From a virus (taxonomy: Duplodnaviria > Caudoviricetes): a DNA stretch of 64,000 nucleotides. The translations under genes were made by a program, and so were the position numbers. The notes under the pieces were generated by a model, which was not told the DNA's origin, did not search any database, and saw only the letters and a list, made by a program, of their open reading frames with translations. This document shows, in pieces, positions 1-64,000 of the stretch; position 1 is the first letter of the stretch, and every line of letters begins with the position of its first letter. Where the stretch lies: IMG/VR virus record IMGVR_UViG_3300048852_000007, positions 11,893 through 75,892 of that record. One strand, 5' to 3'.

Positions 1-3000
1 AGACTGTCCGGAAGTTTCTCGGTCAACCGCTCCATGTACTGATGCCAACGACCTTCCGAAAGTAGGATCTCGTCACGAGAGATGCCCACATCCGAGATCG
101 AGCTGAATTCACCAACCTCGATCAGCGGCCAGATCGACATACGCCGGTAGCTATCCTGGATCGACTGGATCTCAGCCTTGAGCTTACGGGACTGAACCAC
201 ATCCTGAGCTGCCTCAGCAGCCCGAAGATCCGCCTCAGCCTCGATCTCCCGCAGCCTGCTCTTGGTGTAGGCGTGGATCTCGGCAGTCTTCTTCGGCAGA
301 CCCCGAGCAATGTCCATCAGAGGCACCCCTCGGCTCATCATCTGATAGATGTTGGAGACGAAGTTCGCTGCTGGAACCACCATAGACTTCACCACAATGA
401 GCAGACGAGCATCCTTCACCACGTTCTGGATCGTCTTCTCGCTGTTCATCAGGTAGCGATACGCATCGTTGCCCATGACGCCAAGCGCAATGCGCTTCAC
501 CTGCTCCTGCTTGGCAGGAGTCCAATGGGAAATCCCCGTCCAGGCGTCACCTATCGAAGCATTCCGATAGCCCAGTGCATCGTTGAGCATATCTCGACGC
601 ACATAGAATGCCTCCCCCCCAAAGACTGACCGGGCATGGTCCCGCACTTCCTTCGACATCAGAGAGACCGCATCCCTGAGCACGGGATCCAGACGCTTGG
701 TGTCGAAGAGATCCACATACTGGGACTGGTTCCCCGAGCTGGCCTTCACGTCCTCTTGGTGCATGCTGTGGAGAGCGTCGATCAGCTTCTCATTGTAGAT
801 GCCCGCCTTGGCCTCTTCGACCTGGCGACCACGCCATACACCGATCATCTTGGCCAGGTGAGTATCCCGGTTCAGCCGATCGAGGTGAGCCGGATCCACA
901 CTCCGCTCAAAAGCCACCACCTCCCCAGTCTCGTTAAATACCGGCAGCAGATTTTCACGAGTACCGCCCTTCTCTTGATGCAACCTACGGTTGATTAGCG
1001 CAACCGAGGCCGGGTCCGCAATACGTCCAGCAACCAGCCCATCAGTAAAACCAGTGCTGGCTTCCACACCCGAAGCTGTGGCCCTGACATTCTGCATGAT
1101 GCCCTGGTTGAAGGGACTGCGAGCCGAGACAGGAGCGAAGTAGTAGCTCTGCTTATTCTTGGACCCCTCCGCAGCAGATCCACCGTAATCACCCACCCGG
1201 ACGTAGCTCTTCTCAACCAACTCTACGTAGCGGTCATCATCCGCCACGATCAGGCTTACCCCGTCCTGCTGGGTCGAAGGGATGTGCCCCTTGTAGTGGT
1301 TCAACCGAGCTCGCCCAGAAGCCGCCTTACGTTGCTCCTCGACTCGCTGGCCCACCAGGTAGGCCAAGGTGAACTCCATGCCCTGAGCCTCATCCTGGGC
1401 CAGGGAAGCCATGCTCTCCCGGTCCTGGGTGGAGAGGTTCTTCAGAGCATAGAGCGTCACCAGCTGATCCACGTCAGCGATGAAGTCCCGATCTGGACTG
1501 ACTCTGCCCTTCTGGGTCCGCTCCCCGAGGAGACGCGAGACAGCCTCGGCATTGCGCAGCAGGTTCGAGCCAGGCTCACCCGTGCCCATGTAGTGGGCCA
1601 GTTGCTTGGCCTTACGCTGGAGCAGGCTCCAATGCGCCTGGTCCTTGCCCGATAGCGTGCTCTCCAGGCTACGAATGCTCCGATCCAGCTGGGTCTCATC
1701 CTCCAGATGGGTGAGGATCTCGGCCGGGGTGAAGTGCCTGGCGAGAGCTGCCAGGTCCGTCTTGCCCATGCCTCGGAAGAGGGTGCTCCACTCAGCATCG
1801 GTCAGCTTGCGGGAGAACTTGCCAGCGATGATCGTCGGCAGGTGCTCACGGAACTGCTGCCGATCCTGCTGCACATCCGACCGGGTGCGCTTGATCAGGT
1901 CATAGACATTCATGTTCGAGCTGGTCCGGCCAATGAGATCAACCACCAGCTCCCGGATGGGCTGAAGCCCCTTCACATTGTTCATCATCGTCATGACGCC
2001 TTGGGCCACCTTCTCGGCCTGGTCCTCATTGACGATGGCAGCGGTGACCCGAGCCGAGGCAGCCAGCCCCTGGGTCAACTTGTTCTGGTGCTTGGCGTCC
2101 AGTCTCTCGGCTGCGCTCACACCCCTGGCGGCCAAGGCATTCAGACCATCGACGATGATCTGATTGGCTCGATCCACCAGCCCACCAACCGGGGATGCCA
2201 GCTGGTCGATGAGGGTTTGCCGCTCCTGGCTCACCTCCTGGATCCGACGGGAGAGGGCATCCACCGCCTCCTGCACATTGGCTGCCTTGTCGATGCCGGA
2301 GATCCTCTGGGAGAGCGACTCCAGGGCGATATTGCCGGCATTCTCCAGCACCCCGTCCAACGTGTTCCAGCCCTGGAGCACGGTCTTAGGCAGGGCGATC
2401 TTGGCCATGGCTGTCCGCATGGGATCGTTCACCATGGCCAGACCCAGGAACACCGGCAGCAGCGAGGAGCGACCAACCCCGTCCGTCTCGACGAGGAAGT
2501 TGCCCATCACCGTGTCGAACTTCTCCTGCGCCTGGTAGCGGTCAGCCGGATCCAGACTATCAGGATCCGCCATGAAGTCCTCGACCTTGAGGGTCTTGGT
2601 CACATGGGCATAAAGGCTTTGGGCCATCGCCATGGAGTTGGGGTCGATAGCTGCTTCGGTGGCCAGAGCTGCTGTTACCGCCTGGAAGGTGGTCAGCTCC
2701 TGCGGCGTCATGGCGAAGCCATGGGAGACCACCGAGTTGACCAGCCGGCTGGCACCGAGGATAGCCAGGTCCACCTTGCCCTGCCGGTCGATCCGATCGA
2801 CGGGGTTGGTGTTGAGGTAGTCCACCACCTGCTTGTCGAAGGTGGCGTTGATCTGGGCCAGGCGCTCACTGTCGCCATAGGCCGTGCTCATGAAGAGCGT
2901 GGCATCCCGCACCTGGCTCTGAAGTGAGGGCTGGCTGCGGACGATGATGCTGGTGTTGAACAGCAGGTTCGAGAGCATGTCGTCTTCAGGCTTCGAGACC

Positions 3001-6000
3001 TTGGCCCGACCGAAGACGAGACGCTTGATCGCCTGGAAGACATCCTTGGCAAGCTGAACCAAGGGGGAAGCCTTGGTCTTGCTCATGGTCTCGGCCAGGT
3101 CTTTGTTGGCCAGGCCCCAAGCCATGAACTCGTTCAGAGCCGCAGCAGGACGACCACCGATCTGGTGTCCATGAATGGCACTCTTAGCAAAAGCGTAGGC
3201 ATTGCTGTCGTCGTTCAGAGCCAGGAACTGATCCTGAAGCTGGAGCAAGCGACCAACCGCAAGCTCAGCTTCCTGGTCCTTCAAACGACCATCCAGCACA
3301 GCCTCCACCTTCTCGTAGGTGGCTGCATGGATCAGCTCATGGACCAAAGTCTCCCTGGAGGGGGAGATCAGGTAGATCGTGCTTTCCCCCGGCACAGTGA
3401 CACCCTTGGCGCCATGCACACGCATGGGAAGGGTTAGACCCTTCTCCTCTGCATAGTCAGACAGCTGCTCAACTGTGCCATAGATCACCCGGTAGTCCTT
3501 GGCAGCTCCAGTGCGATGGATCTGATCGAAGATCGTTTGCTGGGCAGGAGCTAGACCAAGCTTCTTGGCGATCTTGTTGATCGCCGTTGGGCTGAGGATC
3601 CGCACCTTCGACTTCGGATCCACCCGACCAAAGGTGAGCTTCTCCTTGGCCGGCTCAATGGCCGGCTTGGTTTTCACCGAAACCGGCTTCGTAGCTGGGG
3701 TTTCCGTCACTGGCTTGGGTTTGGTGGCCGGCTCTTTTACCGGCGCAGAAGCCTGTTCCCGTCGCTCTGGGTCGATGTTGCTGCGACCGGGCTTTTCACC
3801 CAGGTTCAACATCAGCTTGTCCAACTCTTCGAGGTAAAGCTTGTTCAGCTCCTCGCTGATTTCCTCCTCGTTGGTTCCCTGAAGCTCAATCCCCTTGTGC
3901 TCGTAGGGGGAGGAAGCCGCTGCCATCTGGTCGATGCTGTGAGACACCCGAGCAATCGCACTGTGACGGGCTTCAACCGAGATCCCTGCCCGGCGAAGTT
4001 CCTTATCCAGATCCTGGATAGCTGCGGCAACGGCACCGTAAGTGGGCTCCCGAATGCCCAAGGTCCGGCCAAGCTTATTCAACATCTCACCGGGGTAGTC
4101 AGCTGTCGGGAAGCTGGGAATGGACTCAGAGAAGGCGAGGGATACCGCCTGAATCGGGTTCCCCTGCCAGGCATCGAACACCGCCTGGTTCGCCTTACGG
4201 CTGGAGTCCTCCAGCTTATCGAGCGGGAAGTTCACACCGTCGAAGATCTTCAGCGAGCCAGTGGGAGCCCCCTTCATGGTGGCCAGGGTCTGCATCATCT
4301 GGCCGTCGCCAGTGCCAATGACCATCATCGGGATGCCTGCAACGCCAGCATCCGTAGGGCCATACACGAAACCGTTCGTACCGATGTGGCCAGTAAGAGA
4401 CTTGCTCCACTCGCTGGCATTCACGTCCGTGGACTGGGAACCAGCGATAAAGAAGCTCTGGCGTCCCGTCTCAACGAGGGGGAACCGCTTCAGCACGTCT
4501 GAGAGGATGTCATCCCGCTCCTGTCGGGAGAGGCCGTCAGCCTTAGCTCGGGGATCCTGAGCAACCTTCTCTGCGATCTTGGCCCGCACTGCCTCGTTGA
4601 AGGTGTGCTGCTGGAAGATCGACTGGATCTGGGTGGCCTGCTGCACCAGCTTGGCAGACTCCATCAGCGGCTGGCCAATGGTCTGGGTGATGGCTTCCCG
4701 CAGCGGCTTCACAAAGAGATGCTGCATATTGGTGCGGAGGTTCGTCAGACGAGCCTTGTCCACCGTGAAGGTCTTCGCATCGAAGCCTTTCATGGGCTCA
4801 ACATTCTCGCCCTGGCTCAACTCCAGCTTGCCCTTGCGACGGGCTACCACATTGGTGGTCAGCGCCTTGAACGCCTTGGAGAAGCGCACCAGCTTGGCCT
4901 CGGCCGAGGCCAGGTCCGTGGAGACACTGCCGAACATGGCTTCAGAGAAGGCCATCTTCGGATTCTCATCGAGCTTCGCCGCCACCTCGGACATGCGCTC
5001 ATAGAGCTGCTCGATCATCGCGCTGGTCACCTTGCCAGCGATACCCTTCTCACCTGAGCCATAGATGGTGATGGTCAGGGGGTTCTTGGCGATGCCCCGG
5101 TTCATGACCAGCTTGCCGTCCTGGATCTCGAAGTCCGGGAGGAAGAGATCCATGAGATCCTTCATCAGGTTCAGCTGTTCCTGAACCTGCGGGGAGTCGA
5201 TCTCAGCCGTCAGCTTGGCGAACTCATCAGCCAGGTTGTCGGTGGTGGTCTGGTACATATCCTTGGTATCGTAGCCGTCACCATGCTGTTCGTTCATGGT
5301 CCTCGGACCACGAAAGAACAGGCCACCCTTGGCCATACGATTCACCCATTCCTTGGTGAAGCGTCCGGAGGTCAGCAGCATCATGGCGTTGACCGGGCCA
5401 TTGGTCACACCATCGGCTTCGACGTAGATCGAGGTGGTGAAGCTGCTGCGGTCCTGGGTCTCCTGAAGCCGGGCGTATTCAGCCACGGCATGGAGTGCCA
5501 TCACCGTCAGATCGTTCTTAAGGCCCGACTTCATCACCTCAACCAGGCGAGGATCCACCTTGCCGGTGTTGTGGAAGTCCCGGAGCATCTCCACAGCCGG
5601 AGCCAGGGGACCAGAGAGAAGCTTGTCCAGATCCTTGCGAGCGGCATCGAGCTTCTTCTTGTGGACCTTCACGCCGAGAGCCTGTGCCAGACCGAGAGCA
5701 AACTTCCGGTAGTCCGTGCTGTTCTCGTTGCTCAGATCCAAGGTAGAGCGCGTGGGGAGAATAGCTTCACGCACCAGCTTGGTGCTCTGGGGGTTGTAGC
5801 GTCCCAGCATCTGGAGACGACCCACCCGGTTCACATTGTAGGCGTAGTGGATGGGGAGCTGATCCTGTTCCACGCCAGCCTTTTCAGCCGCATGGCCGAC
5901 CTCGGTCACAAGATTGGTCAGATGGTGGAAAGCCGCAGAGATCGTGCGGTTCTGTCCATCAAGCGACGCAGCATGGTTCTTGTTCAGCACTCGGCCTTCA

Positions 6001-9000
6001 AGATTCCCCGCACCGAAGAGACCCAGCAGGTTGTCCAGTCCCAGAGCTTCGTAGAGCTTGACCATGGGGACATTCAGATAGTGCGGAGTCTCCTGCTCCT
6101 TGCGGATCATCGCCTTCTGTTCAGGAGTGTTCCGCACAGCAGGGTTACGGAGCTGGGTTGCCGCAACCTTGGGCCGGGCATCACCGAAGTAAGTCACATC
6201 CTCTGGCTCAATCAGCACCATTTTCTCGATAGAGCTGGGAGACTTCAGGATCGGATCATCCTTCTCTCGCGCCTTGGCCTCATAGAAGTTGAGAGTCTTG
6301 GTCTCTCCCTGCGGCAGACCGTCCTCATCAGTGATCCTCACCGGAGAGAGGATCAGATCCCCGCTCTCCAGCAGAGCTTCCATCACCTCAGCAGCCATGG
6401 CTTCGGGGATACCCTCAGCATAGCCATCGGGTACATCGGCATTGGTCTCCAGACCCCAGAACTGAAGGATCTTGTCGGCCAGAGTCCGCTTCGCCGTGAC
6501 GGTGGGCAGACCCTTATTGGAGAGTTTCCCGATCAAGGTCTCCTCATCAATGATCTCATCCTCGGGGATGCCGGTCAGAGCTGAAGCCGCCTTCTTGTCG
6601 ATCTGGGATTCCCGCTGGTCAGCCGTCAGCAACCACTGAAGCCCGGCCAGGATCGCACCTTCCAGAAGTTCCTGGTTGTAGCGGAGCGTCTTGCCGTCTG
6701 GCTCAGTGATGTTCAGCGGCTTGCCATCAGCAAAGCTGTTGGCGGGCTGGCCTGACAGGAATCGCTCCAGCAGAGGCTTGCCTGCGTTGTCACCAGTCTT
6801 TGGGGTGTTCGCCAGATACCTCTGAAGGCGAGCATCCATGATTTTGGCCAGGGTCTTACCCTGACGCAGGTAGCCACGGTACGCCTTGGCGATGTCGGTG
6901 TCCTCAGCAGCATCGACCGCCTTGATCGCATCATCAAGCGGGGTGTCAGTACCGATGGTGTGGGTCTTGGCTTCTTTCGGGAGCTTGAACGCCCGCTTGA
7001 ACCAGTTGACCACCTTGCTCCCTGGCTCAGAACCAATGAGCTTCGGGTAGGCCGCATCCATGCCCTGGAGTGGGGCTTCGGGTTTGACAAACGACACCTG
7101 CTCGGGACGGAAGACAACAATCTCCTCGTACCGATGCTCAGGATCTGCAAACAGCAAGCCATCATAACCCCGAGCGACAAGATCATCCATCTCTGCCCTG
7201 GAGATAGAGGTGATGGTGATGCTGTCGTCGTCTTTAACCAGGTAGGGGTTGGTCAGGTTGACATAGAGCGGCACAATAGAGACACCGTTCTTCTCAGAGA
7301 TCTTGCTCTGGTACTCAGAGAGAGTCAGCTTCTCGGCGCCCTGAGGAATATCAGCCCCAGCCACGGCAGCGGCATAAGAGATATTGCGTGTGGTGTAGAA
7401 GCCAATCTTCTTGTTGTTTATGGCACCGACATTGCCTTTCAACCAAAAATTGGCTCCAGAGTTTTCCCGCTCCGTTTGAATGTTCTTCAAGTCCTCTGGA
7501 TTCTTGGTGGCGTGGTACACCTCACCTTGAATCACACTATCCTTGAAGGGGTTGTTCTGGTTACGAGGCTCGGCCTTGACCTTAGCCGGTTTAGCCTCGG
7601 CCGCAGCTTCCGTCGTTGCTTCCGCCGCCTGCGGCGTCGAAACCACCTCCGCTACCGCTGCGGCTTTGGGCTCTTCTTTCTTTGGTTCGGCCTTTGGCTT
7701 CGCCTCAGGCTTGTCTATCGCTTTTGCTTCTTTCTGAGAGGCAACAGGTTTTGTCTCTCCAGACCGCGAATCAACAGGCTTCGCTTCAGCCTTCGGCTTG
7801 GAGCCAGGACGAACACGCTCACCCTTCTGAAATGCCTGGACCACTTTGTAAGGGTTGCCCTGGAGATCCTGGTTCAGAGTGGGAACCTGGATCTGCTCCC
7901 CATTCAGCGCCGGGAAGGCAATACGCAAACCCTCGTAGATCTCGGCCAGGCGCTGAGCTTCCAGCTGCACACGCTGAGCCAACTCAACTGAGCCAGCATT
8001 GTGAGGATGTACAGCCAGGCCAGCCTTGTCCTGGTACCACTCCCGAGTCGTGGGGTTAAGCGCCTGGTAGGAAACATTCCTCCCACCACCCTGGGCGAAG
8101 TGCTGATTCAGTGCCCCGACCTTGTTCGCCATGTGCTGGACGAACTCGCCGAAGCCTTTGAGGTGGGACGCCGCCAGCTTGGTGTTACCTGCCCGCATGG
8201 CCTGGGCAATGCGGTTGTAGTGCGCTACCGCCGAGAGCTTCGGAGCATTGGGATCCGGGTCCACCTGGATCTGGTCCGACACATCGTTCAGGAGACGCTT
8301 GTGACCCAGCGCCTTCTGCTCATCGCTGGCTTTCTTGGCGGCTTCCAGGATGGCCTTGGACGCCATGAGCGCCGAGCGTTGCGAGTCGGTAAGCTGGATG
8401 CGACCCTGCTCAGCGTGCATCAGGACCATGTTGGTCGCTTCAAGGTTCCCCTTGTGCGGCGCAATCTGGGCGATACCGACGATGTTCTGAGCTTGCTGCT
8501 GTCCCTCCGGTGTTGCCAGGCTTTCCGGAGTGATCGGCTTGGCTTGGACCTGAGCCTGGACCTCGGCAATCTGCTCCTGCATCCGAGCCAGAGCACGTTG
8601 AATCGCCGGGTTCTGCTGAAGCTGAGGGATCAGTGCATTGAACTGCCCGATGATCCGACCGGCCGGATGCTCATCCGAGATGGCTTCCAGCGCCGCTTCG
8701 TCACTGAAAACGACATCCTCGTACTGACCCAGGAGTTCATAGAGGGTCACTGCGGCGGCAATGGCGTCCGGAGATTTGGGGTCAACCTTGTTGACCACCT
8801 GAGCCAGGCGCTGCAAGGCTTCGACACGGTGCGTGGAACCAGAGAGAGCCTGACGTACCTGCTCCGGAAGCTGAGTGTTCTCATACATCGCCGGATCGAA
8901 GCGGCTGACATTGAGGATCTTCTCGGCCAGAGCCGACACCGCAGGCTGAGCTTCCGGAGGCGCAGCTGCCACCGCCTCGGCAAGAGCGGCTTCGGTCTGG

Positions 9001-10445
9001 GGTGCATTGGCAGCAACCTCGGCACCGGCCCGCTGGATGACGCTATCGGCCACCGGAGAGGCAGCCTCATTCCTGGCACGGTTAGCTTCATGTCGTTGAG
9101 CCAGAGCACCCAGCACAGTCCGTCCAGTGGCTTCCACCGAACCAAGGGCAGCACGACCAACCGCACCAGGTGCCTGGATGGCACCAGCAGTGCCAAGCCC
9201 GAAGAGCGCACCCGTGCCAGCTTGCTCACCCACACCTTCCGAGATCGTGCGGGTCTCATCGGCAAATTGCTGGGTGGCCAGGTTCTGCGCCACCTGGCCA
9301 GTGGCACCCTGGATACCTTCTTCCACTGGTTCGGTGACCAGGTTCCGGGCAGCCGTCCGTAGATTGGGCACTCGAAGCGGTGCTGCCTCAAATCGAGACA
9401 CCAGACCACCGGCAGCCATGGCAGCAGGGGCAGTGATGCCGGCCGCCATCAGACCAGCTCGTCCTGCTGCTCGGGTTCGTGCCTCTTCAGGGCTCAGACC
9501 TTGTTCACGTAGCTCCCGGTAGTAGGGAGAGTTGGCTTCCAGCTGATCAAAACTCATCCCAGCGATCTCGGAAGCCGTCTGTTGGTAAGCACCACCGGCT
9601 TCCATACCGCCAATGGCCACAGACATCCCACTCGGAGCCCGGCTCAGTGCCGCAGAAGGCAGCGCAGCCCGACCGATAGCCGACAATCCTCGACCAATAG
9701 GTCCACCCGTCAGCAGAGAACCAACGCCCTGTGCCACACCGTCAGAGAGTGTGGTGGGATCAGCGATGGTATTGCCCACAGCGTCCAGAGCATCCCGGCC
9801 AAAGCGCCTCAGACCTGCGATGGTGCTGCCTTGGGTCCGGCTCTCTTCCTCGAAGCGAGCAGTGTTATCCCGGAAGTCCAGCTCGTTCTCGACACCAATG
9901 GCCCGACGGCGGTTCTGGAGAGTCGGGGACTGAGTACCCTGAACAAAGCGGGTGAAGCCCTGGAGACGGTTGGAGATTTCCACACCCAGTCGGTCGCTGA
10001 TGGCACCACCAGCCAGAGCAGCAATACCGCCGACCGAGTTGGCCACACCCAGGCCAACACCGGACACCAGATCCGAAGCAATCTCCTCATCGTTGCGGGT
10101 ACCCCGAGTGTCCGAGCGGAAGTCCCGGATACCCTGGAGCTGTTGGCGAATGAGTCGGTTGCCCTCGTCGTCGCCATACCTTTCCCGGATCTGGTTCGGG
10201 GTGAGGGTGGCCAGCTCCGTCTCAAGCGGACCCATGGAAGCCCGTCCAGCACCAGTGGCCCGACCAGCGGCAAAGCGATAGGCGTCGGCATTCGTGAGGT
10301 CAGGAGCCCCCATGGCTCCACGCTTGGCTTCAGTGGCAGCAGTCACTCGCTGCTGCACGGCGACAGGGACAGGGGGCGGAAGAGCAACCGACTCTACAGA
10401 GGGGGTCTGCACGGCAGACTCAAGCAGGTCGTTGATAATCGCCAT
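1..10445 (-). CDS. Virion-encapsidated RNA polymerase (N4 gp50-like), about 3480 aa in the window, 3' end outside it
   Basis: ATG at 10445 (MAIINDLLES). Frame checked at several points: motif A YVEADGVTNGP near 5400-5440, motif B RGIAKNPLTITIYGSG near 5050-5100, motif C TLKIFDG near 4230-4255, and still open at position 3. It is missing from the ORF track because it has no stop in the window. Confidence 0.97.
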   Translation of the reverse strand, partial: MAIINDLLESAVQTPSVESVALPPPVPVAVQQRVTAATEAKRGAMGAPDLTNADAYRFAAGRATGAGRASMGPLETELATLTPNQIRERYGDDEGNRLIRQQLQGIRDFRSDTRGTRNDEEIASDLVSGVGLGVANSVGGIAALAGGAISDRLGVEISNRLQGFTRFVQGTQSPTLQNRRRAIGVENELDFRDNTARFEEESRTQGSTIAGLRRFGRDALDAVGNTIADPTTLSDGVAQGVGSLLTGGPIGRGLSAIGRAALPSAALSRAPSGMSVAIGGMEAGGAYQQTASEIAGMSFDQLEANSPYYRELREQGLSPEEARTRAAGRAGLMAAGITAPAAMAAGGLVSRFEAAPLRVPNLRTAARNLVTEPVEEGIQGATGQVAQNLATQQFADETRTISEGVGEQAGTGALFGLGTAGAIQAPGAVGRAALGSVEATGRTVLGALAQRHEANRARNEAASPVADSVIQRAGAEVAANAPQTEAALAEAVAAAPPEAQPAVSALAEKILNVSRFDPAMYENTQLPEQVRQALSGSTHRVEALQRLAQVVNKVDPKSPDAIAAAVTLYELLGQYEDVVFSDEAALEAISDEHPAGRIIGQFNALIPQLQQNPAIQRALARMQEQIAEVQAQVQAKPITPESLATPEGQQQAQNIVGIAQIAPHKGNLEATNMVLMHAEQGRIQLTDSQRSALMASKAILEAAKKASDEQKALGHKRLLNDVSDQIQVDPDPNAPKLSAVAHYNRIAQAMRAGNTKLAASHLKGFGEFVQHMANKVGALNQHFAQGGGRNVSYQALNPTTREWYQDKAGLAVHPHNAGSVELAQRVQLEAQRLAEIYEGLRIAFPALNGEQIQVPTLNQDLQGNPYKVVQAFQKGERVRPGSKPKAEAKPVDSRSGETKPVASQKEAKAIDKPEAKPKAEPKKEEPKAAAVAEVVSTPQAAEATTEAAAEAKPAKVKAEPRNQNNPFKDSVIQGEVYHATKNPEDLKNIQTERENSGANFWLKGNVGAINNKKIGFYTTRNISYAAAVAGADIPQGAEKLTLSEYQSKISEKNGVSIVPLYVNLTNPYLVKDDDSITITSISRAEMDDLVARGYDGLLFADPEHRYEEIVVFRPEQVSFVKPEAPLQGMDAAYPKLIGSEPGSKVVNWFKRAFKLPKEAKTHTIGTDTPLDDAIKAVDAAEDTDIAKAYRGYLRQGKTLAKIMDARLQRYLANTPKTGDNAGKPLLERFLSGQPANSFADGKPLNITEPDGKTLRYNQELLEGAILAGLQWLLTADQRESQIDKKAASALTGIPEDEIIDEETLIGKLSNKGLPTVTAKRTLADKILQFWGLETNADVPDGYAEGIPEAMAAEVMEALLESGDLILSPVRITDEDGLPQGETKTLNFYEAKAREKDDPILKSPSSIEKMVLIEPEDVTYFGDARPKVAATQLRNPAVRNTPEQKAMIRKEQETPHYLNVPMVKLYEALGLDNLLGLFGAGNLEGRVLNKNHAASLDGQNRTISAAFHHLTNLVTEVGHAAEKAGVEQDQLPIHYAYNVNRVGRLQMLGRYNPQSTKLVREAILPTRSTLDLSNENSTDYRKFALGLAQALGVKVHKKKLDAARKDLDKLLSGPLAPAVEMLRDFHNTGKVDPRLVEVMKSGLKNDLTVMALHAVAEYARLQETQDRSSFTTSIYVEADGVTNGPVNAMMLLTSGRFTKEWVNRMAKGGLFFRGPRTMNEQHGDGYDTKDMYQTTTDNLADEFAKLTAEIDSPQVQEQLNLMKDLMDLFLPDFEIQDGKLVMNRGIAKNPLTITIYGSGEKGIAGKVTSAMIEQLYERMSEVAAKLDENPKMAFSEAMFGSVSTDLASAEAKLVRFSKAFKALTTNVVARRKGKLELSQGENVEPMKGFDAKTFTVDKARLTNLRTNMQHLFVKPLREAITQTIGQPLMESAKLVQQATQIQSIFQQHTFNEAVRAKIAEKVAQDPRAKADGLSRQERDDILSDVLKRFPLVETGRQSFFIAGSQSTDVNASEWSKSLTGHIGTNGFVYGPTDAGVAGIPMMVIGTGDGQMMQTLATMKGAPTGSLKIFDGVNFPLDKLEDSSRKANQAVFDAWQGNPIQAVSLAFSESIPSFPTADYPGEMLNKLGRTLGIREPTYGAVAAAIQDLDKELRRAGISVEARHSAIARVSHSIDQMAAASSPYEHKGIELQGTNEEEISEELNKLYLEELDKLMLNLGEKPGRSNIDPERREQASAPVKEPATKPKPVTETPATKPVSVKTKPAIEPAKEKLTFGRVDPKSKVRILSPTAINKIAKKLGLAPAQQTIFDQIHRTGAAKDYRVIYGTVEQLSDYAEEKGLTLPMRVHGAKGVTVPGESTIYLISPSRETLVHELIHAATYEKVEAVLDGRLKDQEAELAVGRLLQLQDQFLALNDDSNAYAFAKSAIHGHQIGGRPAAALNEFMAWGLANKDLAETMSKTKASPLVQLAKDVFQAIKRLVFGRAKVSKPEDDMLSNLLFNTSIIVRSQPSLQSQVRDATLFMSTAYGDSERLAQINATFDKQVVDYLNTNPVDRIDRQGKVDLAILGASRLVNSVVSHGFAMTPQELTTFQAVTAALATEAAIDPNSMAMAQSLYAHVTKTLKVEDFMADPDSLDPADRYQAQEKFDTVMGNFLVETDGVGRSSLLPVFLGLAMVNDPMRTAMAKIALPKTVLQGWNTLDGVLENAGNIALESLSQRISGIDKAANVQEAVDALSRRIQEVSQERQTLIDQLASPVGGLVDRANQIIVDGLNALAARGVSAAERLDAKHQNKLTQGLAASARVTAAIVNEDQAEKVAQGVMTMMNNVKGLQPIRELVVDLIGRTSSNMNVYDLIKRTRSDVQQDRQQFREHLPTIIAGKFSRKLTDAEWSTLFRGMGKTDLAALARHFTPAEILTHLEDETQLDRSIRSLESTLSGKDQAHWSLLQRKAKQLAHYMGTGEPGSNLLRNAEAVSRLLGERTQKGRVSPDRDFIADVDQLVTLYALKNLSTQDRESMASLAQDEAQGMEFTLAYLVGQRVEEQRKAASGRARLNHYKGHIPSTQQDGVSLIVADDDRYVELVEKSYVRVGDYGGSAAEGSKNKQSYYFAPVSARSPFNQGIMQNVRATASGVEASTGFTDGLVAGRIADPASVALINRRLHQEKGGTRENLLPVFNETGEVVAFERSVDPAHLDRLNRDTHLAKMIGVWRGRQVEEAKAGIYNEKLIDALHSMHQEDVKASSGNQSQYVDLFDTKRLDPVLRDAVSLMSKEVRDHARSVFGGEAFYVRRDMLNDALGYRNASIGDAWTGISHWTPAKQEQVKRIALGVMGNDAYRYLMNSEKTIQNVVKDARLLIVVKSMVVPAANFVSNIYQMMSRGVPLMDIARGLPKKTAEIHAYTKSRLREIEAEADLRAAEAAQDVVQSRKLKAEIQSIQDSYRRMSIWPLIEVGEFSSISDVGISRDEILLSEGRWHQYMERLTEKLPDS

Positions 10446-10511
10446 TTTTACCCTCTGAGTCTTTAAGCTGCCGATGGTACGTCAGCGTATAGTCTATCAA
10501 CTCGGGGGTAT

Positions 10512-10539
10512 AAATAGAAATCCCCGCCGAAGCGGGGAT
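10512..10539 (-). terminator. Intrinsic terminator upstream of the vRNAP gene
   Basis: Minus strand reads ATCCCCGC-TTCG-GCGGGGAT followed by TTCTATTT. Confidence 0.8.
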
Positions 10540-10587
10540 CTCCTACAATTCTACTCTAAAACTACCAGTCTGTTTCTGAAGAGTTAA

Positions 10588-12888
10588 TCAGCGCCTAGGA
10601 GAAGACCCTTCGATCACGCTTTCGTAGTTACCCAGCAGTCGGTCAATCTGAGCCTGCAAAGCAGCCCGTTGCTCTTGCCGACGGGCATCCTGCTCACGCC
10701 ACCGGGCGTAACCCTCTGGATCTGCTTGACGCTGCCTCAGGCTTGGAGGACGAGGGGCCTCTCTTTGCAGGGCACTCAAGGCACTGCGGGCTTCGTCGAT
10801 CTGCTGTCCGATCTGTTCAGCCGCCGGAGGAACAGCAGGTGCAGCAGCGGAGGCCAGTGCAGCTGCCGCAGGTGTGCCAGTCCTGGTAGCAGTGGGAGTA
10901 GGAGCAGGCGTTCCAGTATCTAGAGCAGCCGGCGGCAGAGTAGTCTCACCAGGCTGAGCTACCGCTGTGGCTGCGGCATTGGCAGGCGCACTCCGACGAG
11001 GTTGCAGCGTAGCATCCTTCTGCTGCCGACCCAGGGCAGCTTCAAGACTGGCCTGAGCCAGACCAAGCTGAGCCCGATACCGGGGGATCAGGTTCGTCAT
11101 CCCTCGACGGGTTACCTCTGCCAGGTTGGCAGCTGCGGTCGTGTGAGCTTGCCTGGCAGATTCCAAAGCCGCAGCCTGAGCCTCCATAGTCTGGGCCTGC
11201 TCAGTGGCGTCGAAGGTGGTGCCCTGCTGCATGAGGGCAGCATCCCGACGCACTGCCTCGGTATTGGGAACCACAGAATAGCCGCCCAGGATCGTCGGCA
11301 GATTGCGACGAATGAACCCTGCACCTTGCGGGTTGTTCTCCAGAAGCAAACCAGCACGAGCGGCATTGATCCCCGTGTTGGATCGGCCATCCGGACCTGG
11401 AGCCGTCATGACATCCTGGAGATCATTAATCAGCCGCTCAATCGGAAGATTCTGATACACCGGGTTCTGCTTCAGCTTGGCAGCCACCTCACTGATGGTG
11501 GAGTTGTCCTGTCCCGCCGCAGCATAACGAGCCGTAATACCGTCTGCCCGTTCCTGCGTAAGACGCTCACCAATCTGACCGACGGCTTGGTTGGTTCGAG
11601 CACCAGCACTGGCAACCTGGGTTCGCAGAGCCGTCAAGCTCTCAGGCGTAGCACCAACTTCACGCTGGGCAATCAGGGGGCGGATCTCCTCCCAGCTCAT
11701 ATTGGCATAGCCGCCAACACCTCGATCCGGCAGAGCAGCCCAGGTCTGCGAGAGATTGCCGTTACGCCGCTCCTCGAAGATAGCCTTAGCAATTCTGTCC
11801 TGGTTCTCAGGCGAGAGGGGTTGGTTCCGCCAGTCCGAGCCAAGGACACGAGGGGCGAAGTCCGAGAGCGTGGCATGGTTGATCTGGAAAGCACCCACCG
11901 GACTGGCACCCACTCGTGGCAGCAGCTGGGTCCGCTGGAAATCCACCACGTCGCCAATGTTCATGGTCGAAACCGGAGCCGGCGTCGCCGTGAAGCCATA
12001 GGCCACATCGAAGGGGCTGCCAGCACGAGTACCAGCCGTACCAGGTGCCGAGGAGCCAGGGGCAGCAGTACGGGCACCGCGGTTCGCTGCGGTCGCTATA
12101 GCGCCAGAAGCCGGGGTTCCAGTGGTAGGTGCGGTTGCAGCCGTGGCTGGGGGGCTGAAGGCTCCTGCCCAACGACGGCCGATCTCTGCATCCACCAAGG
12201 AACGGGCACCCGGCGACAAGGCTCGATACTCAGGGGTAGCCCGGAGGTTATAGGCATCCTCCACCAGCAGAGCTTCGTCCCCGAATCGCCCGATGAACCC
12301 AAGCGCAGTTTGGGTATCAGCGTCATTCCGGCGCTCATTGCCGAAGGTGAACCGCCCACGCTCCAGACTCAGAGTATCAGAATCAACACCGATCCGGCTT
12401 CGCTGGTTCTGGATCGTCTGCCCCTCATTGCCGAGCGCCATCTGGGTTAGACGAAGGGGGTTAGCTTCTCGATTGAAATCAATGTCCTGCTGAGAACGGG
12501 TGTTATTCTGCTCCATTCCTGTGAGCCGCAGAGGGTTAGCACGCTGGTCGAAGCTCAGCCGCTCCCGTGCCGTGGCCTGATCCAGGAGAACTGAACTACG
12601 GTTGTCGAGCGCTTGTAGGGTTCGAGGCGTAACCAAGGTGGGATCCAACCCCGCCATGACATCACCCCGAGCCAGGGCAGCCTGGTACTCGGCAGGGTCA
12701 GAGAACCTCTGGGCATTGCGCAGGGCAGCGTTGTCGGCTTGCTCCTGGCGGTAGGTCTGGAACTTGCCCAGGCCATCGCTCAGACCAGAGAAGGCCCGAT
12801 CCAAGGAGTTGGCAGCGACGTTCAGGCCGGCAAGCGATCCCCGGAAATCCGGGGTATCGACATTCCGCCACGTCAGGGGAGGAGCCAT
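10588..12888 (-). CDS. Virion/ejection protein, N4 gp51-like
   Basis: 766 aa, Ala/Gln rich, N-terminal LTWRNV motif, position next to vRNAP as in N4. Confidence 0.7.
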   Translation of the reverse strand: MAPPLTWRNVDTPDFRGSLAGLNVAANSLDRAFSGLSDGLGKFQTYRQEQADNAALRNAQRFSDPAEYQAALARGDVMAGLDPTLVTPRTLQALDNRSSVLLDQATARERLSFDQRANPLRLTGMEQNNTRSQQDIDFNREANPLRLTQMALGNEGQTIQNQRSRIGVDSDTLSLERGRFTFGNERRNDADTQTALGFIGRFGDEALLVEDAYNLRATPEYRALSPGARSLVDAEIGRRWAGAFSPPATAATAPTTGTPASGAIATAANRGARTAAPGSSAPGTAGTRAGSPFDVAYGFTATPAPVSTMNIGDVVDFQRTQLLPRVGASPVGAFQINHATLSDFAPRVLGSDWRNQPLSPENQDRIAKAIFEERRNGNLSQTWAALPDRGVGGYANMSWEEIRPLIAQREVGATPESLTALRTQVASAGARTNQAVGQIGERLTQERADGITARYAAAGQDNSTISEVAAKLKQNPVYQNLPIERLINDLQDVMTAPGPDGRSNTGINAARAGLLLENNPQGAGFIRRNLPTILGGYSVVPNTEAVRRDAALMQQGTTFDATEQAQTMEAQAAALESARQAHTTAAANLAEVTRRGMTNLIPRYRAQLGLAQASLEAALGRQQKDATLQPRRSAPANAAATAVAQPGETTLPPAALDTGTPAPTPTATRTGTPAAAALASAAAPAVPPAAEQIGQQIDEARSALSALQREAPRPPSLRQRQADPEGYARWREQDARRQEQRAALQAQIDRLLGNYESVIEGSSPRR

Positions 12889-12902
12889 GATCCTGTATCC
12901 TC

Positions 12903-13355
12903 TCAGCGAGTCAGCTGATTGCGAGCGATGTAGTCTCGCTCCTCGGCTTCGCTCATACCGTTGACCTTGGCCCTGGCACCAATCCGATCCGTGAGAGCCG
13001 TGTTGTAGCTCTTGATCTGGTTCGTCAGGTTGGTGTCAGCGATCCTGCGGGTGAGGCCCAGCTGCTCTCGGGCCAGGTTATTGGCCTGGAAGGCATTCCA
13101 GATATTCCCGATAGCACCGAGGCCAGCCATACCGAGCTGTGCCGTACCAAGGTTCCAGCCAAAGCCTGAACCAGGGGCACCAGCACCATTGGGTCCAGGC
13201 ATCCCACCCCAACTGATGTCCTGCCGACCGCTGGGATCCATCAGCGCATTGATGGGCTGAGCCCCAAAATCCATGATGCTGTTGGGTCGCTGGGTCACCA
13301 TGCTGGGACTGGAGCCAAAGAAGTTGGGGAACTCGAAAGCCATCACACTCTCCAT
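12903..13355 (-). CDS. Virion protein, N4 gp52-like
   Basis: 150 aa ending NQIKSYNTALTDRIGAR; synteny; TGATG coupling to the upstream gene. Confidence 0.75.
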   Translation of the reverse strand: MESVMAFEFPNFFGSSPSMVTQRPNSIMDFGAQPINALMDPSGRQDISWGGMPGPNGAGAPGSGFGWNLGTAQLGMAGLGAIGNIWNAFQANNLAREQLGLTRRIADTNLTNQIKSYNTALTDRIGARAKVNGMSEAEERDYIARNQLTR

Positions 13356-15874
13356 CAGGTCGGGAGTTCGGTGCTGAGAGTGATCTCAGCGAAGTTGGTC
13401 ACCATACTCAGAGACATCTCAGCCACCTCACTCCCCGTCATCAGGGTCCGGCTGAAGAAGCTATCGGGTGGCTCGAAGATGTTCGTCTGGGACGAGTCCG
13501 TCAGAGCCAAGGGATTCAGTATCTGAAAGCCTGACCCCAGAACCTCATCATACTTGGCGGCTATGGCTTCAGATTGGGCAGTATAATCGGCCAACACGGC
13601 CTGTGTCTTGCCCATGACATCTTGAGCTTCGGCTTTCATATAGTCCGCATAACCATTACCGGCTGCCACGGTCAGCTTGAGGATGTTCTCTGCCCGAGTG
13701 AGCTGGGAGAAGGAGGAAGAAAGATTCCCCGAACCAAGAGAAGCTCCCACTTGAAGTGCCACGACCGAGGCAATGACGGCAACGATGGCTCCAACCTTCT
13801 CCCCGAAGATCGCTGTGGAGCCTGCTGAGATAATGGTGGTGAGAACCATCGCTGCCACGGCATTAGCGATAGCCCCAGCAATGATGGCAGCGACTCCTGT
13901 GTAACCTAGAGCTGCTCCAACTGCTGCATTGGCACCTAGAAGTCCAACAGAGCCAGCACCTGCACCACCAGTGACCACGGTGACGACGATGATCGCCACG
14001 ATCAGCAGCACCTTGAACCAACCAGACTGGTACCACTTCTCTTTAACGATCTGGTAGCAGTTGAAGACGATGAAGCAGCACGCCGTACTCATCTGAGTGG
14101 CGTCCACAAGGTTCATCCTTCGGAAGATTTCCTCGTGGAGTGGGATCAGAAATCCAGACTCTTCTGGATCAACCAGGGCTTCAGCTCCGGAGATTACCAC
14201 AGACCTGCCGCCATAGATGGTATTGCGGTGGCGTAGTCCACGGATGTCCAGAGTTCTCCAGGAGTCTTCGGTCACCTGCCAGTGGAGGAGAATGCTGTCG
14301 ATGTCCTCTCCCGCCATGGAGATGAATCCACCCTCTCCAGTGAAGATGTCATAGATCGGAGACTCGACTTCCCCTACCTCGAACCAGAGTTCCCCCACCT
14401 TGGCATCAGGCTTCTTCAGACCGGAACCTACTGATTCCTCAATCGAGGACCAGGTGATCGCCATGTCGTAGTTGATGATGGGATTGCTGCTGCTGGCCAC
14501 CCGAACGGTGTGCCGAGGCTGCTTGGGGTAATAGGGTCCGATTGGCTCCGGTGTCCCGAAGAGCGGGTTCCCCGGATCATACTGGGCATCGAACCAGGTC
14601 TGCCATTCGATGGCTCGCGCTTCTGCCGTCTCATAGGCTTCCCGCCAGGCCCGGAGGCTTTCACCCGTGAGATCCTGACCCTGCATGATCTCCTGGAAGA
14701 ACTCATAGACATAGCGCCGGCAAGCATTCTCCTTGACGTTCAGGGAGACACCGAAGGTCACATAGGCATAGTCGATGTCCCCGACAGACGGGTTCTCCTC
14801 CACCTTCCCCCGCAGATCATCGAAGCTGCTGCCCAGGGCTTTCTTGAGCGCCTTCTTCACCGAGGGGTAGAAGGCACTGTGGCTGCTCTCCGGGGTGATG
14901 AAGGTGTTGTCCAACCGCACGGGTATGAAGGGGAAATAATCCCCCGCACTCTCACTGGCCTGGAACAGCGCATCCAGATCGGCATTGCCGGTGCCCTGCT
15001 GGTAGATCAGCACCTGAAGGTTGGACCACGCCTTCACCACAATGTCCTGGGTGTCCACCCGGTAGCTCTTCTCGGTGACGGTGCTGGTGGCATCCTCCGT
15101 GGTCGTCCACTGGAACATCACCTCCCGCACGGCATGGGTGCTGGCGGAACCAGTGGTTCCCCCGAGGTAGACATCCCGCTCCCAGATTTCCTGGAGCCTG
15201 GTGAAGCCAGGTGCAGGCACGGTGTTGGAGGTGCCCGTCAGCACCCACCCCGAGGTGCTGGGGAAGGGATCACTTGGATCCAGCTCAACCTCCGACCCAG
15301 TGACCGGAGGCGTTTCTTGGTTGGTGTCCACCAGATTGTAGGTGGCATAGAGGTACAACCCCACTGGATCGAAATCCGTCGGGGTGAAGCTCTCGATCGA
15401 GGTGTCTGCCAAAGTGACGGAGATCGTGTTGGTGTCTTCGTCGAAATCCGAGATGTAGTCGGTGTTGAGCTCGCTGGGATGGAAGGTCGCCATATAGCGA
15501 TCGACCCAGAAGGTGTAATCCGGCACCCCGATCTCGGCCGTCTGAACCAGCACCTCTTGGCCTGGGTCATGAGGGATCAGCGCAGCCAGGGCATTGTTGT
15601 CCACCGTCTGGCTCAGGATCAGTGAGCCAGAAGGGATCCCCATATAGCTGGTGTAGCCGCTCGACCTGCCCCAACGCGGATAGGCCCGTAGCTTGATACC
15701 AGGGCCATTCAGATAACTACGCCGAAGAGTCTCTGAGAGAGTCTCTCCGGTGGGAGTCAAGATCCCACCGATCAGCGTCGTCTTGAGATAATCGGGACGA
15801 TCATTCTCATCCCCGGCCAGGTTGTAGACGACCGAGGAGACACTCACAGACTTCTTGGTGCTGAAGACTCCCAC
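13355..15874 (-). CDS. N4 gp53-like virion protein with hydrophobic C-terminal segments
   Basis: 839 aa; SVSSVVYNLAGD N-terminus, KWYQSGWFKVLLIVAII followed by Gly/Ala hydrophobic stretches; synteny. Confidence 0.75.
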   Translation of the reverse strand: MGVFSTKKSVSVSSVVYNLAGDENDRPDYLKTTLIGGILTPTGETLSETLRRSYLNGPGIKLRAYPRWGRSSGYTSYMGIPSGSLILSQTVDNNALAALIPHDPGQEVLVQTAEIGVPDYTFWVDRYMATFHPSELNTDYISDFDEDTNTISVTLADTSIESFTPTDFDPVGLYLYATYNLVDTNQETPPVTGSEVELDPSDPFPSTSGWVLTGTSNTVPAPGFTRLQEIWERDVYLGGTTGSASTHAVREVMFQWTTTEDATSTVTEKSYRVDTQDIVVKAWSNLQVLIYQQGTGNADLDALFQASESAGDYFPFIPVRLDNTFITPESSHSAFYPSVKKALKKALGSSFDDLRGKVEENPSVGDIDYAYVTFGVSLNVKENACRRYVYEFFQEIMQGQDLTGESLRAWREAYETAEARAIEWQTWFDAQYDPGNPLFGTPEPIGPYYPKQPRHTVRVASSSNPIINYDMAITWSSIEESVGSGLKKPDAKVGELWFEVGEVESPIYDIFTGEGGFISMAGEDIDSILLHWQVTEDSWRTLDIRGLRHRNTIYGGRSVVISGAEALVDPEESGFLIPLHEEIFRRMNLVDATQMSTACCFIVFNCYQIVKEKWYQSGWFKVLLIVAIIVVTVVTGGAGAGSVGLLGANAAVGAALGYTGVAAIIAGAIANAVAAMVLTTIISAGSTAIFGEKVGAIVAVIASVVALQVGASLGSGNLSSSFSQLTRAENILKLTVAAGNGYADYMKAEAQDVMGKTQAVLADYTAQSEAIAAKYDEVLGSGFQILNPLALTDSSQTNIFEPPDSFFSRTLMTGSEVAEMSLSMVTNFAEITLSTELPT

Positions 15875-15876
15875 GA

Positions 15877-16842
15877 TCAGAGTCCGAGATCGGTCTTCAG
15901 ACGGGTCAGCACGGTATCCAGACTGGCGTTGGTGAAGCCATCCGGGGGTTCGACACCCTCATCAATGGTCTTCTGAGTGAGCCAAGCATCGCTGAAGATC
16001 TTGCCGATCTTCACCCGGCCATCCTTCTGATAGCTATCAATCTGCTGGGTGTAGAGATCCTTCTGCTTGCCCATCACACCCCGCACAGCTTGACCATCAA
16101 TGCGGATGTCCAGCGTCTGAGCATGTTGCGCCTCAGCCTGCTCCTTCATCAACTGAACCTGAGCCGGCAGGACCGTGGAGATCTGGTACTCAGCAGCCTC
16201 TCGCTGCGCTTGAGCCGTTTGCAGTTGCTCAGGAAGCATCTGATTGAGGTTGAACGATGCGGTTTCCCGCTGGATCGTGGCCAGGGTCAGCTGCTCGGGC
16301 AGCACATTATCCAGGGTGAACTTCAGCGTGCAGTATTGGACGCTCTCGGTGGAGAGCTTCAGCTTCGCATTGGCATACTCGGCTTTGGAGAGCAGCGCAT
16401 CGAACTGGGATTTCGCCAGCTCAACCCTGGTGGTCTCAAGCTGTACCCGTCCGGTGACCGCAGCCACCTGCGCTTTTTGTGCCTCCCAGAACGCCTGCCC
16501 ACGGTTCAGGACAAACTGGACCGAGCTGGCCATGGCAGCCTGGGTCAGCTCGATATACGCCTTGGTGTACTCGGCGCCTGTGATGCGACCCTTCTCGTAC
16601 TCGACGGCAAGGTGAGCATTCACCGTCGCCATCAGAACATCGAAGGTGCCGGACCCACCGACGACCTTCGTCGTCAGATCCTCGTTCGATGGGTGAACGA
16701 CGACCTTGTACATATCGTCGTCCAGGCCAGCGGGGACCTTGAAGAGCGCATTATCAAGATCGACGGTCGGGATCGTGAAGTTCAGCCCGGCAGTCAGAGA
16801 TGTGAGCAGGGTATCAGCTTCGGTTTCGGCGCCACAACTCAT
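15877..16842 (-). CDS. Virion protein, N4 gp54-like
   Basis: 321 aa; GSGTFDVLM, GRITGAEY and GVMGKQKDLY motifs; synteny. Confidence 0.75.
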   Translation of the reverse strand: MSCGAETEADTLLTSLTAGLNFTIPTVDLDNALFKVPAGLDDDMYKVVVHPSNEDLTTKVVGGSGTFDVLMATVNAHLAVEYEKGRITGAEYTKAYIELTQAAMASSVQFVLNRGQAFWEAQKAQVAAVTGRVQLETTRVELAKSQFDALLSKAEYANAKLKLSTESVQYCTLKFTLDNVLPEQLTLATIQRETASFNLNQMLPEQLQTAQAQREAAEYQISTVLPAQVQLMKEQAEAQHAQTLDIRIDGQAVRGVMGKQKDLYTQQIDSYQKDGRVKIGKIFSDAWLTQKTIDEGVEPPDGFTNASLDTVLTRLKTDLGL

Positions 16843-16866
16843 CGGGCTGGTCCTTCTAGCGAATTG

Positions 16867-16903
16867 AAAAGGCCCACCGGCTCAACAAGGAACCTGGTGG
16901 GCC
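16867..16903 (-). terminator. Possible terminator hairpin
   Basis: GGCCCACC/GGTGGGCC 8-bp stem, large loop, short T run on the minus strand. Confidence 0.45.
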
Positions 16904-16929
16904 ATATGGTCTTTGGAACTGTCTACGGG

Positions 16930-17535
16930 TCAGTCCCCAACGCTGCCTGCCGCAGCCTGGGCATTGGCCAGACGGGCAAGCTCTTCCTTGGAGAGCTGCG
17001 GCATCACCTCCAGGGCAAACTCCTTGGCCCAGGTCTGCTCCACATGCTCCCGGCCATTGCGCTTGGAGGTGCGGATGTTCAGGAACTTGCGGTTATCAAG
17101 GTACCGATAGAGGCAGTAGGGGACATGGTAGCCGCTGTCCGTCACCTCGCCATACGGGACAAACTTCCGAACCGTACCAAGATACTCATTGGCCACGGTG
17201 ATGATCTCACCAGGGAGATCCTTCTTCTTTGGATCCAGATTGGTGATCCGCAACCGGACCAGCTTCATCTGCTTCTCCACCAGCATCTGGCGAAGACTGC
17301 GCTTCTTAGCCGGAGGCTGGGTCTCCCCTGCCAGGGGGTTCGCCTGCACAGGCTGCTCAGAGTTGGACTCGTCTTCGCCTTCCATCCGGGCCTGGACGCG
17401 TTCCCGAAGCTTGGCAAGGCTGATGTTGTTGGAAAACTCGATACCCATCATCCGAGCGCGCTGCTTCAGCAGGGCAAGCTCATCACCCTGGAGATTGGCA
17501 GACTGGTCTTCGGTCTGGGTCAGAACGTCGCTCAT
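16930..17535 (-). CDS. N4 gp55-like virion protein
   Basis: 201 aa; LVRLRITNLDPKK and TVANEYLGTVRKFVP motifs; downstream of the capsid gene. Confidence 0.75.
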   Translation of the reverse strand: MSDVLTQTEDQSANLQGDELALLKQRARMMGIEFSNNISLAKLRERVQARMEGEDESNSEQPVQANPLAGETQPPAKKRSLRQMLVEKQMKLVRLRITNLDPKKKDLPGEIITVANEYLGTVRKFVPYGEVTDSGYHVPYCLYRYLDNRKFLNIRTSKRNGREHVEQTWAKEFALEVMPQLSKEELARLANAQAAAGSVGD

Positions 17536-17557
17536 GTTGGTTCCATATGCCTTGAGG

Positions 17558-17583
17558 AAAGAAGGGGAGGCCGAAGCCTCCCC
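17558..17583 (-). terminator. Intrinsic terminator after major capsid gene
   Basis: GGGGAGGC-TTCG-GCCTCCCC then TTCTTT on the minus strand. Confidence 0.85.
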
Positions 17584-17590
17584 CGTTAGA

Positions 17591-18820
17591 TCAGACCGGG
17601 GCGACGGTCTTCACGACGGCAATGCGCTCAGGACGCTTGATCAGGATGCCGTAGTACCACTTGATCGAGCTGAAGCCGGTCTCACCGTAGGGATCATTGC
17701 GATCCGCGGTTTCCTTGCCCGGCATCTTGGTCATGACGTTGAACTTCACCGACTTGCCATCCGTCTGGAAGCCAATCGTGGTCCAGGAGTCGTCACCCAG
17801 CACCAGCATCGGGAAGACATCGTACTTCTCGGTGCCGCCAACCGTGGTCGAACGGTAGCCGGGGTTGTCATCTACCGCAGCGCCAGCACCGGCCCAGCTC
17901 AGCATCTCCGGCACCTGCACGATGCGAAAAGCGTCGATGGTCCCGATCTCACCATTCAGCACCGTGCCAGCGTCAGCGTAGTGCTGCACCGCGATGAACG
18001 CCTTGTTGCCGAAGAGATCAGTCAGGCCCTTCAGCAGCGGCACCAGCTCGGAACCAACGAACATCACCCGAGCCGCCGGGATGGTCTTGGTGTCCACCAG
18101 GCGAGAGCCGGTGATCACCGTGGTCTGACGCGGCGTGCGGTTGTCGGTCAGAATCTGATCCAGACGCATCAGGTTCCGATAGGTGACGATGGAGGCCGGG
18201 ATCTCCGGAACTTCACCAGCAGCCGGGGTAACCTCACCCGTGATCTCGTCAACGTCGGTAGCCGCACCGGCATAGAGCACCACACCCGCAGCGGCCAGCA
18301 GATCACGCTGGAGCACCGCTTCGGTCAGCTGCACCGCACCCGTCATCAGCTCACGGGAGAGGTGGTTCATCAGATCAGCGTCGGAGTCGAAATCCATCGC
18401 CTCCTTGGTGAACTCGGTGAAGAAGCCAAACTTGTGGATCGAGCCTTCACGCTCCAGACGGGTAAAGCCCACCCGGTTCACCCGACCACCATTCTCAGTC
18501 AGCGTCGGCAGCTTCGAGGTGATGGTGCCGATGTCCTTGGACGACCCATAGAGGTTGCCGTTGGCAATCGTCACACCCGAGGCGTCGATGCCCTGGTCGT
18601 TGACGTTGCGATCATCCAGAAGCGGGACGTACTCATAGACCTTGATGGTCTTGCCGAAATTTTTCGGCATGTTCGTCACCGAAGCCAGCGGCGAGAAATA
18701 CTGCTCCTTGCGGGCAGTGATGATCGCGTTCTTCAGCCAGAAGAAAGTGTGCATCTGGTCGGAGCTGGCGCTGTCGATGGAGCTCTTGGAGCCATCGGCA
18801 GGAGCATTGTAGTTCAACAT
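17591..18820 (-). CDS. Major capsid protein (N4 gp56-like)
   Basis: 409 aa; [41 protein letters not shown] and [16 protein letters not shown] motifs typical of N4-like capsids. Confidence 0.93.
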
Positions 18821-18853
18821 TGTCCTAACTTTCCTTGAAGGGTCTCAACGGGA

Positions 18854-20047
18854 TCAGACCCGACCATTCATCTGCTTCAGGAAATCATCATCACTCATGG
18901 CGAGCGGGTTGATGACGGCCTTGGCAGTCTTGGGCGTGGTCCGAGTGGGGGAAGCCGCAATTGCCTTGTCGCTGTTCGAGACAGTCGGCTTGGGAGCCGC
19001 TACCCGAGTGGCGACAACAGTTGGCTGCGGTGCGGGAGGAGTGGATTTATCCACCAGATCGGCAAAGGCATTCGCCTCGACCAACTGGTCTCCTACGGTC
19101 TTGTAAGCCTGTAGGAAGGGAGTTTCCGGAGAGATCCGCCCCAGAGTTTTCTGCCGATCAATCTCAGCGGCGATGCGGTCATAGATGCCCACTTCTCGCT
19201 GCTGGTGGATGATCTGCATGACCTCGGGGGAGCCCCACAGCACATCCTTGCTGGCTTGATCCCAGTCGGTGTTGATGACCTTCAGCGTCTCCGTCCCGGT
19301 CGGGTTGGACTTCAGATCGTCCAGTGCCGTGCGGAACTTCGCTTCCTCATCAGTGACCCGGTGATTGCCTTCGCGGTAGGCTGGCTCAACAGAAGTGTCG
19401 ATCTCCATAGGGTCGATGCCGGAGTCCTTGATCAGCTTCTTGATCGCCTCAGGATTCTTGTTCTGAAGGTCGATCAGGAACGAGAGCTTGCTCTCGTCCA
19501 GAAGCTGGTTGTTCTCCAGCATCAGGAGCACCTTCCGATGCGGGACAAGCGCCTGCATCTTCGCGGTGTAGTTCGCCCCCATCTGCATCAGCTGGATCGC
19601 TTCCGCAGGGGACTTCAGCTCGATCTGCTTACCGTTCGCTTTGAACGGGGCCATGATCTGCTTGTAGAAGCCTTCGTAGTCCGGCGCCTCAGTGGGCTTG
19701 GCTTCCTGGGTCTCACCCTGAGGCGGCTTAACCTGGTCACCGGGAGCCGCAGTCTTAGGCTCCTCGGTCTTAGGTTCGGTCGTCTCGGGGGTGGTGGAAC
19801 CAGGAAGATCAGCCTTAGGCTCGTCCTCATTCGGCTGGGTCGTCGTATCCTCGGCAGAGGTCTCTGCCTCAGTGGTCGCTGCTACCGTCCCCTCAGCGGT
19901 GGAGTCTTCCCCATCACCTTCGACGGTAGCAGGCGTCTCTGTTGCCTGAATGTTCCCTTCAGTGGAAGCAGCTGCCCCCTCAGGGGCAGCCTCCGGAGCA
20001 TTCTGCTTCAGGAAATCCTCATCGGACATGCCGAGGAAGTCGGACAT
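18854..20047 (-). CDS. N4 gp57-like protein (scaffold-like; often annotated tape measure)
   Basis: 397 aa with acidic disordered N-terminus, PFKANGK and LMQMGANYT motifs, MSDEDFL repeated at both ends; directly upstream of capsid. Confidence 0.75.
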   Translation of the reverse strand: MSDFLGMSDEDFLKQNAPEAAPEGAAASTEGNIQATETPATVEGDGEDSTAEGTVAATTEAETSAEDTTTQPNEDEPKADLPGSTTPETTEPKTEEPKTAAPGDQVKPPQGETQEAKPTEAPDYEGFYKQIMAPFKANGKQIELKSPAEAIQLMQMGANYTAKMQALVPHRKVLLMLENNQLLDESKLSFLIDLQNKNPEAIKKLIKDSGIDPMEIDTSVEPAYREGNHRVTDEEAKFRTALDDLKSNPTGTETLKVINTDWDQASKDVLWGSPEVMQIIHQQREVGIYDRIAAEIDRQKTLGRISPETPFLQAYKTVGDQLVEANAFADLVDKSTPPAPQPTVVATRVAAPKPTVSNSDKAIAASPTRTTPKTAKAVINPLAMSDDDFLKQMNGRV

Positions 20048-20394
20048 TACCGAGCATCCTCTTCAGCACGGGCTTCTACGATGGCCTGATCCAGCTCAGG
20101 CATCCGGTTATCGGCGTACAGCCCCATCTGGCTGGTGACATGCAGAAACCGCAGCAGGTGACCAGAAGCCTGAGCCAGAGCCATGGCATCAGCTCGCTCT
20201 TCAGCCTTCAGCGCCGGATCGGCGGAAGCCTGGGCATAGCGAGCACACTCATCACGGCAGAAGGCTTCGAGGATCACCTTACGAAACTCATGATTCGCTT
20301 CCAGCTTGCGGGCCATTGCGGCAAGCTCGATCTGCGCCTTGTACTTGTCCTTCAGGTTCTCAAGCTCGACAGACTGGGAAATGACTTCAGACAT
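20047..20394 (-). CDS. N4 gp58-like protein
   Basis: 115 aa, FRKVILEAFCRDECAR motif, between portal and gp57. Confidence 0.7.
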   Translation of the reverse strand: MSEVISQSVELENLKDKYKAQIELAAMARKLEANHEFRKVILEAFCRDECARYAQASADPALKAEERADAMALAQASGHLLRFLHVTSQMGLYADNRMPELDQAIVEARAEEDAR

Positions 20395-20486
20395 TGCTGA
20401 TTGGTCCTTGGTAGGCGAGAGGGTTGCTTCTACTTATCTCTACTAAAGTAGAGACTCTTCTACTCAGTAGGTAGAAGAGCACTACC

Positions 20487-22655
20487 TCATATAACTGCTT
20501 CCAGTCTATCACTGAGTACGTTGAAACCAATAGCTTCTTCAACTTTAGGGCGCTTCTCACCCTCTTTGACTGGCTTGGTGAGGGCTTTGGTCACTTCCAG
20601 AGCCTGATTACCTCGGCTCTGAGCCTGTTGTTTCTGCAACTCTCGGGCATGTGTCGTACCCGTCTCTTGCTCAACGAAGTTCAGATCCTGGATATCAGCC
20701 TTGGATTTGGCTTCCTGTGCCCTGGCCTGGTTCAGCTGTGCCTGGCTCTCCAGCTCCAACACCTCGGCCTGGAGCTTCCGCAGTTCGAGCTGCTTCATCT
20801 GCTCCACCAGGGGATCCGGCTGCGGTTTGAAGGTAGCGATCTTGTGGGCCAGAGCCGGCATCCGCTTGAGCTCGGCAATCTCGGCCATGATCAGCTGCGC
20901 CAGGTCCGGCATGTTGGGGCCGACCGTTTGCAGCATAAAGGCCATGTCCTGGGCCTTGGCGTTGTCCACCTCGACCGTGGAGATATCCACTTCCAGGTCG
21001 AAGTTGCCCTTGAGATCCTCCCGGAGCACTTCGACGAACTCAGTGTTGGTGACCCGGACCACCTCCTTGTCGGAGAGGAATTCGGCATTCATGGCGATGA
21101 TCTTGCGGCCGATCTCCGTCATGCCCTTCGCCAGGCGACGGAGGATGGCCATCTCCCGCTTGGAGGCAGCGTCCAGCACACCTCGGATACCGGCCGCCAC
21201 ATCGCCATAGGCTTCCCCGGAGACGCCACCAGAGAAGCTCTTCACGCCTGTCAGGGCCTCAGCCTCCTGGTTCTGGAGGTTCAGCATCAGGAGTGCGCTC
21301 TGCGGCAGCTCGGGATACTTGTGCTCGATGTGGCCATTGGCGGGATGGACACTCGGGTTGAACTCATAGTCCCGACCATCCTCGAACCGCCGACGGTTCA
21401 GCGGATCCAGCATCCCCTTGGCAAAGCCCTGCTGACCATTGGCCGACCGACCCAGCAGGTCGATCATGCCTCGGGTGACCGCACCCAGGATCTTCTGGTT
21501 GTCCTCCAGCAGCTCGGCATCAGGCTCGCCGTAGAGGTCCCGCTTCACCGGCAGGTAGGGAACCACCACAAAGGGCACTTCCTCGTCCGGGAAGGGATTC
21601 ATCTCCATGCGGATGATGACATCGCCGATCCAGGTAGCGACGAAGGGCACCAGCTTGCCGTTGCCCTCTACGTCGTAGAAACCCCAGTACTCGTAGGCCA
21701 CCACTTTCTTGCGGGAAGGGTCGTTGAAATTGAACTCGACCGGGGTCTTGGTCTCATGGTTCGGCTCACTCATCGGAGTGTTGGCCTGCCAGTTGACCTT
21801 ATCGAGGTTCTTGTAGCGTTTGCCCTCTTTCTTCAGCTCGGCCTGATAGGTCTCGAAGGAGACGATGACGAACATCGCCTTCGTCAGATCCCCCTCACAG
21901 GAGGGGTCGATGAAGACGTTCCTCGGGTTCATCACCCGAAGAGTGGGCTTGTTCTCGATAACCTTCTCGACGGTGACCTCTTGCTCACCCGTCTGCACCG
22001 CCACGGTGGCGACCTGGTTCTCCTCGTAGTAGGCCACCGCCTCCTTGAGAGCCGGAGGAGCCTTCTCCTCGAAGCCCCGGAGATTCTCTTGCTTCAGTGC
22101 CAAAGCCTGTTGGAGCTGCTCAGCCTGCTCGGGGGTAGTGACCTCAAAGTGGGTCCAGACCGGAGCCATCTCCTTGACCGGGACGGTGACCCGCTTCCAA
22201 CCCACCTGGACGATGCTGGTGCCTTCATCCACGGTGGCCCGAACATAGTCGTCGATGAACTTCACCCGGTTGAGTTTGGTGCGGAACTGGTAGTTCAGGA
22301 CCAGCTCATTCTGCTTGGCTCCGGCCTCATCCTCGAAGGTGGTGGGGCTGACCTTGAAGAGCTTGTTGGAACCAAGGAAAGGCTCCGTCAGGGCCGAGTA
22401 ACGCCACTCAGCCTGGCGACGAATGAGCTTGGGCTGGACGGAGGAACGCCCCTTGTTCTTGGGAGCAGCCGCACTTCCCCGAACCTGCATCAGGTCGTTC
22501 CAATGCTGGATCCGGGTAACCTGTGCCTGCTGGGCAGGTGTAGCCGCCTCCAGATCCTGCTTCAGTTGCTGGATCGAGGGCTCTTTCTTCCAGCTGGTCA
22601 GCTTCTGAGAGGACGCCTCACTTCGCTGAAACTGCATTCCGTCCATGTAAAGCAT
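20487..22655 (-). CDS. Portal protein (N4 gp59-like)
   Basis: 722 aa; [26 protein letters not shown] and [28 protein letters not shown] motifs. Confidence 0.93.
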
Positions 22656-22674
22656 TCCTCAAGTCGCGTTAAAG

Positions 22675-23355
22675 TTACCCTAGCGCAGAGAGGGCAGCTT
22701 TGTAGAGTTCTTTTCTTTCCTGAAGCCCAGCGTCACCACCGTTGATGATCTTGGTACAGGCGACGACATCACCACGACTGGCCGGAATCAGAAGATTATT
22801 GGTCCGCCAGAACCAGAGAGCCGAAGCAACAGCGCCTTGAGGGGTACGGACATAGGCCGCTGCTTCCTCGGGGGTCCTGCCAATGGCCTTACCGAACGCC
22901 GTGAAGTTGGCTCGGCCGGTGAGCTGGATCAGCCCACCACCCCGAAACACCCAGCCATCGTCGGTATCCACACCACGATTGCCCAGACGACCACCGTAGT
23001 AGAGGTTGGCGATCATCTTCTGGTCTGCCCGATGGAGGTAGACACCTCCACTGGTTCGGACATAGCCATAGGCTTCGGCCTGGGCGTTGGTGAAATACTT
23101 CCGCCGGTTGTCGGTCTTAAGGGCCTGGACCGAGTAATTCAGGTTCTCTGAGAGGGTGCTGAAGTGACTGCTCTCATGCGCCAACTGGCACACCAGCATG
23201 GCGATACCCTGCCTGCTGGTGATGGTGTTGAAGCTGTCCCCAGGGACGATCCGTGCTTCGTCCAGCAGGGGGGCATAGAGCCGGGCATTGATGTCATTGG
23301 CCCCCACTGCCCGAAGCAGGTCAGTGGAGATCCGGGCAGCCGGGAGGAAGATCAT
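22675..23355 (-). CDS. Endolysin, glycoside hydrolase family 19
   Basis: QLAHES, ENLNYS, FRGGGLIQLTGRANF and TKIINGGDAGL motifs. Start placed at ATG 23355, which overlaps the holin stop (TGATG). Confidence 0.9.
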   Translation of the reverse strand: MIFLPAARISTDLLRAVGANDINARLYAPLLDEARIVPGDSFNTITSRQGIAMLVCQLAHESSHFSTLSENLNYSVQALKTDNRRKYFTNAQAEAYGYVRTSGGVYLHRADQKMIANLYYGGRLGNRGVDTDDGWVFRGGGLIQLTGRANFTAFGKAIGRTPEEAAAYVRTPQGAVASALWFWRTNNLLIPASRGDVVACTKIINGGDAGLQERKELYKAALSALG

Positions 23356-23804
23356 CAGCGTCGCACCGACTGAGTGGCGACGCCGTTCCGCTTGTCCTGG
23401 CTCCGGAGCCAAGAGACACCCAGCATCGGTCCAATCAGACCAATGATGTCATCGAGGCCGAGATCAGGACGGGGAACCAGGCCACCAGCGGAGATGCAGG
23501 CATAGGCCCACAAGCCAATGCCCACGGCCGAGCCAATGCCGTAGTACATGAACAGCGACAGGCTACCGACCCAGATGATGGAAGGCCGGGCTCCTGCGAC
23601 GAACCAGTGAGGGCTGGCAGCCTCGATCTTCGCCACATCGAGCTGGGCCTGGATCGGCGCCATGGTGGCTTCGAGCTCAGCCCGCATCTTGATAGCATCG
23701 GCATTGGCCCGGTCCTCAGGACGCGGCCAAAGGCGAGCCATGACGTTATCAATGACGCTGCTCACCGAAGAAGCCAGCGTCCCCATACCAGTAAGATCAC
23801 TCAT
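23355..23804 (-). CDS. Putative holin (3TM/GTA-holin-like)
   Basis: Q.DVAKIEAAS..WFVAGARPSIIWV motif, hydrophobic segments, coupled to the endolysin. Confidence 0.7.
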   Translation of the reverse strand: MSDLTGMGTLASSVSSVIDNVMARLWPRPEDRANADAIKMRAELEATMAPIQAQLDVAKIEAASPHWFVAGARPSIIWVGSLSLFMYYGIGSAVGIGLWAYACISAGGLVPRPDLGLDDIIGLIGPMLGVSWLRSQDKRNGVATQSVRR

Positions 23805-23827
23805 GCTGAGTCCTCTTCTTCAGTGCA

Positions 23828-24562
23828 TCAGGCGACGATGAAGCCCATGTACGGGCTGCCTGGCGCCCCCGTACCTGGGGCCAGGGACGGCAGTGCGGCC
23901 GGGAAGAAGCTGTTGGCGGCTGCATAAGTGAGAGCGGCGGTCAGCCGGGACGAACTGCCGCTAGTCGAGATTCCCGAGAACGTGGTCCCGCCCGTGTACC
24001 AGGCGAAGCCGCCGGCCTGGATAACGTTGTGCGCCCAAGTGCCGGGTTGGGCCGCACCGTTAAAGCAGGCCGTGGTGATGTACATACCAGGTGGAAGGGT
24101 CAGATTAGTTGAGAACAACCCATCCGCCGCCCCCACCGCCCCATTCATGTCGATGTCGTTGACGATCTCGGCCAGTTTGGCGCCTGCGAGCGAGTAGATC
24201 GCCATCTTGCCGCTGACGCCTGCGACGGCCGTGCCAATCCGCAGTGATAATCCTGAGATGGTCACAGGATGCAGGATCGACGTGTACTGAGCGTACAACG
24301 TATTCGCTGTAACAGCGGCATTGTTGATAAGCGACTGCGTAAGAAGCGGGCCGTACCGCCTACCACTGACATAACCAGGATGGCTCCGATCAGGAGCACC
24401 TTCATCCGCAAGCCGTTGAGCGATACTATCAATGCTCTCCAAAACATCCAGCTGCTTTCGAGCAGATCCTGTGATCATAAGTTCAACTCCGGCGAATGCG
24501 GCAAGTTTGGCTTCAATGTTCCCTAGAACATTGAGAAGGTTTTCAGCAGCAAGGTCAGGCAT
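23828..24562 (-). CDS. Hypothetical beta-rich protein, possible tail accessory
   Basis: 244 aa, Gly/Ala/Thr rich, between tailspikes and lysis genes. Confidence 0.55.
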   Translation of the reverse strand: MPDLAAENLLNVLGNIEAKLAAFAGVELMITGSARKQLDVLESIDSIAQRLADEGAPDRSHPGYVSGRRYGPLLTQSLINNAAVTANTLYAQYTSILHPVTISGLSLRIGTAVAGVSGKMAIYSLAGAKLAEIVNDIDMNGAVGAADGLFSTNLTLPPGMYITTACFNGAAQPGTWAHNVIQAGGFAWYTGGTTFSGISTSGSSSRLTAALTYAAANSFFPAALPSLAPGTGAPGSPYMGFIVA

Positions 24563-24580
24563 CTGTATTCCCCTGTTTGT

Positions 24581-24808
24581 TCAATGAGCAGGGTAGAATT
24601 TGGCGATCAGAGCACCGATGGCGCCGCTGATTGACACCAGAGTCATGACTGTCTTCCAACCACCCTTGGCTTGAGCCATGGCATCCCGCATTTCGCGGAT
24701 CTGTCCGGCCATAGTGTCCAAGGTCTTGACCAGATTCTCCACTTCTCCTCTGAGATGCTTCACCTCAGTCTCAAGCTGGCCGAACTCACGCGCAGATATT
24801 TCAGCCAT
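24581..24808 (-). CDS. Small coiled-coil protein with C-terminal membrane helix (holin/antiholin-like)
   Basis: 75 aa heptad region followed by WKTVMTLVSISGAIGALIAKF. Confidence 0.55.
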   Translation of the reverse strand: MAEISAREFGQLETEVKHLRGEVENLVKTLDTMAGQIREMRDAMAQAKGGWKTVMTLVSISGAIGALIAKFYPAH

Positions 24809-24989
24809 TGGTCGAACCTCAGGGATACCTCAGGGGAGGGGTGTATTTGGAACAGTGATAGAATAAAGCAGTCCTCTAAAGCCAGAGAGGGTGTTGCTTT
24901 GCATGATGTTTAGGAGGTGGTGGAACCAGTAACTGGTCTTCCACTACGACCCAAAGTTACCTCTATTGGGGTTAGTCCTTATTCAGAGA

Positions 24990-27161
24990 CTAACGCACCA
25001 ACCATTCTTCGATACCTGGGGCGACTTCTCCCAGGAATACCCAGCGGTCTCCTCGGGGAGTGCCAGTACGAAGACGCAAGCGACCCAGCAAGCCGACCAA
25101 GCACCACTCGGGACGGTCCTCCCGTGAGGTGTAAGTCAGCTCGGGATCGAAGTCCGGGTTGAGTACCCGTTCTCCTGCTATGTCCAGAACCAGAGAACCG
25201 TAGACATCACGGAGATACTTCCCCCGCCATTGCAGGGTATCTCCGCTACCAACCACGGCAGGCACGGCTGAGACTGCTCCAATCAGGGCAGTAGGGGGGT
25301 CACCCTCGATTGCCAGACGGATCTTGCTGGATCCAGCAGACACCACCGGCAGACCCCGACGATCCTCTTCGGACGGATTGCCGTCCTCCCATTCCATCCA
25401 TTCTGCGTAGTCGGCTCCTCCGCCGGTCCAAGCTCCATCACACCAGGCATTGCCATCCCCACGCAGCAGAAAGCTGTTGTTCGTGCCTGCATCAGTCTGG
25501 GCGTGCAGGTGGAGGAACCCGGTACTTGCAGCTCGGGTCGCCGTAGTCTGTATCAGATCCCCGGTGAACCCACTGTGCGTTGCTTCTACCTTATGAACGG
25601 TAACCGCCGCCTGGGGAGACGACGCACTCAACTCGTCGAAGACGCCATTGTCGTCCCGCATGAACAGCCGAGCACCTGCCCCATAGAAAGGCAGCGGAGC
25701 AGTGTTCTCAGTGTCGTAGCTGTCAATGCGATTCCGGTTGCTGGGTATGACCGCAACCTCGGTACCTTGGGCAATAACCCCACCAGCGCCGGGAGATAGC
25801 TGATAGAACCTGTTGGCTCGGGCAGTCCGTAGGGCATCGACGCCAGCACACAGGACAACACCCACACCCGTACCACCGCCAAAGCGGAACAGCCGGGTAT
25901 TCAGGAAGAGGTTGTTGTCAGCGTTGGAAAGCAGCAGTCCGGTGTTGAATTTGTAGAGCCCGAACACATCGTAGAACACATTGAAGCTGGTGTTCGCTTC
26001 CACCGGAAGAATCGCACCCTCCTGACCATCCAGGGTCAGAATCGTCCCGGCCGCAGTGCCAACTTGCTTTCCTTGGATCCAGAACCGGCAATGCTGGGTA
26101 TCCCGAGCCTCCCCCAGCGTATCAATGACACCGACATAAACCCCATGAACCGCGGTGTCCTCGACGTAGACATCAAAATCACCATGGAAGCAGGATCGAA
26201 CCTGAAGGCCCGTCCCTGCTCGGGTGGTTCCATTGCTACCCGTCAAGGCGATCCGCTTGACCGCAGCACCAGAAACCCGCTGACCCAGAACATTCGCATC
26301 TGGCTCGACGGTGACCATGGTACCGCCATTGGCACCGCCCCAAAGGAACCTGGTGCAGAAATCGGAGGTGGCACTCAATGCGTCATGTTGATTGCCACCC
26401 GCTTCACCCAGCAATCGGACATTGGATTTACGAACACGCACACCACTGTTGAGCAGGTACGTCCCATGCCCGAACAGGAGGGTGCCACCGCCCCGTGCCT
26501 CAAGTGTGTTGATGGCTTGTTGGATAGCTGCTGCATCATCGACCAGGCCAGTACCGACTGCACCGAAATCACGAGCGTGCAGCGTATCGGCAAAGCGTGC
26601 GCTCAATAGACGAGATGTAGGGGTACCAGCGGCCGTCACAGAAGCCGCCGAGGCATTGCCTGTCAGCGTTGCCAGCGACGCATCCATCTCGTCGCTCAAA
26701 GCGTCCAGCCCATCATTGATAGAGGTCTGAAGCGATGAAGTCGCCGTCGAGATTTGAGAGTTTACATTCGTCTGGAGCGACGCCAGATCCGCATCTACAC
26801 TGGTCTGAAGTGCCTCAAAGCTTGTCTGAAGAGAGTCAACCTCAACCTGAAGCGCGTCAATCTGAGTGTCCAGGCTTGTCTGGAGCGCAGTTGTTGCCTC
26901 CAGCAGCTCAGCATCCAGATAGGTCTGAAGCTCCGTTGTCAGCGCGTCTCCGATATAGGAGTGCAGGTCACTGACCTCGAACATCCCAGGATTCGAGCCC
27001 TTATAGCCAACCAGCTTGCTCGGAGCCGTGACAGGACCAAGGGAAGGTAGCTCTGATAGGAGCGTCGCAAAGGGATCAGGCGACACCATCTGGCTGGAAT
27101 GCGTCTCCCATTGGTTTGTGGAGACGAATTCCTCGAAGGGCACGTAAGGCTGAATAGCCAT
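24990..27161 (-). CDS. Tailspike 2: coiled coil, pectate-lyase-3-like beta-helix, C-terminal intramolecular chaperone (Peptidase_G2-like)
   Basis: ARDFGAVGTGLVDDAAAIQQAI, then GADYAEWMEW, NPDFDPELTYTSREDRPEW and VGLLGRLRLR as in phi29 gp12-type chaperones. Confidence 0.85.
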   Translation of the reverse strand: MAIQPYVPFEEFVSTNQWETHSSQMVSPDPFATLLSELPSLGPVTAPSKLVGYKGSNPGMFEVSDLHSYIGDALTTELQTYLDAELLEATTALQTSLDTQIDALQVEVDSLQTSFEALQTSVDADLASLQTNVNSQISTATSSLQTSINDGLDALSDEMDASLATLTGNASAASVTAAGTPTSRLLSARFADTLHARDFGAVGTGLVDDAAAIQQAINTLEARGGGTLLFGHGTYLLNSGVRVRKSNVRLLGEAGGNQHDALSATSDFCTRFLWGGANGGTMVTVEPDANVLGQRVSGAAVKRIALTGSNGTTRAGTGLQVRSCFHGDFDVYVEDTAVHGVYVGVIDTLGEARDTQHCRFWIQGKQVGTAAGTILTLDGQEGAILPVEANTSFNVFYDVFGLYKFNTGLLLSNADNNLFLNTRLFRFGGGTGVGVVLCAGVDALRTARANRFYQLSPGAGGVIAQGTEVAVIPSNRNRIDSYDTENTAPLPFYGAGARLFMRDDNGVFDELSASSPQAAVTVHKVEATHSGFTGDLIQTTATRAASTGFLHLHAQTDAGTNNSFLLRGDGNAWCDGAWTGGGADYAEWMEWEDGNPSEEDRRGLPVVSAGSSKIRLAIEGDPPTALIGAVSAVPAVVGSGDTLQWRGKYLRDVYGSLVLDIAGERVLNPDFDPELTYTSREDRPEWCLVGLLGRLRLRTGTPRGDRWVFLGEVAPGIEEWLVR

Positions 27162-27193
27162 GACTCTTTATGCTCCGACACAAGAATTGGAGA

Positions 27194-29308
27194 TCATTTG
27201 GCTACCCAGCCGGTGGTCCCGGTCCCGCTCTCTTTGACGTAAAGGCACGTACCTGCGCCGCCGTCTGCACGACGGTACTGGCTACCTACAGGCGCAGCTA
27301 CGACGCCTTCCGGTGAACCGTTCCCAGTAAAATCCATCACGAATCCTGTGGTGGTGCCGGTGACAGCGTGCGCAGTCGGCATCCCGAACCGCACATCCGC
27401 AGTGGTCAGATCAATGGAGGTGATCCGCTGGCTAAGGGCGATATGCGCCCAGGCGATGCCGTCCGCGCCCGTTACCGTGCCGGTAGTGTGCGTAGGTGGA
27501 TTTGCGCAGGTACCCCCGGCATTAGTCACCTGATAGACGCGGTTATTCGAGTGGAACTTGAATGCGCCGTAGCCGACGCTCTGCCCGTTCGTCCAAAGAG
27601 AGACCTTGCGTGAGAATCCGCCTACCACATTGTTTGTGGCGGGGGATTGAGACCATAGATCAATGTGGTCATCATCGTAGATCGCGTTGTTGCCGCTACT
27701 CGTGCCGTCGCTAAATTTGGCGGTGGCATAGCGATAGATGCGGTTGCCCGAAATGAAGTTGCCGTTTGGCTCGGCGGACCCCAGATTGAGTACCGCGACG
27801 AACTCCCAACTTACCCCATCAACGACAACGGTACCGCTGGTATGCGTTGGGGCCGTTGTCCCGGAAGTGCCGGCCGCTGTCGCCCGATAGACATTTGCGC
27901 CGTGGCGGACGATATTACCCGTCGTGTAGGACGTGGCCGCAGCCCAGGCGCTGAAGTTGCTGGCATCAATGCGAATGCCATAATCCTGCGTCTTAACGTC
28001 TTGATCGTCGTCGCAGAGATTGCCGCAGATTGTATTGTTCTGCGCTGTGCCGCCGCTGGAGGCACCGATACCAATCCCAGAGCGGCGGATGGCTGCGCCG
28101 TCTGGATCATACTCCCAGAATTCCGGGTTATGGACCTGACCATTGGAGATGCAGGAGTTCCCCGTGACGGTGTTCTCCCGGCCGAAAACGAAGATGCCGT
28201 GGTCGCGGTTTTTGTAGCTCGTGTTGCCGGTGACGACATTGGCCCAGCCGGTGATGCTGATGCCGTTGTCCCCGCACCCCTCAGCGTGATTGCCGATGAT
28301 ACGGTTATGGTGGGCGGAGTAGTTGAGCCCGATCAGCTCAATCTGGTTCCGGTCACACCAATTGCCGATAATCAGGTTGCGGTGGGCGCCTTGCTCAAGG
28401 CCAACGCCGAAGCCGCCGGTCCAACTAAACTCGCAATCCTGCACCGTATTACGCGAGACATTGGCCCCGACGAGGCCGACGCCGCCTGCGAAGCCGTCCC
28501 GGAACCGACAGCGGCGATATGCATTCCCCGTGCTGGTGCTGGTGATAAACAGGGTGGAGGACGCATAGAGAATGTCGCAGTCTTCTACCACGCAGTTCGT
28601 CGCGTTCTGCATGAGGACGGGACCGCCCCGCGTCGTCACACCATCTTTGTTGCCGTCAAGAATTAGTCCCCGAACACGAGCGCCTGTAACCCCGTTCATA
28701 CGGAAGATGCGACCATGGCCGGTGGCACGGATCGTCGGGCGGCCAATGCCAAAGACTTCCTGCCCCGTTGCCAGATCAACGAAGCTGGTCAGGATGTAGG
28801 GGGTTATTCGATACGGCACCATGACTGGACGGCCGGTAGCGAATGCCCGCTCAAACGCGATCTGGTCGTTGATCGCCCCCTCAGTCAGAAAATCCAAAAC
28901 GCTCACAGGGTCGTCTTGACGAATTTTCGATGCCAGGACCCTGGTGACCGCTCCGGTTTCAGTCTGTGTGAAGGTTGTCCCTATAGCGGCCTCAGTCGCA
29001 GACGCAGCTGCCGCTGCCGCTTGTGTTGCCGCACTGGCCGCAGAGGTGGCAGCGGCATCCGCTGAAGTATCTGCTGCCGTAGCGGCAGCTGCGGCCTCGG
29101 CGGCCGAGTCCAACACTTCAGTAATGTTGCCCAGGTTCTCTGCTACCTCGACAATGGCCTCCATATTGTAGGTGAGATATTTCACCGCATCGAGGCTATC
29201 GGCCACCGTTTTGACAGCAGGGAAGGTCTTCCCGATCATACGGTCCACCAAAGGATCGTAACCCGCCAAGTAATCAGTCGATGGCCGCATACCCATGGTC
29301 AGACCCAC
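27194..29308 (-). CDS. Tailspike 1 with N4 gp66-type N-terminal anchor, right-handed beta-helix and two CBM-like repeats
   Basis: PLVDRMIGKTFPAVK..V.Y...NMEAI anchor, Asn/Gly parallel beta-helix repeats, C-terminal GNGSPEGVVAAPVGS..GWVAK. True start may be a few codons downstream. Confidence 0.85.
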   Translation of the reverse strand: MGLTMGMRPSTDYLAGYDPLVDRMIGKTFPAVKTVADSLDAVKYLTYNMEAIVEVAENLGNITEVLDSAAEAAAAATAADTSADAAATSAASAATQAAAAAASATEAAIGTTFTQTETGAVTRVLASKIRQDDPVSVLDFLTEGAINDQIAFERAFATGRPVMVPYRITPYILTSFVDLATGQEVFGIGRPTIRATGHGRIFRMNGVTGARVRGLILDGNKDGVTTRGGPVLMQNATNCVVEDCDILYASSTLFITSTSTGNAYRRCRFRDGFAGGVGLVGANVSRNTVQDCEFSWTGGFGVGLEQGAHRNLIIGNWCDRNQIELIGLNYSAHHNRIIGNHAEGCGDNGISITGWANVVTGNTSYKNRDHGIFVFGRENTVTGNSCISNGQVHNPEFWEYDPDGAAIRRSGIGIGASSGGTAQNNTICGNLCDDDQDVKTQDYGIRIDASNFSAWAAATSYTTGNIVRHGANVYRATAAGTSGTTAPTHTSGTVVVDGVSWEFVAVLNLGSAEPNGNFISGNRIYRYATAKFSDGTSSGNNAIYDDDHIDLWSQSPATNNVVGGFSRKVSLWTNGQSVGYGAFKFHSNNRVYQVTNAGGTCANPPTHTTGTVTGADGIAWAHIALSQRITSIDLTTADVRFGMPTAHAVTGTTTGFVMDFTGNGSPEGVVAAPVGSQYRRADGGAGTCLYVKESGTGTTGWVAK

Positions 29309-30009
29309 CCTCGCTTATGGAAACGAGCATTCGAGGTGGAAATACTGGTACTCACCAGATCCTTGTCTTCCACCTCTCTACAGACCGACTCAAAGGCAGC
29401 GTAGTGCGCAAGGGACTTGGCAGTGCTGTTGTCGGAACCAATGCTACCGTAGACTTTATAAGCGATGAAGTTGGTCAATGCTTCTAAAAGAATATCTGGT
29501 AGCTCAATGGTTTCTTCCAATTCGCCCTGAATTTTGTCGTGCTTTGCCTGGTACATTACAGACAAAGCCATATCGTTCTTCGGATAGGGGACCTGGAGCA
29601 GGTTTGCCTGGGGGGTAAAGAGCGAGAGCGGCTGCTCATCATCATTCAAAGGCAGCTTACAGCCGTTGCTGTCATAGACCGTCAGGATCTTGATGATGTC
29701 CCCTTTGAAGGGCTCCCCAGGCATATCCAGCAGATACCGGATGTCTTCGTCATCGCTCCCCCCTACTGGAACATAGTTCACGGCAAAGCGGGGATTGAGA
29801 TGGTAGAAGGTAATATGGTCATAGAGCTGGACCAGAATATCATCCTCCTTGAGGACGAATCTGGAATACAGCTTCAGCAGACCCTCGTTCAGATGATGAA
29901 TAATCTTAGGCTGAGCGGCAGCAGTAATGGTGCCGTTACCTTCGTTGGACATGGAAAGATTGGACAGCTCCCCGAAGGATAGTGCCCGGAACAGGTCATT
30001 GACGTTCAC
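29299..30009 (-). CDS. Head-tail adaptor (N4 gp67-like)
   Basis: 236 aa; LSFGELSNL, LNEGLLKLYSRF and NARFHKRGWV motifs; synteny. Confidence 0.85.
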   Translation of the reverse strand: MNVNDLFRALSFGELSNLSMSNEGNGTITAAAQPKIIHHLNEGLLKLYSRFVLKEDDILVQLYDHITFYHLNPRFAVNYVPVGGSDDEDIRYLLDMPGEPFKGDIIKILTVYDSNGCKLPLNDDEQPLSLFTPQANLLQVPYPKNDMALSVMYQAKHDKIQGELEETIELPDILLEALTNFIAYKVYGSIGSDNSTAKSLAHYAAFESVCREVEDKDLVSTSISTSNARFHKRGWV

Positions 30010-30254
30010 GACACCCTCACCATCAGCACGGAGCCATTGCGATACAGGCCACCGACGGTCACGCCACCAGAGGCAGCTGCTGCGTCATTTGCATGGTTCG
30101 GAAGGGAGGCGAGCCCGGAGAAGTGCTCAGCCACAGTAACAATGGCCTCCATGTTGGAGGCCACGTACTTGATCTCATCCAGGTTCTCGGACACTTCCCG
30201 CACAACAGGGAAAGCGTTGCCGACCATCCTGTCCACCAGGGGTGCGTAACTCAT
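30006..30254 (-). CDS. Miniature protein: gp66-type anchor plus short Ala/Gly C-terminal motif
   Basis: APLVDRMVGNAFPVVREVSENLDEIKYVASNMEAIVTVAE aligns with the tailspike 1 N-terminus. Confidence 0.75.
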   Translation of the reverse strand: MSYAPLVDRMVGNAFPVVREVSENLDEIKYVASNMEAIVTVAEHFSGLASLPNHANDAAAASGGVTVGGLYRNGSVLMVRVS

Positions 30255-30261
30255 TGGATCC

Positions 30262-31851
30262 TCACACGATGTAGGAAGACAGACCGCTCTTCTCGGCTTC
30301 CGGTGTGTCTGCGTCCCACGGATCGGCTTCCTGAGTGACAGACGGTGCCGCCTCAGACGGTTTCCAGGGGGTCAGGTACCCAAGCATAGATATAGTATCG
30401 AGGAAGTCGTCCTTCCCCTTCAGACCGCTCATGGTCGCCAGACGGATCTGGCCCATGCAATGTCCCATAATAATAGAGTGTTTTATCTCCTCAGGGAAAT
30501 ACATCATTCCTGATTTGAACCAGGGAACAACCAGGTTGAGCCGGGTGAGCTTGTCCACGACTGGGCGAATGCCTGGTTCACCGCTCTTCTCGGAGCTGGC
30601 GAAGTTGAACCAGATGTTCCGGTTCATCATCTCGCCCTGAAGCCACTTGATGTAGGACTGCTGCTGGCCAGTGACCTCGATGCCCACCTGCTGGGGCTTG
30701 TATTTTTGAACCAGACGGAAGAGATCATTCCAGGTCTTGTCGATGCCCTGGCGTTCGCAGATCCCATCCACCCAGAACCAGTGACCCAGGTGGTTATAGG
30801 CCCAGACCGAGATCACGCTGAAGTCTGCCGTGGTCTTGGTGGAGGTGGCGATGTCTGTAGTGATGTAGAAGTTAAAATTACCCATGTGCTGGAGCAGCTG
30901 CGCCCGTGAATACCAGCGAATCTCCGCGTCCTGGATCAGGCGCTCCTCTTCCGAGGTAATCCGCAGCATGAGTTCCTGGAAGAAGCCGGCAAGCTTGCCT
31001 GTCTTCACAGCCATGTCATACTGCTCTTGGACGTAATCAAAGGAGAAGCGGTCTTCCCATGCGCCCACAAACTCTTCTCTATTACATGGAAATCGTTCAC
31101 AGACTGGCCAGACGTTTACGTCCCAAGCCCCGCTCTCGACCGCTTCGATGAGGATGTCTTCTTTTGAGAAGGGCGTGCCGTTGAAGATAACCTTACGGCG
31201 CGTCGGATCGAGGGCATGGTTTACCCCCTTGTAGACCGTATCCTTGATAGCGAGCATGGCGGCTTTACTCTTGGAGTCGTCATCGCTCACCAGATCGTCC
31301 AGAATGGCAATCACCGGACGCTTACCAAAGATCTTGGTGCCACGCAGTCCAGTCTTGGCACCGAACATCTTAACACCCAGACGATTCCCTTCTTTACCAA
31401 TGAACTCCATATAGTTGTCCGTGAAGGACGCCTCTGGAATCCATTGCTGTAGGAACTCGCTGTTGTTGTAGCGGAACTCAATGTTCTTCCGGGCAGACTT
31501 AACGCCGTTCTCCATGGAGTCGGAGACGTAGATCATCCCCTCAATCTTCCCGAAGTCCGGGATATGGCCGAACATCGCCACGAAGAGGGTGAAGTATTCC
31601 ATGAAGAGCGTGGTCTTCGCCGCTCCACGGAAGCAGAGATTGGCAATGTAGGAACCAGGTGAGATCACCTTGTCCAGCATCTTCAGATGGACAGGGGGAG
31701 TCTTATGGCTCTCTCCCTCCTTGCCGTTCACCAGCTTGATGAAGTTCATGAAGGTGAGGGCGAACTCACTCGGCAGGTAGTCCGGGGAGTTGAGCTCGGC
31801 ATAGCTGACCTGGTTCAGCCACTCATCCAGCTCCTGCTTAATGAGCGTCAC
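30262..31851 (-). CDS. terL: Terminase large subunit (N4 gp68-like)
   Basis: CFRGAAKTT Walker A, ILDDL Walker B, YITTDIAT and KDDFLDTISML nuclease motifs. Confidence 0.95.
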   Translation of the reverse strand: MTLIKQELDEWLNQVSYAELNSPDYLPSEFALTFMNFIKLVNGKEGESHKTPPVHLKMLDKVISPGSYIANLCFRGAAKTTLFMEYFTLFVAMFGHIPDFGKIEGMIYVSDSMENGVKSARKNIEFRYNNSEFLQQWIPEASFTDNYMEFIGKEGNRLGVKMFGAKTGLRGTKIFGKRPVIAILDDLVSDDDSKSKAAMLAIKDTVYKGVNHALDPTRRKVIFNGTPFSKEDILIEAVESGAWDVNVWPVCERFPCNREEFVGAWEDRFSFDYVQEQYDMAVKTGKLAGFFQELMLRITSEEERLIQDAEIRWYSRAQLLQHMGNFNFYITTDIATSTKTTADFSVISVWAYNHLGHWFWVDGICERQGIDKTWNDLFRLVQKYKPQQVGIEVTGQQQSYIKWLQGEMMNRNIWFNFASSEKSGEPGIRPVVDKLTRLNLVVPWFKSGMMYFPEEIKHSIIMGHCMGQIRLATMSGLKGKDDFLDTISMLGYLTPWKPSEAAPSVTQEADPWDADTPEAEKSGLSSYIV

Positions 31852-32536
31852 TGGTCACATCCTCAGACACCACATCAATGATCCTCTGGGCGGCAATCTC
31901 CTTCGGAGAGGCCCCTCCCTGGATGGCCTGGCGCTGTCCCTGAGCCAGCTGGGTCAGGAGGGTCTTCAGCTCGTTCATGCCGGAGGTCTCCCGCATGTCG
32001 ATGTTCACCAGAGGCCCGGCTTCCTTCGGCTTGCCGAGGTGGGTGAGGATCGAGTTGGCGGCATCGGAGCGGACCTTCTCGCTGTTGGCGTTCAGCATGA
32101 GGTCGGCCTGGGTGTTGAGCGCCTTCTGGTAGAGATCCTGGTTCAGGACCCAAGAGGGAACCAGGGACTGCTCCAGGATCATGTTCACCAGCTTGCCTCG
32201 GGCATATGCCGCGACATATGCGCTGATGTCCTTGGTGGTGGTGCCCTTGGCAACCAGAGCCTGGTACCGCTGCGGGAAGGTGCGGATATAGGCGTCCTGG
32301 TTCGACATCCCCATCAGCTTGAAGCTGACGTAGGTGACAGCGTGCAGGTAGTCCTCGGTCTTGAACTTCCCGTCCCGGAGCACACCCGAGTAGGAGAGGA
32401 AGTTCGAGCGTACCTGCTCAGCGATGAGAGGGTCCGAGACGATGTTGTTGATCTGGTCGGTCAGAGCCTGGGTCGCCGCCACCTTCAGATTGGCAGGCAA
32501 CGCCTTCTCGACCATCTCACGCGATAGCATCTTCAA
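31838..32536 (-). CDS. N4 gp69-like protein (candidate terminase small subunit)
   Basis: 232 aa; SEKVRSDAANSILTHL motif; overlaps the terL start. Confidence 0.75.
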   Translation of the reverse strand: MKMLSREMVEKALPANLKVAATQALTDQINNIVSDPLIAEQVRSNFLSYSGVLRDGKFKTEDYLHAVTYVSFKLMGMSNQDAYIRTFPQRYQALVAKGTTTKDISAYVAAYARGKLVNMILEQSLVPSWVLNQDLYQKALNTQADLMLNANSEKVRSDAANSILTHLGKPKEAGPLVNIDMRETSGMNELKTLLTQLAQGQRQAIQGGASPKEIAAQRIIDVVSEDVTSDAH

Positions 32537-32937
32537 CGCCCTCGGTTCGGTGTCACAGGGGGCGGCAGCAACACGCCATTCGGCTCGACCCGTCGGAAAT
32601 AGTCCTGGAGCTCCTCAAGGGACTGCCAGTGCAGATTCGCCGGACCTGGGAGGAAATGGTCTCGACCATCTTGCTGGGACCATTGACCACCCAGCATCCC
32701 GTCTCGGCCGTGGTACTGGCTCTGATCAGAGAAGGTTGGGTGATTGGGCTTCTTGAAGGTGTCAGGGAAATGCCCTCGACCGTCTCCGGTCAGACCCTGG
32801 CTCCAGGCTCCGCGCATGTCATAGTCATACATATCCCGGAGACGGTTGTTCTCCGTCGCCCACTTCTGGAACGCTGCTTCCCGATCTGGGTCGAGCTGCG
32901 TGTTGAAGTGCTCAGAGAGGTCACGAGGGTCAGCCAT
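32533..32937 (-). CDS. Conserved phage hypothetical protein
   Basis: YDYDMRGAW and GHFPDTFKKPNHPTFSDQSQY motifs; start at ATG 32937. Confidence 0.7.
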   Translation of the reverse strand: MADPRDLSEHFNTQLDPDREAAFQKWATENNRLRDMYDYDMRGAWSQGLTGDGRGHFPDTFKKPNHPTFSDQSQYHGRDGMLGGQWSQQDGRDHFLPGPANLHWQSLEELQDYFRRVEPNGVLLPPPVTPNRGR

Positions 32938-32939
32938 GA

Positions 32940-33158
32940 TCAGTGGGTCTTCTGCTGTAGCGAGCTCAGGGCAAGGATGACCAGGACACAATCAGCAATC
33001 GCGTCGTTGTAGACCTCCTCCTCAAGCTCCTCAGGATTCATCAGGGCTTCTTCGGCGCAGGCTTCTGCCGCGTCATGCTTCCCCCGCTCGTAGCCATGAG
33101 CGCAGCCAAGGCGGTACGCCTCAGCCTCTTCAGGCGTCATGCTGACAACCTTAATCAT
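32940..33158 (-). CDS. Small hypothetical protein
   Basis: 72 aa, overlap-coupled to neighbours. Confidence 0.6.
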   Translation of the reverse strand: MIKVVSMTPEEAEAYRLGCAHGYERGKHDAAEACAEEALMNPEELEEEVYNDAIADCVLVILALSSLQQKTH

Positions 33159-33346
33159 CGGGAAGCCACCTGCTGCTCGATGCATTCGGCGTGGACAACG
33201 ACATAGCCCTCAGGGATCCAGCCCCTGGACCAGATCACCGCCTCAGGGCAGCTGCGAGCCTGGATCTTCAGGTTCTCGCAGTCATCCCCAAGCTGGCCGT
33301 TCTCGACGTTGCAGACGATCAGGGACAGCAGAACCAGGAAGGTCAT
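33155..33346 (-). CDS. Small protein with hydrophobic N-terminus and Cys residues
   Basis: MTFLVLLSLIVC start, 63 aa, ATGA overlaps. Confidence 0.55.
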   Translation of the reverse strand: MTFLVLLSLIVCNVENGQLGDDCENLKIQARSCPEAVIWSRGWIPEGYVVVHAECIEQQVASR

Positions 33347-33534
33347 GCCGGCGGCTCCATGGTGCGGATGGTGTCGGCAATAACCTGCGCCGTGTTGTTC
33401 ACGGCTGGCGTGTTGCTGCCCGTCCAAGATATGGCACGGGCGATAGCCCTCTCCCTCGCCTGCTCGAAGCCCTCTGCCAGGCCCTTGCGACAAGCCTCAG
33501 CCTCCCCCATCGTCATGCTGCTGGTGTCGATCAT
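33343..33534 (-). CDS. Small hypothetical protein
   Basis: 63 aa, overlap-coupled. Confidence 0.55.
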   Translation of the reverse strand: MIDTSSMTMGEAEACRKGLAEGFEQARERAIARAISWTGSNTPAVNNTAQVIADTIRTMEPPA

Positions 33535-33695
33535 CGGACGTTCTCCAGGGTCTTCCAGCCGGACGGCTCTTCTTTCTTCTTCGTGAAATCCACATGGATG
33601 ACGTTGTGGTCCTCGAAGACAAGCTTGGCTTTGGTGAGATCGAAGCTCAGCTTCTCACTGGCTCGACGGATCTCGGACTGCTCCCGTCTAGCCAT
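33531..33695 (-). CDS. Small hypothetical protein
   Basis: 54 aa from ATG 33695; NVIHVDF motif. Confidence 0.5.
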   Translation of the reverse strand: MARREQSEIRRASEKLSFDLTKAKLVFEDHNVIHVDFTKKKEEPSGWKTLENVR

Positions 33696-34128
33696 TGCTG
33701 GCGCCCTTCTCCCGAAGCATGAGCTCAAGGCGAGCCAGAGCATTCCAAGCTTCGTGCGCTGCATGAAGCAGGTTGCTGTCTGGGTCATGAGTCTCGCCCA
33801 TCGCCTCGTAGAGCATGTGACGGCTACGGGCGTCGGAGTACCGCTCGATCCCGTTCGGCACACTCATCCAACCGTTCGGCGTGTACTTCTTCGCACCGAA
33901 GGTTCCGACCTTGGCAACCTCCATTAGGGCACGAGCAAAGCCTCCCAGAACCAGGGAGACCATCGGCTTGCCGGCATCCAGCTTGGCACCGGGGGAGTGT
34001 GCGTCGATGCCGTTCGGATCTTTCTCCACGGCAGTAGGCTTCTGTGATGCCAACTGGCGCTTGATCTCTGCGATAGTTTCAGCAGACGGGGACGGCGTGA
34101 AGGGGAGCTGATCGACGATGTGATTCAT
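33688..34128 (-). CDS. dATP/dGTP diphosphohydrolase domain protein (DUF5664-like)
   Basis: GAKLDAGKP.VSLV, VAKVGTFGAKKY.PNGW, RY.DA..RH and HAAHEAWNAL motifs. Confidence 0.85.
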   Translation of the reverse strand: MNHIVDQLPFTPSPSAETIAEIKRQLASQKPTAVEKDPNGIDAHSPGAKLDAGKPMVSLVLGGFARALMEVAKVGTFGAKKYTPNGWMSVPNGIERYSDARSRHMLYEAMGETHDPDSNLLHAAHEAWNALARLELMLREKGASNG

Positions 34129-34535
34129 TGACGGCCACCATTCGGGAGGGTGCGCAGCATCCGAGTGACGCCACGGGTTTCTTGACGGGAGAGGATCCGG
34201 GATTCCGGGAGATCGGTGCAGCTCAGCAGGAAAGTGCCGAAGCCTGGGTCACGTCCGACTTCCAGCACCCGCTGCCCGCGCAGAAGGAAGTGCTCGACTT
34301 CCATGGCTACGCCGGAACCAATGAGACCACCGGGGAAGGGGAGAAAGACGCAGCCATCACAGGCAGGCAGCACCCGATCCAGGAAGTAATCCATACCATC
34401 CTTGGCATAGCCTTCCTGATGGTGCGGTTGGTTCGGGTTCTCGATGGTGAGCCCAAAGCGTTGCAGAGCTTCGACCAGCTTCTCCTCGAAGCCTGTGCCG
34501 TAGTCCGAGATCGGATGTGCGAAGTAGTAGCTCAT
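34125..34535 (-). CDS. Nucleoside 2-deoxyribosyltransferase-like protein
   Basis: YFAHPI N-terminus, ENPN, CDGCVFL and GSGVAMEV motifs. Confidence 0.65.
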   Translation of the reverse strand: MSYYFAHPISDYGTGFEEKLVEALQRFGLTIENPNQPHHQEGYAKDGMDYFLDRVLPACDGCVFLPFPGGLIGSGVAMEVEHFLLRGQRVLEVGRDPGFGTFLLSCTDLPESRILSRQETRGVTRMLRTLPNGGRQ

Positions 34536-34754
34536 TCACCCATCCTCCCAAGCGCTAGAGCGATACCGATCGTGACCACAAGGCTGATGGCTCCGTAGCC
34601 AAGCAGGAGCCAGACAACGGCGTTCATGCTTCCACCTTCTCGGTTTGCTTGGTGGCGTTGGCAGCGGCGATGTAGTGGGCGATGATCATTTCCCGCCAAG
34701 CTGCTCGGCCCTTCTCATAGACATCCTGCCTCGGCTCTTGCTTTGCGTGCTCGG

Positions 34755-35993
34755 TCATGCGGCACCGCGCAGGTGCGAGCGGGCCAGGACGTTCACCCTG
34801 GTGCGGCTCTCTTCACCTTCGTCGTAGTGGTAGGTGATGGCCTGGACGGAGTGACCGGAGCGCCAGCCACCATTGGTGGCGTAGGCATCCCGAGAGGCGA
34901 GAGTCTGAAAGCTCTCGACCCGGACACCGGCCTTCTCGACCGCACGCTCATGATGGATGTGCGCGGTGAAGAAAGCCCGGTACTCGGTGTTCCCCCAATC
35001 CTTCGCACGATCACAGGCCATCATGCCGGGCAGCTCACCCTGCTTGATGGTATGGCCGTGAGTGGCGCCCCAGAGATTCTTACCGAAGCGCCGGTACCAG
35101 GCGAGGGAAGGGGAGGTGTAGACGCTGACCCGCTCGTGCTTCCGGTAGTAGAGCTGGAGCGCCACCCGCAGGGCTACGGCCACCTCCGGATCATGATTAC
35201 CGGGGAGCATGACTACCTCGACCTGCTCATGCTTCTGGAGCATGAAGTCGATGATCTCCAGCAGCAGATCAGCGCCGGCTTCCAGCACCTGCGGGAAGCG
35301 ACCATCCACATCGAGCTGGTGGCCAGACGCTGGGGTGACATTCTTCTGGTCGTTGGCGTGCAGGAAGTCGCCAAGGTTCAGCAGGGTGGCGGTCTTGCTG
35401 GGCGGGGCTTTGGAGATGAGCGAGCGATAGGCAGCCCGAGCACGAGCTATCGCAATTCCTACATCGTAGTCGTCGCCGGTCTCTCGCCCCCAGCTGTACA
35501 TCCCGAGGTGTAGGTCAGCGAGCGGGTAGATCGTGTGGGTGTCAGCGTCCGAGTAGTCCGGGGCCTGAACCAGAGGAGCCAGGCCCTCGAACCGCTCAAA
35601 GGCCGACTGCAACGCCTCGACCAGGCCCTGACCCAGGGCACCATCACGGGTCTTGGTCCACTTGAGGACCAGACGGCCCTCAGCGTCGGTAGCGAAGCTC
35701 TCACCCTTAATAAGGTGACCAGGCAGCGGCTGGTACACCTCACCAGGTGCCGAGGCCATGGTGATCGACTGACCCTTGAGGTCGCCGTGCTTGTCGTAGG
35801 AAGCCGAGTGCTTCTTGACGACAAAGCCCTGAGAAGGGGTGGTCACCGATGGTGGGGCCACAGCCGCAGTCTTCTCAAGGGACTTGGCCAGGCGACGCCG
35901 GAGGGTGCTCTCCGGGATACCCAGGGCACGGGCCGCAGCCCGCTTGGTCTCATGCGCCGCTATGGCGTCCTGGATCTCATCGAGGGTGGGCAT
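34755..35993 (-). CDS. HTH plus calcineurin-like metallophosphoesterase
   Basis: RAAARALGIPESTLRRRL HTH; DLHLG, GDFLH, GNHD, THGH and HIHH metal motifs. Confidence 0.85.
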   Translation of the reverse strand: MPTLDEIQDAIAAHETKRAAARALGIPESTLRRRLAKSLEKTAAVAPPSVTTPSQGFVVKKHSASYDKHGDLKGQSITMASAPGEVYQPLPGHLIKGESFATDAEGRLVLKWTKTRDGALGQGLVEALQSAFERFEGLAPLVQAPDYSDADTHTIYPLADLHLGMYSWGRETGDDYDVGIAIARARAAYRSLISKAPPSKTATLLNLGDFLHANDQKNVTPASGHQLDVDGRFPQVLEAGADLLLEIIDFMLQKHEQVEVVMLPGNHDPEVAVALRVALQLYYRKHERVSVYTSPSLAWYRRFGKNLWGATHGHTIKQGELPGMMACDRAKDWGNTEYRAFFTAHIHHERAVEKAGVRVESFQTLASRDAYATNGGWRSGHSVQAITYHYDEGEESRTRVNVLARSHLRGAA

Positions 35994-36145
35994 CACTGCT
36001 TGGCCTCACGACCGTAGGCCCGGAGCCAGAAGACATTGGCTCTCTCTTGGACGGCTTGCGCTTCGGCATGGCGTCCCTGGGAGCCAAGGAGGGCGACCTC
36101 CGCGAAGAGCTCCTGTGCCTGGTTCCAGGCTTCTGGGTCGCGCAT
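35993..36145 (-). CDS. Small hypothetical protein
   Basis: 50 aa with TGATG overlaps at both ends. Confidence 0.5.
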   Translation of the reverse strand: MRDPEAWNQAQELFAEVALLGSQGRHAEAQAVQERANVFWLRAYGREAKQ

Positions 36146-36723
36146 CAGGACTTCGCCTTCTCGGCACGGTCGATGCGGCGGCCGAGGTCACAGGCGTAGC
36201 TGTTCATCGCCTGGGCCTGGCAGCGCAGATCCTTCTGATCGGCGGGCAGGACGTAGCTGAAAGCCGGGGTCTTCATGAAAGCCACCAGCTTCGACAGCTT
36301 GGCGATCAGTTGATCCCGTTCCTGCTTGGCGCGATCGAGCCAGGTGAGGGCGGCAGCCTTCTCAGCCTGGTGGAGCTTGGTCCGCAGCTCGTAGCCCAGC
36401 AGCGACCAGATCTTGTTGATGGCATCCTGCCGAGCGATTCGCTGGCCGATGTCCTGCTTGTAGTTCGCTGGGTCAGCACAGGCGCTCTGGCCGGTGACCG
36501 TGAAGCCGTTCTTCAGAACCAGGACGCAGAAGGTGAGGAGGCCCAGGGCCTCGATGCTTTTCGGAACTTCCCAGTTCTCTTGGTACTGGCCGTTGCCCCC
36601 GGATCCATGGGCGCCGTCAAGAGCAGTGAAGTAGTGCTCCGAGGCGATAGTATTCTCGACTTCCTCTAAAGTAACTCGCGTTCCGAGCTTGCGTTCCTCT
36701 AACTCATGTTCAGTAACGGTCAC
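36145..36723 (-). CDS. Phage N4 gp49/Sf6 gp66 family protein with C-terminal helical extension
   Basis: LTFCVLVLKNGFTVTGQSAC.DP.NY...IG..IAR..A..KIW.LLGY signature. Confidence 0.85.
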   Translation of the reverse strand: MTVTEHELEERKLGTRVTLEEVENTIASEHYFTALDGAHGSGGNGQYQENWEVPKSIEALGLLTFCVLVLKNGFTVTGQSACADPANYKQDIGQRIARQDAINKIWSLLGYELRTKLHQAEKAAALTWLDRAKQERDQLIAKLSKLVAFMKTPAFSYVLPADQKDLRCQAQAMNSYACDLGRRIDRAEKAKS

Positions 36724-36794
36724 GGTCGTGTCCCTATCGGATCGTCTAGTTACCCTTTAGGGTTAATATCGCCAACGCGACATACAATTTATGA

Positions 36795-36823
36795 TTGACA
36801 AGGAACCGTCTCGTATTAGATAT
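36795..36823 (+). promoter_or_regulatory. Candidate host sigma70 promoter
   Basis: Perfect TTGACA at 36795 and AGATAT after a 17-nt spacer, in an AT-rich divergent intergenic gap. Confidence 0.5.
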
Positions 36824-36829
36824 GAGGGT

Positions 36830-37008
36830 ACGCCTGGATGGCGTGTGTGCCCGACCCCAGCGGATAGTGGGGAAATAACTTCCGCAGCTGATGGATTCGC
36901 GCTCCGGGATCTGAATCAGCCGCAGACCTGACTGCGCTATCAAAGGGAAGGCTTTGAAAATCAAAGCAGGGGGGAGGGAGTCTGGCCGCTCTCTCCCCCT
37001 TCTTCTTT
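36830..37008 (+). ncRNA. Candidate structured small RNA
   Basis: Consecutive hairpins between the promoter and a terminator, with no credible ORF. Confidence 0.4.
36968..37008 (+). terminator. Intrinsic terminator
   Basis: GGGGGAGGGAG/CTCTCTCCCCC stem followed by TTCTTCTTT. Confidence 0.75.
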
Positions 37009-37224
37009 GTCTACAATTCCCTACATCACGAAATTGTTCTCAAACTTGGATCTAGTTTGGGGTTGTGTATCGCAGCGTAACTGCGGCATCTTGCGCGCGT
37101 TGGATCGCTGCTGATGAGAACGCTCCCGGCCAGGGGACTCCCCTCAGAGAGCAGCATCTGGCTGAGGCCGTCGATGTAGGTCGCCGTCCCCGCCGCTGGG
37201 TGAAAAGCCCCCGGAACCTTTCGA

Positions 37225-37262
37225 AAGCCCTCGATCTCCCCGTCGGAGGTCGGGGGTTTTCT
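37225..37262 (+). terminator. Terminator/attenuator hairpin just upstream of an RBS
   Basis: CCCTCGATCTCC..GGAGGTCGGGGG stem with GU pairs, then TTTTCT. Confidence 0.65.
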
Positions 37263-37288
37263 CGTATTTGAGCCAAGGAGGCATATCC

Positions 37289-37576
37289 ATGCCGGTGACC
37301 AAAGTCACCATCAACGGCATCCCATTCTCCCTGAGCGACACCCTCAAGCGCGATCTGAGCGATGCCCTGCTGCTTGAGGTTCGTCGGTTTGCCCAGATCG
37401 CCGTTACTTATGTTGACGAGGATCCCCTGACGGGCTCCACCATTGACCGCAGCCATATAAGAGAAGCCGCTATCTTCGACGGTCTGATGTCCCAGCTCAT
37501 GCACGGCGCCCTCTGGGGCTACAGCACCGCCGAGGCTGAGGCCCGTTGGGCGGATGCTCTGCACCTGGCTCGCTGA
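37289..37576 (+). CDS. Hypothetical protein
   Basis: 95 aa with AAGGAG RBS. Confidence 0.7.
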   Translation: MPVTKVTINGIPFSLSDTLKRDLSDALLLEVRRFAQIAVTYVDEDPLTGSTIDRSHIREAAIFDGLMSQLMHGALWGYSTAEAEARWADALHLAR

Positions 37577-37595
37577 ACCAAGGAGACCCCATCCC

Positions 37596-37808
37596 GTGGC
37601 CATGATGCTAGGTAATCTCTATGAGGCCCTGGTCTCGGGTAACGTGCCGCAAGACAAGGCCCAGAAGGCGGCCGAGGAGGTCGCCAGCTACGAGAACCGG
37701 ATCGCCAAGGTGGAGGCTGACTTGAGCACCCTCAAATGGATGGTCGGCACGAACATCGGCTTGACCCTCATCGTCATCGGCAAGCTCTTCCTGAGCTCAA
37801 CCACCTGA
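37596..37808 (+). CDS. Small coiled-coil membrane protein (DUF1640/CCDC90-like)
   Basis: LYEAL..G.VP.DKA.KAAEEVA and LSTLKWMVGTNIGL, C-terminal TM; GTG start after AAGGAG. Confidence 0.65.
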   Translation: MAMMLGNLYEALVSGNVPQDKAQKAAEEVASYENRIAKVEADLSTLKWMVGTNIGLTLIVIGKLFLSSTT

Positions 37809-37829
37809 ACCAAGGAGGTTCACACCCCC

Positions 37830-38174
37830 ATGCGTGGGCAGATGCTCATCATATCCCCGGATCCAGGGACAGCTCCTCGCCTGGTGGCTCTGGACCGTGC
37901 CCCCGAGCTTGCAGAACTCAAGGACGCCTTAGGCGGCGGTTACCTCGAAGCGATCCCCGGCTTCGACAACATCATCCAGGATGGGCTGATCCGTCCCTGC
38001 CTGGCGCTCTGCAATGAGGAGGGCAAGCTCCAGGAGCTGCCCATCAACCACCAGGCCCAGACCCTCTGGGTCAATGCCCTTGCCCGCAGGCATGGAACCA
38101 GTGACCCTCGGGACATCCTGGTTGGCCCGGTGGTGATCCTCTCAGGGGATAAGGAGTTCATGGCCGAGCTATAA
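37830..38174 (+). CDS. DUF3846-like protein
   Basis: LGGGYLEA, CNEEGKL.ELPIN and DILVGPVVI motifs. Confidence 0.7.
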   Translation: MRGQMLIISPDPGTAPRLVALDRAPELAELKDALGGGYLEAIPGFDNIIQDGLIRPCLALCNEEGKLQELPINHQAQTLWVNALARRHGTSDPRDILVGPVVILSGDKEFMAEL

Positions 38175-38189
38175 AGGAGAGGTGACTTG

Positions 38190-38639
38190 CCCTCCCTCAA
38201 CCTGAGGGCGTATGTACCCCCCCAGCTCCTAGAGCGGCGTGCCTAAGCCCACCCATCTCGGCCTCCAGAGGCAGATACCCCCAGGGGAAATCTCTCTTTC
38301 TTAAAAAGAAGAAGAGGTAACGGGAGAGGCTGTCTTGAGAATGGGATGAACCCATCCTCAAGAGGATCCTATGGCTCCGCACAACTCCAATTAGAATCAA
38401 CGACTTATAGGCAGATCCGGGTGGATCACGTCAAGGATTCTCCTCAAAGAAACCTGCATATATGCCCAGATTCTCAGCATATTTTTGAGGAAGGTCTGGG
38501 AGAAATTGATGGAGATGTACGAGAGCAGTTTGGTTCACCGTTACACTCTACACCGAGACTACCCCCCCGGCATTGATCTCTACACCATTACACCTACCCC
38601 CATCTTACACTCTACACCTGTTGTGTTGGCTCTAAGCCT
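38190..38639. other. Non-coding inverted-repeat-rich region, probable physical genome terminus
   Basis: No RBS-supported ORF; several hairpins; immediately upstream of the first vRNAP promoter and gp1, which open the N4 genome. Confidence 0.5.
38541..38618 (+). repeat. Direct repeats TTACACTCTACACC with partial TACACC copies between
   Basis: Exact 14-mer at 38541 and 38605. Confidence 0.8.
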
Positions 38640-38657
38640 GGTGCTCCGCACCTTGTA
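38640..38657 (+). promoter_or_regulatory. vRNAP hairpin promoter 1
   Basis: GGTGC-TCC-GCACC (template C-GGA-G loop as in N4 P2), then TTGTAGGAGG. Confidence 0.85.
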
Positions 38658-38709
38658 GGAGGTCTGTGTCCTCCTTCTCTTTGGCTCAACCCTATCGGAG
38701 TTCAAGACA

Positions 38710-39054
38710 ATGGCCGTAGCTACCGCTCGTATGACCGTTGGTTCCCTCTTCGCCACTGTTGGTACCGCTGCTAATGCCGTTACCTCGGTGTTGGACACCA
38801 CTGTTCGCAGTGTTTCTATGCTGGACCGCTATGTCCGTGATGCCCAAGAGCGTCAGGATGCCCGTTCCACCGTGGATATGGACTCATTCACCGAGCAACT
38901 CCGGGACGAGAAGTCTATGGAAGAGGCTATGCGCAAGAAGCAAGTGCTGGATTTCACTTCCCAGTCTGAAATTAACCAGCAGCTCTATGCTGCCGCCTAT
39001 GACCGTATCGGCAGGCTGCTCGACTCCCGTAAGAAGGCTGCTCCGTCCGCTTAG
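38710..39054 (+). CDS. N4 gp1-like early protein
   Basis: RMTVGSLF.TV..AANAVT..L....RSV.MLD.YV pattern; first gene after promoter 1. Confidence 0.7.
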   Translation: MAVATARMTVGSLFATVGTAANAVTSVLDTTVRSVSMLDRYVRDAQERQDARSTVDMDSFTEQLRDEKSMEEAMRKKQVLDFTSQSEINQQLYAAAYDRIGRLLDSRKKAAPSA

Positions 39055-39096
39055 TCTCTAACTCCCTCAGCTCACCATCATGGTGACTGGGGGAGA

Positions 39097-39111
39097 CTCC
39101 CCTTCGGGGAG
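39097..39111 (+). promoter_or_regulatory. Weak candidate hairpin promoter or terminator
   Basis: CTCCCC-TTC-GGGGAG (template C-GAA-G loop). Confidence 0.3.
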
Positions 39112-39170
39112 GGGAGACTGTGGATAGGCAGACACTCTGGATAGATAGACTTCCACTCTGGATAGGCAGA

Positions 39171-39190
39171 GAGACGCTCCGCGTCTCATA
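39171..39190 (+). promoter_or_regulatory. vRNAP hairpin promoter 2
   Basis: GAGACGC-TCC-GCGTCTC, with TAG at the same offset from the loop as promoter 1. Confidence 0.8.
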
Positions 39191-39378
39191 GAGAGTGGGA
39201 TGGTGGAGGAGAGTGATGGGAGAGTCTAACTCTCCATCATCTCTATTCCCTCAATTTGGATGTTGAGCCTGTCTCCATCCATTTCCCATCATCCTCCAAT
39301 CCTAAACTCTCCCGAAATCCTATCCACCCATGGAGAGGATGCTCATTCCCTCCAACACAAGTCGAAAGGACTCAACTC

Positions 39379-39654
39379 ATGGCACTCGAAGCTGTGGCCA
39401 AGATCCAGATCTGGAACTCTCCACTGCCGGTCAAGTCGATCGAGGTGGTCTTCATCTACCGCTACGGCATGACCAAGGAGGAGTGCAGGGCTGCTGCTGT
39501 ACAGTCCCTCACAGATGTCCTCAGACCTGTGGAAGTAACCGACTGGTCGGATGTCATCACCTACGAACTCAGCAATGAGATCCAGGTGCTCAACACCTTC
39601 AATGGTGACGAGATGACCATCCGCTTCAATGGGCCGGCTCAGATCCGGCTCTAA
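39379..39654 (+). CDS. Early hypothetical protein
   Basis: 91 aa with AAGGA RBS. Confidence 0.65.
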   Translation: MALEAVAKIQIWNSPLPVKSIEVVFIYRYGMTKEECRAAAVQSLTDVLRPVEVTDWSDVITYELSNEIQVLNTFNGDEMTIRFNGPAQIRL

Positions 39655-39677
39655 CAACCTGAACCAAGGAGACCATC

Positions 39678-39884
39678 ATGGTTCCCAAGTTCTTCAAGGA
39701 TGCTGATCACTATCGTCAGTGGCAACTCCACTGCATCCATACCGATGGCATGAGTCACGCCATTGGTGAGGAGCCGTCTCGTGCAGACGAGATCACGGAT
39801 CCTGAGTTCCGTCAGCACTACGAGCAAGGCTATCGGGACGGCCAGGGGTATCTGGCTGAAGAGGCTGCTGAATACGCCGAGTAA
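39678..39884 (+). CDS. Early hypothetical protein
   Basis: 68 aa after TGAACCAAGGAG; YEQGYRDG motif. Confidence 0.7.
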   Translation: MVPKFFKDADHYRQWQLHCIHTDGMSHAIGEEPSRADEITDPEFRQHYEQGYRDGQGYLAEEAAEYAE

Positions 39885-39913
39885 TCCCTTCAACCTCAAC
39901 TCAGGAGACCATC

Positions 39914-40102
39914 ATGGCTGTGACGTTCGAGAGCATGTTCGACAAGGCTGATGACTTTGAAGAATGGGGTATCCCTATCGAGGATAACACGCTGTCAGTC
40001 CAGCTGATCATCCTTGAAGAGTATCGCGCCGAGTATTCGGACGACCCTAGCTGGAATAGGGATCACCTCACCGTCTGCCAACAGATAGCAGCTGGCTGCT
40101 AA
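39914..40102 (+). CDS. Early hypothetical protein
   Basis: 62 aa with AGGAG RBS. Confidence 0.65.
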   Translation: MAVTFESMFDKADDFEEWGIPIEDNTLSVQLIILEEYRAEYSDDPSWNRDHLTVCQQIAAGC

Positions 40103-40221
40103 TCTTTAGTAATCCCTTCAACCTCGATGACAAGGAGCAACTATCATGCGTCGTCGTATCTCTCCCCAGCTGCGTCGTATTCTTGAGTCTCTGGTCGTTC
40201 ATTCTGGGAAGGATTGAGCCA

Positions 40222-40401
40222 ATGGAGTTCGACCCAGAGGAATGCTTCCCAGTCTCGATCGCTATCACTTCCAATATCACTCGGAACTTTATCCGAGTGT
40301 GCTGGGGGATCACTGACGATCAGATCGAGTCTTACTTGTCCCAAGGCATGACCTTGCAGGACATTGACGACCTTTACCGTATTGAGCGGGCACAAGACTA
40401 A
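40222..40401 (+). CDS. Early hypothetical protein
   Basis: 59 aa from ATG 40222 after GAAGGA. Confidence 0.5.
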   Translation: MEFDPEECFPVSIAITSNITRNFIRVCWGITDDQIESYLSQGMTLQDIDDLYRIERAQD

Positions 40402-40779
40402 TGCCCCTCATGCGCTGGTTTATCCAGCTGATGCTCACTGGTTCCAGGAGGGACCAGTGCAGCTTCAACCTGAAGCGTCGATATGTGGTCCGCTTCAATG
40501 ACCGCTCTTAGCCCTATGAGGCTCGAAGACATGCTCGATGCCCTGATGCTGATCGCTCTGGCCACGGCTGTGATCTTCGCCTGGCTGTGGCTAACCACCT
40601 GATCCCATTGAACCAAGGAGAAAGACTGTGAGCCCACGAGAAATAATCGTGGCTGCACTTCGTCGTATGAAGCAAGCCGGCGAAAGCCATGAAATGGCTG
40701 CACGGTGGATCATGGAAGATCTCACCAAGGCTGGCTTCTCTGTGGTGTCGGTCCCGTTGAACCAACAGGAGAACAGATC

Positions 40780-41049
40780 ATGAACATTTTGACTGCTATG
40801 GAGCTTTCTCAGGGGATCCTGACAGGCTTCACAGAGCTGCTCTTGGCCGATGTCCGCAGCCTTGATCAGGACCGGCCCAAGGCTGATCCCATTCCAGGGG
40901 CCAGCCTACCTCGCTTCGACAGCGATGAGGCGATCCAGGCTTTCTGTGCTCAGAACTACCTCGATGACCCAGAGATTGACCCTCAGGGCAGGATCTATGC
41001 CTGGTCCGAGTATGAGGATCGCTACATCCAGATCGGCTGGATTAAGTAA
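40780..41049 (+). CDS. Early hypothetical protein
   Basis: 89 aa with CAGGAG RBS. Confidence 0.65.
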   Translation: MNILTAMELSQGILTGFTELLLADVRSLDQDRPKADPIPGASLPRFDSDEAIQAFCAQNYLDDPEIDPQGRIYAWSEYEDRYIQIGWIK

Positions 41050-41075
41050 TCCAATCTGAACCAAGGAGATCAACT

Positions 41076-41267
41076 ATGGCTCGTGAAGACATCAAATGTG
41101 CTCTGACCGAGCCTATGCTGGTCGAGCACTTCATGGATGGTGTTGAAGACGCCAGAAGGGATCAAACAGTAGTTCCCGTCTGGTATATGGACAATGATCG
41201 TGACCTAAACCCGTATCAGAAAGCATACGCCGAGGGATTCACATCCGTAGTCCGTGGCGAGAACTGA
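41076..41267 (+). CDS. Early hypothetical protein
   Basis: 63 aa; AYAEGF motif; flanked by the junction motif. Confidence 0.65.
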   Translation: MAREDIKCALTEPMLVEHFMDGVEDARRDQTVVPVWYMDNDRDLNPYQKAYAEGFTSVVRGEN

Positions 41268-41283
41268 ACCAAGGAGGAATACC

Positions 41284-41502
41284 ATGCACCACAAGTACAG
41301 CCTGGAGGAGCTTCGGCTCCTCTGGAAGGCGGTGAACACTCAGATGCAAGAGATTCGCCGTACTGAACAGCACTTTACCACAGGCTCTTATACAAAGAGC
41401 GTGGGTCCATGGATGGATCTCATCCACAAGATCCATGACGAAGTGCTGGTGATTGAGAATAACCAAGCCTGCGAGCAGGCTCATGAGGCAGCCTTTACTT
41501 AG
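41284..41502 (+). CDS. Early hypothetical protein
   Basis: 72 aa after TGAACCAAGGAG. Confidence 0.65.
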   Translation: MHHKYSLEELRLLWKAVNTQMQEIRRTEQHFTTGSYTKSVGPWMDLIHKIHDEVLVIENNQACEQAHEAAFT

Positions 41503-41511
41503 TCATCTCTT

Positions 41512-41529
41512 GGCACTCCGTGCCTTGTA
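41512..41529 (+). promoter_or_regulatory. vRNAP hairpin promoter 3
   Basis: GGCAC-TCC-GTGCC followed by the same TTGTAGGAGG as promoter 1. Confidence 0.85.
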
Positions 41530-41638
41530 GGAGGGTTCTAAGAGAGCCCTCTTGGTTTCTTCTCATCTTGTTTTTTGGTTGCTCCATGCTGGAGCGAATC
41601 CCCTATCCCTCAACCTGAACAATCTAGGAGCTAATACC

Positions 41639-42058
41639 ATGGCGCTTACCTTCAATGAGACCTTCCCGGTTCGTGGCGGCAACCAGGCTGCCAAGAAGGA
41701 CCAGACTCCGGCCGTCTATTGGCTGAACATCGGCTACCAGACCGAGGTGCAGACCGAAGAGGGCACCACCGAGGTTCGTTTTGTCAGCCTGCCACTGGGT
41801 ATCCCGCTGGACACTCAGGAGCTGCTGAAGACCAACTCTCGCAATGAGAGCTTTGCCCAGTTCCAGGCGGCTCGGAATGACCTGCACGCTCAGATCATGG
41901 ATCTGGCCAAGGGTCTGGAGCCGGGTGAAGAGACCATCCTGGCGCTCGATCCGAAGAATGGCCTGGCCATCCAGCTGCGTCGGGTGAACGAAGCCACTGC
42001 GGCTGTCGTCGATCCGGCGGCCAATCCGTTCGCTCGCAAGCTGAAGCTGGCGGCCTAA
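41639..42058 (+). CDS. N4 gp2-like ssDNA-binding activator of RNAP II
   Basis: YWLNIGY, FVSLP.GIPLDTQE, ARNDL..Q, LEPGEE and QLRRV match the N4 gp2 pattern. Confidence 0.88.
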   Translation: MALTFNETFPVRGGNQAAKKDQTPAVYWLNIGYQTEVQTEEGTTEVRFVSLPLGIPLDTQELLKTNSRNESFAQFQAARNDLHAQIMDLAKGLEPGEETILALDPKNGLAIQLRRVNEATAAVVDPAANPFARKLKLAA

Positions 42059-42129
42059 GCCTGAACCAAGGGGAGGAAGGCACTGATCTTCCTCCCTTTT
42101 CTTGTACTCAAACCGAGGGACCACAGACC

Positions 42130-42426
42130 ATGCGCTTCAAGATCACCTTCCAGACCGAGTACAAGATCAACGCCATCAAGGCCGTGCGTAATGTCGCCAC
42201 GGACTTCAACATCGAGGTCCTCAAGGGCCTCCGTGAGGCGAAGACTGCGGTCGAGAATGGCTTGATTGTCGATTTCGACGACCTCAACCGGATGCTGAAC
42301 CTGATCTCCCACAGCTTCCGGGATGGTGCCCCTGACAAGGCGCTCAGCTTCAATGTCGAGCCCTGTTTTGAACTGACGATGCCGGTGGTGATGCCGAAGC
42401 TGCCAACGGTCGCCACTGTCTACTGA
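42130..42426 (+). CDS. Ribosomal protein bL12 C-terminal-like domain protein
   Basis: KINAIKAVR....GLREAKTAVE resembles the L7/L12 CTD signature. Confidence 0.55.
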   Translation: MRFKITFQTEYKINAIKAVRNVATDFNIEVLKGLREAKTAVENGLIVDFDDLNRMLNLISHSFRDGAPDKALSFNVEPCFELTMPVVMPKLPTVATVY

Positions 42427-42432
42427 ACCAGT

Positions 42433-42469
42433 AGGAGGAATCCCCAGTTAATGGGGATTCCTCCTTTTT
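42433..42469 (+). terminator. Intrinsic terminator
   Basis: AGGAGGAATCCCCA/TGGGGATTCCTCCT 14-bp stem plus T run. Confidence 0.9.
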
Positions 42470-42573
42470 AATTTGAACGATAGTCAACACAACTCCTACT
42501 CAACCTAAATACTAAAAGTAGGATTCAGGATAAATTTGGCGAAATAGAACCTAAGACCTGAGGAGCCAAGAAT

Positions 42574-42882
42574 ATGGGTACCAAACACACGCCTGGACCG
42601 TGGGAAGTGGATGATGACGGAGAGGTATCCAGTCAGAACGTAGTCGTCGCCAAGGTATTCCAATGGGACGATTTCCCATGTCTTGAAGAGCACATGGAGG
42701 CCGTTCAAAGAGAGTGCGAGGCCAATGCCCGCTTGATCGCTGCTGCACCTGAGCTGCTGGCAGCTCTCCATGAGCTGGACGCCATGTACCAGCGAATTGC
42801 TCCTGACGATCCTGAGGGTCTTCATCCCGATCTGCACCCGGCATGGAAGGCGTGCAAGGCCGCCATAGCCAAAGCTACCTGA
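42574..42882 (+). CDS. Conserved phage protein (HTPGPW...ANARLIAAAPEL family)
   Basis: Both motifs present. Confidence 0.8.
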   Translation: MGTKHTPGPWEVDDDGEVSSQNVVVAKVFQWDDFPCLEEHMEAVQRECEANARLIAAAPELLAALHELDAMYQRIAPDDPEGLHPDLHPAWKACKAAIAKAT

Positions 42883-42918
42883 TCATCCAATCCCACACCC
42901 AAAGAAGGAGCTAGAACC

Positions 42919-43479
42919 ATGGGTAACACCCTGATCTATGCCGGTATCGGCAGTCGTGAGACGCCTGATTTCTTCTGTTCCATCATGAAGAGCATTGCCC
43001 GGCAGCTGGCACCCAGATGGGTTCTGCGCTCAGGCTTTGCTGATGGGGCTGATATGGCCTTCTGCCGTGGTGCTGATGAAGCCCAGGGTGAGATGGAGAT
43101 CTATGTGCCCTGGGCTGGCTTCAATGGGGCACCCACGGATGATGACCGGATCATCGTCCCAGAGTGGACCAATGAGATCTTCACCCTAGCTGCGAAGCAT
43201 CACCCTGCCTGGCACCGATGCTCAAGCGGAGCCAGAAAGCTCCATGCCAGGAATGGCTGCCAGGTGCTGGGACGTAGCCTCCTGGAGCCAGCGCATATGG
43301 TGATCTGCTGGACTCCTGAAGGGAAGGGGAATGGCGGCACTGGCCAGGCCATCCGCATTGCCAATGAGTACGAGATCCCTGTCTTTGACCTGGCTATCCC
43401 AGGCATGGATCGGAAGCTCTGTGAGTTCGTCGAGCGTATGGAGCGCCTCGAAGCCGGTGAGTGGGAGATGGCAGCATGA
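42919..43479 (+). CDS. SLOG-superfamily (DprA/YspA-like) nucleotide-binding protein
   Basis: YAGIGSRETP, LRSG.ADGAD.AF, ARN..QVLG and GGTGQAIRIA motifs. Confidence 0.75.
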   Translation: MGNTLIYAGIGSRETPDFFCSIMKSIARQLAPRWVLRSGFADGADMAFCRGADEAQGEMEIYVPWAGFNGAPTDDDRIIVPEWTNEIFTLAAKHHPAWHRCSSGARKLHARNGCQVLGRSLLEPAHMVICWTPEGKGNGGTGQAIRIANEYEIPVFDLAIPGMDRKLCEFVERMERLEAGEWEMAA

Positions 43480-43694
43480 GTGCGGCAGAGATCACGCAGG
43501 AGCTGGACTTCACGAAACGGCTGATGGCTGCTGTCTGGATGGTTGGCAACATGGACACAGAGCAGGACAAGGCCGCTTGGTGGGCAAACTTTGAGCCACT
43601 CTGGAATGAGGTGGCGCAAGACCCTCACGTGCAGGAGTACGCGGATGCGGCTTTCGCCGCAGCACACGCCGCCCTCTCCCAGGAAGTCGAGTGA
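43476..43694 (+). CDS. Hypothetical protein
   Basis: 72 aa, overlap-coupled. Confidence 0.6.
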   Translation: MSAAEITQELDFTKRLMAAVWMVGNMDTEQDKAAWWANFEPLWNEVAQDPHVQEYADAAFAAAHAALSQEVE

Positions 43695-44086
43695 TGAATG
43701 ACCTCATCAAGCGGCTTGAGACTGTGACAGGGCCGGATCGGGCGCTGGATGGCGAGATCTGGCGCGAGGTGAATGGGTGGCCGATCGAGGCAGGGTTCGA
43801 GTTCGGCTCTGGTATCTGGCATCGGCAAGATCCCAAGGATCTGTGCGCTTATGAGGCACCACCTTTGTTCACCTCCAGCATCGACGACGCGATGACGCTG
43901 GTGCCGGAGGGGTGGCTTTGGACAGTGGCAACCTACTGGTGCGATGGCAGCGCAAAGCCGCCTTACTTTGCAGATTGTGCCCCAAGCGCCCTTCGAGATG
44001 GCTCGGATGTCGAGGTGTCGCAAGCTTGGGCCGCCATTCCCGCCCTAGCCCTTTGCATCGCTGCCCTGAAGGCACGAGCAGTATGA
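43691..44086 (+). CDS. Phage ABA-sandwich-like protein
   Basis: GPDRALD.EI, FTSSIDDAMTLVPEGW and PALALCIAALKARA motifs. Confidence 0.7.
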   Translation: MMNDLIKRLETVTGPDRALDGEIWREVNGWPIEAGFEFGSGIWHRQDPKDLCAYEAPPLFTSSIDDAMTLVPEGWLWTVATYWCDGSAKPPYFADCAPSALRDGSDVEVSQAWAAIPALALCIAALKARAV

Positions 44087-44292
44087 AACCCCGCTTCAAG
44101 GACGGTGCTCGTGTGAAGATGCTTGGTGAGCCTAAGCCTATCGGTGCAGGCGTCACCAGGCGCTTCGATGCAGGCACTGTCCTGCGAAGTGAAGCCTCAG
44201 ACTACCCATTCGAGGTGGTCGTGGTTCAGTGGGATGGAGAGACTGATCCTCTATATGCCTGGGCTCTCGACTTGGAGCCGGCCGAAGCTTAA
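44083..44292 (+). CDS. Small SH3-like hypothetical protein
   Basis: FKDGARVKM..GTV..VVVQWD pattern. Confidence 0.55.
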   Translation: MKPRFKDGARVKMLGEPKPIGAGVTRRFDAGTVLRSEASDYPFEVVVVQWDGETDPLYAWALDLEPAEA

Positions 44293-44317
44293 CCAACCCA
44301 CCGTTCAGTGCTGAACC

Positions 44318-44350
44318 AAGGGAGAGAGCATCCAGCTCTCTCCCTTTTCT
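44318..44350 (+). terminator. Intrinsic terminator
   Basis: AAGGGAGAGAGC-ATCCA-GCTCTCTCCCTT then TTCT. Confidence 0.85.
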
Positions 44351-44498
44351 AATTCCAAGGGGAGATAGTCACCATGGTGATCGGCATCTCACTGCTCATC
44401 AGTGCAGTGCTCGTTGGTCTGATGGTTGGGCTCATGCAGTGGCGCATCCATTGTGAGAACAAGGCTTACCGTGAACGCTTGAAGGAGTTGGATCAACC

Positions 44499-44762
44499 AT
44501 GAGGACCATCGTTCTCCGCAATGGCACGAACTTCACGCCATCCGAGGAGACCAAGACTGAATTCCGCAGCACCATTGGCTATCTGACCCAGTGGCAGCTG
44601 TCCACACACCTCTATGGTCATGTGGAGCTGAGCATCCACAGCAATGGGGATATGGCTGCGGCTTATTGGACCAGCATCGAGGATGATGTGCTTTCTCTGG
44701 CTCCGAAAGCCTTCCTCTTCGCTGAGCGTCGTGAGGACGGCAGCTATCGTCTACGGTCTTAA
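44499..44762 (+). CDS. Hypothetical protein
   Basis: 87 aa with GAAGGAG RBS. Confidence 0.6.
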   Translation: MRTIVLRNGTNFTPSEETKTEFRSTIGYLTQWQLSTHLYGHVELSIHSNGDMAAAYWTSIEDDVLSLAPKAFLFAERREDGSYRLRS

Positions 44763-44774
44763 AGGGACACTGTA

Positions 44775-45158
44775 ATGAGTAAGGTGGTCTTCGTCTTCGC
44801 CACTAACGAACGTGGCATCCATGATTCGGGTATCGCCAGAATTGCTTACGATCTGCATGGTGCCCGCATGAAGTTTAGCTACGGACACATGGGCAACAGC
44901 TTCGCTATTCCCTTCTTGGCTCAAAATCTGACACCTCTGCCCCATCACAGAATCAGTCAATACGTCCAAGGTTTTCTGGCCTATGCCCATGGCCATCCTG
45001 AGCTGACGTTTAAGGTCACTCAGATCGGACATGAACTTGGACGCGAAGAGGAAGAGGCTATCGCACGCCTCTTCGCTGCTGCTCCACAAAACTGCACCTT
45101 TAATGTGAGCTGGAAGCCGTTTCTGGGTGCTGGATACCACTACTGGTCTGCGACCTGA
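44775..45158 (+). CDS. Divergent A1S_2505-like (macrodomain-like) phage protein
   Basis: VFVF.TN..G.H..G.A, GNSFAIP and F..YA..HPELTFKVTQIG motifs. Confidence 0.65.
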   Translation: MSKVVFVFATNERGIHDSGIARIAYDLHGARMKFSYGHMGNSFAIPFLAQNLTPLPHHRISQYVQGFLAYAHGHPELTFKVTQIGHELGREEEEAIARLFAAAPQNCTFNVSWKPFLGAGYHYWSAT

Positions 45159-45173
45159 ACCAAGGAGATCACC

Positions 45174-45560
45174 GTGACCGAGACACTTGATGCGCTCCCT
45201 TTCAAGATGGAGCGTCCCTTCCACCGTGAAGACTATCAGAATGGTAGGTTGACCATCTGCTTCACCGATGCTGCGCACCTGACTGACAGCTGGAACTTCG
45301 CCAGGAAGCACGGACGTGGTGCAGACTTCGCTCTTGCCATGATGCAGCTCATCAGTGTGGCACTTGGAGCCACTCTGCCGCAGCGTGAGTGTGTATGGCC
45401 GGATGGGGACGTGAGTCCTGCCAAACCTGGCACAGACCACAAGATCACCATCAGCCCTGACAGCCATACCGCTCCCAGCTTCTTATGGCAGGAGGAGAAG
45501 GGCATGGTCGGTGGTCTGATCTGGCATCACCGTAGTGGTGATTGGTCCATTCACACATGA
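45174..45560 (+). CDS. Hypothetical protein with C-terminal GGLIWH..WSIHT motif
   Basis: GTG start after TGAACCAAGGAG. Confidence 0.65.
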   Translation: MTETLDALPFKMERPFHREDYQNGRLTICFTDAAHLTDSWNFARKHGRGADFALAMMQLISVALGATLPQRECVWPDGDVSPAKPGTDHKITISPDSHTAPSFLWQEEKGMVGGLIWHHRSGDWSIHT

Positions 45561-45910
45561 CCTACGCCGAGCTCGACGCAAGAGACGTTCTCAAAGCCTG
45601 TGATCTCTACTTTGAGCGCCACAAACGCCGCATTGATGGAGATCGAGAGAGCTTCATCGAGACCTACACCAAACCTAGATCAGGGCTTCTGGCTCGGATC
45701 TTTGGCAAGGGAATGACCAGAGAAGAGGCTTCGCACCTCTGGGAAACCGAACATGCGTGGATCTCCGAAATCACCGGAGGTCTTGAGGCCCAGCGCATGA
45801 AGAATGTCAGGGAGCTGGCTCGCTTCGCGGCGACACAGCGTATTCCGGTCAATGTCTCAAGCGATGACTTCATTTCCCTGAGAACACACCTGTGGAGTCT
45901 CCACAGCTGA
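45557..45910 (+). CDS. Hypothetical protein
   Basis: 117 aa, ATGA overlap. Confidence 0.6.
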   Translation: MTYAELDARDVLKACDLYFERHKRRIDGDRESFIETYTKPRSGLLARIFGKGMTREEASHLWETEHAWISEITGGLEAQRMKNVRELARFAATQRIPVNVSSDDFISLRTHLWSLHS

Positions 45911-45924
45911 ACCAAGGAGCAAGC

Positions 45925-46758
45925 ATGTCGGACACTACCGAGACACAAACCAAGCTGGTTGCCAAGCAAATCGAACTTGAGAAGCTTTATAGCAAGAACC
46001 AGCTCATCCCTCGGATCCGAGCTGAGTTCCAGAACTGTCCTAACTTCGATTTCTCAGCCTATTTCATCGAGAAGGGGATCCCCATTCCCTTCGGTTTTGA
46101 CTTCCTGGTTCAGATGGCCATCCACAAGCGGGCCAATCTCTCGACCATGGTAGGGCTGCTCTACCACCACTTCGGCAATGGCCAGACCACAGCGGACATG
46201 CTCAAGCGGGCCTGTGAGGCTGACCTGGCTGACTGGAGCCCGGAGCTGAAGCTCTTCGTGGTGAAGTTCGAGATCAGTGCTGATGTCCAGGAGGAGCTGG
46301 ATCGTTTCCAGTTTCCCTTGCCCATGGTGGTGGAGCCTAAGCCCATCCGAACCAACAGGGATACCGGCTACTTCATGGGTGGTGGCTCAGTGATCCTGAA
46401 GCAGAACCACCATGAGGAGGATGTCTGCCTGGATCACCTGAACAGGCTGAACCAGGTGCGCTTCACCATCAACGAAGAGGTGGTGAAGATGGTGAAGAAC
46501 AAGTGGAAGAACCTGGACCGACCCAAAGAGGGAGAGACCAGGGAAGAGTATGAGCGCAGGAAGAAGGCGTTCTGCAAGTATGACCGGACAGCAAAGGATG
46601 TGATGAAGGTGCTCATGGAGCACTCTGATCATTTCCACCTCACTCACAAATACGACAAGAGAGGCCGCACATACTGTGTCGGCTATCAAGTTAACTATCA
46701 AGGCAATGAGTGGAACAAGGCTGTGATCGAGTTTTCGAATAAGGAGGTAATCGAATGA
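45925..46758 (+). CDS. RNA polymerase II subunit 1 (N4 gp15-like)
   Basis: ELEKLYSKNQ, FQFPLPMVVEPK, HKYDKRGRTYCVGYQVNYQG motifs. Confidence 0.93.
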   Translation: MSDTTETQTKLVAKQIELEKLYSKNQLIPRIRAEFQNCPNFDFSAYFIEKGIPIPFGFDFLVQMAIHKRANLSTMVGLLYHHFGNGQTTADMLKRACEADLADWSPELKLFVVKFEISADVQEELDRFQFPLPMVVEPKPIRTNRDTGYFMGGGSVILKQNHHEEDVCLDHLNRLNQVRFTINEEVVKMVKNKWKNLDRPKEGETREEYERRKKAFCKYDRTAKDVMKVLMEHSDHFHLTHKYDKRGRTYCVGYQVNYQGNEWNKAVIEFSNKEVIE

Positions 46759-46931
46759 TCAGCGTAACTGAACTGAAGACTTGGATGGCAACCTTGGAGG
46801 ACACCAGTTCCGTTGCCATTGACGATGGTGGCTTGACACTAGTGGAGTTGAACATCTTCAACGAAGAAACCGGAGCCTATTTGGAAATTGGTGGGCTTCC
46901 ACTGAAAGAAGATGAGGAGATCGCTCCGTGA
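46755..46931 (+). CDS. Small acidic hypothetical protein
   Basis: 58 aa, ATGA overlap, AAGGAGG RBS. Confidence 0.55.
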   Translation: MISVTELKTWMATLEDTSSVAIDDGGLTLVELNIFNEETGAYLEIGGLPLKEDEEIAP

Positions 46932-47161
46932 TCTGGGTTCTTGTTATCCTGGCTCTCAACCTACCGTTGGGAACCATCCCCAGAGGGGACATCGCAGGTA
47001 TCGTTCACCTGTCGAATGAGGAGTGCCAGGCTGAGCGTGTCAGGCTGGATCGCTACCTGAAGGAGCAGGGTGCAGTGCTCAACGTGATCTGCATCGCTGC
47101 TGATAACACCCCTGCACCTGCTCATCAGCCAACGAGTAATGGTTCGAGGCGGCGTAGCTGA
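46928..47161 (+). CDS. Small protein with hydrophobic N-terminus
   Basis: MIWVLVILAL start; F...EEC.A-like motif with a Cys pair. Confidence 0.55.
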   Translation: MIWVLVILALNLPLGTIPRGDIAGIVHLSNEECQAERVRLDRYLKEQGAVLNVICIAADNTPAPAHQPTSNGSRRRS

Positions 47162-47176
47162 ACAAAGGAGAAAGAC

Positions 47177-47386
47177 ATGCCTAAGTTCAAGGTGACCATC
47201 AACCAGCTCCGGTGGGAAACGGCGTCAGAGATTATAGAGGCCGATACCGCCGAAGAGGCAGAAGACAAGATGCACACCCTCAATGAGAGCGGTGAACTCG
47301 CAGACTGGGACACAGGAGATGTCTTTGTCGATGATACAGGCATCGTTGCTTCCCCTGAAATCTATGCCGAGCCTGTAGAAGACTGA
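47177..47386 (+). CDS. Small acidic hypothetical protein
   Basis: IEADTAEEAEDK motif. Confidence 0.6.
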   Translation: MPKFKVTINQLRWETASEIIEADTAEEAEDKMHTLNESGELADWDTGDVFVDDTGIVASPEIYAEPVED

Positions 47387-47417
47387 ACCAATCCCACCCA
47401 ACGCAAGGAGCAACTCG

Positions 47418-48659
47418 ATGCAGACGTTCACGGGAAAGCAGTACCTCCAGATCGACATCGCTGGAAACTTCAACAGTGCCTTAGACAAGATCAGTTGGGA
47501 TGAGCGTCTGGTTTGGTTCGAGGAGCACAAAGACCACCTGTACGATCTCCTGCCTCAAGCAGAGAAACCAGCACTCTATTTCGCTGGCCTTGAAGCATGG
47601 GAAGCGGTGCAGCGTAGTGAACCCATCGGCTATCCGATCTCTCTCGATGCCACAGCTTCGGGCTTGCAAATCCTGGCTTGCCTAACAGGCGATCGTTCAG
47701 CTGCTGAGATCTGTAATGTGGTGAACACGGGCAACCGTGAGGATGCTTACACCCACATTTGGCAGACCTTGCAAACCAAGGTGGGTGCAGCGGTCCAGGT
47801 AACCCGGCAGCAAGCCAAGGATGCCTGTGTCCCTGCCTTCTATGGTTCCAAAGCGAAACCCAAGGAGATCTTCGGAGAAGCACTCCTGACTAAGTTCGAG
47901 GAGACGATGGGAGAGTTGACTCCGGCCTGCTGGGAGCTGAACCAGGCATTCCTGGCCATCTGGGATCCGGATGCCCTCTCCAATGACTGGGTGCTGCCGG
48001 ACAATTTCCATGTGAAGTGCAAGGTCATGAACCAGGTGACCGAGAGTGTGCAGTTCCTGAACGAGCCCTTCGATATCCACCGCAAGGTCAATGCCCCGAC
48101 CAAGGAGGGAAGGTCTCTGGGAGCCAATGTCACCCACTCTCTGGATGGGATGATCGTCCGGGAGATGGTGCGTCGGTGCAGCTATGAACCAAGCACAGTA
48201 AGTCGCATTCGCAGCCTGCTGGATGCGATGGCAGAGCAGAGACTCGACACGTCCAAGATCGTAAGCACGGCTAACAACGCAGCACAGGACGATGCTGACG
48301 CCCGCATGGTACGGATCCTCTGGGATCACTATCACGCCTCGGGTTATCTCTCTGCCCGCATTCTGGATCACTTGAAACTATCGAATATCTTGATCGTAGA
48401 TCCCTATGTGATCCGCGAGCTGATCGACAGCCTCCCCGAGAAACCCTTCCAGATCATCTCGGTGCATGACTGCTTCAGGTGCCTGCCCAGCTACGGCAAT
48501 GACCTGCGAGCCCAGTACAATCGCCAGCTCTATGAAATCGCCAGATCCAACCTGCTGAGCTTCATCCTGAGCCAGCTGGTGGGACGTACCGTGAAGATCG
48601 GTAAGCTCGATTCGAGTTTGGCGAATGACATCCTGGATAGCGACTACGCCCTCAGCTGA
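47418..48659 (+). CDS. RNA polymerase II subunit 2 (N4 gp16-like)
   Basis: LDATASGLQ (motif A), K.ACVPAFYGS (motif B), ANVTHSLDG and SVHDCF (motif C). Confidence 0.95.
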   Translation: MQTFTGKQYLQIDIAGNFNSALDKISWDERLVWFEEHKDHLYDLLPQAEKPALYFAGLEAWEAVQRSEPIGYPISLDATASGLQILACLTGDRSAAEICNVVNTGNREDAYTHIWQTLQTKVGAAVQVTRQQAKDACVPAFYGSKAKPKEIFGEALLTKFEETMGELTPACWELNQAFLAIWDPDALSNDWVLPDNFHVKCKVMNQVTESVQFLNEPFDIHRKVNAPTKEGRSLGANVTHSLDGMIVREMVRRCSYEPSTVSRIRSLLDAMAEQRLDTSKIVSTANNAAQDDADARMVRILWDHYHASGYLSARILDHLKLSNILIVDPYVIRELIDSLPEKPFQIISVHDCFRCLPSYGNDLRAQYNRQLYEIARSNLLSFILSQLVGRTVKIGKLDSSLANDILDSDYALS

Positions 48660-48671
48660 ACCAAGGAGAAG

Positions 48672-49070
48672 ATGATGATTCTTGACCCTGAACTTGAATA
48701 CAAACCCGCTGCAACCATGCAAGAGGGAAAAGATTATCTACGTTGGCTCCCTACTGTGGTTGTGAGTCGTGCGGGTGATCCAGTAGAGGTCACTGTAGTT
48801 TCTTGTAAGAAATTCTCTCGTCAAGAGGATGCGACTGAAGAGGCTCGTGAATACCTGGCTGGCATATTCGCAGAAGAACGTACTCGTTATCAGAAGCTGG
48901 CTAAGGCAGCTCCCTCCATGCTCCAGCTCCTGGAGTGCATTGAGGAAGCCTGGGGAGAGACCCTGGATAGCGACAAGGACATCGACTACTTCGATGTAGC
49001 CCGCTGGGTCTTTGATACCCTCATGCCGGAGGTCCGCAAAGAGATTGCCAAGGCTAAGGGAGAGTCATGA
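48672..49070 (+). CDS. Hypothetical protein
   Basis: 132 aa after the junction motif. Confidence 0.65.
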   Translation: MMILDPELEYKPAATMQEGKDYLRWLPTVVVSRAGDPVEVTVVSCKKFSRQEDATEEAREYLAGIFAEERTRYQKLAKAAPSMLQLLECIEEAWGETLDSDKDIDYFDVARWVFDTLMPEVRKEIAKAKGES

Positions 49071-49128
49071 TCGCTGTCTGGATCCTCTTCATAGCCCTAG
49101 GGATCACTCGTCCATGGAAGACAGAAGT

Positions 49129-49386
49129 ATGACTGAAATTATCCTATCAGCTGATCCTGCCTGGTTCGGTGCTAAAGGAGACGGCATCACTGACGACACC
49201 CAGGCCATGCAGGACACCATTCAATGGCTCCTGGCTCGGGGAGGCGGAACTCTGGACGGCTCCTGGCGCACATACAAAGTGTCTAAGCATCCCTTGAAAT
49301 GGCCAGGAGACCGTTCGGTGATGATAACTCACTGCCAATTTGAAGTGGAGGAGATTGAAGGTAATCAGGATCCTTCCTCTAACTAA
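49129..49386 (+). CDS. Short protein with only the pectate-lyase-3/tailspike N-terminal motif
   Basis: PAWFGAKGDGITDDTQAMQDTI..GGGTL..TYKV, stop after 85 aa. Confidence 0.6.
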   Translation: MTEIILSADPAWFGAKGDGITDDTQAMQDTIQWLLARGGGTLDGSWRTYKVSKHPLKWPGDRSVMITHCQFEVEEIEGNQDPSSN

Positions 49387-49477
49387 TGACGTTGTAGATA
49401 CCGTCCTCCTCTTACGATAAAAGTTACAAGCTGTCCTTTCCGGACAGTTTGTTTCTTTGAGGAAGGATAGTCAACCC

Positions 49478-49966
49478 ATGGCTACATATCAGGTTGCCTG
49501 GAATGCCACGACCAAAGCGGCCACCGTTCAGGCCAATGGGGATGCTCTCCCCGGTGGTTCCACCAAAGTAGGGACGTTCGTCTATACCCCGACTTCAGGG
49601 GTTTATGGCGCAACCACCCCGCAGGTGCTCTACCACTACGTCCGTGATGTCCTGTATGCGGTCGATGTGGAGGATATGCAGAGCCTGACGATCGCAGAGG
49701 ACACTGCTTATGTGGCCCTGAGTTCGATCGTCATTGCTCCTGGCACGGTCAGCATCGCTGTGGCGGCGACCCAGCAGCTCACCATCACCCCGACACCGGC
49801 TGATGCCAGCAACACTGCGGTGGCCTGGACCACCAGTGATGCGACCAAGGCCACTGTCAGCGCCTCGGGCCTGGTCACGGGTGTGGCTGCTGGTTCGGCC
49901 ACGATCACCGCCACTTCGGTGGATGGTGCGAAGGTTGCGACCCGGACTGTCACCGTTACCGCTTAA
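49478..49966 (+). CDS. Ig-like (Big_2) capsid decoration protein, N4 gp17-like
   Basis: TQQLT.TPTPADASNTAVAWTTSD...ATVSASGLVTGVAAGSATITATS motif; position after RNAP II. Confidence 0.85.
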   Translation: MATYQVAWNATTKAATVQANGDALPGGSTKVGTFVYTPTSGVYGATTPQVLYHYVRDVLYAVDVEDMQSLTIAEDTAYVALSSIVIAPGTVSIAVAATQQLTITPTPADASNTAVAWTTSDATKATVSASGLVTGVAAGSATITATSVDGAKVATRTVTVTA

Positions 49967-49984
49967 GCCTCTGATTAACCAATC

Positions 49985-50024
49985 GGCCGGCTCCCCTGGA
50001 TAAGGGAAGCCGGCCTTCTTTTTT
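49985..50024 (+). terminator. Intrinsic terminator
   Basis: GGCCGGCTCCCC/GGGAAGCCGGCC stem then TTCTTTTTT. Confidence 0.85.
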
Positions 50025-50047
50025 CTTGAACCAAGGAGCCCACCTCA

Positions 50048-51016
50048 ATGCCGAGCCTGCTTGAAGCCAATCCCGTCTATAAGCCGTTCCACTACCCATG
50101 GTGCTACGACGCCTGGCTGACCCAACAGAAGAGTCACTGGCTGCCTGAGGAGGTACCTCTCTCCGAAGACGTGAAGGATTGGCAAGGCAAGCTCACTGAA
50201 TCTGAGAAGAACCTGCTGACCCAGATCTTCCGATTCTTCACCCAGGCTGATGTGGAAGTGGGTGATTGCTACATGACCAAGTACAGTGCGGTGTTCAAGC
50301 CCACTGAGGTCAAGATGATGCTGGCAGCTTTCTCGAATATCGAGACAGTCCACATCGCTGCCTATTCGCATCTACTGGATACCATTGGCATCCCTGAAGC
50401 TGAATACGCTGCCTTCCTCAAGTATGCTGAGATGAAGGCGAAGTATGACTACATGCACAGCTTCACGGTCGAGAATAAGCACGAGATTGCCAAGACCATG
50501 GCAGCCTTCGGTGCCTTCACCGAAGGGCTCCAGCTCTTCGCCTCCTTCGCCATCCTGATGAACTTCCCCAGGTTCAATAAGATGAAGGGGATGGGTCAGA
50601 TCGTCACCTGGTCGGTGCGGGACGAGACCCTGCACTGCAATTCCATGATCAAGCTCTTCCGGACCTTCATCCAGGAGAACCCTGAGATCTGGACGGAGCG
50701 ACTCCGGGCTGAGATCTACCTGGTCTGTGCCACCATGGTCGAGCATGAGGACGCCTTCATCGACCTGGCCTTTGAGATGGGTGACATCGAGGGTCTGTCT
50801 GCACAGGATACCAAGACCTACATCCGGTTCATCGCTGATCGCCGGCTGGAGCAGCTGGGCCTGGAGACGATGTTCAACTCGGCTGACAAGCATCCTCTCC
50901 CTTGGCTCGATGAGATGCTCAACGCGGTTGAGCATCAGAACTTCTTCGAGGGACGGGCCACGGAGTACAGCAAGGCCAGCACTGAGGGCAGTTGGGAAGA
51001 GGTGTGGGCAGCCTGA
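50048..51016 (+). CDS. nrdB: Ribonucleotide reductase class I beta subunit
   Basis: HWLPEEV, FFTQAD, E.VH..AYS, TEGLQLFASF and RDETLH di-metal ligands; NFFE C-terminus. Confidence 0.95.
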   Translation: MPSLLEANPVYKPFHYPWCYDAWLTQQKSHWLPEEVPLSEDVKDWQGKLTESEKNLLTQIFRFFTQADVEVGDCYMTKYSAVFKPTEVKMMLAAFSNIETVHIAAYSHLLDTIGIPEAEYAAFLKYAEMKAKYDYMHSFTVENKHEIAKTMAAFGAFTEGLQLFASFAILMNFPRFNKMKGMGQIVTWSVRDETLHCNSMIKLFRTFIQENPEIWTERLRAEIYLVCATMVEHEDAFIDLAFEMGDIEGLSAQDTKTYIRFIADRRLEQLGLETMFNSADKHPLPWLDEMLNAVEHQNFFEGRATEYSKASTEGSWEEVWAA

Positions 51017-51089
51017 CCATTACGTCAGACCCCCCTGATTGGTTTTCTGGGTTGAGGTAGCTTAGAGAGGCCGGGTTAGGGGACCTCTG

Positions 51090-51377
51090 ATGCCAACCGA
51101 CGACGACGATAACCAGATCACCATCCACTCCGTCACCATCACGCCAGACATGGTGGACGCCGAGGCCAAGCGATTCGCCATGAGGAGCGGGGGTATCCTC
51201 CTCATGGCAATGGCTGAGAAGAACATCACCGAGGATCAGCTGGCGCACATGCTCAATGTGCCCAAGCGGCAGATCCGTCAGCTCCTCCTAGGAGAGAGAC
51301 ACCAGGCTTACCTGCCTTTGGCAGCTCTCTGCCTGGCTCTAGGGATCCGGATGGATCTCCGAACCAATATGACCTGA
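51090..51377 (+). CDS. XRE-like HTH protein
   Basis: ITEDQLAHMLNVPKRQIRQLLLG and L.ALCLALG. Confidence 0.6.
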   Translation: MPTDDDDNQITIHSVTITPDMVDAEAKRFAMRSGGILLMAMAEKNITEDQLAHMLNVPKRQIRQLLLGERHQAYLPLAALCLALGIRMDLRTNMT

Positions 51378-51502
51378 CCACCTAGCATAATCTGTCCCGA
51401 CGCCTCTCATTGAAGCGCACCACGCTCCCTGAAATGACAGGGTAGACCTGCTGGACGCGGCAGGACGGACAGCTTTCTTCTAAACTACCGATCAAACCAA
51501 CC

Positions 51503-51532
51503 AGGCCGGTCTCGAAAGAGGCCGGCCTTTTT
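51503..51532 (+). terminator. Intrinsic terminator
   Basis: AGGCCGGTCTC-GAAA-GAGGCCGGCCT then TTTT. Confidence 0.88.
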
Positions 51533-51556
51533 CATGCCTGAACCAAGGAGCACACA

Positions 51557-51787
51557 ATGACCCCGGATGAAGTGCGCAAGATCCGAGAAGAGTACGCAGA
51601 GACCATGCAGCTCGCTGGTGAGCTGCGAGAGAGTGCCGAGAAGGTCCGTACAGGCTCGATGGTGTACGGCGGCCTTTTTGGCCGCTTTCTTCTTTGGTTC
51701 GCCAACTTCGCTGATCGCAAGGCCGATGAGAAGGAAGCCCAGTCTCGTGAGCGGGTCAGGAAGACCTATCCGGGCTGGAATCCCTGA
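51557..51787 (+). CDS. Hypothetical protein
   Basis: 76 aa after the junction motif. Confidence 0.6.
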   Translation: MTPDEVRKIREEYAETMQLAGELRESAEKVRTGSMVYGGLFGRFLLWFANFADRKADEKEAQSRERVRKTYPGWNP

Positions 51788-51816
51788 TCTCAATCTGAAC
51801 TAAGGAGCAATACTCA

Positions 51817-52005
51817 ATGCCGCTGTACGAAGTCGATGTGCTTGAGACCTGTGTGGCTCACAAGCTGTACCTGGTCATAGCCGACAACCCACGGCACGCC
51901 AGGGAGATGGCGGAAATCGGGAATACTTTCAAGGAAGAGTACATCGCAGACATGGGCGTCACTGATCGCCAACTCATGGACAGCGTGAAGGAGATCGAGC
52001 GGTGA
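51817..52005 (+). CDS. Hypothetical protein
   Basis: 62 aa after a junction motif variant. Confidence 0.6.
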   Translation: MPLYEVDVLETCVAHKLYLVIADNPRHAREMAEIGNTFKEEYIADMGVTDRQLMDSVKEIER

Positions 52006-53042
52006 GCGGTTCCACCAATCTCTACCGAGCCAGTCCCCGTAAGATCCGCAAGCACATCACTCGCTGCTTCTTCTCTGGTCTGGTTCCTTTTGTGAAGAGC
52101 AGCCCTGGGATGGGCAAAAGCTCGATCTTCAAGAGCATCGCCGATGAGCTGAACCTGGCTCTGGTGGATCATCGGCTCTCCACCTCTGAGCCCACTGATC
52201 TCTCCGGTCTGCCCCAGTTCGAGAACGGCAAGGCTCGCTTTGCCCCCTTCGAGGAGCTGTTCCCGATCGAGAGCACGCCTCTGCCGAAGGGCAAGCAGGG
52301 CTGGCTGATCTTCCTGGATGAATTCAACTCGGCTTCCAAGGCAGTTCAGGCGGCTTCCTACAAGCTGATTCTGGATCGGATGGTGGGACAGCACCGGCTC
52401 CACGAGCGTGTGGTCATCGGAGCTGCGGGTAACCTCGACACTGATCGGGCCATTGTCAATCCGATCTCCACTGCCATGCAGTCTCGGGTGGTTCACCTGG
52501 AGATGGAGCTGAGCTTCCGGGAATGGCTGGAGGATGTGGCGCTCAAGGAGGGCTACGACTCCCGGATCATCGCCTATCTGAGCCAGTACGAGTCCAGGCT
52601 GATGGACTTCCGGCCAGATCACAACGAGAGCACCTTCTGCTGCCCTCGGACCTGGGAGTTCATGAACCGTCTGATCCAGGATCAGGAGGTGACCGAGGAA
52701 GATGCCACTCTCTATGCCGGAACCATCACCTCCGGTGTGGCAGTGGACTTCATCCAGTTCACCAAGGTCTTCAAGAACCTCGTCACCATCAAGCAGATCC
52801 TGGCTGACCCGGAGGGATGCTTCGTCCCGACGGATAACTCCACCAAATGGGCCACCATTGCCCACATGATGGAGAAGGTCACAGAGGCGAACTTCGGGGA
52901 TCTGGCGATCTACGCCAACCGATTCGATCTCACCTTCCGCATTCTCTTCTTCCGCTCTGCCCTGGTTCGTCAACCTGAGCTCCGGCAGCATCCTGCCTTT
53001 GCCAAGGCAATGAGTGAGCTGGGACGGTATATCTACAACTAG
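52002..53042 (+). CDS. AAA+ ATPase (N4 gp24-like)
   Basis: SSPGMGKS Walker A, IFLDEFN Walker B, AAGN and CCPRTWE motifs. Confidence 0.9.
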   Translation: MSGSTNLYRASPRKIRKHITRCFFSGLVPFVKSSPGMGKSSIFKSIADELNLALVDHRLSTSEPTDLSGLPQFENGKARFAPFEELFPIESTPLPKGKQGWLIFLDEFNSASKAVQAASYKLILDRMVGQHRLHERVVIGAAGNLDTDRAIVNPISTAMQSRVVHLEMELSFREWLEDVALKEGYDSRIIAYLSQYESRLMDFRPDHNESTFCCPRTWEFMNRLIQDQEVTEEDATLYAGTITSGVAVDFIQFTKVFKNLVTIKQILADPEGCFVPTDNSTKWATIAHMMEKVTEANFGDLAIYANRFDLTFRILFFRSALVRQPELRQHPAFAKAMSELGRYIYN

Positions 53043-53051
53043 GAACCAACC

Positions 53052-53300
53052 ATGCCACAAGACATGAAGGACGCCCCAAGAGACGGCACGATGCTTCGTC
53101 TTCTGGTGGAGTTCGATGAAGGCAGCTTTGAGGACAGCGATGATCCCTGCTGGACCATCGGCTTCAACAACCTAAGCAACACTGATGAGGATCGTTGGCA
53201 GTTTGCCGGCTGGTGCTGGACGCATGACGTAATCACGGAGGGTAGCGGCAAGCCGATCGGCTGGCTTCCTCTCATTGGTTCTCACGAGGAGGTCTCTTGA
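53052..53300 (+). CDS. Conserved phage protein (APRDGT family)
   Basis: APRDGT.L.LL start, P.GWLPL end. Confidence 0.65.
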   Translation: MPQDMKDAPRDGTMLRLLVEFDEGSFEDSDDPCWTIGFNNLSNTDEDRWQFAGWCWTHDVITEGSGKPIGWLPLIGSHEEVS

Positions 53301-54445
53301 GTGCCGTCCTGAGCCAGGCAGACCCCATTGAGCTGGGTCCAGACCTGCGCTTCCTGACCAGGGAGTTGGATAAGACCAAGAGCGGTGTCTTCCTCGGCAA
53401 GAATGCTGCCTTCCTTGGTTCCCTGATGAGCAGCCTGAACTTCCAATGGGATAGCTCTCTTCCCACTGCTGCCACTGACGGTGTGGGTCTCTGGTGGAAT
53501 CCAGATTTCTTCCTGAAGCTCAAGCCTGAAGTCCGTAAGACCGTGCTCATGCACGAGCTCTGGCATCCAGGGTTCCTACACTTCGTCCGGATGGGGGATC
53601 GGGATCCCAAGCTTTGGAACATTGCCTGTGACCATAAGATCAACCTCGGTCTGAAGGCTGAAGGCTACTCATTCGAGGGAATTGAATGGGCCTGCATGGA
53701 TCCAAAGTATGTTGGTTGGGTCGAGGAGGACATCTACGACGACCTGGTGAAGGAGAATCCTCCTCCACCCCCAAACTACCGGTCGGACATGAAAGCTCCG
53801 TCCAAGGAGGACATGGCCAGGGCTGTGAACAACGTCGTCCGGGCCGTTCACCAGACCAGGCTGAACGGTGGTGGGGCTGGCTCCATCCCTGGCGACGTAG
53901 AGGTGATCCTCAAGAAGTTTCTGGCTCCTGTCGTGCCTTGGGAACAGCTCCTGCACCAGTTCATGCGGGATCTGATCGAGGAGAACTACTCCTGGCAGCG
54001 ACCCAACAGGCGTTTCCCTGGCATGTATCTCCCTTCGAGGCACATGGATGAGGGAAAGCTGAGCCACCTCATGTACTACGAGGATGCCTCTGGCTCGATA
54101 TCGGATAAGGACAACATCCGCTTCAACTCTGAAATCAAGTATGTCAAGGAAACCTACAACCCTCACCAGCTGACCCTGGTTCAGTTTGATACCAGGATCA
54201 CACAAGAGGTCACCTACGAGGAGAATGATCCCTTCGAGGAGATCAAGATCATCGGCAGGGGAGGGACCTGCCTGAAGTGCGTGCGAGAGCACATCATCCA
54301 GCATCGACCCACGGCAGCGATCATCTTCTCGGATCTTGAGTGCGATCCAATGGAGCCTCTGCCCTTCGACATCCCATTGATCTGGGTCTGTATCCGTAAC
54401 CGGGGCAAGACTGTGCCACACGGGAAGCTTGTTCACATACGCTAG
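53297..54445 (+). CDS. Metallopeptidase-like plus VWA domain protein (N4 gp25-like, DUF2201)
   Basis: TAATDG, HELWH, WNIACDH.IN, DASGSI MIDAS-like and GRGGT motifs. Confidence 0.9.
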   Translation: MSAVLSQADPIELGPDLRFLTRELDKTKSGVFLGKNAAFLGSLMSSLNFQWDSSLPTAATDGVGLWWNPDFFLKLKPEVRKTVLMHELWHPGFLHFVRMGDRDPKLWNIACDHKINLGLKAEGYSFEGIEWACMDPKYVGWVEEDIYDDLVKENPPPPPNYRSDMKAPSKEDMARAVNNVVRAVHQTRLNGGGAGSIPGDVEVILKKFLAPVVPWEQLLHQFMRDLIEENYSWQRPNRRFPGMYLPSRHMDEGKLSHLMYYEDASGSISDKDNIRFNSEIKYVKETYNPHQLTLVQFDTRITQEVTYEENDPFEEIKIIGRGGTCLKCVREHIIQHRPTAAIIFSDLECDPMEPLPFDIPLIWVCIRNRGKTVPHGKLVHIR

Positions 54446-54453
54446 GAATCACT

Positions 54454-54993
54454 ATGGTCATCAACGGCGTTAGTCTGGTCTTCCGCACCCCTATCAAGGA
54501 TATGGCGGGGACCAAGATCTATGAGAAGGGTGTCAGCTATGGCCTCGGTGAGGCCGGCTATGACATCCGCATCAAGCAAGAGATCAACTTCACCCGTGAT
54601 TTCTTCCTTCGGCGCTGTGTCGAGCGGGTAGAGTTCTCCTCGGATCCGTTCAGGGATCACAAGACTCTCCGAGAACCAGGAAACTTCGTCATCGCCTCCG
54701 CTATGGAGGAGTTCACCATGCCTTCGGACATGGTTGGCATCGTCCATGACAAGTCCAGCTGGGCTCGTCGTGGTCTCTCGGTCTTCAACACGGTGATCGA
54801 GAGTGGATGGCGGGGATTCCTGACCCTGGAGCTGGTCTACCACGGCTCCAAGGATCTTCACATCCCTGCTGGCTCGGGCATCGCCCAGGTGGTGTTCCAC
54901 CAGGTCAGCAATCCGGCTCAGTACCGTGGTCGCTACCAGGACCAGGCCAATGAGCCGGTGCCAGCCATCGTGGCTGAACCAGCACTGCTGTGA
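54454..54993 (+). CDS. dcd: dCTP deaminase / dUTPase-fold enzyme
   Basis: AGYDIRI, VHDKSSWARRG, NTVIE.GW.GFLTLE and GIAQVVF motifs. Confidence 0.88.
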   Translation: MVINGVSLVFRTPIKDMAGTKIYEKGVSYGLGEAGYDIRIKQEINFTRDFFLRRCVERVEFSSDPFRDHKTLREPGNFVIASAMEEFTMPSDMVGIVHDKSSWARRGLSVFNTVIESGWRGFLTLELVYHGSKDLHIPAGSGIAQVVFHQVSNPAQYRGRYQDQANEPVPAIVAEPALL

Positions 54994-54996
54994 TCT

Positions 54997-55227
54997 GTGA
55001 GGAGATCGGCAGAAGTACCTGAAAGAGTATCCGATGAGATGGAACTCAACAGGAAGGCTTACTGGAAAGAAAGGTACGGAAGACCGGATCTTCTCATTGA
55101 AGATCTGAATGCTTTTGAGGATAAGTTTTCCACAAAGACTGTTGCTGGTTCTTCCCGTGCTGATGTTCTGGTCGGTCGGTACATCGGTAATGGAGCCCAT
55201 TGGCTCCGCTATCCTCCCCAGAGATAA
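54997..55227 (+). CDS. Hypothetical protein
   Basis: 76 aa ORF between dcd and glutaredoxin. Confidence 0.4.
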   Translation: MRRSAEVPERVSDEMELNRKAYWKERYGRPDLLIEDLNAFEDKFSTKTVAGSSRADVLVGRYIGNGAHWLRYPPQR

Positions 55228-55254
55228 TCCTTACTTAAAAATGGATGGGACAAA

Positions 55255-55542
55255 ATGTCTGCAACCGTGTCTGAGACGGTCCTGCTCTACTCCAAGAAGG
55301 TAGATGAGACAGGTCCGTGCCCCTTCTGCGACAAGGCCAGAGCCCTGCTCTCTGACTGGGGTGTTCCCTTCACCGAGGTCAAGCTGGAGCCTTATGAGCG
55401 CCAGGCCCTCTACGATGATCTGGGTCTCCTTGGTTCCGATCGAACCGTGCCGCAGATCCTGGTCAAGGACTGTGAAGGCTTGGAGCACCAGATCGGGGGC
55501 TACATTCAGCTCATCCACTCGGGGCTGAAGGAGCTCTTCTGA
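55255..55542 (+). CDS. Glutaredoxin
   Basis: CPFC active site, RTVPQI and IGGY motifs. Confidence 0.88.
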   Translation: MSATVSETVLLYSKKVDETGPCPFCDKARALLSDWGVPFTEVKLEPYERQALYDDLGLLGSDRTVPQILVKDCEGLEHQIGGYIQLIHSGLKELF

Positions 55543-55940
55543 TGGGGAAGTGCATCAAGCCCTGGACGACGGGTGAGGAGAGAATCATCCGTCAGGATGC
55601 AGCTGCGGGTGTCTCTCGTGCTGAGACAGTCCAGAAGCTGGGGCGGAGCTACTCGGCTGTCGCTGCCCGAGCTCGCCAGCTGGGATGCAAGCTGGATGGT
55701 CCGCCCCGATTCGTTTGGACCGAATCCTACCTCCGGGAGTGTGCCGAGCTGGTGTCCAGGATCGGGATCCAGGCCGCCGCAGAACAGCTGGGCAAGCAAC
55801 CTGCTGCGCTAAGCATGGGTCTGCGGCGGGCAGGGATGTATCCCAAGGATCTCCGGGATGGCCGACGGTCTCACGCGGGGAAAGAGTCCGTTGCGCCTGC
55901 CATGTCTCTGGGGCAGTCTGCCCAGATGAACAGCACCTAG
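55542..55940 (+). CDS. Tandem HTH (GcrA/Myb-like) protein
   Basis: Two units: WTTGEERII..LGRSYSAVAARARQLG and WTESYLREC..LGKQPAALSMGLRRAG. Confidence 0.6.
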   Translation: MGKCIKPWTTGEERIIRQDAAAGVSRAETVQKLGRSYSAVAARARQLGCKLDGPPRFVWTESYLRECAELVSRIGIQAAAEQLGKQPAALSMGLRRAGMYPKDLRDGRRSHAGKESVAPAMSLGQSAQMNST

Positions 55941-55952
55941 CCCAGACAGCAC

Positions 55953-55980
55953 AAAAGCCCCGGCGCCAACCGGAGCTTTT
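55953..55980. terminator. Bidirectional terminator-like hairpin
   Basis: AAAAGCCCCGG-CGCCAA-CCGGAGCTTTT. Confidence 0.6.
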
Positions 55981-56121
55981 GTGTGACCCGCCAGACAAAC
56001 GAGCCAGGAGACCTGAACAGTCCCCTGACTCTACATCTCCAGCGTCCCCGTGCAAGCCTCTTTTGCATGACGGTGGAGTTATGCCTGACGGGTCCTAGGG
56101 CTTACCGAGGAGCGGTAAGAC

Positions 56122-56613
56122 ATGGCCAACCGTCTATCTGAAGGGATCGTACTAACCTTCTCGGCCGAGCCTCTGGATCTTCCAGCAGCTCCCTTGAAGT
56201 TCCTGCTCAGGCTAAGGCAGATGGCTGGCAAGAGCCGGCGCCTGGTGACCTATACCAAGAGCCTGGCCACCCTCTTCGACCGCTGCACCAACACCATCCG
56301 CAACTGGCGGAATGAGTTGGTCGATGCCGGTTACATCCACTGGCTCACCTGCCTGAGGACTGGCCGGACCACCATCCTGATCCGGGAGTCAGTAGAGTCC
56401 CCCTCCATGCGAGCCAGGTTGGAAGAGCAACGTCGTGTCGACGCTCTGCCCAAGCCTCTGCCCTGGCAGCCACCGAAGCCTGTGGTCATGCCCCCAGAGA
56501 CAAAGCCCTGGTGGAAGTTTCCAGTGAAATCAGCTTTTTGTCTGGGGGGTGCGCAACTTTTTGCGCCCATTAAGACCAGTAAGAAATTAGAACCAGGAAG
56601 GACCGACTCATGA
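56122..56613 (+). CDS. Winged-HTH protein resembling a replication-initiator N-terminus
   Basis: YTKSLATLFDRCTNTIRNWRNELVDAGYI. Confidence 0.6.
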   Translation: MANRLSEGIVLTFSAEPLDLPAAPLKFLLRLRQMAGKSRRLVTYTKSLATLFDRCTNTIRNWRNELVDAGYIHWLTCLRTGRTTILIRESVESPSMRARLEEQRRVDALPKPLPWQPPKPVVMPPETKPWWKFPVKSAFCLGGAQLFAPIKTSKKLEPGRTDS

Positions 56614-56897
56614 GCCAGAGCCTCTTGTATGGGCCGCTATGGAACGGCGTCCCACCGAACTCCGCGAAGAGTGGTCCGCATTGGTTACGATCCAGTGCAG
56701 GAATCCTTCGCGTTGCGAACTGGCACGCCGATCGCGGAGTGTGGTCCGGAGCGGAGCATGACGATGAATACGTCGAGCCAGTGCTTACCCCGGCTGAACA
56801 TCAGGTGCTGGTTGCTCGCCTGGAAACGGTAGAAGCTGCTTTGAAGCGTTCCCAACTAGTTGTCGGCATTCTTCGGGCAGAGTTGAACAATGATTAA
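56610..56897 (+). CDS. Hypothetical protein
   Basis: 95 aa, ATGA overlap. Confidence 0.55.
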   Translation: MSQSLLYGPLWNGVPPNSAKSGPHWLRSSAGILRVANWHADRGVWSGAEHDDEYVEPVLTPAEHQVLVARLETVEAALKRSQLVVGILRAELNND

Positions 56898-56960
56898 CCC
56901 TGCTACTCCGCCGATAGGTCAGACCAGATTGTGCTGAGCCTGTTCAACAGGAGAAGTTCT

Positions 56961-58058
56961 ATGCAAATAGACCTGGCGCGTTTCGTAGATCTTGGCACTG
57001 GCCACGAGACGCCTCTGCTGCCGGCGCAACGCTTCCGGGTGCGAGAACGTGGGGTTCGCTTTCCAGTGACGACTCCGGCCCTGACGCCGATCGAGCCGCA
57101 CCCTATGGATCTCGATATGCCTCGGGCGTCATTGTTCCACTTCGGCCAGGCCACGGTGCATGGCTACAGGCTGCTGGAGATCGCCGGCCGGGCCGCCCAT
57201 GACGGCAGCCTGGCTAATGACAGGCCACAGAAATTTCCTGCACGACCGGAACTGCGGATGTTCGAGGAAGTGGCGCTGGATGGCCCGCGGCCTCTGTCGC
57301 GGTCGGGCATCACGGTCACTGAGCCAGTCCGCGGCGCCGTGTTCTGTGGGGTGCACGAGATCAGCAACTTCGGGTCGTGGCTGTTCCGGGCGCTCCCGAA
57401 GCTGCTGCTGGCCCGTAAACATGCACCAGGGCGGCCGGTGATGATCTCACAGCGCACCGCCTGGATGCGCGCCATCACGCGACTGGCCTACCCGGAGGCC
57501 GAGGTGATCGACCACCAGGCCGACCGTTCGTACCATCTGGAGGATGTCGTGGTGCCGTCGCTGGCGACACCGGAAGCTTACGTTCGGCCGGAGCTGCAAG
57601 CGATGTTCACGGAACTGGTCGCCTCGCTGCCGAAGGTGCCTGGCTCCCCGGAGCGGATCTACCTGTCCCGTCGTGGTCAACAAACCCGAGTCCTCGAAAA
57701 CGAGGCGGAGTTGGTCGATCGGTTGGCCGACCGAGGCTTCGTTGAGTTCTTCCCTGAGCGGCACACCATCGAGCATCAGCTTGCAGTCATCTCCCAAGCC
57801 CGAGTGATCGTCTGTCCCGGCGGTAGCGGGCTGTTCGGCACGCTGTTCGCCCGACAGGCAGAAATGCTGATCGACCTGGAGGCGAACCAAGAATGGGTCC
57901 ATGCACACCGGAACGTCCTTGATGCCTCAGGGCGTCCATTCTCGATGGCGCAGGGAGCCCAGTTTACGGAAGACAAGACTCACTTAGGACCCCATCGGAA
58001 CTGGATTGTTGACGTGGACGGGACAGTGCTCGGCTTGAAACACCTAGGGATTACCTGA
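56961..58058 (+). CDS. Glycosyltransferase family 61 (DUF563)
   Basis: NFGSWLFRALPKL, RIYLSRR...R.LENEAEL, F.PERHTIEHQ.AVISQARVIV.PGGSGL motifs; AGGAG RBS before ATG 56961. Confidence 0.85.
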   Translation: MQIDLARFVDLGTGHETPLLPAQRFRVRERGVRFPVTTPALTPIEPHPMDLDMPRASLFHFGQATVHGYRLLEIAGRAAHDGSLANDRPQKFPARPELRMFEEVALDGPRPLSRSGITVTEPVRGAVFCGVHEISNFGSWLFRALPKLLLARKHAPGRPVMISQRTAWMRAITRLAYPEAEVIDHQADRSYHLEDVVVPSLATPEAYVRPELQAMFTELVASLPKVPGSPERIYLSRRGQQTRVLENEAELVDRLADRGFVEFFPERHTIEHQLAVISQARVIVCPGGSGLFGTLFARQAEMLIDLEANQEWVHAHRNVLDASGRPFSMAQGAQFTEDKTHLGPHRNWIVDVDGTVLGLKHLGIT

Positions 58059-58112
58059 GCCTTGGTAAGCTTATCGCGTGACACACCGACGAACCAGCAA
58101 CAGGACACGAAC

Positions 58113-58262
58113 ATGAGCAAGCAACCCGCCCTGCTGTGTAAGCCATGCGACGGCACGGGGTTCACTGAGGATGATGGCGTCTGCCTATCCTGCATGAAAA
58201 CCGGCTGCGCCGACTGGATGCGGCATTGGTCCACTCCTGCAAGGGAGATTGCTGGTGAGTAA
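58113..58262 (+). CDS. Small Zn-finger-like protein
   Basis: CKPCDGTG and CLSC. Confidence 0.55.
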   Translation: MSKQPALLCKPCDGTGFTEDDGVCLSCMKTGCADWMRHWSTPAREIAGE

Positions 58263-58432
58263 TTCCAACCCCAACGCCGCCTGGAAAAGGCGGGAAGCCG
58301 CACGTTGGCGTCGCATCATACGTGCGTGGAGCAAGCAAATGCGGGCGATAGCCAAGGGCCTAGAACCATCTAACCCGCGATGAGCCCGGCTTACCGCGTC
58401 TTATGGCAACCAACCGACAACGGGGGATGAAC

Positions 58433-58672
58433 ATGGCCGATAGCTGGACCATGACGGCAAAGCTCTATGATGGTGGGAGGGAAGTATCCCGCGCCGAGAC
58501 GGAACGACTAGAGGCCGAGATTGCCCGGCTGCGGGCGTTCGTGCAGCGCGTCGCTGCCTTGCCGTTGTGGATAGACCGCTATCCAGATGCAACGACGCCG
58601 CCACGTATGCACCACGATCTGCCAGACGAGTGGGTGAGCGAGGCCCGCACGCTCCTCGCTCACCCGCGATAA
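58433..58672 (+). CDS. Small coiled-coil hypothetical protein
   Basis: LEAEIARLR; flanked by direct repeats. Confidence 0.55.
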   Translation: MADSWTMTAKLYDGGREVSRAETERLEAEIARLRAFVQRVAALPLWIDRYPDATTPPRMHHDLPDEWVSEARTLLAHPR

Positions 58673-58819
58673 TCCCCGCTTACCGCGGGTTAGTAGGAGC
58701 CTGCCACAATGTCCTGGCGACGGGTTGGCAGAGAACAGCAATTGGTAAAATCAACAGGTTACAGAGCAAGTCCGCTCAGTAACCTTTTCAACCCAAACCC
58801 CAGATCTGGAGCCGCCCTG

Positions 58820-59212
58820 ATGCCGAAGCGCCGCGTTGCCTCCTTCACCTACTGGTCCGGCGAGGATGAACTAGAGGACGTGCGGTTTATCCCGGCTGAT
58901 GTGCTCGGGTTTGAGGCTCCGGTGAAGCTTCCCGGCATCAGCTACGTTACGCCCGGCACCAGCAATCCGGTGGTGCAGGTCGGCTTGGTGAAGGGGAGGC
59001 CGAAGAATATCGTCTTTGGTCTTCACTCGCGGCTCGGCAACCGCCCGGCGGAGGACTGGAAGCCCGTCACCCGCATCATCCGGGTTCTTGTGGACCGCGA
59101 TCCACATGTCTGCGACTGGCGCTGTCAGGGGGCCTTCCCGAAGGGGGATTGCGCCTGCGAGTGCAAGGGCCGGAACCACGGTCGCAGCTTCCGTTGCGAC
59201 CTCGCCACATGA
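58820..59212 (+). CDS. Cys/His-rich putative Zn-binding protein
   Basis: HVCDWRCQGA..CACECKGRNHG. Confidence 0.65.
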   Translation: MPKRRVASFTYWSGEDELEDVRFIPADVLGFEAPVKLPGISYVTPGTSNPVVQVGLVKGRPKNIVFGLHSRLGNRPAEDWKPVTRIIRVLVDRDPHVCDWRCQGAFPKGDCACECKGRNHGRSFRCDLAT

Positions 59213-59244
59213 TCCACCACCAAACCCCGATCTAGGAGTCACCT

Positions 59245-59559
59245 ATGAGCCTGACCACCTGCCTCCCAGCGGAGGCAGAAGTGTTTAGTGTGCCTGGTTC
59301 CCAGTCCGTTGGTATCAAGCAGTGTACCTGTTGTCGTCGGTACAAACTCCGCTCAGATTTCTTCGCAGATAGACGAAAGTCTGATGGTAGGAGATCTGAT
59401 TGCAAGACCTGTAATACCGAACAGACCAGATACCAGTACCATCAACGTAAACGCAGACAGGGAGAGGTCAGCTATCCTACCAAAGGTAGGCCGCTGTCTT
59501 TCTGTGAGCTTCAAGAAGTGATTCAACGACATGACAATCAGCGCCACCATTATCGCTGA
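59245..59559 (+). CDS. Zn-ribbon protein resembling the N-terminal module of HNH endonucleases, nuclease domain absent
   Basis: KQCTCCRRYKLRSDF..DRRKSDG.RSDCKTC. Confidence 0.55.
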   Translation: MSLTTCLPAEAEVFSVPGSQSVGIKQCTCCRRYKLRSDFFADRRKSDGRRSDCKTCNTEQTRYQYHQRKRRQGEVSYPTKGRPLSFCELQEVIQRHDNQRHHYR

Positions 59560-60448
59560 CAGCATCAGCGAGCAGGGTATTCGGCTGACTACTTTCCAGC
59601 TCCGCTACCCTAGGTTCATTCATGCGGAGTTCATGACCCATCGGGTGTTCAGCCGGAATGCCAGCAGCTCCCGGGCTGTGCCAATGAGGCGTCTGATAGA
59701 GGACATCCGACGAGATCCGGCCATACCAATCCACTGGGGTATGAACCAAGGAGGTATGCAAGCCCGTCAGGAGATTCCGGAAGAACTGATGGACGAGGCT
59801 AAGATCAACTGGTTCGACGCCATGCACTTGGCGATTCGCCAGGCAGAGAAACTCTCTGAGCTTGAATTACATAAGCAGATCATCAACCGCCTGCTGGAGC
59901 CTTTCTCTCACATCAACGTGGTCTGCACCGCCACTGACTACGAGAACTTCTACGCTCTCCGTCGGCATGAGGATGCTCAGCCGGAGATCAAGGCCCTGGC
60001 TGATGCGATGTGGGTGGCTCAGGTGGATAGTCATGCCAATGAGCTTAAGCCTGGTCAATGGCATCTACCCTACGTCCGGTTCAGCGACGAAGCCGACACT
60101 GTGCGAGAGTATCTCTGGAAAGCAGCCGGAAAACCTAAGAGGTGGGCAGAGAACGGTAGCGTTCGAGAGGCCCTCATCAAGGTCTCTGTCGCTCGCTGCG
60201 CCCGTGTCTCCTACCTGACCCATGATGGTCGTCAGACCACTGTGGAAGAAGACCTGGCTCTCTATGATCGGTTGCTCTCCCGGCATCCACTTCATGCGAG
60301 TCCCGCTGAGCACCAGGCTACGCCTGACGGCGTGTACCATCGCTATCTAGACGGAGAGGTGACTTGGAAAAATCCTGAGCAGCACGCCAATTTCCGTGGA
60401 TGGCGGCAATACCGCAAGACTCTGATCAACGAGTACGTCCCCGGCTAG
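59531..60448 (+). CDS. thyX: Flavin-dependent thymidylate synthase
   Basis: RFIHAEFMTHRVFSRNASSSRA, HKQIINRLLEPF, SVARCARVSY and HASPAEHQA motifs. Confidence 0.92.
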   Translation: MTISATIIADSISEQGIRLTTFQLRYPRFIHAEFMTHRVFSRNASSSRAVPMRRLIEDIRRDPAIPIHWGMNQGGMQARQEIPEELMDEAKINWFDAMHLAIRQAEKLSELELHKQIINRLLEPFSHINVVCTATDYENFYALRRHEDAQPEIKALADAMWVAQVDSHANELKPGQWHLPYVRFSDEADTVREYLWKAAGKPKRWAENGSVREALIKVSVARCARVSYLTHDGRQTTVEEDLALYDRLLSRHPLHASPAEHQATPDGVYHRYLDGEVTWKNPEQHANFRGWRQYRKTLINEYVPG

Positions 60449-60710
60449 TCCTGGGACTCTTTCTTTGGGTTGGTTCAACCCAAAACGCTGAATCCACAAG
60501 CCCGGATTCAGAGCAAGCAGACACGGCAGAGGCTGTGTGTCGTGGCTTGCCTTTCTTCAGATTGGGGCTTCGCACTGTGCGAGGCACGCTACGCTTATCG
60601 TAAGGGCGTAGAGCGAGTGGGGGTTCTCTTCGAGAGCTGCCGCAACTCGTCCCATCTTCATAGGGGCCTCTACCCCCCGAGAGGCAGGCTGAACCTATCC
60701 TCCAGTTCAG
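60447..60710 (+). ncRNA. Candidate multi-hairpin structured RNA
   Basis: About eight adjacent stems, GU pairs favour the plus strand, no RBS-supported ORF. Confidence 0.45.
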
Positions 60711-60773
60711 AGTGAGCAGGTGTGTCACCACCGTGGCTCATCCCACCCTATCAATGGAACCAAGGAGCAAGAC

Positions 60774-61025
60774 ATGACCTGGAATTATAGGCTCATTCTG
60801 CACGACACGAACGTCGATGCCGAGGCTCACTGGATCGGCTTGCACGAGGTCTATTACGACGGTGAGCGGATCAAGAGCTGGACCGAGAACGCTGTCCCCT
60901 TTGAGTGCTACGCCGATGAGGGAGCTGCCGGACTGATTAACTCTCTACAGATGGCACTACGAGATGCTCAGAAGCATCCGATGCTCTTAGAAAGTGAGCT
61001 CTGCCAGGGGAAGCGCGATGCCTGA
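60774..61025 (+). CDS. Conserved phage hypothetical protein
   Basis: WNYRL, GLHEVYY and WTE motifs. Confidence 0.7.
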   Translation: MTWNYRLILHDTNVDAEAHWIGLHEVYYDGERIKSWTENAVPFECYADEGAAGLINSLQMALRDAQKHPMLLESELCQGKRDA

Positions 61026-61212
61026 AACCACACCTGATGAAATCGCCACAGCCCTCACTACGTCGCAACGTGCCGTGATGGCTGGCCGTTCCTCGGCGGG
61101 ACTCCGCGATGCAGCGGAGCTGATCGCTCTGCGGCTGATTGAGAGCGACGGCCAATTCACACCGCTCGGTCGGGAGGTGGCGGCTATCTGCCGGGAGAGC
61201 GGCAATGCCTGA
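61018..61212 (+). CDS. Small wHTH-like protein
   Basis: LT.SQR, L..LRLI and TPLGREVA. Confidence 0.55.
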   Translation: MPETTPDEIATALTTSQRAVMAGRSSAGLRDAAELIALRLIESDGQFTPLGREVAAICRESGNA

Positions 61213-61492
61213 AACCACCAACTGGATGGCCCGATCGGCTGCCGTGAGTGAGGCTGATGACAGCGAATGGGACCGCCTGAGCGATGCCTACGATCTGGAT
61301 TGGAAGGCGGCGTACTGCGCTGCATTTCGAGAGATCGCACACGCCCGAGGCTGGAAGGCTAAGGACATCGAAAGCGGTTGGCTGGACGCCATGCCGGACG
61401 AGGCGCTGATTGCCTACAGCGGTCGAGCAGGTTTCTGCCCCCGCGAGGCAGCCGAAGCTGATGTGAAGGAGTGCGAACTTGCCTGCACATGA
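61205..61492 (+). CDS. Hypothetical acidic protein
   Basis: 95 aa, overlap-coupled. Confidence 0.6.
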   Translation: MPETTNWMARSAAVSEADDSEWDRLSDAYDLDWKAAYCAAFREIAHARGWKAKDIESGWLDAMPDEALIAYSGRAGFCPREAAEADVKECELACT

Positions 61493-61658
61493 CACACCCC
61501 AAACCACCGAAGCAGGGCCGGGACAGGCGGAGTACGAAATGTGGCTCCAATGGATCACCGCCCCAGGCGAGCCGCTAGAACCAACGTGGGCAAACCTGCC
61601 GCAGCCGGATCGGGATTACTGGATAGCGGTGGAGAAGGAAAACGGCCGTGGCAAATGA
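61479..61658 (+). CDS. Small hypothetical protein
   Basis: TTG start 7 nt after AAGGAG; W.NLP..DRDYW motif. Confidence 0.45.
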   Translation: MPAHDTPQTTEAGPGQAEYEMWLQWITAPGEPLEPTWANLPQPDRDYWIAVEKENGRGK

Positions 61659-61863
61659 CAGGACAACTCTGCCCCTCCCTACACCTGACCAGGCTGCCCT
61701 GGTCCTAGCCTCAATGGAAGAGGAGGCAGTGATCCTCCGCTCCCATGCCAAAGCATTCCCGGACATTTGTGAGGTCTATCTGGATCTCGCTGATGCCTTC
61801 GAGAGCGTAGCGGAGCTGGTTCGGACAGTATCCCTCACAGGACCGATAACATCTCCTATCTAA
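61648..61863 (+). CDS. Hypothetical protein
   Basis: 71 aa with GGAG RBS. Confidence 0.55.
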   Translation: MANDRTTLPLPTPDQAALVLASMEEEAVILRSHAKAFPDICEVYLDLADAFESVAELVRTVSLTGPITSPI

Positions 61864-61957
61864 GAACCTCAGGTTGTATCTAAAAATGAGAAGATAATTC
61901 TTCTCTGTATAATGTATCTAAGTTATGGTTTGCCTCATCAACCTAGAGGTGAACAAC

Positions 61958-62302
61958 ATGTCCACGGTGCTGCGTCGCAATAGAAAAGGCTCTGACGAAG
62001 AGATCCTCCGTCTGAACAGTATTGGCCTCTCGCTTTCTACCATTGCCAGCATCGTGGATTGTCACCCCACGTCGATTACCTTACGGCTCAAGTCCTTGAA
62101 GGTTCCCCCGGCTGATACCCGCCGCAGCTTCATGGAAGATATTCTCGCCACTCTGCCTCCGGAGTTTAAGGAGGATATCGCTGACGCTCTCCTCGCTGAC
62201 GAGAAGCCCAAGTCCATCAAGGACTATGTGCGGGAGCTGATCGAGAAGGACGTGACGAGCCGCAAGACCCAGAACCCCATCATGGAGCTCATTGATGCCT
62301 GA
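61958..62302 (+). CDS. HTH DNA-binding protein conserved in N4-like phages
   Basis: RLNSIGLSLSTIA...CHPTSITLRLK.L.VPPADTRRSFMEDI. Confidence 0.7.
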   Translation: MSTVLRRNRKGSDEEILRLNSIGLSLSTIASIVDCHPTSITLRLKSLKVPPADTRRSFMEDILATLPPEFKEDIADALLADEKPKSIKDYVRELIEKDVTSRKTQNPIMELIDA

Positions 62303-62753
62303 TCCGGACACACTCGGTCAGACTGTCCTCTGGTTCGAGCGGGCTGTTCCCGCTCCGACCAGCAAGAACCTGCATACCCAACTCGGCTGTCACTTCGAGG
62401 AAGTGGCTGAGATGATCGACGTTCTTGATTCTGGAAACCCACGAACCAATCGTCTGCTGCTGGATGCCAAACTGGCTCTGGAAGTTCTGGCGACACACCT
62501 CAAAGCGTATGATGAGGTGGTTCACGTTCCACCGCATTATCGGGCAGATCTACTGGATGCCCTCTGCGACCAGATCGTTACCGCTACTGGCGTCGGTCAC
62601 ATGATGGGTTTCCTGATTCAGGAGGCCGTGCATGTGGTCAACTTGTCCAACTGGAGCAAGTTCGACGACAACGGCCAGCCCATCTTCGATACGAACCGCA
62701 AGGTTCAGAAAGGGCCGAACTACTTCAAGGCCGACCTAACCCTCTTTGTCTAA
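62295..62753 (+). CDS. NTP pyrophosphohydrolase (MazG/PRA-PH-like)
   Basis: HFEEVAE, LLDALCDQIVTA.G, SNWSKF and KGPNYF motifs. Confidence 0.85.
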   Translation: MPDPDTLGQTVLWFERAVPAPTSKNLHTQLGCHFEEVAEMIDVLDSGNPRTNRLLLDAKLALEVLATHLKAYDEVVHVPPHYRADLLDALCDQIVTATGVGHMMGFLIQEAVHVVNLSNWSKFDDNGQPIFDTNRKVQKGPNYFKADLTLFV

Positions 62754-62783
62754 CTTCCCAACCACATTGTAGAGACGACAAAT

Positions 62784-62810
62784 AACCCTCCGAAAGGAGG
62801 GTTTTTTGTT
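62784..62810 (+). terminator. Intrinsic terminator
   Basis: AACCCTCC-GAAA-GGAGGGTT then TTTTGTT. Confidence 0.88.
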
Positions 62811-62822
62811 GGGAGATTAATA

Positions 62823-64000
62823 ATGCTCGCAGAGGATCAGATCCTCCTGAACCAGGGCCAGGAAGCAGCGGCTACTGGGTTCTTCCAGTTTCTCTTCTCC
62901 CCTGCGAAGGAGATGATTCTGAGTGGTCCTGGAGGCGTCGGTAAGACCTTCCTGATGGGCTACCTCATCGACAAAGTGATGCCCCAGTATTTCAACACCT
63001 GCAAAATGATGGGCATCCAGCCTGAGTACGACCAGGTGGTGATGACGGCTACCACCAACAAAGCCGCTGAGGTGCTCGGCCTAGCTACCAGCCGGCCCAC
63101 GGAGACCATCCACTCATTCCTCAATCTCAAGGTCACTGACGACCATGCCACCGGACGGGGAAAGCTAACCCGGACAGGAGCCTGGAAGGTCCATGAGAGG
63201 AAGATCATCTTCGTCGATGAGTGCTCAATGATCGACACTGGTCTCCACCAGGTGATCCAAGAAGGCACTCACCAATGCAAGGTCATCTATGTAGGGGACC
63301 ATTGCCAGCTGGCTCCGGTCACTGAGACGCTTTCCCCCATCTATCGTCTGGGTCTGCCCTTCTTCGAGCTCACGGAACCCATGCGGAATGCCGGTCAGCC
63401 GGCGCTGATGGCTGTCTGCCAGCAGCTTCGCAACACGGTGGAGACCGGAGACTTCCTTCCGATCCAGATCGTCCCAGGAGTCATCGACTGGGTGGATGAT
63501 TCCGAGATGGAGGTGATGGTCGAGCAGACTTTCCGCCGCCAGACCCGTGATAGCCGGATCCTCTCCTACACCAACAAGCGGGTGGTGGAGTTCAATGAGC
63601 ACATCCGGGCAGTTCGTCACCTGGTTCCCGAGTATGGGGTGGGTGAGCTGCTGGTGAACAACCAGGCCATCAAACTTGGGAAGACCATGCTCTCGGTCGA
63701 GGAGGAGGTGGAGATCACCGCCCAGGCGTCTCGAACCAAGATGCTGGAGGTGGAGCGGACCAATAAAGGCTTGGTGGAACTGGAGGTCCGGCTCACTACC
63801 TTCAAAAGCCGGCTAGGTAATGTCTTCATTGACGTACCGCTTCCGGTAGACCGTGAGCACTACTCTGCCTTGGTTCGGTACTACCAGCAGCAGAAGAACT
63901 GGAATCGTTATTTCTACCTGAAGAACCATATTCCGGATCTTCGGCAGCGGGATGCTGCGACCATCCACAAGGCCCAGGGCTCTACTTACGATACCGTCTT
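62823..64000 (+). CDS. RecD/Dda-like SF1B DNA helicase, 3' end outside the window
   Basis: LNQGQ, GPGGVGKT, TATTNKAA, FVDECSM, GDHCQL and TIHKAQGST motifs. Missing from the ORF track because it has no stop in the window. Confidence 0.93.
   Translation, partial: MLAEDQILLNQGQEAAATGFFQFLFSPAKEMILSGPGGVGKTFLMGYLIDKVMPQYFNTCKMMGIQPEYDQVVMTATTNKAAEVLGLATSRPTETIHSFLNLKVTDDHATGRGKLTRTGAWKVHERKIIFVDECSMIDTGLHQVIQEGTHQCKVIYVGDHCQLAPVTETLSPIYRLGLPFFELTEPMRNAGQPALMAVCQQLRNTVETGDFLPIQIVPGVIDWVDDSEMEVMVEQTFRRQTRDSRILSYTNKRVVEFNEHIRAVRHLVPEYGVGELLVNNQAIKLGKTMLSVEEEVEITAQASRTKMLEVERTNKGLVELEVRLTTFKSRLGNVFIDVPLPVDREHYSALVRYYQQQKNWNRYFYLKNHIPDLRQRDAATIHKAQGSTYDTV

Follow-up and report, generated by a model that had tools for sequence, protein, structure and literature searches.

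A non-coding spacer after thyX in an uncultivated N4-like phage appears to hold diverged tandem repeats of a module with three hairpins

The promoters of N4-like phages are, unusually, nucleic-acid hairpins, and knowledge of the middle promoters and replication origins of these phages is still limited. A single-strand initiation site made of three hairpins is found in phage G4, and provides an analogy for an origin built in this way. Type III antitoxin arrays of the ToxI kind combine tandem, near-identical repeats of 36-45 nt with a terminator and a gene for a ToxN/AbiQ-type endoribonuclease. The middle promoters described for RNA polymerase II of the N4-like phage LUZ7 are GC-rich hairpins that have a stem of at least 6 bp and a loop of 3-4 nt and are located ~15 bp upstream of a G start; putative terminator-defined small RNAs have been proposed in transcribed intergenic space of this phage, between the late genes orf69 and orf70 (PMC9163698).

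The locus described here lies in a 64,000-nt window of the 76-kb genome of an uncultivated, lytic N4-like podovirus (57% GC, hairpin-rich). A gap of 325 nt, 60449-60773, follows thyX on its 3' side, inside the middle gene run of nucleotide metabolism and replication genes (Table 1). Like the putative small-RNA cluster of LUZ7, which is transcribed, it is non-coding intergenic space of an N4-like phage, but the two differ in genome position. An earlier sequence-only reading of the window had named the upstream gene thyX, in agreement with the protein-family match in Table 1 and with matching annotated phage ThyX genes; the closest ThyX relative among 5.8 billion proteins is 66% identical. Downstream, dn1 matches phrog_21321 (E 7e-13, codon score +0.44), with no family found in a Pfam search, and its ribosome-binding motif GGAACCAAGGAG is also present at other gene starts. 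Relatives of dn1 occur at one distant locus, where no gap lies upstream. Further on follow a MazG-like gene, a Dda-like helicase and an 877-aa ORF (contig 804-3437), the last taken to be a DNA polymerase by synteny with phage RHph_X3_15. The gap had been called the only long one, which holds for the middle gene run but not for the early region, where apparent gaps of 535 and 201 nt were read off a rough, hand-picked gene list.

The gap is a true non-coding spacer. Codon scores are below zero in six of six frames, as compared to +0.2 to +0.6 for the flanking genes. The two open reading frames in which a protein-coding signal had been considered as a possible refutation of a structured RNA, one of 81 aa on the plus strand and one of 101 aa on the minus strand, score -0.11 and -0.36, respectively; neither has a match in Pfam, in PHROG or by tblastn against phages, and the longer one is without a homologue among 5.8 billion proteins.

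Table 1. Positions of the gap's predicted structural units and of its flanking features, in window coordinates.
Feature	Positions	Strand	Details
thyX (flavin-dependent thymidylate synthase)	59531-60448	+	phrog_85, E 1.7e-87; codon score +0.49
Weak terminator-like hairpin (CCCGG/CTGGG) over the thyX stop	60440-60466	+	tail CUCUUUCUUU; terminator scan
Unit 0	60461-60554	+	hairpins 60464-60484 (9 bp, loop GUU), 60488-60511 (8 bp), 60513-60550 (two-tier)
Unit A	60556-60660	+	hairpins 60567-60585, 60589-60611, 60613-60650 inside closing stem 60559-60566/60651-60657
Unit B	60661-60751	+	hairpins 60666-60685, 60689-60710, 60712-60741 inside closing stem 60660-60665/60746-60751
Ribosome-binding motif GGAACCAAGGAG and gene dn1	60757-61025	+	AAGGAG at 60762-60767; ATG at 60774; 83 aa

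All stems listed in the sequence-only reading were recovered where it had placed them, together with the GAUUGGG/CCCAUC pair proposed to close a multiloop and the GGGGGU/ACCCCC complement. Arranged in register, the gap appears as a tandem array of two or three diverged copies (~95-105 nt each) of a module with three hairpins. Unit 0 is without a closing stem and is followed by the terminator-like CUUUCUUC. Unit A adopts a cloverleaf-like shape, with an MFE of -47.6 kcal/mol that equals the centroid energy, the MFE and centroid structures being one pair apart. The linker bases are kept across the three units: the first linker, joining hairpins 1 and 2, reads A(C/G)GCU, and the second, joining hairpins 2 and 3, reads AGAG(C/U)(G/A)AG.

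Units A and B resemble each other; the stems are present throughout the gap, and the gap as a whole folds better than shuffles. A model of unit A alone recovers the adjacent unit B, in register, as its top non-self match in the 64-kb window (21.4 bits, E ~0.01, filters off), and unit B is also the top non-self match when 0.94 Mb of relatives' loci are considered. Local alignment using sequence only gives z 3.0 for A and B (14 of 1000 shuffles) and z 2.2 for 0 and B, and detects no similarity between 0 and A. At a lag of 95-104 there are nine 5-mer matches in the gap versus 2.0 +/- 1.7 in shuffles (3 of 2000), with the 150-159 band being equally rich. Unit 0 scores 13.8 bits in register with model R2, at rank 5 in the window. 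Paired cells among the three units amount to 97.9%, which is not independent evidence because the alignment was fitted to the structure. TRF reports no repeat over the gap, and module copies were found neither elsewhere in the genome nor in the five closest relatives, whose contigs were searched in full. Support for the predicted tandem relationship is placed at p ~0.01 for A and B, and at a weaker level for unit 0.

The sequence-only reading had asked for a fold-energy comparison against shuffles, and the result is significant: on the plus strand the 329-nt stretch has a fold energy of -132.3 kcal/mol (z -2.98, with 0 of 100 shuffles equally good), and on the minus strand one of -127.1 kcal/mol (z -2.44). 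The signal is unevenly distributed. Positions 60440-60558 reach z -3.3 on both strands, at about equal energies (-47.6 kcal/mol on plus, -47.5 on minus), and 60556-60660 reaches z -3.74 on plus and -1.75 on minus. The last third, 60660-60775, is at chance level (z -0.37) and folds better on minus (-44.8 kcal/mol) than on plus (-34.3 kcal/mol), the fold of unit B itself being no better than shuffles. The claim that the mismatches are GU on the plus strand applies to unit A only; elsewhere the minus strand folds equally well or better. Compared to the genome background the gap is no outlier: 200-nt windows over it rank 87-94 of 1893 on plus (top 5%) and are ordinary on minus, and the 105-nt core 60556-60660 ranks 43 of 5052 for fold energy and 30 of 5052 for asymmetry of plus over minus (both top 1%). 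Local hairpins of -10 kcal/mol or lower cover 63% of the genome, a measure on which the gap is average, and perfect short hairpins number 102 genome-wide versus 30-45 in shuffles. In a genome so rich in hairpins, dense stems by themselves are no distinguishing mark. The description of the gap as the strongest candidate is not upheld, as 44060-44200 is far stronger (z -6.29).

A blastn search of 50,697 phage records for homologues of the gap gave chance matches only, and 160 thyX loci taken from viral and metagenome contigs gave none with either blastn or nhmmer. Exact-pattern scans of viral contigs gave nothing useful for the first hairpin and 11 matches, all unrelated, for the unit A/B consensus. 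A possible link to the outside is a conserved non-coding element, unnamed and absent from Rfam, that uncultivated N4-like relatives have between thyX and the HTH/MazG/helicase genes (L004:4360-4747, L086:2395-2796, L084:3464-3850 and L087:4152-4248). From these four copies we built model R1, whose invariant blocks are ACGUGGC..CUGCCGG..GCUAAGGGUG and GUGC.C..GG.GUGCG, and from the three units of the gap model R3. With filters off, the best match of R3 in 91 kb of relatives is L087:4152-4249 (21.4 bits, E ~0.018), coinciding exactly with a copy of the conserved element. In the reverse direction, the window contains no R1 match under default filters, and with filters off R1 gives weak scores of 7.4, 7.0 and 4.0 bits on the three units. 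The pattern AGCAG...CGTGGCT, first noticed in units 0 and B, is also part of the L087 third hairpin, with only ~5 other occurrences in 1.14 Mb, and the third hairpins of the units and of L087 fold alone into the same two-tier shape.

The relatives' element and the gap units share the neighbourhood, the strand and a ~100-nt core with three hairpins, and in both the third hairpin is two-tier, with a 1-nt bulge on the 5' side and a 3-nt bulge on the 3' side; ACG before a hairpin and AG after it are also common to them. However, the gap units are without the invariant blocks GCUAAGGGUG, the most invariant, and GUGCGCGAC, the relatives have one copy within a ~390-nt block rather than three in tandem, and the placement relative to small genes differs. 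MAFFT could not align the L087 element with the gap units. The comparison suggests that the gap module and the thyX-linked element may belong to one family. What would speak for maintained structure is the comparison among the gap's own copies, together with this one weak link to the outside.

We tentatively propose that the gap is a non-coding spacer of two or three tandem modules, most likely acting as a structured RNA on the sense strand, i.e. as a terminator plus leader. The two-tier hairpin of unit 0 and the adjoining CUUUCUUC would terminate or attenuate transcripts coming out of thyX. In the leader of the following small accessory genes, units A and B would form closed three-hairpin domains, which may stabilise the transcript, serve in its processing or be bound by a protein, and the module may be a divergent form of the thyX-linked element of the relatives. 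That the gap is transcribed, that its terminators are active, that any part of it works as RNA and that it is homologous to the element in relatives are steps that we infer. The evidence for the gap is modest, coming from an orphan region with structure moderately above the genome background and a function that we likewise infer. The proposal of a functional ncRNA, ribozyme or structured origin in the sequence-only reading was not refuted by the shuffle and coding checks that this reading had named; nothing was found in favour of a ribozyme.

The terminator part of the proposal draws on sequence form. Taking an intrinsic terminator as a GC-rich stem-loop with a U-rich tract directly after it, on the transcribed strand at a gene end, this form is seen at 60440-60466 and 60513-60558, which we regard as putative terminators; a terminator scan flags 60440-60455 and 60530-60548 on plus. 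A hairpin followed by UUUCUU or UCUCUUU is present at five plus-strand sites in the early/middle gene block (38676, 42097, 50021, 51473 and 51685) and at four further plus-strand sites elsewhere, and the two gap hairpins, followed by UUUCUU, resemble those at 42097, 50021, 51473 and 51685. Their U-tracts are short and broken by C, in contrast to the clean U run of the canonical terminator at 62784-62810. Terminators explain at most the first third of the gap.

Alternatively, the three copies may belong to an undescribed three-hairpin module that is single-copy in relatives, a clade of N4-like phages, uncultivated and from soil and freshwater, with the element near thyX and replication genes, and that acts as a protein-binding RNA or a single-stranded-DNA signal. 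We consider this somewhat unlikely. The hallmark of such a module would be the two-tier third hairpin with its conserved AGC-A-G / GUG-GCU internal loop, and its binder could be, for example, the phage's single-strand-binding transcription factor, RNA polymerase II or primase. If true, a protein-binding hairpin module would suit a family of phages for which the reading of DNA hairpins is already established, and a repeated, conserved three-hairpin module beside replication genes would represent a concrete candidate for a promoter or origin signal or for a new phage ncRNA.

It is equally conceivable, and to us rather doubtful, that the gap is a functionless spacer, i.e. debris of local duplication and gene loss at a mosaic junction, with background hairpins and one or two ordinary terminators. 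The interval between thyX and the HTH gene is indeed variable among relatives: it spans 1477 nt with four orphan small ORFs here, contains a 52-aa ORF in L002, and in L004 is occupied by a non-coding block and an endonuclease VII gene. The cultured relative RHph_X3_15 has neither an annotated thyX nor a large gap in the 4.5 kb upstream of the helicase. An endonuclease VII/HNH gene fragment with a poor codon score immediately 5' of thyX suggests homing-endonuclease traffic, and both the rank of the gap in just the top 5%, at an average local hairpin load, and the chance-level last third are compatible with debris. On the other hand, 325 nt of dead DNA would be unusual in a tightly packed lytic phage of this size. 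Old duplicates at ~55% identity would lose nearly all stems without selection, and yet three hairpins and the same linkers are kept in each unit, unit A is in the top 1% for stability and for strand asymmetry, and the best outside match of the unit model is the relatives' conserved element. No remnant of the neighbours' genes was found either: the gap has no tblastn match to the neighbours' endonuclease VII, to the small ORF of L002 or to the upstream fragment, and we rejected a decayed homing endonuclease.

A further reading, which we regard as unlikely, places the function at the DNA level, with the hairpins serving, in single-stranded or extruded DNA, as middle promoters for RNA polymerase II in the manner reported for LUZ7, or else marking an origin or a priming site just ahead of the replication genes. 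The gap lies in the middle-gene region, just upstream of the MazG-like gene, the helicase and the 877-aa ORF, and shares with the early promoters of the N4 virion RNA polymerase and the middle promoters of LUZ7 the short GC-containing hairpins, the 3-nt loops and the N4-like genome. Hairpins of the LUZ7 shape are present at 60464-60484 (9 bp, 3-nt loop) and 60567-60585 (8 bp, 3-nt loop), as well as within 60513-60550 and 60613-60650, whose inner stems have this form; outside unit A the fold is about equal on both strands, and the genome-wide excess of hairpins fits a phage that uses DNA hairpins. Unlike N4 and LUZ7 promoters, however, several gap stems are weaker on the template (minus) strand, where they would have A-C mismatches, and unit A is 15 kcal/mol weaker there. 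The gap is without an AT-rich unwinding stretch (GC 0.53-0.61), and the known LUZ7 middle promoters, four only, offer no consensus for comparison. Promoters of the N4 type were taken to have a stem of 5-7 bp, a loop of 3 nt whose central base on the template strand is a purine, and conserved flanking sequence. A virion RNA polymerase promoter in the gap was rejected, the signature GC-TCC-GC followed by TTGTAGGAG, as seen at 38643 and 41515, being present in none of the hairpins.

Very improbable is that the gap represents a known RNA class or encodes a small protein: the cloverleaf-like topology of units A and B, the tandem repeats upstream of a small gene and one plus-strand frame with a single stop codon would point that way, against negative Rfam and ARAGORN searches and the lack of a coding signal and of a protein homologue. 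Riboswitch, ribozyme, tRNA-like, group I intron and type III antitoxin identities are largely refuted by Rfam, ARAGORN and the repeat features. Rfam 15 gives no match at gathering score in the window and none at E up to 10 in 60300-60900 (601 nt), consistent with the initial impression of no known family. A ToxI-like array was rejected on the ~100-nt, ~55% alike units, the negative TRF result and the 83-aa dn1 without a Pfam family. For a tRNA, the criterion was a cloverleaf with arms of canonical size and conserved bases in the D and T loops. ARAGORN finds no tRNA or tmRNA in the window; in the gap it is negative at thresholds of 90% and 80%, and at 70% with introns makes implausible calls only. 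A tRNA-like identity was rejected.

We note that GCTCCGC is found outside the gap at 38374, 38643 and 39176 and at three other plus-strand sites (32807, 55203 and 59599), and that a related GCACTCCGTGC hairpin followed by TTGTAGGAG is located at ~41515.

We tentatively propose, at somewhat less than an even chance, that the 325-nt interval between thyX and the small orphan gene dn1 (hereafter the gap) acts as an RNA-level element of the sense strand. In this scheme, unit 0, the first of three proposed tandem three-hairpin modules, would be a leaky terminator after thyX, and units A and B would fold into compact domains within the dn1 to dn4 leader and serve there as a barrier, stabilising or processing, or as a site for protein binding. 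The existence of the stems is confirmed, and by every coding test applied the gap is non-coding; we class it with phage intergenic structured elements. Its tandem modular build and a tentative connection with an element that is conserved but unannotated in related phages lift it above the ordinary, both resting on statistics at the ~0.01 level, and it is doubtful that the gap stands for a new family of modules having a specific role.

The IMG/VR record totals 75,892 bases, the window corresponding to bases 11893-75892. The minus strand carries a 3638-codon ORF for a virion RNA polymerase (phrog_2206, E 0), which identifies an N4-like podovirus, with Rhizobium/Sinorhizobium and Erwinia Schitoviridae as nearest cultivated relatives by helicase (~61% identity). 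Two GC-TCC-GC hairpins (38643 and 39176) and a similar one at ~41515, two of the three being followed by TTGTAGGAG, are likely early promoters of this polymerase; their positions place the left genome end near 38 kb, and hence the gap ~22 kb downstream, in the middle run of nucleotide-metabolism and replication genes. The dn1 ATG lies 7 nt past AAGGAG, itself inside GGAACCAAGGAG, which closely resembles the junction motif at many gene starts of the phage.

Features of the thyX-dn1 region, putative early promoters and the element conserved in related loci
Feature	Position	Strand	Remarks
Putative early promoter	38638-38665	+	GC-TCC-GC at 38643; 5-7 bp hairpin, loop TCC
Putative early promoter	39171-39187	+	GC-TCC-GC at 39176; 5-7 bp hairpin, loop TCC
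Putative early promoter	~41511-41535	+	similar, ~41515; 5-7 bp hairpin, loop TCC
thyX	59531-60448	+	phrog_85; upstream neighbour of gap
Gap	60449-60773		non-coding
Unit 0	60461-60554
Unit A	60556-60660
Unit B	60661-60751
dn1	60774-61025		small orphan gene downstream of gap
dn2	61018-61212		small orphan gene
dn3	61205-61492		small orphan gene
dn4	61648-61863		small orphan gene
HTH-like gene	61925-62302		phrog_6377
MazG-like pyrophosphohydrolase	62292-62753
Dda-like helicase	from 62823
Relatives' conserved non-coding element	L004:4360-4747, L086:2395-2796, L084:3464-3850, L087/L088:4152-4248		between thyX and HTH/MazG/helicase genes

All stems listed in an earlier, sequence-only reading were found, and the 329-nt stretch folds better than dinucleotide shuffles on the + strand (z -2.98, equalled by none of 100), with z -2.44 on the - strand. 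By the same measure, 60440-60558 reaches z -3.3 on each strand, unit A z -3.74 on + and -1.75 on - (-47.6 vs -32.5 kcal/mol; minimum-energy and centroid structures equal in energy, differing in one pair), and 60660-60775 z -0.37, which is chance level. In a genome scan of GC-adjusted energies of 200-nt windows, the gap region ranks 87-94 of 1893 on + and is unremarkable on -, while the 105-nt core, a window picked after its fold had been seen, ranks 43 of 5052 for fold energy and 30 of 5052 for + over - asymmetry. Of the genome (57% GC), 63% is covered by local hairpins of -10 kcal/mol or below, and the gap is average in this respect, so that the 'wall-to-wall stems' of that reading are present, but at a density near the genomic norm. 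The whole genome (contig C1) holds 102 perfect hairpins (stem of at least 6 bp, loop 3-4 nt), many within genes, vs 30-45 in block shuffles, an excess that may be linked to the N4-type use of DNA hairpins. To call the ~260 nt after thyX (60447-60710) the strongest candidate for a novel structured RNA was an overstatement, as at least one other site, 44060-44200 (+), folds far more strikingly (z -6.29). This long imperfect hairpin of ~100 nt, the top window in both genome-wide fold scans, overlaps the start of a 63-aa ORF (44123-44314).

A covariance model of unit A alone, searched against 0.94 Mb of related loci as well as the window, yielded a sole match, the adjoining 60661-60745 (same strand, in register, 21.4 bits), which with filters off across the whole window is still the best non-self match (E ~0.01). 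On 60461-60554 it scores 13.8 bits, also in register, as fifth-best match in the window and not significant alone. In the model-guided alignment each unit consists of three hairpins of mostly different stem sequence, sharing the linkers A(C/G)GCU before hairpin 2 and AGAG(C/U)(G/A)AG over the hairpin 2/3 junction, and, towards the 3' side of hairpin 3, a further element, CG..(..)CU. Units A and B owe a cloverleaf-like outline to a closing stem, AU.GGGG ... CCCA; unit 0 is without it and ends as a two-tier hairpin followed by CUUUCUUC. In this alignment of the three units 97.9% of cells are paired and 22 of 38 pairs are altered on both sides, figures not taken as independent evidence because the alignment was fitted to structure. 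When MAFFT aligned the units by sequence, 21 of 33 ungapped unit A pairs also pair in unit B, five being altered on both sides. Local sequence alignments against 1000 dinucleotide shuffles give z 3.0 for A-B (14/1000) and z 2.2 for 0-B (47/1000), and no similarity between units 0 and A. At lag 95-104, 5-mer matches number 9 vs 2.0 +/- 1.7 in shuffles (3/2000), the lag band 150-159 being just as rich, and TRF reported no repeat in the gap. There is thus reasonable support for units A and B as a duplication with the fold kept, and weaker support for unit 0 as a third copy.

Searches by ThyX detected no close relative of the phage in IMG/VR (nearest 64% identity), JGI metagenomes (~62%) or 5.8 billion proteins (66%), the window's ThyX being a singleton among the last. 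In thyX-bearing loci of related uncultivated N4-like phages the thyX-to-HTH interval varies: it holds a 52-aa ORF in L002 and a non-coding block alone in L084 and L086, whereas in L004 thyX is followed at once by an intact endonuclease VII-like gene and then by ~390 nt of non-coding sequence. This block is the relatives' conserved element, shared by L004, L086 and L084 and shortened to 97 nt in L087 and L088. It contains the invariant blocks ACGUGGC..CUGCCGG..GCUAAGGGUG and GUGC.C..GG.GUGCG, shows some compensatory pairs and has no Rfam match. A weak extra match, L020:5439-5528, contains a T-arm-like GGGTATCGAATCCCTC; ARAGORN is negative there.

A model of this element (from L004, L086, L084 and L087) found nothing in the window with default filters and only 7.4, 7.0 and 4.0 bits with filters off, the three matches falling on the three units in order. 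Over 91 kb of the closest loci, with filters off, a model of all three units matches best at L087:4152-4249 (+; 21.4 bits, E ~0.018), exactly the short form. The third hairpin of L087 contains the motif AGCAG...CGTGGCT, which had been noted beforehand in units 0 and B and otherwise occurs only about five times in 1.14 Mb, both strands. Third hairpins folded in isolation agree in outline between unit B and L087 (6-bp outer stem, 1-nt 5' bulge (A), inner stem, 3-nt 3' bulge (GUG)), and those of units 0, A, L004 and L084 are close variants. Sequence alignments give z 2.46 for L087-unit B, z 2.54 for L084-unit A and nothing for the other seven pairs; absence of the most invariant block, GCUAAGGGUG, from all units counts against kinship. 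We place the probability that the units are diverged relatives of this element at a little over one half.

The locus is variable among relatives, the gap's rank is ordinary against the genome background, its last third folds at chance level, and in the cultivated relative RHph_X3_15 the stretch preceding the helicase contains neither thyX nor a large gap. All of this would suit inert duplication debris at a mosaic junction, which we consider unlikely; the RNA-level element is preferred because diverged copies retain three hairpins and linkers, and because of the possible kinship with an element showing compensatory changes. It is also favoured by the terminator form of unit 0. Two + strand sites, 60440-60455 and 60530-60548, are picked out by a terminator scan, and hairpins followed by UUUCUU or UCUCUUU recur on that strand in the early/middle block (38676, 42097, 50021, 51473, 51685) and at four + sites elsewhere; hence it is plausible that the gap, through its first 110 nt, punctuates transcription after thyX. 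In the putative terminators the U-tracts are short and broken by C. Read-through of the kind described for the N4-like phage LUZ7 (PMC9163698) would be expected here.

The strong + over - asymmetry of unit A likewise points to RNA. Since N4-like phages read DNA hairpins, a DNA-level role is a serious rival, albeit rather improbable. The middle promoters of LUZ7 are GC-rich hairpins with a stem of at least 6 bp and a 3-4 nt loop (PMC9163698), a shape shared by four gap hairpins, and the gap lies directly upstream of the replication module; against this, the unit A fold is weaker on the - strand and no promoter signature is present.

A known RNA class or a protein-coding gene is essentially excluded. 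Rfam gave no match in the gap even at E up to 10, in line with the sequence-only reading, which had recognised no family, and ARAGORN was negative for tRNA and tmRNA, relaxed settings included. Scored by codon-usage log-odds, with 20 long genes as training set, all six frames fall below zero (-0.22 to -0.49 per codon), as do the 81-aa (-0.11) and 101-aa (-0.36) ORFs, vs +0.49 for thyX and +0.21 to +0.44 for dn1 to dn4. Neither ORF matches Pfam, PHROGs or, by tblastn, 50,697 phage genomes, and a search of 5.8 billion proteins found no homologue of the 101-aa ORF. The virion-polymerase promoter signature and sigma-70-like promoters were not found in the gap, nor was any trace of the homing-endonuclease-type genes next to thyX in this phage or its relatives.

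Upstream, a 104-aa ORF (59245-59559, +) that overlaps the start of thyX has a poor codon score (-0.04) and matches endonuclease VII / HNH / Lar-like families over only part of their length (E 2e-8 to 5e-5); it is probably a decayed homing-endonuclease gene. A 7-codon mini-ORF (ATG GAA CCA AGG AGC AAG ACA TGA, 60754-60777) lies over the dn1 ribosome-binding site, and its stop codon overlaps the dn1 start as ATGA; having no ribosome-binding site of its own, this mini-ORF is probably fortuitous. A 61-nt AT-rich spacer ahead of the HTH gene (61864-61924) carries a 7-bp AT-rich hairpin and, alone in the 3-kb region, a match to a sigma-70-like promoter, ATGAGA-16-TATAAT. The neighbours dn2 and dn3 share their first bases, ATGCCTGAAACCAC (MPETT; 61018-61031 and 61205-61218), a short duplicated gene start.
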